The notes under the pieces: model-generated
What the model saw: the letters and a program-made list of their open reading frames with translations, nothing else
What the model was told of the DNA's origin: nothing
Databases searched by the model: none
Shown here: in pieces, positions 1 to 64,000 of the stretch
Numbering within the stretch: position 1 is the stretch's first letter
Layout of the letters: the number at the start of each line of letters is the position of its first letter
Made by a program: the position numbers and the translations under genes
Origin: Mustelus asterias
Lineage: Eukaryota
Reading direction: 5' to 3'
Length of the DNA: 64,000 bases
Assembly (NCBI RefSeq): GCF_964213995.1
Contig: NW_027590140.1
Span: 930,001 to 994,000 of the forward strand

Positions 1-143
1 CGAACACAAAATGAGTAATGTCTGTCACTCAGCACGGGTAACTGGCTCAGCACCCACCGGCCTCACAGTGCTCCCAGCGATACAGAAAGTGAGATGTCTC
101 CTGAAGATTACCCCATTCCCATTTTACATTGCGGAGAGTGGCA

Positions 144-602
144 ATGCAGCTGCTCAGCACCTGGGTTGTGTGGGTAGGATGCATGACAGGTAATTCATGA
201 TTAAGTGCATTTCATCTTTTTTCTGATTTATCAAGCATGGTTCAAATCTTACCAACCTCTCGCCTGATCTGTTTCAGTGTGACTGCCATTTTTCCATATC
301 TGATTCATGCGGATTCTGTCACCCAGCTTCTCTCCTCAGATGCTCAGGCAGAAGGAGAAGCGGTGGCAATGACGTGTACCTATGACATCACAAAGAGGAG
401 TTACAGATTATATGGATACTGAGAGCGCCCAGAGTCTCAGCCTGAGTTAATCGTGTGGAAAAGGTCTGGGGCTCTAAATATCAAGCAGATTTTGCTATAA
501 TCCGTTTGGCTGCTGAACTCCACACCGGAACTAAATTCATCATCTTAATCATCTCGTGTCTGCAGCTGACTGAGCCGGCGACTATTAATGCACTTTCAAT
601 CT
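144..602 (+). pseudogene. TCR alpha/delta-type V pseudogene (leader 144-189, V exon 298-602)
   Basis: Leader MQLLSTWVVWVGCMT+G|gt. V reads DSVTQLLSSDAQAEGEAVAMTCTY... with an in-frame stop, a frameshift, an acceptor AG->AT change and a degraded YYC. Followed by a 23-RSS. Confidence 0.85.
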
Positions 603-641
603 CACAGTAATAGAATACAGTCTTATCGCCGTCCAGAAACC
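603..641 (+). other. 23-spacer recombination signal sequence
   Basis: cacagta + 23 nt + ccagaaacc. Confidence 0.8.
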
Positions 642-920
642 ATAAGTGGCAGCGCTTGCCTGCTGCGGGTTGTTTAGAATCGGGGGAAGATACAGCTTCA
701 ATGAGCGGCGCCGCCGTCGGACACAGCGAGAGGAAACCAGATTAACCTCCGATCAAACTGTCACTCAACCGTTACGAGGAGCGGCTGAGAAAACAAACTG
801 GCGAACCAATGGGACAGAGGCACAACACAGAATCTTATTTGAAATCATACACTCTCTTTCCAAGCCTCAACAAACCTCGGTCTTGTGAGATCTGTCAGGG
901 GTGAATACAAGCATCCAAAC

Positions 921-1237
921 AGAGTGGCACAGTGGTTAGCACTGCTGCCTCAGAGCACCAGGCTTATGGGTTCGATTCCAGACTTGGGTCTCTGTCTGTG
1001 TGGCGATTGTACATTCTCACAGTGCCTGAGCGGGTTTCCTCCAAGTGCTCCGGTTTCCTCCCACAGTCCAAAAATCCGTGGGTTAGGTTAATTGGCCATG
1101 CTGAATTGCTCTTTATTGCCTTGGCTGTGTCGGCTAAAGGGCTGTTTGAGGTCGTGGAATAAGGCCCAAGGTGGGATTGTTGTCGGTGCAGACTTGATGG
1201 GCCGAATGGTCTCCTGCACAGTCGGGTTTCTGTGATT
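921..1237 (+). mobile_element. HE1-like tRNA-derived SINE
   Basis: A/B boxes (ggcacagtggttagcactgctgcctca...gggttcgattcc), V-SINE-like core and CR1-like tail (gggccgaatgg...). Multiple copies in the window. Confidence 0.8.
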
Positions 1238-2779
1238 CATTCCCGGCTGGGCTGCAGACAAATTCCCTGCAGGGGGAATGGATCGGCTGTTGCAGCGGTG
1301 GCAATGGAAGCCTGATCCGTCAATGAGCAACGGTTCAAAATGTAAAATAAGTGCAGGCTTTCGAATCAAATTTTTTGCGCTCACAAATCATTTACACTAC
1401 ATCTGTGCAGCAATAACTCGCACAAATTTCTAGATTAATTTGAGAACTCCGTATGTACAGTAATATCCATCATGTTGGCATGACCACTGCAACAGATCAA
1501 TCACTAAATTACATGAGAATGAGGAGGGTCATTTGTTAATCTTAACTCACCAATTCTGGAATTCCCAAGAGTCTCTATTATTTCCTTAAGGGTAACTGTC
1601 CATTTTGTTGCTTTTCAAATGTGTCACTTCGAATAGATTCCATTGCAAGTGATGACCACGATCAGTGTAACGAATTGTCTCCTATCTGAGCCCCAATTTT
1701 ACCTTTTACTCGACTGGACCTATGTAAATTTACCGCCCCTACAGCTGAATTTAAGGTAGAACTCAGGCTCAACCCTTTCCAGACCCAATGCTACTTTGGC
1801 TATTTAGGCTTTGTTTAGGTATTTATGTTTTCTTACTTCCTGCAACGCTGCTTCGATATGATTCGTTTCTTTTTCCCCTTTACACCTGTTTCTCTAATTT
1901 TTCCTCCAACCCCTCTGACATACCGTTCTCTCCCCCGACCAATGCATTCCTATGTTCCCAAGCTTCCTCATACTCTCTCCCTCGCAAAATCTGTCCGTAT
2001 CGATTCCAGTTTCTGGGCTCCTTCATTATTGGAATAAGAAACAGAGTTCCCTTTGGCCATCCAACCCTGCCATTTGTTCCTCAATCATTTGCCATAATGT
2101 TTCCAAATAGACCGTTGTTTTTCTTTATTCTACCTGACAATGTGAATGACCTTCTTTTTTTCTGAATTATGTTCCTGTTTACCACTTCCTTCCCGAGTCG
2201 CTCAACAACCCGCTGTCCTTTTGCAATTCATTGTGTCTCTTAGTTTATAACCCAATTCACTCCATATTTCCAGAACGTTAGTACATGTTACACGTGGTCC
2301 TTCTCCATATGAATAAAATACAAATGGAACTCAGCGGTTCAAAAAGTCGGCACATCAATATCATTTGCTGCTTCAATTGGGATGAGCAACAATTGTGACT
2401 TTGCCAGAAACGCCGAGAAAACTTGAAGATGTTTAAAAAGGAACCATGGGGAGGGATGGGACGCGGTGGGGAAGGCGGGGAGGGAAGTGGTGGTCGGGGA
2501 GAGAGAACTTGTACTTGAGTCACACTATCCCACTATCCTGATAGTGAGACTAACGGAATTATCGAGAGCAAATTGACAAAGCGATTTGAACAATCTGAAT
2601 TCCGTATCACAATCAGCAGACGAGGAATTATTCCCTAACCCGGGTCCGAATCCGAAACCATTCACTCCGTAGGGATAGTGATCTGAATCCAGCTCAGGGT
2701 GTTTCTAATTCCTGTCTACTATCTCACCACCCACCGTCTCACAGCACCATGGCGAGGAACTGAGGCTACAGCATCTTGA

Positions 2780-2900
2780 GACTAAAAGAGAAAATGTTGG
2801 AAAATCACAGCAGGTCTGACACCATCTGTAAGGAGAGAAAAGAGCCGACGTTTCGAGTCCAGATGACCCTATGTCAAAGCTAAAAGGCATAGAAAGTGGG
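2780..2900 (+). repeat. Short interspersed repeat, probably Penelope-derived terminal repeat (gaaaatgctggaaaatctcagcaggtctggcagcatctg family)
   Basis: The same motif recurs at about 13740, 22940, 29240, 47585, 58410 and 59355. Confidence 0.55.
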
Positions 2901-3132
2901 AGATGTTTATCTTGCAGGGTGAGAGAAAGAAAGATGAGTCTTGGCGACAGAAACCAGGGGAAGAGGCTGCTAATGGCGGTCCATTGAAATAATAAAAGGC
3001 GTGAATGGCCAAAAGGCAGAGAAACTGAAATCAGAGGGAAGATTAATGTAGGTGAAATTTAAAACGGGTGTCTAAATTTCCAATCCCGCCCCCCCTCCCC
3101 CCCTCCTCCGTTTCATAGAGTATGCAACGACA

Positions 3133-3571
3133 ATGCAGCTACTCAGCATACGTTGTGTGGGACGCATTCCTTACAGGTTATTGCGGACCAAGCATACTTC
3201 ACCTTTTCTCTAATTTTCCACGCATGGATTAAATCAGATTTTAATCCGCTGCCCGTTTTATGTTTTTAATTCTAATATAACTTTTCAGATCAGGCTCATG
3301 GAGAGTTTGCCATTCAGCCTCTATCATCAGACGTAAAGACAGATGGGGACGCGGTGACATTGACGTGTAACTATGAAACTACTGAAACTGATTATGCATT
3401 ACACTGGAGCCAACAATACCCGGGTGCATAGCTCGAATTATGAGTATAAAGCAGACTTTACGAAAAACCGTTTCTATGCCGAGCTAAAAAACGCTATTAA
3501 ATTCACCAGTGTAACGATCTCGGGCCTGTAACTCACTGACGCTGCTCTATATTACTGTGCTTTGTAAGTGT
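3133..3571 (+). pseudogene. TCR alpha/delta-type V pseudogene (degenerate leader about 3133-3176, V exon 3289-3571)
   Basis: Reads ...DGDAVTLTCNYETTETDYALHWSQQYPGA*... NRFYAEL...LTDAALYYCAL*, with several stops and an internal deletion. Paralogue of the V at 144. Confidence 0.85.
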
Positions 3572-3610
3572 CACAATGATGAAAAGTAATCTTACCCCTG
3601 TCCAAAAGCT
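3572..3610 (+). other. 23-spacer RSS
   Basis: cacaatg + 23 nt + ccaaaagct. Confidence 0.75.
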
Positions 3611-4224
3611 ATCTTTGGATAGTAGCTGGGAAATCCTGTGTGTTAGAATTTGGGTGGAATCTCGGGCAGATGCAGCCACGCTGAGCAACGACTCTGTCAG
3701 AGGCTCAAACACACACCTAGAGGAAACCAAATTAACTTCGGACCAAACTGTCACCCAACTGTTTCCAGGAGCGGTGGAGAAAACCAAACCAATGGACAGG
3801 CAGACACAAAACAGAATCATAATTAATGACATCCGTTCTAACGCCACCCTCACTATTTGCAGCTGCGTTAGTATGATGAGTGCTGAGTTGGTAATTAGTT
3901 AATCGCACCATCCCAAACTGAGATACAATTTCCCTACTTGAGTAATAATTCTGTGATTGAAGATCAGAAGGTGAATGAAATGCTGCCCTCATAATGGTCA
4001 ACAACAGTCAAAGAAATGGACAAGGAAAATATTCCAGCATTGCGAGATAGCAGGAAGGATAATGGAAACTGAGGGAAATCACAAATTCCGTTGGTTTTAA
4101 ACACCCTTCATTAGCTTGTAAAATCTCCTGATTGTGTATAAACTGTGCCTGATACAGCAACATACTTTGATCAAAAATACTCTGTGAAAATAATGTGTCG
4201 CGTGGGGGTGTAGAGTGTATTTAA

Positions 4225-5097
4225 CTTCCAACCCATCTTCCTTCCAACTCGTTTTTCAAGTTTGCTGCTGACACCACCGTAGTGGTTCGGATCTCAAACA
4301 ATGATGCGACAGAGCACAGGAAAGAGATTGAGAATCTGGTAAACTGTTGCAACGGCAATAACCTCTCCCACAATGTCAACAAGACGAAGGAGAGAGTCAT
4401 CGACTTCAGGAAGCGTAGTGGAGAACATGCCTCTGCCTACACAAACGCGGACGAAGTGGAAATGGTGGAGAGCTTCAAGTTACTAGATGTCCAGATCACC
4501 AACAACCTGTCCTGGTTCCCTCATGCAGACGCTATAGTAAAGAATGCCTCTACTTTCTCAGAAGGCGAAGGAAATTTGCCATGTTTGATCCGACTCTCAC
4601 AAACGTTTACAGATACTCCATAGAAAACATTTTTTTCTGGTTGTATTAGGGCTTGGTAAGTCTCCTCCCAAGACCAAGACCGCAAAAAGCTACAAAGGAT
4701 TGTGAATGAAGCCGAGCCCAACACTCAAACCAGCCTCCCACCCATTGACTCTCTGAATTTCCCGCTGCCTTGGGAAAGCAGCCAGTATATTCAAGGACCC
4801 CACGCACTCGAGATATTCAGTCTTCCACCTTATTTCATTGGGAAAATGATACAGACGTCTGAGGGCAAGTACCAATTGACTCAAGAACAGCTTCTTCCTT
4901 GCTGCCATCAGACTTCTAAATGGACCTACCTCATATTAAGTTGATCTTTCTCTACACCCTAGCTATGACTGTAACACTATATTCTGCACTCTCTCATTTC
5001 CTTCTCTATCAACGGTACGCTTTGTCTGTATAGCACGCAAGAAAAATACTTTTCTCTGTATGCACACATGTGACAATAATAAACCAAGTCAAATCAC
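4225..5097 (+). mobile_element. Rex1/Babar-like LINE, 3' fragment
   Basis: [31 protein letters not shown]...NVNKTKE RT motif and aataaa-(caaat)n tail. Same family as the element at 32670. Confidence 0.75.
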
Positions 5098-6239
5098 TTC
5101 ATCATTATTCATTTGGATTTCAGGCCTTAATTCAGGCAATAGAATACAATTTAGCCACGTATGTGATGAAAACCTATTAAGTAACCGAAGTTACACGTAG
5201 AATCCAACAGTTAGTGGAAGAATGGATGTCAATACCGAAGGAGGTTTTGAATTATGATAAGGATGAGGGGTGATGCGGATCAATTCCCATAATGCTGCCT
5301 GATACTGCTGTTCTCCAGCTCTAGACTCCTCAGTCCGAGTGGAAATACATGTCCCACACCAATGCACAACTGTTCGTAAGACAGAGACAGCAACCTCTCC
5401 AATAACACAGGTCAGGGAGGACAGAACAAAACGAGAACAACAAACTGAAGTTATTGGCAGAGGAGCCAAAAAGGGATGAAGAGAGATATATATTTTAAAA
5501 ATGTGTTTCTTGACGTTGACTTTCTTTTGAAATATAGTTTCCAGATGCTTATCGCTGGGGGGATGGACAACGGATTCATTTTATTCAGCACTGTATCCCA
5601 AACCATCACTGCGACCACACCAAAAAATCAACTCAGAGGTTCAAGTGCAAAAATTGATAACATAAAATGGCATTTTTTCTGCATCACCCAGAAGAGGAAG
5701 ATAGTACCCACAGGCCATACATTACACAAAAAATGAAAACAATTGCATGATGCAACAGATGAATTACGAAGAATTGTGGCCGCTTAGATCAGCGAGGACC
5801 AAATTGGTCAGTCAGTGTTGTGCATTCCCAAATGCTGATTGTCATGTTTTGCGTGCTATTCGTTTCCTGTCATGGTGAAGTGTTTCTAGAATTGCTATTT
5901 TCTCTGTTTTATTCTGCTATCACCGCCTCACAGCACCTCTTCTCCAACTCTCGCACATAGCGAGCGCACAAAACGCTATGAAAAATATTGTAGCTGAAAA
6001 TATCGAGGTTCACGGTCATCCCGAGAAAGTAATATTTTGGCGAAGTCTTAGACCGATAGCTTTTTGAATTCCCTTGTTGAGTCAATGATTGAACAGGCTC
6101 ATCATATCCGTCTTTCACCTTGCTTCGCTACATTGCAATACATGACAGTGTCTGCAAACTGAATCATACTGACAATTAGATTGCTGGAACCTATATTACC
6201 GCCCACAGGTGCTTGAAACATTCCCCCCCAATATTTTCA

Positions 6240-6815
6240 TAGAATCATAGAACCCTGCAGCACAGAAAGAGGCCATTCGGCCCATCGAATCTGCACCGAC
6301 CACAATCCCACCCAGGCCCTACCCCCATATCCCTACATATTTACCCACTAATCCCTCTAACCTACGCATCTCAGGACACTAAGGGCAATTTTAGCATGGC
6401 CAATCAACCTAACCCGCACATCTTTGGAGTGTCAACCTGCATATTGTATATGAAAATATTATAGAATCCCTCCAGTGCAGAAGGAAGCCATTCGGACAAT
6501 CAAGTCTCCACCAACCTTCTGACAGAATGTCTTACACAAGCCCTCGCCCCCAAACTATCCCCGTAACCCCACACATTCAGCATGTCTAATCCATCTAACT
6601 ACTCATCTTGGGACCCGAAGAGACTTTTTGTTATCATGGCCAATCCACCTGACTTGCACATGTTTGGACAGTGGGAGAAAATCGGAGCAACCGGAAGAAA
6701 CCCACCCAGACACGGGAAGGATGCGCAAAATCTGCACAGACAATCACCCAAGGCCAGACGCGAATCCAAGTCCCGGGTACTATTAAGCAGCAGGGTTAAC
6801 CACTGTGGGACCATG
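6240..6815 (-). mobile_element. Two HE1-like SINE copies (6240-6430 partial, 6460-6815)
   Basis: Reverse-complement similarity to the SINEs at 921 and 17521. Confidence 0.7.
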
Positions 6816-8262
6816 GCATCCTCTGGAGATGCTCGCAAGACACATAAAAACAATTGTTCATTTTCGCAAATATACACCACCTGCCTCTTCACGACACTTC
6901 ACATGCACGTGGCCATGAACGTTCAAGGTATTATTTGAACTTAAATTCGAATTATGCTCATTTGACATTTTAATCATTTGGGCCACACGAGGCAGTTTGG
7001 TGAAGTAACTCTGGAAATCTTTAATACTTTGTGGATACCTATTAAATACAGGGCGGGACTTAGCTAGCGTGCTAAGGCTAGTTTGTCCTTGGGCGCAGGT
7101 TGACACTCAGTCTCTCTCTTCCCGTAACCTCACCTTTCCTTTGGACAGCAGTCACTTGCTGCAGAAAGTGCTCAGTGAAAGTTTATGCCGATTAACTCAT
7201 TCCAAGGTAGAACCCACAGGTGACCAATGAAGTTATTGCATCACAATTAGCCTAGGTTGGCAGGGGCTAATTCTTAATTGCCCGACGGGGTGCGTTAGCA
7301 ATTTGTGATTGGTCTGGGTGGGCAGTTAGCAATTGGGTTCTCGATGGTGATGGTTGTCTATTAATGCAATTTCCCATTGTGCCCTGACTGGCCCTCTAAG
7401 TATTAATTACTCGTGGAACCATCCCTCTCATGAACAGAATGTTCCCTTGCCCTTTTGTTAAGGATGCGGGGAATTTGCTGTCTTGTCGCCATGATTGATA
7501 TCTTGAGCTGATCGTCTCAAAACCTCATTTAATTGATTTGCGTCAGACCCCTTTCAGCGACTCTATGTTTTGAATTTCGATGTTACTTTTCTCTATGATT
7601 TCGTGAAATAAGTTTCTTTACGTTTAAAACAAAAAATATGAAATGGTAAATTTGCTTATATCCTTAAATGCAATGAAGATATTTACAAATTACAAATATA
7701 AAATATATTGCTATTTATAGTATGTAAATGAGTGTACTTTTCATGTCTGCATTTACTAGATATAACACAGCAAGCAATATCTCATAATATTGAGTCAGGG
7801 AATGTCTCATTGATCTACAGGAAGTCATTAAAACTGGACCTTAGCAACGTGTTTTTGATCAGACAACTACTTTCCAAATGATGCTTGTGTCGCTTCAATC
7901 GGTGCTTGGTCTGAGTTCATTAAAAAATCAGAATTGCTTTGTAACATTACAAAGTTACGCAAGTTACACTAAGTCTAACCAAAATACATATCAACGCTTG
8001 AAAGTGATTGGTCTGCTAAACATAGTACAGTACATTCAACTCACAGATATCAAAACTTAAAAGAATGACAGCGTTTTAAATTCTAAACTTGAAAAAAAAC
8101 AAAGAGTTACATGGTGTGAAATAAAGTGACTTGCCTTAAACATGACGAGTTAAACTGCACTAAATCAATGCACAAAACTGAATGTTTTTTTAAATTTTAA
8201 GGCCACCAGTTCTTTACCTTGTGTCAAGTTTGAGTGCGAAGCGACAACCAAGTCATGTGCAG

Positions 8263-10790
8263 TCACCTTTTCCATTGTTTAAAGTAACCAGTGATAATGG
8301 AGAAGGGACACAGAAGCACCTTCTTCAGCTCCCCTCGGAATTTGGTCTGGGCCACAGAGTAGATGAAGACGTTATTGCAGGAACTGAGTAATTGAAGCAT
8401 GTTGGTCGTCTCCTGAAAGATGTATTCTGGGTCATTGAAATCTAAGCTGTTGAAGTAGCTCTCGCCTGTCATCTGCACATAGAGGAAATGTCCGAAGTAA
8501 GTCACCCACATGACGAGGAAGCTGAGGGAGATGGCAAAGAGCAGGACAATTGACTTCTTGCGGTTGGCCATCTCAGGGTCTTCCTGACTTTCGGAGCTCC
8601 GGAGCCGCCTTCGGGCTCTGCTCGCAGCTAAGATGTGTCTTACAGTCAGAGCGTTGAGCAAAAGGATGAGGATGAACGGGAGAAAAGGGGTTAAGACATG
8701 ATCCAGCCAGTCAAAGGCCTGCCACGTCGGCGAGGTACTGAAGCTGGTCTTGATATCACAGAACCAGGCCACCCCATCCATGGTGAATAATGGTTGGTAG
8801 GTGAAATAGAATGGAATGTTCTTGATGCAGCTCAGGGCACAGACTATGCCGATAACCAACAAGGCCGTTTTCTCTGTGCAGTATCTTATTTTCAGCTTCT
8901 GCCAGCAGATGGCCACATAACGATCAATGGTGAAAGCCACTGTCAGCCAGACTGATCCATCCAGGCTGATAGAACCCAGAATCATGGTGTGCGCGCATAT
9001 TGGGTGAGTGAAAAGCACACTGTAGCCAAAGTAGATCCGTCCAATCCGGTTCAGGATGACACCAGTGATGATGACAAAGAAATCACTAACTGCTATCGCT
9101 ACCAGATAGTAGGTGATGCACCGGGAGAGTCCACACCGACCTCGGGATAAGATTATAATCGCCAAAACGTTGGCTGTGAGAGATAAGAAGAGAGAGATGT
9201 TGCTGAGCAGACGACAAATTCGATGTGCTTACTAATGCAATTGGTTATCAAATCCTTCCTGATCCGTCTCTTTGTTACCTCGAGACTCGGACTATTCGGA
9301 ACTATTTTGTAATTTTTCAAAATTTAGCACTGGATTAAACATTTCCAAAACAGGAGACATTTCTATCAGTCCCAGTCCGAACTCCAATCTCTTGTCAGTG
9401 TGCCAATGCCCAGAGCTCGCTACCCAACAGGGCAGGCGATGGCCTATTATTGTTAGAAATTAATGTAGAAATGTAACTAAAGATCTGGGGACCTGAGTTC
9501 GAATCCCCACAGGGAAGATGGTGGCATTTGAAATCAGTGTTAAAGTAATCTGGAATTAAGAATATACTTATTGCCATGAAACAATTATTGTTTGTTGGAA
9601 AAAAAATCTGGTTCACTAATGTCCTTAGGAAAGGAAATCTGCTGTCCTTATCTGGTCTGGCCTACATGTAACACCTAAGCCACAACAGCGTGTTCAGCTC
9701 TCAACTGCGTTCTGAAATGGCCTATCAAGCCACTCAGTTCATGTGCGACTAGGGGTGGGTAATAAATGCTGACTAGCCAACGACGCCATGTCCCACGAAT
9801 GAATTTTTTAAAAAACTTAAACTCGTCCAAAATACGCGCGTCAAACCTCGTATCTCTTGCAAGATGATTTTCATTGGCCTCATTTGTAAATCTCCCTTTC
9901 ATTAATCTTTTGCTTTGAATATTAAATACCTCCACTCTCTCACCATCCCACCGCTACAACTATCTGAGATCACAGCATTTCTCCAATCATATATTTTGTA
10001 TGTCCCCTCATATTAATCCCTCCATCGGTGATGGTTATTCCTTTCTTCAATTTTCTACATGCTATTTGGAATACGACGTTAACAATGGAGTCTGCCCGGT
10101 GGGATCTCACTGCACTGAAACCATTGCATCCTTCTAGCAATCGCACAGTCAATTCATGTGATCACTGAATGCATCTTTTTTTTCCACAATTCATGTACTA
10201 GATGGTTGAACTGTGATAATTTATTCCCCACACTGCAATAATATCAGTGCTCGAAAATGTAAGTTGCTACATTGCCAAAGCTCATATTCATGGTAAGATC
10301 CGTTGCTCCGAATTTTTCATAGTAACTTCGTTGCAGTGTTAATGTAGGCCTATGTGACAATAATGAATAAACTTGAACTTTAAATTTTAAATAACACTAA
10401 AACAGTAGGTTACATTTAGTAAATTAGAATAAAAGCCAAATTTCAACAATAAAATAAATCAGTGTTCATACAAAGTCATACACTTCAGCTAGTGATTTAA
10501 TAAATGGTATTTCTATGAATGTGCAGCTAAATAAATAAAATGCTATATTGTAAGCTTCATAATGTAAGTGCAACGAATGCACGGTAATTCATCATAAACG
10601 CGGTTGAAAGCACAGACGGTGCAGAAAATTAGAAAAAATAAGCTCGATTCTTAAAGAAGAGAAAAAAGAAATGTGTAGATTCAGAGAAAATAAATAATGA
10701 AATTTGGATTCATTACTTACCAGGGGCACCAATAACAGCGAGGATGGGATAGGAAATGGCAAAGAAGAGTCCATTCGCTGGCCCGTGCAT
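8263..10790 (-). CDS. Intact two-exon class A orphan GPCR, GPR139/GPR142-like (exon 1 10790-10721, exon 2 9173-8263; 326 aa)
   Basis: Exon 1 is MHGPANGLFFAISYPILAVIGAP+G|gtaagt. A phase-matched acceptor ctctcacag|CC continues as ANVLAIIILSRGRCGLSRC...AFTIDRYVAIC...LTPFLPF...DPEMANRKKSIVLLFAIS...LQLLSSCNNVFIY. Seven hydrophobic segments and no stops. Confidence 0.92.
9435..9810 (+). mobile_element. tRNA-derived SINE with L2-like tail (SacSINE1/Deu-like)
   Basis: B box gagttcgaatcc, and ggaaaggaaatctgctgtccttatctggtctggcctacatgt core. Related copies at about 24930(+), 26150(-) and 39000(-). Confidence 0.55.
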
Positions 10791-12460
10791 TGTCTATCAG
10801 AAACTAACGGAATTAGCAAAGCGAAGGTCATTCGATCTGCGACACATTCAAGGTGTCTCTCACTTATTCTGACTGAACGTCTCCGGAGGGACCATTACAT
10901 TGCAACATACACGTCAGTTACAGTTCGCCAAACAAACAGATGAAATCACAGTGTCATGCCTTCCATTTGTAACTTGCACAAGGGGGATGATTACATTTTA
11001 TTCATGGATGAACTGATGGCTGCGAACTTGTGGTCCAGCCACCCAGCCCCACCACAAGCCATGCCTTTATGTCTTCCTCAGGGAGAGATGCTGGTGTTAG
11101 ATATTTCCAACTCTGCCAACTTCCCAATCATTTCCTGCTTTCAGGTGTCAGGTTATGTCACGTGTGTGGTTTACTGGTAAGCATTTCAGTATTCCAGTCT
11201 TCAGTTTCATCTAAAAATGTTAACGATTTAATACTGAACTGTTTGAAAACTATTTTAGCTAACGGGGGCAGACAACGGAGCTGGAGACGATTGCATTAAA
11301 ATCCTGGGCCATTTTGAAGGTTCAGAATTCTTCATTGGTACTGCTAAACTGCAAATGCAGGAAGGACCTAACGGTACTCCGGATCAGAATTTCTGATGCA
11401 GCAACAATTGGTATAAGATAAACAGATATATATATTTTAGGTGAAATAAAAACTGAGGCATGGCAAGCGAATATCAAACCATGCGTAGTGGCAACTGAGA
11501 CGCTGGCAATTAAATGTAGAAAGATACACGCTCTGGGGTGACAATAAAGGAAGAAACCAAATGCGACGTGCACAGCGAAAGGAGTAAAATGATATTTAGT
11601 CTCGTACAGTAGCAATTAATCGGACCTATTTTAATACAAACTGAGATATACGTCGAATTCAGCAAGTAAGGTGTGGTCTTGTAGGCCTGACCTACTGAAA
11701 CGGAGGTACGACCTAATGTTGTAAAGACTGACGAGGTCACTATAGTTAATTCCTGGGCATGACACGGAACAGTGTAGTGAAAATAGGGACAAGGCCAACG
11801 CAATGCACAATGATATGTCGTCTCGTGCAATAATAACTGGGACGAGGCCGAGTCAATGTGATATGAAAGGAGACCTAGCTTACGTAAGAAGATGCATGAT
11901 CCAGTATAATATAAACAGCGATAAAGTCAAGTCAAAGAATGAACGGCGACATGTTCTAGAGTAGTACTAAGTAACAACCTCTAGTGTAATTGAAACAAAG
12001 GGATAGACTGGTGCAGTGACAACGGGGAAAGTGAAAACATAATGAAAACAGATGGAGGATCAACTTCGTTAACAGTTGTGATCGAGTTAATTGTCGTCCA
12101 GGTATAGATTGGAACTTGTGCAGTAATTTCTTGAATAGGTGACTGATGTATTAAGGCAGCATGCCATGGACGTGCATAATGATAAACAAGGTTTTCTGAA
12201 ACTGAGGCAGAGCTAGTGTAATAATCACGGGACCAGAGACGAGTAGAATAAAAAATGTCTATAGAAACGTGGAATTAATGTGATGATGACATTAATATGA
12301 TATTAGTACCAGGAGACAGGTACCAATGAAATCATGATGAAGGCTCGATCAACACTAACGGAGGCAGAGAGCTTAGTGTCATAATCAAGAAGGGGAATGC
12401 ACAATAATAATCAGAGGGTTTGTGAAATGCTAACAGAGGTTCAAATTCCAAATCCAACTT

Positions 12461-14522
12461 TCAGCACCCGATTTTCCTTCTAGGAAAGGGGTGCCGATAA
12501 AGAGTTACGTTTTCTGAGAAGTGCTATGCTGAGCTGTAAGTTGTTCGGCAGGGAAACCAGTTAGTTAAAATGTGAGAGCAACAATTGTTTTTTTGCCTTG
12601 TACTGCAACAATAATCAACCTGGATTGTTGAATGTCAGGACTCCAGCAATAGAATGAATCTATTCAAAGAAAGTGTCATTATAATGAGATTTATGCATTT
12701 GGATGGACAGAAGGACATTGCGGATATTCTGCTGTGCGGGGAGATGGATCACGACATACGGCTTGTATCTGTGAAGTGCGGTCAGGAGTTTTTCTGTGAC
12801 TTACGGACGATCGTGCTAGTGTACCGTACAATCAGCCAATTTGTGTGAAGTATTGTGGTTACGAAGTCCCCTCTTGGTCTTTGTTGCTGTCTGCATGGCA
12901 GCCTATAATATTTAACAGACACTTCCTATTGATTCTGTTATTTCCTTGAGCCTCTAACCGCAGCCACAGACATAGGTTTATTGATCAGAGAGTGTTGCTA
13001 GATTGGAGAATCGTAACAGACAACGAACGGTTTTTATAAGTTATAAGTTCATGGGCTTGATCTTCAAAACGAGCCCCATGTACAGAGCTCCCACAATCTT
13101 CATTGTCCTCCCTAGAGTTGGTTCATTCTCTGTCACTGCGGACAGTAACACTGGATGTGGCAGAACTGAAAAATAATAAGTGCTAAATGTAAACATTCTT
13201 TTAAATACAAAGCACAGGTTGTGCTGGTACAGAGAACATGTGTTTAAATGAGAGAGTTCACTCTGCGAGGATATTTTCAGTAGGGTGTATCATGTTGTAA
13301 ATGGATCATCAGTTGCTGGATTGAGGGAAGCTGTCGGGTCGAAGGCTCCGGCATTCTGATCCGGCCGAGATCCCGCCAACGCGTTCAGAGTGTTGTTAAA
13401 CATAATCCCGGCAGAATTGAAAAAAAGCATGAAACAATACCTCAGGTAACAGCACATGATCCGGCCTCCCAACTCCTTACAGTTGGGGAAAGGAGGAGGA
13501 CAGTTCCAGTGACAGAAAAACGCTCCCACCATCCCCTCCTCAACAGACTCCGGTGTGCGGGGAATTCAGATCCGGATTACAGATCCAATGAGGCGTTCGA
13601 TATCTTTAGTTCCTTCTTTTAACATGAGTTATTTTCATAACACATAACCAGAGACCGTGGATGCATGAGGAGCATCCAACGATATCGTGGACACTGGATA
13701 AAAGCAAGTCACTGCGGATGCTGCAATCGAACCCAAAAGAGAAAATGCTGGAAAATCTCAGCAGGTCTGGCAGAATCTTAAGGAGAGAAAAGAGCTGAAG
13801 TTTCGAGTCCACGTGATCCTTTGACAAAGATTTGTCAAAGTTCCATTGCAACCGTCAGCACCCGATTTTCCTTCTGGGAAAAAGTAAAGTTTATTTATTA
13901 GTCACAAGTAAGGCTTACATTAACACTGCAATGAAGTTACTGTGAAATTCCCCTAGTCGTCACAGTCCAGCGCCTGTTCGGGTCAATGCGCCTAACCAGC
14001 ACGTCATTCATACTGTGGGAAGAAACCGGAGCACCCGGAGGAAACCCACGCAGACATGGGGAGAAAGTGCAAACTCCACACAGACAGTGACCCAAGCCAG
14101 GAATCGAATCCGCGTTCCCAGCGCTGTGCAGCAACCGTGCTAACCACTGTGTTACCCCGTCCAAGGGTGCCCATAAAGAGTTAAGTTTACTGATGAGTTC
14201 TATGCTAATCTGTAAATTGTTCGGCAGAAAAGCCAGTTAGTTAAAATGTGTGATTAACATTTTTTGACCTGGTGCTGCAACAATGACCAACTTGGATTTT
14301 TGAATGTTAGGACCCCAGCAATAAAAGAAATCTAATCAAATGAAATGGCATTATAATGGGAGTTTTGCATTTGGATGGACAGTGGGACATTGCGGATATT
14401 CTGCTGCGCTGGGAGATGGAACAGAACAGCGGGCTTGTGTCTGTGAAGTGCGGCCAAAGGTTTTTCTATGACTTACGGACGATCATGCTCGTTTACCGTG
14501 CAATCAGTCAATGTGTGTGAAG
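12461..14522 (+). repeat. Local duplication of about 390 bp (12461-12850 vs 13856-14522, second copy split by a SINE)
   Basis: Co-linear match from cagcacccgattttccttc to caatcag..aat.tgtgtgaagt. Confidence 0.8.
13884..14162 (-). mobile_element. HE1-related SINE
   Basis: Reverse-strand tRNA head and core, with tail ...gtgactaataaataaac. Absent from the paralogous duplicate at about 12488. Confidence 0.8.
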
Positions 14523-14857
14523 TGGACACTGCCCTCTACAAAGCAACTCCAAGGGAGATAAAGTGAAACATTGACAAACCGTGGATCAGAACATCCAGTG
14601 CGGTCACGGGAAGAGATTCTGGGTTTGGGAGCTTCGAGGCAGCAACAGCTGCGGAGCTTCAACTGCATCTTCAGACTTCCTGCGACCTTTAAATCCTCAA
14701 ATGTCCTTTTTAGAAGCTGGGCGTGGCCCAAGTTACCGTGGTGAGGGCCTCATCTAAATATTTTGGTCCACTTCTGAGATCCAGTCTCCCAGATCAGTCC
14801 AGCTCTGCTGCCTTCATCTCCCTGTCATATAAACCTTCAGCTCCACGGAGCTGACCG

Positions 14858-15525
14858 ATAGGAATCCTCCTTGTTTTTGCCCTGTGTGTCTATTTAGCCC
14901 ATGAGTACCGATCAAAATAACCAACATTGTGTGGGTGGAAACTAAAGCTCTCCAGTCCATCCCAATTATAGACGCTGTCTGGGCCCCATTGTGTGGTTTG
15001 GTTCTGGTGGTCCATTAAACTCTCTGTGTTTAATTTTCAGGATCTTTCAGTCAGTCAGTGATACAGAGCCCGGCAGCGGTGACCAGGAAGGAGTGTCAGT
15101 CTCTCACCATCACCTGCATTTTCCATGGTATCGTTATAACTTCGGAAATGGACACTTCTTCGGACAAACTCAGACCGGGACAGGGTGGGAACGGATCTCC
15201 AGGGGAGGGACATTTGTTGTGTCTGTGAATAAAGCAGAAGAGGCATTTTCATTGGAAATTCAGGATGTGAAAATTGTACACACCGCCACCTATGATTGGA
15301 ATGATTGATTGCATTTGCAAACGGTCACAAAAGATGTGCCCCTTTTCAAGACAGCTGGAAACAGGAACCAATGTAGTTGTTGTTTAACTCAAGACCCCAC
15401 AATCCCAGCAGTTCCCAATGGTAGGTGCAAGGGTGGTGCAGAATTTATACTGACTTGTAGCACTGTGTTACTCGGATATTCACAGCGGGAGAGACCTTAG
15501 CAAAGCTCAGTAGTGGTACAACACA
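14858..15525 (+). pseudogene. NAR-TCR-like (IgNAR-type) V pseudogene: leader 14858-14900, V exon 15041-15525 with a 202-bp insertion
   Basis: Paralogue of the V at 27716. ATG->ATA, donor GT->AT, frameshift after ITCIFHG, and insertion in the YYC Cys codon (15299-15500). The FR1 Cys (KECQSL) is kept. Confidence 0.88.
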
Positions 15526-15564
15526 CAAAGTGATGCGTCTCAGCTTCCCGCTATAACAAAACAC
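15526..15564 (+). other. Degenerate 23-spacer RSS of the NAR-type V pseudogene
   Basis: caaagtg + 23 nt + acaaaacac. Confidence 0.65.
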
Positions 15565-16292
15565 TCACTGCAGATTCTCACAGAAACAAATTAAAGAGAG
15601 AATTGAATCTGCCCTGTAACACATACACTTCCGAACCAAACCGTCTGTTCCGCACTCTAGTTCAGAACGAGACTGAATTATTACTGTTAACATCCCAAGT
15701 TTTATAAATGCCGAGTGTGTGCGGATGGTGTGATCATTCCCGGGATTGGTTTCAGTGAATGGAGATAGGGAATGATTGATTGCATTTGCAAACGGTCACA
15801 AAAGATCTGACCCTGGTCTAAAACAGCTGGAAACAGGAACCACAGTAGCTGTTGTTCAACTCAAGACCCCACAATCCCAGCAGGTACCCAATGGTAAGCG
15901 CGAGGATGTGGCGGAATTTATACTGACTTGAAGCACTGTTACTGGGATATTCACAGTGGGAGAGACCTCAAGCAAATTTGAATAAAAATTAAATAACAAT
16001 TCTCCGGGCCGGATAGTGAATAATTGGGCTCATGTTAGTATCGCTGTTACTGGTTTCATGCCGTTTAATTCCAACCACTCATAGCTTTCTTTGTCATATA
16101 TTTTTTTCGATTTATATGAGGCGAATGTTTCCCATCTGGGGTTATTCACGAAGAGCTCAGGGCATAACAAAGAACAGTTGGAACCAAAGGAGACTTCGAA
16201 ACGTTGAATATTGTTTATTTATTTAAACCCCCCGAGTAAATGTATCGTTCTGACTGTATGGTGGAAATTGTTTGGCAGTTTGAATTGTCGCT

Positions 16293-16371
16293 GGTTCTTG
16301 TACGGAGCGGTGTCACTGTGGTACTATTATGATCCAAGATGGATCCGGGACGGAGGTGACAGTCACAGCCG
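16293..16371 (+). other. NAR-TCR-like J segment (16321-16371) with a 12-spacer RSS (16293-16320)
   Basis: ggttcttgt + 12 nt + cactgtg, then TIMIQDGSGTEVTVTA+G|gtaagt. Confidence 0.88.
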
Positions 16372-17520
16372 GTAAGTGACTCCAAACACCGCCGTGTTCC
16401 GGATTCTCCCGGTTCATGTTCACAGTCAGATTATTATTGGAATCTGAATCACTTCAATTCCATTGGAACCAAAACGAAACTGCTTCCTGCGGAATCTTTT
16501 CCATTGCAGATTTCGATTTCGGCGCAGGATACGTTTCTGGAGACGGGCCCAGTTCTGTCCTAGGAAACGCTTATGTGTCGCCTGACGGAATAGGGTCGGT
16601 GTAGTGGGAGATGGGGGTGGGTATTGGCGTTGGTTGACAGCATCTGGACCATTGTTGGTTTAACGTGCAGATGTGGGATACAAACATTGACATGGGCTTT
16701 CACATATTTAATCGCTTTTACTGAGCAGATTGTCGACACTCAAGACTCCACTATTCGTGTTAACTGCAAGGGAAGGCACTGAGAAATCTCTGAGAAATAC
16801 TGCGTGCATTGGTGATCATTTTCCAAAATTCGATTGACTCTGGAGCAGTTCCTACAGATTTAAGGGAGGGAGAGAGAAAAGGAATAATTACAGAGCATTT
16901 AGCCTGACATCAGTGGCGGGGAAGATACAGGTCTATTATAAAAGTCGTGAAAACAGAACATTTGAAAAGAATTAACGTAATTGGAAAAAAAACATGGAAC
17001 TATGAGAGGCAAGTCATGCTTAGCAAATCTCCTGGAGTTTTCTGGACGATGGAACTTGTAAAATAGAAAGGGAGAACGAGTAGATGTAGTGTAGATGCAG
17101 TTTCAGAAGCTTTTGATAAGATCTGCTAAAGAGGTTAGTGGACAAATTTAAAGTATATGTGAGAAGTGGTACTGTATTGGCATGGGTAGAGAGTTGGTTG
17201 ATGGACGGGAAACAGAGAGTGGGAATAAATGTGTGTTTTTCTGAGTGGCAGGCAGCGAATTTTGGGATACCGCACGGACCAGTGGTTGGAGCAAAACATA
17301 AACATGATCTGGATGAGGGGAACAAAAGTAAAACTTCCAAATTTGTTGACGACACAAAAATTGGTGGAATTGTGAGTTGTGTGAAGGATGGAATGAAGTT
17401 TCAAAGAGATTTAAACAACATGAGGGAATTGCCAAACACATGGCTAAATGTGAAGTTATACCACTCAGTGTCAAAAAAGAGGAAAAGTATTATTTGAACG
17501 ATGATATTGGGAGGAATGGA

Positions 17521-17845
17521 GGGGCGGCACGGTAGCACAGTGGTTAGCACTGCTGCTTCACAGCTCCAGGGTCCCGGGTTCGATTCCCGGCTCGGGTCAC
17601 TGTCTATGTGGAGTTTGCACATTCTCCTCGTGTCTGCGTGGGTTTCCTCCGGGTGCTCCGGTTTCCTCCCACAGTCCAAAGATGTGCGGGTTTGGTTGAT
17701 TGGCCAGGTTAAAAATTGCCCCTTAGAGTCCTGAGATGCGTGGATTAGTGGGTAAATATGTGGGGGTAGGGCCTGGGTGGGATTGTGGTCGGTACAGACT
17801 CGATGGGCCGAATGGCCTCCTTCTGCACTGTAGGGATTCTATGAT
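17521..17845 (+). mobile_element. HE1-like SINE, well conserved
   Basis: gggcggcacggtagcacagtggttagcactgctg...gggttcgattccc...gggccgaatggcctccttctgcactgtagggattctatga. Confidence 0.85.
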
Positions 17846-18144
17846 ATACAAAGGGATCTCCAACACCAATCAGTGAAAGTAGTGAAGCGGGCACACCAAG
17901 CAATTGGAAAAACAAATATTATGTTGGTCTTCATTGCAAGAGGATTTGAACTCATAAGTAGGGACGTTTTAATAGCGGCCCTTGTTGAGTCCACACCTGG
18001 ATTATTGGGTGTAGATTTCGTCTCACTCGGTAAGAAAGGACATACTTGCTATAGAGGGAGTACAGTGGATGTTCACTCGGCTTGGTTGGTGGGACTGACC
18101 GATGAGAGATTGGTTGGACTGGGCTTGTAATTACTGGAATTTAC

Positions 18145-19735
18145 AAAGAACAAAGAACAATACAGCACAGGAACAGGCCCTTCGGCCCTCCAAGCCCACG
18201 CCGCTCCATGGTCCAAACTAGACGTTCTTTTGTATCCCTCCATTCCCACTCCGTTCATATGGCTATCTAGATAAGTCTTAAACGTTCCCAGTGTCTCTGT
18301 CTCCGCCTCCACCATCTTGCCCGGCAGCGCATTCCAGGCCTCCACCACCCTCTGCGTAAAATACCTCCTTCTGATATTCGTGTTAAACCTCCCGCCCCTC
18401 ATTGTGAACCTATGAACCCTCGTGAACGTCACCACCGACCTACGAAAAAGCTTCCCAGCGTTCACCCTATCTATGCCTTTCATAATTTTATACACCTCTA
18501 TTAGGTCACCCCTCATCCTCCGTCTTTCCAGTGAGAACAACCCCAGTTTACCCAATCTCTCCTCATAACTAATCCCTTCCATACCAGGCAACATCCTGGT
18601 AAACCTCCTCTGCACTCTCTCTAAAGCCTCCACGTCCTTCGGGTAGTGTGGCGACCAGAACTGGGTGCAGTATTCCAAATGCGGCCGAACCAACGTTCTA
18701 TACAACCGCAGCATCAGACCCCAACTTTTATACTCTATGCCACGTCCAATAACGGCAAGCATGCCATATGCCTTCTTCACCACCTTCTCCACCTATGACG
18801 TCACCTTCAAGTATCTGTGGACTTGCACACCCAGGTCCCTCTGCGTATCTACACACTTTATGGTTCTGCCATTTATCGTATAGCTTCCCCGTACGTTAGT
18901 TCTACCAAAATGCATCACTTCGCATTGAACTGGATAGAACTCCATCTGCCATTTCTTTGCCCAAATTTCCAGCCTATCTTTATCCTTCTGTAGCCTCTGA
19001 AAATGTTCCTCACTATCTGCAAGTCCAGCCATTTTCGTGTCGTCCGCAAACTTACTGATCACCCCAGTTACACCTTCTTCCAGATCGTTTATATAAATCA
19101 CAAACAGCAGGGGTCCCAATACAGAGCCCTGCGGAACACCACTAGTCACAGGCATCGAGCCGGAATAAGACCCTTCCACTACCACCCTCTGTCTTCTGTG
19201 ACCAAGCCAGTTCTCCACCCATCTAGGCACCTCCCACTTTATCCCATGAGATCCAACATTTTGCGCCAACCTACCATGAGGGACTTTATCAAATGCCTTA
19301 CTAAAGTCTATATAGACGACATCCATGGCCCTTCCCTCGTCAACCATTCTAGTCACTTCTTCAACAATCTCCACCAGGTTAGTGAGGCATGACCTCCCTC
19401 TCACAAAACCATGCTGACTATTCTTAATGAGTTTATTCCTTTCTAAATGCGCATACATCCTATCTCTAAGAATCCTCTCCAACAACTTCCTTCCCACGGA
19501 CGTCAAGCTCACCGGCCTATAATTTCCCGGGTTATCCTTCCTACCCTTCTTAAATAACGGGACCACATTAGCTATCCTCCAATCCTCTGTGACCTCACCT
19601 GTGTCCAGTGACGAGACAAATATTTGCGTCAGAGGCCCAGCGATTTCATCTCTCGTCTCCCTGAGCAGCCTTGGATAGATTCCATCAGGCTCTGGGGATT
19701 TGTCAGTCTTTATATTCCCTAAAAAACCTAACGCT
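18145..19735 (-). mobile_element. CR1 LINE, 5'-truncated RT with one stop
   Basis: ORFs 18793-19566 and 18073-18792: PGNYRPVSLTSV, DFSKAFDKVPH, GVPQGSVLGPLLF, FADDTK, LVRPHLEYC. Confidence 0.92.
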
Positions 19736-22502
19736 CCCTGTTAGAAGGATGAGAGAAGATCTGATTGAAACGTATAGCATTCATAGAGTGCTGGACAGCT
19801 TAGATGCAGGAAGGATATTTTCCCCGGTTGGGACCTCGAGAAGCAGGGGGTGCAGTATCAGGATATGGGATCCTGATTTAGGACCGAGTTGAGAAAAATT
19901 TTCTTCACTCCAAGGGTCGTGTACCTCCAGAAATCAGCTACTACAGAAGGCTGTGGAGGAAAAAGTCACTTAATGTATTGTAGAAGGAAATCGATTTTTC
20001 TTTTTAGATTTTAATGACACCAAGGGTTTTTGGAAAAGGAAGAATATGGCACTGAGGTCCTGGATCAGCCATGACCGCATTGAATGGAAGTGCAGGCTCG
20101 AAGCAAGGCAGCAGATTCGCCAAGCTCACGCCTGGGCAGCAGTTTGTAATCCGAGTAATGCAATTTGAAAGAGGTATGGGTGAATAACCTGAACACGACT
20201 GCGGCCATTTTGGGTAACAACAGCCGCTACTTCAATACGTGACCCAGATCAAACCTGACACAACAGGCTTCAGATTCATAAATATTCGGAAACTTGTGGT
20301 TGAAATTAGTGAGATTTTACCAGTCATGTATTTAAATCTTCTTCACATAACCAATCGCTTTGCTCTTTTTATTCGCTGTCAGACCGATATGTGAAAGCTT
20401 GGAACTGAATACATTCCTCTATATTGAGTGTAAATGTTTGAGATGAGGGATTGCTGTAATTATGTATATCGCTGATTGCTGTTAAGTGAAACAACACAGT
20501 GCTGTTCGAGTCTTAGGAAGATGCCTTAATCCTATGAAGCGAAGCGCGAACATGAATGAACAATTATAAACGGGGAGAATGTTTACTTAAAAGCAGCAAT
20601 AAATAATTGTTGCAAAAGGGGAGAACGATTGAATGATCTGCATTCACACCTGGGTAATGCGCGAGGCTGAGCAGAACATACCTCAAATGAGCCCCAATGT
20701 GCAAAGTTTTAGTCTATAAATTAAGTCAGGCTCGACATGATGTGAAGGGACTGCAATTAATGTTCACCAGATTCATTCCTGAAATGGTGGGCATTCCCTG
20801 AAGATAGGAGTCTGTATCGAATGGTCACAGTTACATAACATGTGGATCAGACATTAGGGATAAGAGGAAAATACCTTTCTTCAGTCAAAAGATTGTTATA
20901 AATCTGTGGCACACAATATCTCACAGATATTGGACACTCAGTTGTTGAGTGTATTCAAGGCAGTGCGCGATGGATTAATGGATACTGTAAGGTCACGGTG
21001 TGGGAATGTGATGTTCAAGTAAGAGATCAGCCACAATACTGCTGGGTGAGGAGCAGGTATTAATGTTTGTGTGGACACCCCTGCTTGTTGTCAGCTTTGA
21101 TAATTTACATGTCTGAGGAAATATATCAGCAATTATCCATGTCTCTCTGGAGCGGTTGAACTCGTTGGGTGCCTTTTCTGTGGAAAACAAAAACCCATGA
21201 GGGGAATTCACAGAATATCTTTTAAATTATGAACAGGTTCAAGTTATGAACGGGTTTTGCACGTGGCGAAATTATTTATTTCTGGGTGAATGTAGAGCAA
21301 TAGGCCATCAATATGTGATCCTGACTATCAGAAAAATATAGATATTCAGAAAAATAAATTTAAACCAAGACACGTAAGAATCTGTAATTTGATGCCAATG
21401 AGAGAATTTGGAGCAGAAAATATTGATATATTCGTGGGAAGTCCTGGTAATACAGGAAGAGGGTAAAATAGATTGACAAATGGTGGAATGTCTTTCGGAT
21501 CGAGAGATTGTCCTGGACTAGGTACACAGCCATATACCAGGTGGGTCAAATGGTCTGTTCCTCTTATACCGTTTCTGTAGCATGTAAACTGGGAGACAAC
21601 TCTGCACAGAGAATCCGGTGGAAAATTAGTTAATGGGCAAAAATAATTGAAATTGTCAGGGAGCCGGAAGAGGCAGTTCCCAGTGAGTAGCTGTAAAACC
21701 ACTGTGAACAGACTGAACACAACCAACAAGTGAAAGGCTTTGGGACAAGTTCCCACGTTTGCAAGAAACCCAAAGGAAATGCCAAATTAAATAAATTGAA
21801 TAAATTAATCATTTCAAATTGGAGAGACAGGAGAAATTTGGATATAATTGAAAACGAGGCAGAAAGAGCAAAAACAGATATAAACTGCCGGAAAATGTTA
21901 AAATGAAATAAATGTTTGACACTTGAACACTGATGTTCATCAATTGGTGCTGATGAACCTACCTGCTTTATTTTGCGTCTTGCTGCGCGCACCAATAAAA
22001 CGCAGTTGGCTTGCTCTCAATGAATCATTTTTGGAAACTGATCACCTCACTGACTTTGTGTTCCTTCGAGTTTGTCTCTCACCAAGGAAATAAGAAATAG
22101 TAACGGAATAATATCATACAATCATACTGTTGGGAAGGAAGATATTCGGCCCCTCGGGTAGGTGCTGTCACTTTAAATGTGCAAGCCAAGAGTTCCCACG
22201 CCACCTATACTTTCCCCCATAGCCCGACAGCTTTCGCTGTTGTAACACAACTCCATTATAGGTTTGACAGTTACAAAAAAAATCTGTTTCCACAACCAAT
22301 TCTGACCTTGATTTCCAGATCGGAAACATTCGCTATGCAAATTGATAATACCACTTTATTCCCCATTTCGTCATATTTGATATTTCAATCATAGTGAATC
22401 TGGTTCGATCAGGCTTGAAGTCAGGGAAAAAAAAGGTATGTTCACTCAATGGTCAATTTCAGTGAGGAAAACAAACAAATAATGTTCATCCTTCCCTTCC
22501 AG

Positions 22503-22807
22503 CTTCCAGCTCCCTCACGTCCTAGAGTCTGGCGCTCCAAATCTCTGTTGCCGGTGAGACGGTTACTTTGCGTGTGAATATTCAGGAATCTGTCAGTACA
22601 CAGTACACTGGTACAGTCAATACCCAGGGCAGGCTCCGAAATATCTGCTTCAGACACACACTTCAGGAGGGGACAATGAAGAAAAGACTGCCGGGGGGAG
22701 AATTTCTGCTTCCGTCGATTCTGCCGAGACAATCACCCAGTTAAAGATCTCCAAACTACAACTGAGCGACTCCGCTCTGTATTACTGTGCACTGACTCGG
22801 CGCACAG
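22503..22807 (+). pseudogene. Supporting TCR Vdelta pseudogene (partner of the plus-strand NAR-TCR cassette)
   Basis: Acceptor cccttccag|CT, a stop and frameshift in FR1, then CEYSGICQYTVHWYSQYPGQAPKYLLQTHTSG...LQLSDSALYYCALTR. No leader exon seen. Confidence 0.88.
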
Positions 22808-22907
22808 CATAATGACACAGAAGAAGTAGAGAGCTGTATAAAAACATATACATGGTGAGGATTACAGACACCGTCTTGCAGAACACGGAGAGAGCTGTAC
22901 AACAACC
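22808..22907 (+). other. Tandem pair of 23-RSS (22808-22846 and 22869-22907)
   Basis: cataatg-23-ataaaaaca and caccgtc-23-acaacaacc, with a 61-bp period. Confidence 0.7.
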
Positions 22908-23199
22908 TGAACATGGTGAGAATTACAGATGAAAGCGAAAATGATGGAAAATCTCAGCAAGTCTGGCGTCATCTATAAGGAGAGAAAAGAGTTCTCGTTT
23001 CGAGTCCAGATGACTCTTTGACAAAGCTGGTACCTGTAATCCTGGAAGTTACATGCGGGATGGAACTTGAGTTGAAATCCACATGGGGCAAGTCAGAGAC
23101 GAAGACAGTCACTGAGCAAGGAAATGTGGCTGTGGAAGCGAGTCTTGGTGAATAATTTGTCCAACACTAAGAGAGAAATGGGAAGCAGAGAAGGTGGAT

Positions 23200-23292
23200 G
23201 AGGCGGGAGGTGGGGGGAAAGAGGGGGAGGGGAAAGAGCGGGGGGGGGGGGGGGTAGCGGGGTGGGGGGATGGTGGTGGGGGGGAAGGGAGA
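23200..23292 (+). repeat. G-rich low-complexity tract (potential G-quadruplex)
   Basis: Many G3-G16 runs. Confidence 0.6.
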
Positions 23293-23362
23293 TGGAGAGA
23301 GACATATGGAAATACCTTATCATAGTGAAGAGTACAAGAATCAGTAACCCTCGCCATGTTTA

Positions 23363-23462
23363 GGTTTCTGTGCACCTCTCTCCGTGTTCTGTATCACTGT
23401 GTCTGCAATCCTCACCATGTTCAGGTTTCTGTACAGCTCTCTCCGTGTTCTGTGTCATTGTG
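23363..23462 (-). other. Tandem pair of 23-RSS (23462-23424 and 23401-23363)
   Basis: cacaatg-23-acagaaacc and cacagtg-23-acagaaacc, with a 61-bp period. Confidence 0.88.
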
Positions 23463-23768
23463 CTGTCAGACGACTCACTGCACAGTAATAAACAGCGGAG
23501 TCGCTCAGTTGTAGTTTGGTGATCTCTAACCGGCTGAATTTGACTGAAGAACGCATATAAACAGAAATTCTGCCCCCGGCAGCGTTTTCGTTACTCTCCT
23601 CTCCTGATGTGTGTGTCTGAAGCATGTATTTCGGAGCCTGTCCTGGGGACTGACGATACCAGTGTACTGTGTACTGACAAATTCCTGAATATTCACAGAT
23701 TAGAGTAACCGTGTCATCTGCAGCACAGGTTTGGGGCAGTGAACTTGGTGACACAGATGAGCTGGAAT
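23463..23768 (-). CDS. Supporting TCR Vdelta segment of the NAR-TCR cassette, open frame
   Basis: Acceptor tcctgcag|AT is in phase with the J donor at 26794. Reads SSSSVSPSSLPQTCAADDTVTLICEYSGICQYTVHWYRQSPGQAPKY...LQLSDSAVYYCAVSRLT, with the CDR1 Cys typical of NAR-TCR supporting V. Confidence 0.9.
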
Positions 23769-23910
23769 CTGCAGGATAGAAATAAAATGGATTGTTTTTT
23801 TGTTAGCCACTGTCGGCATTCTGTGAATTTGTTTCAAATTGCATTGATTATTGGAAATGGACAAGCGTAGCAGATCTTCAGTTTTTATTTTCACCGATAA
23901 TAGCACTCAC

Positions 23911-23956
23911 GTGAAGTGCACTGCGGAAGGGGCAGTGCTGAGAGAAGACTTAACAT
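23911..23956 (-). other. Putative (vestigial) leader exon for the supporting Vdelta
   Basis: ATG..MLSLLSALPLPQCTS+C|gtgagt, phase 1, with a 142-bp intron to the V acceptor. Confidence 0.55.
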
Positions 23957-24929
23957 TAACTTTCAAACGGTAATTGAGGAGGAAAAAGACTTCTGGGACA
24001 GGGCAAGATTCCAGTGCCAAGGGGACGAAAGAAGGGCGAATGCGTACATTGGCAGCACCTTCAAATTACTGTCATTATTGACAGAATTGTATACTTTTTG
24101 CGAAATATGACTCTATTTTTATTAAACATCTGCTGAAAAATATATTGGTGAAATATCAAACCAGAGAAATAAATCATGAAAATTCACTCTTCTCCTCGCT
24201 GAAATAATTGCTGGCTAGATTTGATGGCCCAAAGGAAAATGAGGCTTTTTAATGTCCCTGCGCTTATCAAGGTTCAGCACAGGGCAGAGATATTGGTCTG
24301 CACCTGTTAATCCGAACAGACAATATGTATCTGTGGGTCAAAGACTAACCACTGGCCGTAGTTCAACACTGCAAGGTAACTCCTGTCTGCCATTGGGCTA
24401 TTTGTCTGTTTCAGTCCATCAATTCAATCGTTTTACTTAGAATATAAATATTTGCAAGTTGATTTCATATTATTTCTACATCTGAGATGTTTTCTGTCTG
24501 TTCCTGGTGGTTTCTAACCGTCACTGGAACTTGTCCTACTTTCCCTAAGTTGTCGGTTGGGTTCAGCTAGTTCAATTTCCGCAGTGGTTTCATTGTTACT
24601 CACTGGGAACTGCCTTCAGGGTATGTGCGAATTTCACTCCCTTTCGTCCATTGGCTGGCTGTTCTCTGTCCTTTCCGAACAGAATTGCCTCTAACTTTTA
24701 GATTCAACATTTTCCACTTACCACGAATAAGGCATTCGGCCCAGCTGGTCGAAGCTTGTTCTTGTGCGTCACTTCTCCTCTCGAACAGGAAATAACAATT
24801 AACAGCCTGACCCCTACGTCTATTTATTCCTTTCTCCCGCCCATATTTTTCAAGCTGTGCCATAAATTCATCGCGCCGTTTCTCCACATAAACTCGAATG
24901 TGTCTCTGGGTAAATATACCCGAATGTTT

Positions 24930-25285
24930 CTATCTGGTCTGGTAGTAATTTCATGAGTAAATATATTTTTGTTCTGGACACACAGGTTCGAATCCTGTCT
25001 CGGCAGCTGGTAGAATTTGACTTCAATAAATAAACAAACTTGGAATTAAGAATCTACCGTTGACCATGAAACCATCATCGATTGTTGGAAAATCCCATTT
25101 GCTTTCCTTCCTTCAAGGAAGGAAATCTTCCGTCCTTACTTGGTCTGGCCTACACATAACTCCAGAGACACGGCAATGTGTTTGACTCTCAACTATCCTC
25201 CGAAATGGCCTAGCCAGCCATTGATTTCAAGGGTGACTAATACATGCTGGCCAGCCAGCGAAACCATGTCACACGAATGAATTAA
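24930..25285 (+). mobile_element. tRNA-derived SINE (same family as 9435)
   Basis: ggttcgaatcc and ggaaggaaatct...tccttacttggtctggcctacac. Confidence 0.55.
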
Positions 25286-26149
25286 ACAAACCTCTCCGAC
25301 CGAAGTATCAGTTTTTGCACATGTTTTTGCACACCTCCTTGAAACAATACATAACGTTAAATGTTTCTATGCTATTTTTTTCATGTCTTCCTCGCCTTCG
25401 AGAGACAAATGGCAATGCTTTACCAAACTTTCGATGTCCATACACATTACTGGTTACTTATTTTCTCAGGAATGTAAGAAATTCAAGCTGATAATAAGAT
25501 ACATAAGAAATAGACTCGTGGTAGACCAATCCAACTAGGGGGCCTGCTGTACAATTCAAGAAGTTTAGTTCTGATCATCTACCTTAATGCTAATCTATTC
25601 CCAAATCCATTGATTCCATTAGTACTCAAAAATAAAATCCATGGAACGGTTCAGCACCCTCAGCCTCGACACAACCCAATCCTTGAACGATTGATTATAC
25701 TTCAATGAGCACAATGCCATGTTTTTGAAATCGAGAAAAAATAATGCAAACAGATTGGTCCACCGTTGTCTTTCAATATGTGCAAGAGAATGCAATTCAC
25801 ACTTTTTACAATTCTGTCAAAGCAGAAATGACTGTTTATAGGAAGGAAATAAAAATCAGGTAGAATAAAATTATTTTAGTCACTGATTATACAAGAATGA
25901 AATGCCATGTTCAACTATAAAATGATCTCTTGAAGCTATGTGCGTCACGTTCCCGTTTCCCCTGACGCGGCAGGTATTGGACCGGCCGCTGTAATATTGG
26001 GTTACCTCTCCCGGTATCTCATCCACATTTCCTGGAGCACAGAGAAATCCTGCGCCCAGTGACTCTGCTCTCTTCCAGTGGAGAGCAGGGAGCAGAGTTC
26101 GGAGTTTTTTATTCATTCATGAGAAATGGGCGGCGTCGCTGCCTGGCTG

Positions 26150-26445
26150 CCCATCCCTAGTTACCCAGGGCAGTGGAGAGTCAACGACATTGCTGTGGCT
26201 CTGCAATCACATGTAGGCCAGGCCAAGTAATCACGACAGATTTCCTTCCCTGAAACACATTTGTGAAGCAGATGGGTTTTTTGAACAATCGAAAATGGTT
26301 TCATGGTCATCAGTAGATTCTTGATTCCAGACACTTTTTATTGAATTGAAATTCCACCATCTGCCCTGGTGGGGCTCACCAGGACTTTAGCTGTGTTTTT
26401 GAATTAATAGTCCAGCGATAATTCCACTTGGCCACCGCCTCCCCT
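26150..26445 (-). mobile_element. tRNA-derived SINE (same family as 9435)
   Basis: Reverse complement of the same core. Confidence 0.5.
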
Positions 26446-26793
26446 AATGTGCGCTCATGGAAACCAGTATGGAGAGTGAGAGTGCAGGTTGTTGTGAGGA
26501 TCACGCGATACCTCCCTTAAATCAATAATGGTCCAGGTGGGGTCAGCTGAATCTCGTTCCCCGTAGGATACTCGTCATTTGGGGTCTCACACTGCTTCAA
26601 TCCGTTCTCACAGCCAAACCCGAGTTCAGTTTCTTACCCTGCTCCCAAGTCTAAATCTGCAATTGAGAATCTTCCTCTGGAAACCACCCTGCTTTAGAAG
26701 CAGCGAATTGAAGTGATACTAAAAACGAATATAAACTGACGGTGAATACTAACCAGGACAGTCTGTAACACGGAGGGATTTGGAGTCACTTAC

Positions 26794-26846
26794 CGGCTGT
26801 GACAGTCAGCACCGTCCCAGACCCATCTGCAAATCTCCATTCTCCC
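26794..26846 (-). CDS. NAR-TCR-like J segment
   Basis: GEWRFADGSGTVLTVTA+G|gtaagt. Confidence 0.9.
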
Positions 26847-26885
26847 CACAGTGACACCGCTCTCAGTCAGCCCAATACAAGAATG
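26847..26885 (-). other. 23-spacer RSS of the J segment
   Basis: Reading away from J: cacagtg + 23 nt + acaagaatg. Confidence 0.8.
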
Positions 26886-27213
26886 ACTGACACCTCAAAC
26901 TAACAGCCAGCATTACCGGACACTCAGCGTTTCTCAATTATTCACGGGACTGGGGTCAATAATGAACATAGATTGCATCAAAAAAATAATTGAATTACAC
27001 TGTCCTTTGTGATTCTCTGAGCTCCTGGGAAAATGGAACAGGAGCAGAGATGCAAGGTTATTATTAACGGAGAAAAACCTTAAAGAATGAAAACTGATCG
27101 GAGGAAATTACACTGAAATTAAACCAGGTTGAATTGGGAATAACATCATCCTGACAGCTTAAGTTGCCTAAGCTGAGAATTGCTGGGAGTTACTGGGGTT
27201 TTTTTTGTCCTTG

Positions 27214-27241
27214 GGTATTTGTCCTTCTCCATTCCATTGTG
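27214..27241 (-). other. 12-spacer RSS at the end of the NAR-type V
   Basis: cacaatg + gaatggagaagg (12 nt) + acaaatacc. Confidence 0.8.
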
Positions 27242-27716
27242 GTGTCCTCTGTGTGTAGTACCAGTACTGAGCTTTACAGTAATAGGTGGCAGTGTCTTCA
27301 ACTCTCATGTCCTGAATTTCCATTGAAAATGTCTTTTCTCCTTTATTCACAGACACAACAAATCTCCCTCCGCTGGAGATCTGCTCCCGCTCTGTCCCGG
27401 TCTGGGTTTGTCTGAAAAAATGACCAGTTTCTAAATCATAAACTCCATGTAAAACACAGGTGATGGTGAGAGACTGACACTCCTCCCTGGTCACGGCTGT
27501 CGGACTCTGTGTCACTGACTGACTGAACGATCCTGGAAATTAAACACAGAGAGTTTAATAGACCATCGGAGCTGAACCACACAACTATAGTGTGACAGTG
27601 TCTGTAAGGGGGGTGGACTGGGGCAGCTTTATATTCAATCCACACAATGTAGTTTGATGTGGTCGGTACTCACGCGATAAATAGACACACACAGTGAAAA
27701 CAAGGAGGACTCTCAT
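27242..27716 (-). CDS. NAR-TCR-like (IgNAR-type) V gene, intact: leader 27716-27674, V exon 27532-27242
   Basis: MRVLLVFTVCVYLS+C|gtgagt, then tttccag|GA. Reads SQSVTQSPTAVTREECQSLTITCVLHGVYDLETGHFFRQTQTGTEREQISSGGRFVVSVNKGEKTFSMEIQDMRVEDTATYYCKAQYWYYTQRT. Shows the IgNAR-like deleted CDR2 region and an extra FR1 Cys. TATA (tatataaa) lies about 25 bp upstream. Confidence 0.9.
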
Positions 27717-29582
27717 TGCTCTGCTGCCTGGAGCTGATGGTTTATATAGCGGGGAGCTGGAGACTGCAGTGCTGGACTGCTCTGGGAGACCGGATCGCAG
27801 AGATGAATTGAAATACTTCAGATCCGAACATCGGCAAATTAGGCCACGCCCACAGTTTAAAATAAAAGTCAAGGATTGTAATGGGGAATCCAGTTCTGAA
27901 CTTTCAGTCGAAATTCCAGGCAGCGAGAGCCCAAAAGCTCATCAGGTGACCAACAGTTGTGCTTGAAATGCTCTACTTGGTCTCGAGTACATTATTTATG
28001 TTTTTTAATTCAGGCGATGCGAGCAGAAATTACCAATCTCTAATTTATCTTCATTAGGTGGAGGTGAACTGCCTTCTTGAACGGTTGCAGTCTCTGTCGT
28101 GTATGTACACCCACAGCGCGATAGGGAGGGAATTCTAGAATATTTACAGAGACCGAGGGACAGTGAAGGAACGGAGGAAATGCCCGAGTCTGCATAATGG
28201 CTGTGTTAGCGTTTCTTTCTAGATTGCAGCTGTTTTGTGTTTGAAATGTAGCGCCTAAGGAGGCTTAGTGAGTTCCCGTAGATTAGAATATCATGAAAAT
28301 GGTATACACGGCTGCCACTGTGCATCGGTGGTGGAGGGAGTGAATACTTGTAGAAGAGCTACCAGTCAAACAGGGCTGCTATGGCCTGGATGAGACTTCC
28401 TGCAAATTGGAATCTCATTGTGCGATGTCGGAAACACCTCCTTTGTCTCAGAAAGAAGGGGAACTTCACTGGAGGCGCATCCTGCTAATTTTACTTTTAT
28501 TCAGAGCAGCAAACTCAGTCTACACTCCTTATGAAAGAGAGGCAAATAACGGCTGGTCGGATCAACTAGACAGGCCCACTACACAGATATTTACTTGAAG
28601 GCAGCAGGATCTTTAGGGAGATTCTAACAGTTCGATTGTAGCTCGCCTTCTGGAACAGCTCAAAGTCGGAGAGGAATTCAATTCTGAGAGAACAGAAGTA
28701 TCCACGAATTTCGTGGTTTCCGTTTTGATTCTTCTTCTGAAGTTCGGTGAGTCGTTTAGCTCGCATTAGAATGAAGTTTTGTGTCTAACAATTGAATGAC
28801 GGTTGGATATAGAAACTGAAAGGAGCTAGGCGGCCATTATAGTGAATAAAAGAGCATGGATAGATGGATTGATGGACGGAGAGACAGTAGTATCGATGGA
28901 TGACGGAGGGATGCGCGTTTTGATTGTCCATTCACTTTGATTGCAGTGAAGTTTACAGCAACGTCCAGTAGTTAAACAATGAGTTATTGAAGGGAAAGAA
29001 GAATTGCATTGTGCTTCCAAAACGTTGAGGGTGTTCGTTCAAATTGCACTTTAAGAGAAAGATATAGACTTTTGCCCTCTATTGATAGGAAGTGTATAAA
29101 TACAAAAAGTTAAATGTTAAATTATCTTCATCGATAATCAGGCTTTGCTTGAAGTGTGTCAACCAAGAGAAGGAGAGGGTTAATGTTTCGAATCCATATG
29201 TCCTATCTATAGAATCTGAATAAAAGTCATATGGACCCATCGGTAATGTTAGGTCTATTTCTGTCTTCCCAGATGCTGCCAGACCTGCGGGGTTTAGCCA
29301 GCAAGTTTTGTTTGATATGTTGCTTGAAGCGCAAGCAGATTTCATGGTAACTATCAAAGAGGAAACTGGATGAATATTTGATGGAAATACATTTCCAGGG
29401 CGAGCGGAAAGAGCAGTGGGTACGGACAAATGGGAACTTTATCATCTGTCAGCACAGGCAAAATAGTCCGAATGTTCTCGTTCTTTGCTGTATAATTCAA
29501 TGCTTCTTTGTTGAGGAGAATGAATGCTTACTGAGATCCCCCACATTTAAACATATGTTTACTTTCTGGTTACCATTTGACG

Positions 29583-29929
29583 GACTATGTTATTCTGATA
29601 CTGTTAAGCAAACTGCACCGTCAGTATCATGCTTGGAGCAAGAACGCATGGTGTTGCCCTGCTCATGCTCCTTCGACAGCCGCCAATCTGACCTGCTCTG
29701 GTACCGACAAAAACCGAGGGAGAAGCCGGTATTTTTAATCAAAAGGAAATCGGAGGGAGAAGCAGAGAAAGCTGAGCGTGTGGGAGACCGATTTTCTTCA
29801 ACACTCCGAGTATCTGATCGTTTCTTCAGTTTAACCCTGACAGATATGCAGCTGAGTGACGGTGGTGTGTATTATTTTGCGCTGAACATTCACAGTGATA
29901 CAAACTGATACACGCGCCGAACATAAGCT
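29583..29929 (+). pseudogene. TCR V pseudogene with 23-RSS (29891-29929)
   Basis: DTVKQTAPSV...LPCSC...LLWYRQKP...DRFSSTL...LSDGGVYYFALN. The second canonical Cys is lost and there is no AG acceptor. RSS is cacagtg-23-acataagct. Confidence 0.85.
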
Positions 29930-30267
29930 ACCACTGGGTGACAGGGGTTCAGTTGGTAAACTCTGAACCTTCATCTCTGGCAGCAGCAGAATCAGATGTC
30001 GACCGTATTCTGCTGGGCGATTCTGATCGGAAATAAAGAGTTAATAGATGTAAAAAGGCAATTCTGAATGATTGAGTTCCTGACAAAATAGAGTGAGAGA
30101 AAGGCAAGGGAACATAAAAAGGAAGAGAGAACGGCAGCGAAAATAAAGGAGCAGAAGGCCGTGAGACACAAGGAGCTAGCGCGTTGGACGCAACAATTGA
30201 AGCAGAGAGCTCAAGAAAGACTGTCTGAGAGTTAGAATCAGGAAAAAAGAAAAGAAGAAAGTAAAAG

Positions 30268-31757
30268 TCTTTGGCATTGATCTTTGCGTCCTCCCTGTCC
30301 ACGGGGGTGGTGCCAGAGGACTGGAGAGTGGCGAATGTGGTTCCTCTGTTTAAGAAAGGGAATAGAAATGATCCTGGTAATTATAGGCCGGTTAGTCTTA
30401 TTTCGGTGGTCGGTAAGTTGATGGAAAATGTCCTTAGGGATAGGATTTACGACCATTTAGAAAGATGCAGCTTAATCCGGGATAGTCAGCACGGATTTGT
30501 GAAGGGCAAGTCTTGCCTCACAAATTTGATAGAATTTTTTGAGGAGGTAACTAAGTGTGTTGATGAAGGTAGTGCAGTTGATGTCATATACATGGATTTT
30601 AGTAAGGCGTTTGATAAAGTCCCCCACGGTCGGCTTATGAAGAAAGTAAGGATGTGTGGGATAGAGGGAAGTTTGGCCGATTGGATAGGTAACTGGCTAT
30701 CTAACAGAAGACAGAGGGTGGTGGTGGATGGAAAATATTTGGACTGGAAACCGGTTACCAGCGGAGTGCCACAGGGATCAGTGCTTGGTCCTCTGCTATT
30801 TGTAATTTTTATAAATGACTTGGAGGAGGGGGCTGAAGGGTGGATCAGTAAATTTGCTGATGACACCAAGATTGGTGGAGTAGTGGATGAGGTGGAGGGC
30901 TGTTGTAGGCTTCTAAGAGATATAGATAGGATGCAGAGCTGGGCTGAAAAATGGCAAATGGAGTTTAACCCTGACAAATGCGAGGTGATTCATTTTGGTA
31001 GGACAAATTTAAATGTGGATTACAGGGTCAAAGGTAGGGTTCTGAAGAATGTGGAGGAACAGAGAGATCTTGGGGTTCATATCCACAGATCTCTGAAGGT
31101 TGCTACTCAAGTGGATAGAGCCGTGAAGAAGGCCTATAGTGTGTTGGCGTTCATCAACAGGGGATTTGAGTTTAAGAGCCGTGGGGTTATGCTGCAACTG
31201 TACAGGACCTTGGTGAGACCACATTTGGAATATTGTGTGCAGTTCTGGTCACCTCACTACAAGAAGGATGTGGAGAAACTGGAAAGAGTGCAAAGGAGAT
31301 TTACCAGGATGCTGCCTGGTTTGGAGGGTAGGTCTTATGAGGAAAGGTTGAGGGAACTTGGGCTTTTCTCTTTGGAGCGGAGGAGGTTGAGAGGAGACTT
31401 GATAGAGGTTTACAAGATAATGAGGGGGATAGATAGAGTGAACGTTCAAAGACTATTTCCTCGGGTGAATGGAGTGGTAACTAGGGGGCATAACCATAGG
31501 GTTCATGGTGGGAGATATAGGAAGGATGTCCGAGGTAGGTTCTTTACGCAGAGAGTGGTTGGGGTGTGGAATGGACTGCCTGCAGGGATAGTGGAGTCAG
31601 ATACTTTAGGAACATTTAAGAAGCTATTGGATAGGCACATGGAGTACGTCGGGATGATAGGGAGGAAATAGCTTGATCTGGGTTTCAGACAAAGTTCGGC
31701 ACAACATCGTGGGCCGAAGGGCCTTTTCTGTGCTGTACTGTTCTATGTTCTATGTTC
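30268..31757 (+). mobile_element. Young 5'-truncated CR1 LINE with an uninterrupted 466-aa RT/C-terminal ORF
   Basis: ORF 30271-31671 has all CR1 RT motifs and a (ttctatg)n tail. Confidence 0.95.
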
Positions 31758-32669
31758 TAAAAGAAGAATATAGTGAAGGAAGGGAGAGGGAGAAATGGAG
31801 AGATAATAAAAGAGAGCGCGACAGGACCTGAGAAGAAGACACCGAGACAAACATGCATTTTAATATCATCTTACTGGATTTCTGATTTCCAATGATGTGT
31901 GATTGTATGTTGTCCCATTGTGTGATTTCGGTGTGGCTCACAGGCGTTTTGCTGATGGGCCGACTTTGAGCTGTCAGCTGCTGCATTGCAGAAACCGTTT
32001 GTTCAACTGTTCAGGGGGGAAATTGGAAACTGAACAGAGAAAAGACTTTGCAGGCGCACATCTCTCAGATCCTGCGGTTTGAATGTGAGCAACATACTTA
32101 TTTTGGGAGAACTGGAAATTTTAGACATTTTGTGTCACGGCTCCATTACAGATAGAGGGCTGTTGTTACTGGACAACAATTACCTCTCTCTTTTACTCTC
32201 TTTAGATTTCTCCCTGTCCATCAATGTCTCTACAATTTGAAATAGCATTATTCTCCTGCTGCAACAGGAGGAATCCTTTCAGTTCCTCGAAAGTGTTCTG
32301 CCATTTGATAAGAGGATTTCTCATCTGTCAATCATTGTATTCACTGTGCTCCTATTTACCTCCTCAAAGTAAATATAAGTAAGGCTGGAAGGCAAGCTTC
32401 CAGCAATGAGATCCCAACCTCGTCATCATTCGTTCATTCAATCTTAAGCCCAATAAGACTTTGGAATGAATTCCCTAAACAGACACAGGCTGTAGCACAG
32501 CTCTGTACAGTTATATTCACTTCCAGACAATTCACCACCTATTGCTCCCAGAGAATTACTGGGGACACAAGGGTCACCCTGAAACGGGAGGGCGGGGTTT
32601 ACAATGGGTTACCTTAAATATCCAACTCCTCTTTTACAGAGCGGACAGTGACAATACGGCTCAGTGTCT

Positions 32670-34460
32670 TTGACTTGATTTGATTTGATTTATTGTTGTC
32701 GCATGTATTAGTATACAGTGAAAAGTGTTGTTTCTTGCGCACTATACAGACAAAGCATATGGTTCATATAGAAGGAAACGAGATAGTGCAGAATGTAGTG
32801 TTACAGTCATTGCTACGGTGTAGCGAAAGATGAACTTAGTGCAAGGTAGATCCATTAAAAAGTCTGATAGCAGCAAAGTAGAAGATGTTCTTGAGTCGGT
32901 TGGTATGCGACCTTTGTATCTTTTTCTGATGCAAGAAGGTGGAAAAGAGAACGTCCAGGGTGCGTGGGCTCCTTCGTTATGCTGTCTCCTTTGTTGGGGC
33001 AGCGCGATGTGTAGACAGAGACAATGGATGAGAGGGGTGGTTTGCGTGATGAATTGGGCTACAATCATGACCTTTTTTAGTTACTTGCGGTCTAGGGCAG
33101 AGCCATACTAAGTTATGATATAACCAGAAATAATGCGTTTTGTGGTGCATCTGCTAAAGTTGGTGAGAGACGTAGCTGACATGCCAAATTTCCTTCGTCT
33201 TCTGGGAAAGTAGATGCGTTGGTGGGCTTTCGTAACTATAATGTCGGCGTGGGGTGACTAAGACAAGTTGTTGGTGATCTGGACACCTAAAAACGGTAAG
33301 CTTTCGAACATTTCCACATCGTTCTCGTTAATGTAGACGGGGCATGTCCTCCAGACACTTCCAAAAGTCGAATAATAATCTCCTCCGTTTTGTTGACATT
33401 GAGGGAGAGATTATTGTCGTCGCACCAGTTCACCAGATTCTCCATCTCATTCCTGTACTCTGTCTCGTCATTGTTTGAGATCCGACCCACTACAGTGGTG
33501 TCGGCTGCAAACTGGAAAATCAAGTTAGAGGAGAATGTTCCCACACAATCATAGGTGTATAAGGAGTACAGTAGGGAGCTGAGAACACAGCCTTGTGGGG
33601 CACCGGTTTTGAGTATGATCTTGGAGGAGGTGTTGTTGCCTATCGTTCCTGATTGTGGTCTGTGAGTTAGGAAGTTCAGGATCCAGTCGCAGAGGGAGGT
33701 GCCGAGGCCCAGGCCACGCAGCTTGGAACTGAGTTTCGTCGGGCTAATGGTGTCAATAAATAGGAGTTTGACATAGGTATCCTTGTTACATGGTGTTCCA
33801 TGGTTGAGTGCAGGGCCAGGTAGATGGCGTCTGCTGCGGACCTGTTTCGGTGGTAGGCGACCTGTAGTGTATCCAGGCAGTCTGGGAGCCTGGAATTGAT
33901 TCCTGTCGTGAATAACCTTTCGAACCTTTCTTGCTCAAAATGGGCGTACAATGCATCGAGCTCATCAGGGAGAGCTGTGTTGGAGCCGGCGACCTTGCCA
34001 TAGTCGGTGCGTGTCCGTGTGGCTAGCTTGGACTCAAGCTTGGTCCACTACTGTCTTTTGGCATCTTTGATGGATCTCCTTATATCGTATCTGGCTTTTC
34101 CTATAGATCAGGTTCGCCTGACTTGAACGCCTCAGACCTGGATTTCAGCACGCAGTGCATATCCCTGTTCATCCATGGTTTCCATCTGGGGAACACATGG
34201 GTTTGCTTCTTTGGCACTCAGTCTTCTACACACTTACTAATGAAGTCAGTTACAGTAGTGGTGCACTTGTTCAGACTAGTCGCAGAGTTTTCAAACACTG
34301 ACTAGTCCATTGAATCTAAGAGATCATCCTATTCCTCTGAACAACATTGCACAACTTTCTTTGACGGATACTCCCGCTTCAGTTTTTGCTTGTAAGCCGG
34401 GAGCAGGAGCAGAACATTGTGATCTGATTTGCCAAGGTGTCAGCGCGCGATCGAGCGGAA
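32670..34460 (-). mobile_element. Rex1/Babar-like LINE, degraded and interrupted by CR1 (probable continuation about 36995-37150)
   Basis: [22 protein letters not shown] and [15 protein letters not shown] fragments, with a (caaat)n tail at 32670. Confidence 0.8.
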
Positions 34461-34464
34461 GACA

Positions 34465-36993
34465 TAGATAGAAACATAGAACAATACAGCACAGAACAGG
34501 CCCTTCAGCCCACGATGTTGTGCCGAGCTTTATCTGAAACCAATATCAAGCTATCCCACTCCCTATCATCCTGGTGTGCTCCATGGGCCTATCCAATAAC
34601 CGCTTAAGTTTTCCTGAAGTGTCTGACTCCGCTATCAGTGCAGGCAGTCCATTCCACACCCCAACCACTCCCTGTGTAAAGAACCTACATCTGATATCCT
34701 TCCTGTATCTCCCACCACGAACCCTATAGTTATGCCCCCTTATGCTCCATCCACCCGAGGAAATAGTTCCTCAAACACATGGCCCCTCTCCTTGGTGAAC
34801 ACTGAAGAAAAGTATTCATTCATCACCTCGCCTATCTCTACTGACTCCATACACAAGTTCACTCTATCTATCCCCTTCATCATTTTATAAACCTCTATGA
34901 AGTCTCCCCTCAGCCTCCTCCGCTCCAGAGAGAACAGCCCTAGCTCCCTCAACCTTTCCTCATAAGACCTACCCTCCAAACCAGGCAGCATCCTGGTAAA
35001 TCTCCGCTGCACTCTTTCCAGCGCTTCCACATGCATCTTATAGTGAGGTGACCAGAACTGCACACAATATTCCAAATGTGGTCTCACCAAGGTCCTGTAC
35101 AGTTGCAGCATAACCCCACGGCTCTTAAACTCCAACCCCCTGTTAATAAAAGCTAACACACTATAGGCCTTCTTCACAGCTCCATTCCACTTGAGTGGCA
35201 ACCTTCAGAGAACTGTGGATATGAACCCCAAGATCTCTCTGTTCCTCCACAGTCTTCAGAACCCTACCTTTGACCCTGTAATCCACATTTAAATTAGTCC
35301 TACCAAAATGAATCACCTCACATTTATCAGGGTTAAACTCCATTTGCCATTTTTCAGCCCAGCTTTGCATCCTAACTATGTCTCTTTGCAGTCTACAACA
35401 GCCCTCCACCTCATCCACTACTCCACCAATCTTGTTGTCATCAGCAAATTTACTGATCCACCCTTCAGCCCCCTCCTCTAAGTCATTAATAAAAATCACA
35501 AAGAGCAGAGGACCAAGCACTGATCCCTGTGGCACTCCGCTAGCAACCAGCCTCCAATCTGAAAATTTTCCATCCACCACCACCCTCTGTCTTCGATCAG
35601 ACAGCCAGTTACCGATCCAATCGGCCAACTTTCCCTCTATCCCACACCTCCTCACTTTCATCATAAGCCGACCATGGGGGACCTTATCAAACGCCTTACT
35701 AAAATCCATGTGTATGACATCAAATGCCCTACCTTCATCAACACACTTAGTTACCTCCTCAAAAAATTCAATCACATTTGTGAGGCACGACTTGCCCTTC
35801 ACGAATCCGTGCTGAGTATCCCGGATTAATCCGCATATTTCTAAATGGTCGTAAATCCCATCCCTAAGGACCTTATCCATCAATTTACCAACCACCGAAG
35901 TAAGACTAACCGGTATATAATTGCCAGGGTCATTTCTATTCCCTTTCTTAAACAGAGGAACAACATTCGCCATTCTCCAGTCGTCTGGCACCATCCCCGT
36001 GGACAGTGAGGACCCAAAGATCAAAGCCAAAGGCTCCGCAATCTATCCCTTGCCTCCCAAAGAATCCTGGGACATATTTCATCAGGCCCAGGGGACTTAT
36101 CGACCTTCAGTTTATTCAAAACTGCCAGGACATCCTCCCTCCGAATATCTAGTTCCTCCAGCCTATTCGCCTGTAACACCTTCTGTTCCTCAAACACATG
36201 GCCCCTCTCCTTGGTGAACACTGAAGAAAAGTATTCATTCATCACCTCGCCTATCTCTACTGACTCCATACACAAGTTCCCACTACTGTCCTTGACCGGC
36301 CCTAACCTCACCCTGGCCATTCTTTTATTCCTCACATAAGAGTAGAAAGACCACTGCAAGAGCGCACTACCAAGCTACCAGCTCGGATCAAGTTTTCCTT
36401 GATCCGACCCGCCCAAGGACTTCTCATGTCCCCCTCCTAGCTCTCCTAAGCCCCCTTTTCAGCTCGTTCCTTGCTAACTTGTAACCCTCAATCGAGCCAT
36501 CTGAACCTTGTTTCCTCATCCCTACATAAGCTTCCCTCTTCCTTTTCACAAGACATTCCACCTCTTTCGTGAACCATGGTTCCCTCACTCGGCCATTTCC
36601 TCCCTGCCTGACAGGGACATACCTATCAAGGACACCCAGTATTTGTTCCTTGAAAAAGTTCCACTTTTCATTAGTGCCTTTCCCTGACAGTTTCTGTTCC
36701 CAACTTATGCCCCCTAATTCTTGCCTAATCGCATCATAATTACCTCTCCCCCAATTGTAAACCTTGCCCTGCCGTACGGCCCTATTCCTCTCCATTGCAA
36801 TAACAAAAGACACCGAATTGTGGTCACTATCTCCAAAGTGCTCTCCCACAACCAAATCTAACACTTGGCCTGGTTCATTTCCCAGTACCAAATCCAATGT
36901 CGTCTCACCTCTTGTCGGCCTATCCACATATTGTGTCAGGAAACCCTCCTGCAGACACTGCACGAAAACTGCCCCATCCGAACTATTTGACCT
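34465..36993 (-). mobile_element. CR1 LINE (EN C-terminal part plus RT), frameshifted
   Basis: ORFs 36424-37134 (LDLVLGNE, SDHN), 35161-36030 and 34740-35201. Same subfamily as the element at 30268. Confidence 0.93.
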
Positions 36994-37516
36994 CCAAAGA
37001 GACCTACAAACCCACATGTTTGATTTGTGGAGCAGTGGTCTAGGCTGTTTGGCCCTCTGCTGGAAGAGGAGACGTGTTGCTGGTAGCTTGGTAGTGCGCT
37101 CTTGCAGTAGTCTGGCCCGTTGGGGTTTGAACATGAAGAGTACCTGACATTGAAGTCAATCCACCATCCAGCTCCAAAAGAAATGCGTATTCAGGCGGAA
37201 AACTGACCAACTCGGTCCCAGGAAATGAATCTCAGACCTCAGTAAAACTGCATTTAAGCGCGCTCTGTCGATTGTACTAACTGAGTGACTGCTTCCACCA
37301 GTACATATTTAATCCTGCCGGTGAAAGGACTTCAGCTGACCCAAGGCCCTCATTTGAATCTAGTTTAAACATATGCGGCTATATTGTAGATTGCGACATT
37401 GCCGGAAAACAATGGAGAAGGAAGTGATTTTAACAAACTGAATCCCGTGTGTGTGTTTAATCTTGTTGCGGTTTGACATTAAAACGGAAAAGAGAAATTC
37501 GGGCTCGGCAGCAGCC

Positions 37517-38002
37517 ACGCAGATATTCGGTCTGGATTGTGTTTGGGATACTCATTGTCGGTGAGGATGATTCCAATAGTGTTCCACTCAAACTGGCGTT
37601 ATATTTTATATGAATGCGCGATCTTGTCTTGCTCCTGAACACATTACAAATCAGAGTGATGGAGATTCAGTTATTCCGTCCCAATCTTCAGAGAGCGGGA
37701 GAGAAGGGAAAGCCGTGATAATAAAATGTACCTATCGCACTACAGAAGAAACGTGTCTTGTATATTGGGACCTGGAGCCATCAGCGAAGGAGCCCCAGTT
37801 TGTTGTCTGGAGACGGTCTTGGAATGTTGTGGAATGGAAAGGCTCAGCGTTAGGAAAACGGTTTGCTTCAGACCTCCAGCTGTCAGACTCCACCACAAGT
37901 TTAACCATCATAGACTTGCAGCTGATTAATGTTGCCGCGTATTACTGTGCTCTCTCTGGGACTCACAGTGATTGAAAACAATACCGACCCTATACAAAAA
38001 CT
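37517..38002 (+). pseudogene. TCR V pseudogene (defective leader 37517-37560, open V exon 37650-37963) with near-consensus 23-RSS (37964-38002)
   Basis: ATG->ACG plus frameshift in the leader, and acceptor AG->AA. Reads DSVIPSQ...IKCTY...VYW...AAYYCALSG. RSS is cacagtg-23-acaaaaact. Confidence 0.85.
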
Positions 38003-38169
38003 GTCTTCCGATTGAAACTGCGGTTCCTGCCTGCTGAGGTTGTCTAGAATCTCGGACAAAAGCAATCACAATGAGGTTGTCAGCCACTCAACACACACAC
38101 AGAGGAATCCAATTTACCTCTGTCAACTTCTTCACTCCTAATGAATGCACTCGAAACTGCCTCCGCTTT

Positions 38170-38465
38170 TATTAATCTCGTCCCTGTATTAGTAATAACT
38201 TAATTAGACAACTTCTCAGTTTACATTAATCTAGACCCTGCATTAGTAATAACTGCACTAGTCCATTTTAGTTTATATTAATCTGGACCCTATATCAGTA
38301 TTCAGTGCACTTGACCCTGCCCCACATTATATTAATATCGACCCTATCTCAGTTGATATTAATCTAGACCCTGTATCAATAATCACTACACTTGACCCTG
38401 TCCCACTCTGTATTAATCTGGACCCTGTCTCAGTTTATATCAATCTAGTCCCTGTATCAGTAGAA
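38170..38465. repeat. Degenerate tandem repeat (attaatctagaccctg.. units of about 26-28 bp)
   Basis: Recurring attaatct.gaccctg and cacttgaccctg. Confidence 0.7.
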
Positions 38466-40602
38466 TGTTGTGTTTGGTTATTTGACTTTTCAGTTCCACT
38501 TGATTCCTGATTTATTTCCATACTTATGTCAGGAGTACTTCTAACGAATTTAACTGCTTTTATTGATATTTAGAAGTAAGCTTATTTTGTCTGCATTTCT
38601 ATGCTTAACTTCATTCGATTTCATCGGTATGTTTTGTCCGTGCAGATGTGAACATTCTTTCTCAGCAACTGAAACGTTCACAGCTCACATTTGACATGAA
38701 TACCGGTGTGCCAATGATGATGAGTAAATGCCCACTGAACGTTCACAACATCCTGTGTAACGAGGGACGTTTTGAATGAATATGAGGGGTTAACAGGATC
38801 AATGTTTCTGCGAAACTATGAGTGAGATCTGATTTAATGACACCATGCTTCTAAATACTGCATTCAGGAGACCCAAAAATGCAGCCAGAAACTTATGAAT
38901 GTACACCGGAAAAATGAACTTTAAGAGTGTTTTTCTTTAATTGTTTCAGTGAGTCAGGTGTGCCTGGTCGTTACTTTGCTCGGCCATTTCAGGGGCAATC
39001 ACATTTCTGTGTGTCGACAGTTACATAATGGCCAGACCAGGTAAACATTTCCTTCCCTAAAGAATTTTAGTGTGGCAGGTTTTTTTGTGACAACCAATGT
39101 TATCATTACTGAGACTACTCTATTGTCAATGCAATATTGCTTCTAATAATTCGTTTAACTGATTAAGTTCCACCCGCTGTCATGGTGAGAATTGAACCTC
39201 TGTGCTGACATTATCAGCATGGAACTTTGAATTCCTGGGCTGGTGACTCTACAGCAACATCACCATGTTGCATAACTGCTACATTAAATGGAAATTGTTG
39301 ACTTGCATCCCATTAAACGTGCCCGCAGTATTCAGAGTCTTACTCTGGTACAATAACAAACCTGAATACTCTTGAGTAAAACAGCAGATCACCGAGGTAA
39401 TCCCAAGACCTCTGTTGCTTAAATCACTGAAGGGACGCTTTGACCTGTCGGTGCCGGTCACTTTCAGAGCTCAACTGTTTTGCATTGAATTTTACTGCTT
39501 TATGATGTACTGCAGCATCTCCATGATTGCTGGTCTCCATCTCATAGTCTGTTCTCACGGCTTTACAATAATTGCTCTTCAACTCCAAACACGAGCACAA
39601 AACTGGTCGTGATAACAAATAACAGCTGAAAATCTCGAGTTCAACGCTGCCATGTTCCCCATTTCTTAATAAGCATTTGTCACCAACAATTGTTCAGGTA
39701 TGCAAACCGCCAGATAAAACTCAGTTGAACTCATACATTTCATCAGGCTTTTTTTCTAGTTGGTATAACTGTGGTTTTCGCTTTCCTTCGTTCAAAGAAT
39801 TGAAACGAGGTCAATAAAACACCTTTTGCTCGAATGTGGATGAGCAGAAGATGGAGGAGAGAGCTTCAGCAGGTGAATGAGACAAATTAACTGAAAAGTG
39901 AAGGAAAGCGGTTTGGAGTCGAGTCAAATATTGCACGCTAGGAACTAGGGAGACTTTTGGAGGACTGAGCTCAAGTGCTGTCTTTGGATTGATACAGAAA
40001 CCCCAGTTTGGTGATTTAAAAACCCAGTGGCCACAGAGCCAGGCCGAGTCAGGCAATTGGCATTACTTGTGGCGAGTGAGAAACTGAAAAATATGTCTGC
40101 ATTTTGCACTGCTGAATTTACTATTTCTGCCAACAATGACAGACAGAGAAGGAAAGCTGAGTCCATCAAGCCTGTTCACAATCCAAATGATTTAAATGTG
40201 AAGTGCAGTCACCATCGCAATCCAGGAAAGAATCACCATGCGCATAGCAAAATGCCTGGTGATGTGATCATCTTTTGTAGCTTGGCGACTGAGGTTTAAA
40301 AATCTTGGAGAGCTGTCCTGCTTTAGAAACTAGTTAGGTGAAGTGTTTACAATGCTCCAGAAAGGCCAGGTGGAGCGTTCATTTAGTACTTTACCTGAGC
40401 AATTCACTGTGGATACGCTCCGACTCCATTCGCACTGCCAGTGTAAGTGGCAGCTGGAATGTGCGTTAAGGCCTCTGGAGGCAGACCTGAAACCACAACT
40501 TTCTGAATTACAGAAGATAGAATTGAGAAATGTAACAGTTAACAGAGAGCCGCGGATAGAACTTGAACTGGCGGCATCACCTGTGCCAGTTCTGTTTGGT
40601 GA

Positions 40603-40906
40603 GGTTTTTGTACAGTGAGAGATTAGTTTTAAATAGCTGTGTCTCTCAATACGCAGAAATAGACAGCAGTGTCTTGGATTTCTGCTCGAGCAATCGTTAA
40701 AGGAAAGTTATTTTCTGCATTAGTCTGACCGGCCTCGAATTTTCCCTTGGCGAAATCTGCGACTCTTCTGTCGTTGTGCTACCTGTACCAGTAGGGATCG
40801 GGGTTATTGTTGTTTGTTGTGAAGCTGCAGTCCATTTTCACGCTATCTCCTTTAGTGATACGCAGTTCAGTCTGTGGAGGAGACACAGAATCTGCTTGAA
40901 TCAGCC
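40603..40906 (-). pseudogene. TCR V pseudogene (V exon 40906-40642) with 23-RSS (40641-40603)
   Basis: DSVSPPQTELRITKGDSVKMDCSF...PYWYR* with an FR2/CDR2 deletion, then ...DFAKGKF...DTAVYFCVLR. RSS is cacagct-23-acaaaaacc. Confidence 0.88.
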
Positions 40907-42364
40907 CTGAAATAAAACATAAGGGAAGGTTTAATGCAACACTGAGTGGAAAATTCCACGAACATCACCCTATTGCAAACAAACAAGGAGTTATAGTTTT
41001 ACATACCAAACACCAGGCAAAGTATAACAAGATGACGAAACCACTTGAATTCCATCATTTCTTGGCCAGCAATCTCTTTGCATCAGATGTGTGGAGATAC
41101 AGATATATTTACTATTGTCATCTTTTAAGTTAAGCGGCTGTTGAACAGAAAGCAAAAACAGAAGGCGAGGAAGTATCTTGTGATTTTTTTCAAATACAAA
41201 GTAGCAATGCGAAAACTGGGTAGCAGCATGTTAACACGAGTAATGACTGGTCAGCTAGTTTCTCTACCTGCACCATCTGACAGCGTCACTGCTCTTGGCG
41301 GTATTGTATTTGGCAATTCACCCCACCCCTTCCCTCCACACACCACTTGTTCATTAAATATAACATTAAGGCATGTAATTTGTCATTGAGATTATTTTTC
41401 ATGGTGCCGAAAAAAGGAAAATGATGAATGAGAGAAATTGGGAGAGAGGAAGCAGACCTGAAATAGAGGGAAAATGCGAGAGAGAACAAGGCACAAATAA
41501 AAAAGAAAGGATGAATGATGCAAACCGAGGAGGAAATTATGTGCTGATTCTCATAGGATGCCATATATTTTTGTTTTGTTGTATCTATGCTCTAGTTAAC
41601 GGCGATTATTGCAAGACCACCATTTATTGTCCATCGCTAACCTGACATAACCACATTGTGGTCTCATCCTGAACTACGCCGGTGTGAATGGTGTAGATGC
41701 TCCCACGGTGTTATTTTGGAAGCACTTCAAGATTTTAAACGAGAGACAACAACAGGAACAGTTATTTATGCCGGAGGTAGGATTGGATATGATTTATGGA
41801 ATCACTGGATAAAACGACGCAGAATGAAGTTCTTTGGCCAAGTTGTTTGTACTTCAAGTCTGCAAGAGCTATCCCTTCAGGCCAGTTACATATTCTTTGC
41901 CCATGGACTTGCCCTTTTGTCCATTTCAAATCTGAAGCCAGCCACTTATTATTGTATCTGCTTCCGCCATTCTTTCAGGCAGGGTTTTGAAGGTCATAAA
42001 GACACACTTTGAAAATAACCATACGTTTCTCCACCATTTCTATTTACCGATTATATTTAATCAGTATCCTATAATTATCGACCCTGCTGCCGATGTAAAT
42101 AATTCTTCCTCCGACATTATATAAAACCCTTTCAAAATTCGGGCATCTCATTTAAAATTCAGCTCAAGTTCCTCTTTCCCAAGGGAACCAATCCAGTTTC
42201 TGTATTCACTCCGATTAACTGATGTCTAGAATCCTTGACAGCATTTTGTCAGAACAAAAATATGTGTTTTTTAATCATTTTATAAACAAGGGATTTTATT
42301 TTTCAAGAGTCTCCGGGTGGAAGACCACTTTTCTAATTTCTCCAGTTTTGTTGTGTTTTGACGA

Positions 42365-42402
42365 GGTTTTTGTACGGGTCACAGCTGGTTTGAAGCACCG
42401 TG
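42365..42402 (-). other. RSS with 22-bp spacer
   Basis: cacggtg + 22 nt + acaaaaacc. Confidence 0.85.
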
Positions 42403-42958
42403 ATCCTTAATCCGCAGAAATAGATGGCGCTGTCTTTAGTCTCCACTGCAGAAATTGACAAAGGGAAAACCTGATATTGACTGAAATGACGAGCATCGAA
42501 TTTTCCTTTGACAAACTCGGCATCCTTGCGCCTGGTGTTATCCCGGTACAATATGAACTGGAGTGGCTGCTTCGGGTAGAGCCGGTACCAGTAGCGATCC
42601 GGATCAACAGAACTGGAGTTGTAATAACAGCTCAATTCCAGATTAGTTCCATCAGCTACCTTCAACTCACGTTGACTCTGTGTTACCGAACTCCCTTGGA
42701 AATTACCTGCAAAATAACATGCAAAACATTTAGGTAACCCCCTTATTGATGACAAGCATCCCCCTCTCTCCTCTTTCACAATGAGGGAAATCAATCACAA
42801 TCTAACTATCACCTATGGATTATTTATACCAGAAGAAGGAATACATTTCAGTATTTAGATAGTACAGGGGGCAGAATGACAATTCATATCAACAAGTGTT
42901 TCACATCTTCCAATTTACCGAATAGAAATGAGATCACGAGAAATTTAACTGGTGTCAT
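42403..42958 (-). CDS. Apparently functional TCR alpha/delta-type V gene: leader 42958-42919, V exon 42706-42403
   Basis: MTPVKFLVISFLF+G|gtaaat, then ttttgcag|GT. Reads SSVTQSQRELKVADGTNLELSCYY...YWYRLYPKQPLQFILYRD...KDSAIYFCGLR. CRE-like tgacgtaa upstream (about 43174-43181). Confidence 0.88.
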
Positions 42959-43364
42959 CTCCAAAGTGCTTCCACTATGTTCAAGAATCTAATGTGCAAA
43001 TCTTTCTGACCACGTGCCTACAGTGACTTTAGTTTCCTTGAGACACGGTCACTCCAATGATGCCCTGAAACGCTGTTCAGAACAAACAGCAGAAATGACA
43101 GTGAAAGACAGAAACAAGAAACAGGAAGTGAGCGAGAGTCTGTTTAAATCGCAAAGATCACGTATGTGCGTGCTTACGTCATTGTCTAGTGCAGTATTCG
43201 TTGACACAGAAAGCAGAGTAATATTAATAAACACATAATCCAGTGTTTTATATATAAATGCAAGGTATCTTGCTGCAATAATTAAGGCAGACCTTGTGTA
43301 ATATAAACAACATCAATGTCTAATATATTTTTACCAGAAACATATTAGCTTAAGGTACTCAAGC

Positions 43365-43662
43365 CAGCATGGTTGCAAATGGTTCGCACTGCTGCCTCAT
43401 AGCTTCAGGGACCTGGGTTCGATTCCTGTCTGTGTTGAGTTTGGACGTTCTCCTGGTTTTTGCGTGGGTTTCCTCCGGGTGCTCCAGTTTTCTCCCACAG
43501 TTCAAAGATGGATCGGTGGTTGGGCCATGCTTTATTGTCCGTCAATATCCCGAGGTGCATAGGTTAGAGGGATTAGCGGTGTAAAAATGTGGGGTTACGG
43601 GAACAATGTTTTCGGTGCAGACTCAATGGGCCTAATGGCCTCCTTTTGCACAGCAGGGTTTG
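43365..43662 (+). mobile_element. HE1-like SINE
   Basis: Similarity to the copy at 17521. Confidence 0.7.
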
Positions 43663-44817
43663 TGTGTATACTATAATTTTAGTTTAAAATTAATTTATCA
43701 GATGTAGACTTCACTGGTCAGACCCCATTTATTGCCCGTCACTGGTTGACCTTGAGAGGTGATGTTGCCTTCTCTGCTGTCTCGGAGGTGTAGGTACACG
43801 CACAGTGCTATTTGGAAGGTAAGGCAGCGTCTGTCATAATTTAGCGAAACCATTCTCTTGTTATGAATTAATTGACACGGGGCGAATTTTATGGACTGAC
43901 AATCATTTAGGAATAGAAAAATATATTTTCATCACTGCAGTAACTATTGATACAGGGACTATTGTAACAGGAACGCGGAAATGCTCGACCACAGTAATAA
44001 ATGCGACAGGGACGGGCCTGATGTTAACATGATACACCTTTTTATAACGTAAATAGTGGCATTGTCTTGTGCTGTAATAAGTGAGCCAGGGCCAAGCAAC
44101 AGGGCACAGCAATACAGCACGATAATGATGTAAGTTACAGATAGGGACACATGGTGCAAAGATAATAGACAGATCAGCAAATCTCATAAGCAATGTGCAA
44201 CTCAATAGAAATGTAGATATGTTGTAACGTCGTAGAAATAGAGGCAAGGGCGAGTCTTTTAAAAACTGATGCATATTCCGATGCACTGATAGCTGAGGCA
44301 GGGTTGTTTGTAATATAAAATGAAGTAATTTGCGTGCATTAATAACTGAGGTAGGATAATTGTAATATAAACATTTGAATGGTGTAACCTTAATAGATAG
44401 AACATTATGTAGTGTAATATAAACAGGGTGCGATATGGGCAGAGAGAGAATCTAGTGCAGCAGTAACTGGAAATAGCCTCAAACATTATGAACAATAATT
44501 TGTTGTAGTCCACTAAGTAATGCAGGGCCAAGAGAAACACAATGAGAGTAATGAATCAGCCCCAGTGTAATAACTCTAAAGCATAATTTGGGTCATTTAT
44601 ATCAAGACCTGGTCAACTGTAATATGAATAGAGATATGTTCTATAGATGCCCGTTCTTCCCCAGTGCAAACAGCGACACAATGTGGAATGTGTGAAAGAG
44701 GGACGATCAGATTTACATCGAGACATTGCACAATGCCATAAAGAGAAAGTTGTCGAGTATGATATGAAATCAAACAATGATCTCAGGTAACATGGACAGA
44801 GAGAACGTCCAAGTTCC

Positions 44818-45095
44818 AGATTTATTTATTAGCGTCACAAGTAGGTTTACATTAATACTGCAATGAAGTTACTGTGAAAATCCCCTGGTCGCCACATTCC
44901 AGCGCTTGTTCGGGTACACTGAGGGAGAATTTAGAATGGCTAATGCAACTTACCAGCACATCTTTGGACTGTGGGATGAAACCGGAGCACCCAGAGGAAA
45001 TCCACGCAGGCACGGGGAGAATGTGCAGACTCCATACAGACGGTAACACAAGCTGGGAATTCAACCCGGATCCCTGGCGCTGCGAGGCAGCAGTC
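44818..45095 (-). mobile_element. HE1-related SINE (same tail as 13884)
   Basis: Near match to 13884-14162. Confidence 0.75.
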
Positions 45096-45964
45096 GTCCA
45101 GTGAAATAATAAATGAGCCAAGATGTATCAGAAATAGAAAATATATATTTTATTGTTTACAACAGACAGAAAATGTCAGTTAAGCAGAGGTACAATCCAA
45201 TGTAGTATGCCAAGGCCGGATGTGGTTGTTACAATCAGAAGCCTACTCTCATGTCAAAATAAAACGGGGCTCCCTGCAGCATCAACAGAAAGACAGTCTG
45301 GTGTAAAGTGACTCGGGATATTGACTAGTGGAGCAAACACTGGCAGAGGACCTACTTTAAAAAACAATTAGATGGCACAATGATTTTTTAACGGGAAAAG
45401 TTCTATAATATAGAAACATAGATATGATTCAAATGCCACCAGGTGGACACAGAATGCTGTGACACGAGTTTCTCTGACCTCGACCGCAGTTGGATTTCTC
45501 CGGTCCCGCTGCAGTAAACGTCGATTTGTCTGAGCACCAAATTCTCCGTTATCGATCGCAGCAGAATTCCAATCAGAATTCCTTTCACCCCAGTCCAATT
45601 CTGTGCGGCAGCAGCAGGTAAACACAATGGCGCAAAACCAGCCTGGAACAATGTGCAGATGTCAGGTCTCCCCTGAACAAGACCTGTGGCTGCCTCTGCG
45701 AGTTCAGAATGGAGCCACCACCAACTCTCATCCCGAGAACGTTACAAGATACATAAACATAAAGATTTAAATTAAAATTTGGACAAAATAAACTGAAGGA
45801 TTAGATTAGTAAGAGTACATCTGTTTGAAGGGGTTTTTCATATGCGAATTAGCAAACCGGCAAGAAAACAAATGTTTACGAAAATGACTATGGGTTGAAC
45901 AATGGTTTATGTGAAGGTGTTAGAACTATAGACAAGGTGATTTCAAAGTGGAGAGGTCTGGAAC

Positions 45965-46558
45965 GAGATGCAGTGGTATTTGTCGCGGTTCGTCCCGAGC
46001 AGCTCGGTGACGCAGGACTCTGTGCTCTACGGGCTGTTTCCGGGGACGCACACCGAGACAAATATCAACTGCTGCTGGAGGGTCATCAACTCGGTGAAGG
46101 ACGCGCTTTGGTCCGCCCGAAACTTGCTGATCTTCCAGCTGAAAGAATTGTCCTCGACCGAGTGTTGCAGCCTGGCACATTCCAAGGTCCAGGACTACGT
46201 GCCCAGGGACGCGCTCAAGCTTGGGGCAGCCGCCGCCAAGGCACAATGGGGAAAGGCCACCGTGTAAAGCGTCTCAACCGAGGCAGACCGAGGGCCGGGT
46301 AACTGCAGAATACCCTCGGCCTGCGTAACTGTGTGCCAACCTGAAAAATAACGGCACACAGTAAACTCTGACACATGTATATAGTTTTAAGAAATGAAAT
46401 GTAACGAAATGTAATGTTTTTGTAAATAAGCACTGTATTGTACTGTAAAAATGATTCTTTTTTTGCACTGTTTATGACTTTTGGATCTGTCATTTTGCAA
46501 TGTTTTATTGGAGAGTTTTGTTTTTGTGAATAAAGTATATTTTTGAAATAAAAAAAAA
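45965..46558 (+). mobile_element. Tx1/L1-clade LINE 3' end with poly(A)
   Basis: SVTQDSVLYGLFPGTHTETNINCCWRVINSVKDALWSARNLL...QWGKATV*, then aataaa and an A-tail. Confidence 0.7.
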
Positions 46559-47582
46559 CTCTCCCAGAAAGGCAATGTACTGAAAAAAGTGGCTGTTTAA
46601 AAAAAACTAACAGAGAAAAACCACTATGCTGAACTAAAGAAGGGTTTCCCAAGCTGCAAAATAACCCGTGGCTGGTCACTATAATCTGTTTTAAACTCAT
46701 AGAGCCATACAATTTCGTATGTTGTTTGGGAAAGGGACAGTTCTCAGAGGTCAGAAAACTGTACAGCTGGGAACACGGGTTCACCTCATGAGATACTGTG
46801 TGTGTGGTCATTATTGTAGTTAAGGGTCCTGTTGAATTGTATTATAGTCTTTCTTGCTGTGTGCCTATTTTCAGATAATAATTATCCACTATTAATTATT
46901 TGCAACAAGGCTGGACCATGTCTCACTCGTTTCCTTTTTTTATACATTATGTCAAATTGAAACTTTCTACCATTAAGTATTGGTGTTCCACTTGAACATT
47001 CTGCATTTTGGGATACCCTCACATTGTACATCAGGTTCTTAACAAACACCACAACAGCGGATGTCTTTAGAAGTTAACTGGAATCGAAGAGTTCATTTAG
47101 TTGCCTCAGAATGTTCCCATAGATCCATTTTCTTTCTCAGAAGGTCAACCTTCCGGCCTCAGAAATTCTATTTAACTAAAATAACCACATCCACCACTCT
47201 CGTCGGTAAGGCTGAGCATTCACTGTGGAAAAATGTTCCTCCTACATCCGCCCCCACCTCCATCCCACATTGCCCATAATCTTAAAAAAAGGCACCTTGC
47301 ATAGCCCCGCACCATTTTCCGTTAGCACCATCAGCTAATGGGAACATCTTTTATTTATCTACCTGAGCAAAGCCTCTCCTAATCTCATCCACTTCGATTA
47401 CAGCTCCCCTCAATCTCCTCCACTCCCTTGGAGAACAACCCCAGCATCTCCACCTTCTGGCTAATTTGCGAACTTTTCAAAACGGAATTTAACGAAATTA
47501 TTCAAATATTTTTCTCCTTGGGATATACCTAGAATTGATCAACTTTTGAGAAAACACGATGGAATTTAAAGATGTTTCGAAG

Positions 47583-47752
47583 GAAAAATGCTGGAAAATC
47601 TCAGCACGTCTGGCAGCATCTGTAAGGAAAGAAAAGAGCTGACGTTTCGGATCCAAAGCTTTCACAAAGGGTCATTTGGATTTGAAACGTCAGCTCTTTT
47701 TTCTCCTTACAGATGCTACCAGACCTGCTGAAATTTTCCAGCATTTTCTCTT
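47583..47752. repeat. Imperfect inverted repeat of the gaaaatgctggaaaatctcagc family
   Basis: Arms of about 75 bp are reverse complements of each other. Confidence 0.75.
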
Positions 47753-48221
47753 TTGGATTCAGATTCCAGCATGCGCAGTAACTTGCTTTTATTAAATTTG
47801 TTGCGAACTTCTTAGCATTAAACATATTTAAAATAATTTTTTCCCTTGAGCTTGACAAGTGTTGGTCAACGTTTTTGAAATTCGTTTCAGCATTTTGAAA
47901 AATAACTTTTCCATGCTGAACTTTTCCATCTAGACTTTTCCAACTTTCAAAAAATTGTGTAAACTTATTAAAATGTTTTTCCAAACGATTTAACAAAAGC
48001 GTGCCATTTAAAACAACAAACACGATTAAACTTACTTAATGAAAATCTTTCAGTGGAATTTAATTTGAAATAATCGAGTTCTAAAAAATTCCCTAACATA
48101 AATTTCTCCAGGGTAGCTGACTGAAGTTCGACAGCATTTATCTGAATAGTTCTAAAGTTATTGAAGAACGTTGTCATCCCAAGTAACATGGAATTTGTGA
48201 ACTACTTTTAAAATTTTACAT

Positions 48222-48294
48222 CGAACCAGCCAGGAGTCGAATCGGGAATCTTCTAATCCGTAATCAGATGCATTACCCACTGTGCCACTGATCC
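48222..48294 (-). pseudogene. tRNA-Arg(ACG) pseudogene
   Basis: ggatcagtggcacagtgggtaatgcatctgattACGgattagaagattcccgattcgactcctggctggttcg, 73 nt with stem mismatches. Confidence 0.75.
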
Positions 48295-61141: not shown

Positions 61142-61469
61142 CGCCTTTCTTTGCTAAATGCTGGTGATTGATTTGCTGAAGGGCGTTTCGCTTAATTTTC
61201 TCACGATGTACGAACTGCGATTACAATGCACATTGCTGAGCCTCTGGCGCCAGATGCCTGCAATGTCAGTGTCCTTCATCTTTTCGACAACTCTTTAACT
61301 CCTCTGTTGAAAGGAAGAAGCAGTCGGTGTCACACAATAACAATTCGACTGGAGTCTGCGAATTATTGAGCAAATGTGTGTGTGTGTGTGTGTCTGAGGG
61401 AGAGAGAGACGAGATACGTGTGTGTGTGTTTTGGGAGAAAAATCTAGTGTCTTCGGTCAGAATGCTGTC

Positions 61470-61500
61470 GATTCCATGGTGTAACGGTTCGCACTCTGGC
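61470..61500 (+). pseudogene. tRNA-Gln 5' fragment
   Basis: gattccatggtgtaacggttcgcactctgg. Confidence 0.55.
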
Positions 61501-61792
61501 CTCTCGCCTCCGATCTCTTTTTGTTTAAATTGGGACAAATAACTGAGTGAATGTCTCCTGTCGGTGGACCCCATGCACACTGTGGCTTCCCTGCCTCTCA
61601 GCGCTTCGTATTCTTAGCAATCGTTCTCTGGGGCTGATGCAATGATGCCAGGAGAGTCTTTCGCTGCAACATCTGCAATTGATTGCGGTGGAACTTGCTG
61701 AAATTTCCTCAATGTTTATATTTCCACGTTCTGAGAATTTAAAATTAAATGCTCTTCAGAAAACCCATCATCGGCTTGAGCAAAAAACAACA

Positions 61793-61864
61793 ATCCTTCA
61801 CCGAGTTCTGAACTCCAATTGCTGCATTCGGAGTCCAGAGTGCTCACCGTCACATCACAGAACC
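61793..61864 (-). pseudogene. tRNA-Gln-derived pseudogene
   Basis: ggttctgtgatgtgacggtgagcactctggactccgaatgcagcaattggagttcagaactcgg. Confidence 0.7.
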
Positions 61865-62514
61865 AGCAACAGAGCCGCCAGGTGCAAATGGTCACTCAAA
61901 GCACGTGGCCTTTTTCATTCAATGTGGCAGTAACGGCAAGTGGGTCAAATGCTTTGAGTGACCATTTGCAGCCGGCTGCTATGTTGTAGGTTCTCTTGTC
62001 TCATGGCGAGCATTCTTCTAATATACAGAGAAAACAAATTCATCCCACTGAATCTCTCCTCCCAGGACAACCGCCTCATCATAGGATTGAATCCAGTGAA
62101 CCTTGGTTAAACATAGACAGCGAGAGAATCTAGGGAGCAAAGAGCAAAAGAGGGAACAGTGATCGATGCACAGATAGAGAGACTGAGAGAGTGTCAGAGT
62201 CTGAGACAGGTCTCCAGCGACAAAAAGAGACAGAGAGGGACAGAGAGTGAGGCAGACACCCACAATCCAATATACATACAACAGCTGTCTGAACCCACAA
62301 GCATGGGGTCCTCTGGATGGGTGAATAAAGATTACATGAATGTCCGCAAGCATTGTCACGTTTTGAAAATGTCTGGATTGCCTGTAAGGTTGTTGTGCTT
62401 ACAGAAGCCTTGCAGAGTGTGCTCAGGTTCTCAAATCATACTCCATGTGAGCCAATTGCGCCATGTCACGGGAAATAAACTAACAAACTCCACGACTTAT
62501 CCATTACAAAGCAA

Positions 62515-62604
62515 GAGGTTGTCTGGGATTGAACCGGGGAGGCCTTTCACAGTCATGCGGATTTTAACACCCAAAGCGGGAATCGTACCTTAGACCAACC
62601 ATCG
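62515..62604 (-). pseudogene. tRNA-Pro(TGG) pseudogene with an 18-nt intron (62552-62569)
   Basis: ...ggttggtctaaggtacgattcccgcttTGGg[18 nt]tgtgaaagg...ccggttcaatcccagac. Confidence 0.65.
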
Positions 62605-63039
62605 TTGGAAAACACGCATCAACTAAATATATTTTCATTACTATCTAAACGCGGATCAGACATCTGCACTGAAAAGTGATAATGTTGGAAAAACTCAGGA
62701 AATCAGCCAGCGTGTGTGCATAGGGAAACAAAGATAAACTTTCACCTCCATGACCTTTCATTAACATTGAGAATGTTTAGAAATGTAGGATGTTTAAAAC
62801 AAGTGAAATCCAGCAGGGAGGAAACATAACAGCATCTGGTATGGTGGAAACCAGGAGAAAATAAATGAGGGAAACAGAGAATGACAGAATGATTACACCA
62901 CAGAATGAGATGATTACAAAGTTAGTTGCACTACTCACCCGCGTTGTGGGTGAAGGGGAACCAGAGGGCGTACTGTACATATATTTCAACAGAACCGCAG
63001 TGATGAGGGTTGTGGGCTTGAAAATTGAACCTTACACAT

Positions 63040-63440
63040 AGAAACATAGGAACATAGGAATTGGGAGCAGATGTAGGCAAATTCAGCCCTTTGGTCCTGC
63101 TCTGCATTCAATCAGATCATGGTTGACATCTCCATGAACTGAAATCCACCTCCCCACCTGTTCTCCATATTCCCTTAATACGTTTTCTTTATCAGAAATA
63201 TATCTATCCCTTCTTGAAATCACCGCGCTATGGGGCAGCGAGTTCCACCAATTCACCACCCTTTGCGAGAAGTAGTTCTTCCTCATCTCAGTTTTAAATC
63301 AACCGGCTCTCAAACTGTACACGTGACCTCTTATTCTAGATTGCCCCATAAGGACAAACTTTTGGTCTACCTTCACTTTATCAATCCATTTATAATTTTA
63401 TATACCTCGAACAGATCCCCCCTCAAACTTCTACCCTTCA
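63040..63440 (-). mobile_element. CR1 LINE 3' fragment
   Basis: LRGDLFEVYKII, MRKNYFSQRVVNWWNSLP and a CR1 tail. Confidence 0.8.
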
Positions 63441-63643
63441 GCAGCTTGTGGGACCATATCACCTCACTGTCAATTCCGTGACCCAGCTCAATCCATGTTG
63501 TCATTGGCTGAAGGAGGCAATCATGTTCCATCAAAACAGGACATTTTGAAGTGAAACGTGTCACAAGTGAAAAAGATCTGAGATGAAAATAATGAGCAAA
63601 GGGATATATGTTAAGTCAGTTTGAAAAACGCAGTTCACCGGTT

Positions 63644-63714
63644 TCCCTGGCAGTCCAATGGTTCATGTTCAGCACTCCCCCAGTGATGTCTGGCTTCAAT
63701 TCCCGCTGAGGAAA
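63644..63714 (+). pseudogene. tRNA-Glu-like pseudogene, highly degraded
   Basis: tccctggcagtccaatggtt...ttcaattcccgctgaggaa. Confidence 0.45.
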
Positions 63715-64000
63715 ATAAGAGTATTTGCTCTCAGCAAACCATTAATAATGATCTGATTTACTCTCTGATCGAAAGCAGATCTATTAGAATCAGCCGAGTG
63801 AGGTTTGCAAGTTTATATCAGAGCTGGAAATTTCACATGTGCAACAGTTCAAGAACAAACACAGAAAGAGAAGGACAGTGATAGGCTGCAAAGTACTAAC
63901 GATTGAGATGTTGTTGCAAGGTAAAATCTGTCTGGTAATGGGTCAGAGTTTGCTGTTTATATTGACACTGAATAATGAAACTTTTCCCTCACTCTCCATT

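Follow-up and report, generated by a model that had tools for sequence, protein, structure and literature searches.

Two NAR-TCR cassettes of the shark Mustelus asterias: a J signal that probably changed from a 23 to a 12 spacer, beside a probable germline VD join

The window analysed here is a stretch of 64,000 nucleotides from Mustelus asterias, and it contains two inverted paralogous cassettes of V, D and J segments, one on each strand, whose features are collected in Table 1. The V regions of the two cassettes are 79% alike, the J regions 73% (over 230 nt) and the supporting V segments 81%. NAR-TCR is a doubly rearranging TCR-delta of cartilaginous fishes and, in the parts of PMC1845163 available to us, it is characterised by a VNAR-like V that has a leader and an a-b loop cysteine and lacks the WYRK tryptophan, by its own V-D-J unit and by a leaderless supporting V-delta with a CDR1 cysteine. 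The same features recur here. The minus cassette has a leader that begins MRVLL, an a-b loop cysteine (EECQSL) and HFFRQ without the WYRK tryptophan; its V is a V-set domain, all of its top 20 PDB matches are VNAR domains, with a best E of 2e-20, and bamboo-shark proteins are among its database relatives (5 matches). A V-delta with a CDR1 cysteine (SGICQY) and an open frame lies 3 kb after the minus J, at 23770–23463 on the minus strand, with a splice acceptor directly 5' of the exon; its leaderless state was judged by reading the sequence. On such features both cassettes are best read as shark NAR-TCR V-D-J units, which agrees with the first-pass annotation of this DNA. They differ from the published NAR-TCR in that in one lineage the J has a 12 spacer and the D signals have decayed, and in that another, large lineage has V and D apparently fused in the germline. 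A metagenome scan for a NAR-TCR J at any spacer length gave no matches, and one with the V protein gave a single weak match (32%), which looks unrelated. The window holds further TCR V segments or 22/23-RSSs at 29560–29930, 37964, 40600–42500, 54957 and 3538–3610, some of them open (42434, minus) and some broken.

Table 1. Features of the two NAR-TCR cassettes, in window coordinates
Feature	Position	Strand	State
Plus leader exon, dead	14858–14900	+	start codon ATA, splice donor AT
Plus NAR-TCR V exon, 5' part	15041–15298	+	CDR1 frameshift near 15129; interrupted at YYC motif
203-bp duplicate of D region inside V	15299–15501	+	D 15468–15480 flanked by CACTGTG and CACAGCG
Plus V 3' end and V RSS	15502–15563	+	in-frame TAG; CAAAGTG 15526–15532, 22-nt spacer, decayed nonamer
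Plus D, normal place	15913–15990	+	5' 12-RSS decayed; D 15941–15951; 3' heptamer 15952–15958 intact; old nonamer decayed
Plus J RSS, 12-nt spacer apparently derived	16293–16320	+	nonamer 16293–16301, spacer 16302–16313, heptamer 16314–16320
Plus NAR-TCR J	16321–16371	+	frame open, end DGSGTEVTVTA, GT donor
Supporting V-delta, plus cassette	22490–22845	+	5' frameshift, RSS decayed, pseudogene
Supporting leaderless V-delta, minus cassette	23363–23770	-	open frame, CDR1 cysteine, two tandem 23-RSSs
Minus NAR-TCR J with 23-RSS of apparently ancestral class	26794–26885	-	J 26846–26794; nonamer ACAAGAATG
12-RSS behind minus V	27214–27241	-	homolog of family D 3' RSS; no converted V RSS
VD exon, very probably germline-joined	27242–27532	-	frame open; D-derived tail ~27250–27242
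Minus leader exon	27674–27716	-	ATG and GT donor intact, in frame with V

The first-pass annotation had called a 12 spacer for the plus J and a 23 spacer for the minus J, and both can be read directly from the window: GGTTCTTGT is followed by a 12-nt spacer and CACTGTG in the plus J piece (16293–16371), and CATTCTTGT by a 23-nt spacer and CACTGTG in the minus RSS (26885–26847). The spacers are homologous, as had also been supposed. Both RSSs contain the 16-mer GAGCGGTGTCACTGTG, which occurs twice in the 64-kb window against 0.01 expected, and their surroundings are alike over the 230 nt given above.

Searches of the species' own genome gave at least 60 cassette loci among the matches listed; one, L060, has no J in its stretch and is excluded from the J counts. 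The spacer lengths of the other 59 loci among these matches are not random: the J spacer is 23 nt in 42, 22 nt in 9 (together 51/59) and 12 nt in 5, and 3 loci are without a J RSS because D has been joined to J. At least 15 unjoined cassettes read V-22/23, 12-D-12, 22/23-J, with an open V frame in 15/15; one unjoined cassette, L013, has a non-AG acceptor. The baseline NAR-TCR plan is IgH-like, V22/23-12D12-22/23J. A lineage with a 22-nt spacer on V and J alike is formed by L014–L019, L021, L022 and L024, and six of its nine members have a non-consensus J heptamer, CACACTG or CACTGTG when read toward the RSS. Behind many unjoined NAR-TCR cassettes, at ~23–33 kb, we also found a 12-D-23 D-delta (L078–L087; 14 matches, the D seen in 8 of the 10 loci read), suggesting from sequence repeated NAR-V-D-J / V-delta / D-delta units.

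The minus cassette is without the 400 nt that separate V from D, both facing RSSs included, and its V runs into a D-like tail. Like a coding joint, this junction keeps the V coding end and has lost the V heptamer together with the D 5' RSS. The 12-RSS behind it (CACAATG, ACAAATACC) stands 432 nt before the J motif, and unjoined D 3' RSSs of similar sequence stand at 412–423. What the first-pass annotation took for a V12 facing a J23 is thus very probably a germline-joined VD in an otherwise IgH-like cassette, whose 12-RSS belongs to the 3' side of the D and which still needs one VD-to-J23 join; the cassette merely appears reversed because its V and D are already fused. The same junction is common to 34 loci among the matches listed (open V frame in 25/34), and in 15 of them the leader and the acceptor are sound as well. 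A degenerate pattern for the junction, which by design skips six CACAATG copies, had 28 exact matches and none in the control. Diverged as they are, and spread over many contigs, these 34 listed copies with one junction point to a join that is inherited rather than somatic. RAG likely made it, judging from where its breakpoints lie, at the end of the V coding sequence and within the D, and from the analogy to shark Ig. This old clade has no close unjoined sibling against which RAG marks such as P bases or trimming could be read, and the CAC retained at its junction may also be heptamer bases; fresh joints of the same kind are seen in two near-identical sibling pairs (L022 vs L024, L020 vs L013). 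Reading CACAGAG as a minus V RSS with a 24 spacer was rejected, since most copies of the clade have CACATGG or CACATAG there. Joined-VD cassettes mostly lie in convergent inverted pairs 8–11 kb apart, typically one intact and one of decayed type, as does the pair in the window (contigs C71, C87, C88, C90, C115, C153, C157, C160, C444, C447, C786 and C2349 of genome G000).

The history of the J spacer was followed in three trees, built from the D-J flank, J and downstream DNA (47 distinct rows, with L020, L023 and L030 excluded), from V and leader (48 rows) and from the flanks only, with RSS and J removed (22 chosen rows). The copies with a 12-spacer J, or J12, form one clade in all three, and the first and third set this clade apart from the minus lineage. 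The trees have no outgroup, and J12 is called derived because all other lineages have 22 or 23. The best single-deletion fits to the 12 spacer are a loss of 11 nt from 23 or of 10 nt from 22, each with two substitutions and with several equally good breakpoints; parsimony favours 11 nt, since the 22-type seems to have lost its 1 nt separately. On alignment, then, the change from 23 to 12 appears to be a real and derived spacer deletion of 10–11 nt, and we infer a single 11-nt deletion out of a 23 spacer. Of the RSS-class switch proposed earlier, the change in the J is upheld, and the idea of a switched pair in opposite polarity is not, given the D homology and the tree. The 'exact 11-bp indel' is not confirmed: 11 nt, although the most parsimonious length, needs two substitutions, would be 10 nt from a 22-type spacer and has ambiguous breakpoints. 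The first-pass annotation had also taken the figure of exactly 11 as a mark of selection before pseudogenisation. Flank indels from seven paralog pairs, which are non-independent and include one locus twice, amount to 64 gaps per 816 substitutions, and 6/64 are 10–12 nt long. RSS spacers tolerate +/-1 nt, and a neutral deletion to 12 +/- 1 would have a chance of ~1% on the J12 branch and of ~10% over the family tree. The length is thus mildly unusual and no proof of selection, though an earlier working phase is plausible. A 12-to-23 duplication of the D 5' spacer in the plus lineage was considered too and dismissed, as by eye there is no usable nonamer at such a spacing.

The plus cassette itself is damaged at many points. 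It was said to be without a D; it has one with RSS remnants in the normal place and a copy inside the V (15440–15501), and on the 3' side of the normal D a candidate nonamer ATAAAAATT stands at 23 spacing (15982–15990). Nor does a V23 match its J12, as had been claimed: the V is a pseudogene, its spacer in the family register is 22 and its heptamer is CAAAGTG. RAG requires CAC in the heptamer. J12 is found in exactly five places of the genome, all of them pseudogenes (open V in 0/5) with the same CDR1 frameshift and YYC break; in two of the five the ATG leader is preserved, but the V end is gone and the J heptamer is mutated. An intact V, a V 22/23-RSS with CAC and a J12 are combined in one unit in 0/5 copies of the species' own genome.

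Sequencing runs X3, X5, X8 and X18 were compared with the plus cassette, and X5, X8 and X18 come from three other organisms. The J RSS is covered in one of these three, X8, from another shark species; X5 and X18 have no cover over 16241–16307. One X8 contig aligns without a gap on 16291–16561, with 17 differences in 271, and its J is read as having a 12 spacer because of this gapless alignment, whereas ends get clipped elsewhere. In a second, a single T links 15298 to 15502, which restores Cys-Lys-Ala and leaves the V uninterrupted; this contig has the family nonamer ACTAAAACT at 22 behind the V, while 4 of its 12 differences over 15502–15600 are unlisted and may include the TAG codon and the third position of the heptamer. 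A third contig is longer by one base within 15090–15183 and fits an in-frame CDR1, the position of the gap being inferred. The pieces are separate contigs, tied together by similar depth (11.7–18.7) and by lineage-specific features. Because X8 differs from the window by 6–13% and shares J12 without the two V lesions, J12 should be older than the species split and the V lesions of the window later. Constraint counting on the D 5' RSS of X8 excludes the family nonamer and is still compatible with a near-consensus one.

We propose that two unrelated changes stand side by side on one IgH-like NAR-TCR plan, a VD fusion in the minus lineage and a J spacer loss in the plus lineage. With 10–11 bases lost from its spacer, the J12 would have been at once a legal 12/23 partner for the intact V22; V-to-D joins would have become dead ends in such a cassette, leaving the D signals free to decay, and the outcome would have been a working V-to-J cassette that skips its D and was later pseudogenised in the genome of the window. 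To such a once-working, D-skipping V-J phase we give a probability of roughly 0.55. The plus lineage carries changes at 6/18 positions of its two D nonamers and at 0/16 of its J heptamer and nonamer (Fisher p 0.02, on a by-eye, post hoc tally), and this decay fits D-skipping because V-to-D joins become dead ends. Against D-skipping, both D heptamers were intact in the ancestor of the plus lineage, where ~5% would be expected at 0.22 changes per site, and it leaves this unaccounted for; moreover, all five J12 copies of the species' own genome are broken, and the X8 pieces are unlinked and add up to no whole intact J12 cassette. The minus VD may instead have stood beside a cassette already dead or unused, in whose J the deletion fell and left 12 by chance. 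The closed V of all five J12 copies, the broken supporting V-delta, the share of 10–12-nt indels in the flanks and the ~10% chance across the family all suit this account, which we nevertheless think rather unlikely: the X8 pieces share J12, keep the family V nonamer and lack the two window V lesions, and it is the D nonamers that decayed while the J signal stayed intact. The working, D-skipping cassette therefore seems somewhat more probable than a chance deletion in a dead gene.

The intact D heptamers would be explained if the plus lineage had been rebuilt on a TCR-delta-like plan, V22-12D23-12J, with the D still in use and a new nonamer at 22/23 taking over as part of its 3' signal. ATAAAAATT would serve, lying 23 nt (three copies) or 22 nt (two copies) behind the intact D 3' heptamer and scoring 7.6 bits, within the 5.7–13.5 of the family nonamers, where 0.13% of window positions reach 6; these bits come from a rough family matrix trained on hand-picked nonamers and are distinct from a RIC score. 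Its flank, however, is A+T-rich, the D 5' nonamer has only 2.8–3.6 bits, and in X8 losses of 2 nt and 1 nt bring the D 3' spacing to 20 unless an unlisted insertion offsets them, so that we regard the rebuilt plan as improbable. Hardly credible is the model of the first-pass annotation, a single RSS-class switch seen in two D-less paralogs, one V23/J12 and the other, of opposite polarity, V12/J23. The J spacers are indeed homologous and 11 nt apart, and at face value each cassette shows a 12 and a 22/23; D sequence is present in both, however, what was called V12 is the 3' RSS of the D, the plus V has the CAAAGTG heptamer noted above, and forcing J12 and the minus subclade into one clade is rejected (119 log-likelihood units worse, p-AU 1e-31, in the 22-row flank tree). 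Returning to the spacer deletion, the wider statement that a plain 11-base loss turned a NAR-TCR J from 23 to 12 and gave a working cassette, either V-J (light-chain-like) or 12D23-12J (TCR-delta-like), that is intact in another shark is one that we make tentatively and at less than even odds.

It has long been asked why the RSS classes of V, D and J segments differ from locus to locus. In print we found RAG hybrid-joint swapping as a mechanism, described for the germline IgH of the horned shark in the portions of PMC2193153 that we had. The outcome there is the same, a segment that acquires the other RSS class over evolution, but here the heptamer, the nonamer and both flanks are homologous and in place, and spacer bases alone were lost. 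Because of this no RAG swap or inversion is needed for J12, and a hybrid joint was rejected as its origin: the J nonamer, the upstream flank and the heptamer-side spacer bases all stay J-type. If our reading is true, RSS classes could also change by a second route, the loss of about one helical turn from a spacer with a legal 12/23 pair as the result, and J12 would be a dated natural case of it without a RAG hybrid joint, in a TCR family whose members RAG goes on joining in the germline. Should the J12 lineage never have functioned, it would be an ordinary pseudogene next to a joined VD.

The NAR-TCR family also displays germline pre-joining in a T-cell receptor gene. Germline-joined Ig clusters of sharks (VD-J type IgH, NS4 light chains) are described in the parts of PMC2193156 and PMC2193153 at hand. 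There too joined copies coexist with unjoined ones, and the junctions are trimmed, may contain P bases and have few N bases; here, by contrast, the gene is a T-cell receptor cassette and one VD-to-J join is still required. TCR-mu likewise has two-V chains in which one V domain is already joined or lacks a D; there, according to the sections of PMC3457774 available, the supporting V is germline-joined in marsupials and without a D in the platypus. That mammalian locus is convergent, and it is the supporting V that is affected there and the outer NAR V here. In our literature search neither a NAR-TCR J with a 12 spacer nor joined NAR-TCR cassettes turned up, nor did any case of a spacer deletion that altered the RSS class, a result that is not firm, the founding NAR-TCR paper and two later ones lying outside its scope; the accessible parts of PMC12227049, PMC5985310 and PMC2275272 held nothing bearing on the J spacer deletion.

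Four further independent joins were seen in the genome: a V-D join in L022, with an intact V, one possible P base and a D trimmed by 7, and three D-J joins (L020, L023, L030). Two joins have 99%-identical unjoined siblings and show no N bases. L010/L065 (G000:C122, ~393166–398928) differs from the unrearranged copy L011/L074, to which it is otherwise 99.5% identical, by a 5.8-kb inversion, one edge of which is a perfect signal joint between a NAR D 3' 12-RSS and a supporting V-delta 23-RSS and the other a coding joint that was trimmed by one base and gained no N bases. Tandem 23-RSSs follow the supporting V-delta, two in the window (23363–23462, minus) and four in L010. Two more perfect signal joints, L081 (G000:C110:113669–113730) and L079 (G000:C71:14376776–14376850), each ~28 kb behind near-identical NAR cassettes, involve the same D-delta 5' 12-RSS, whose partner is a NAR V 22-RSS in one joint and the 23-RSS of a conventional V in the other; they may have been made by RAG in the germline or reflect lymphocyte DNA that entered the assembly.
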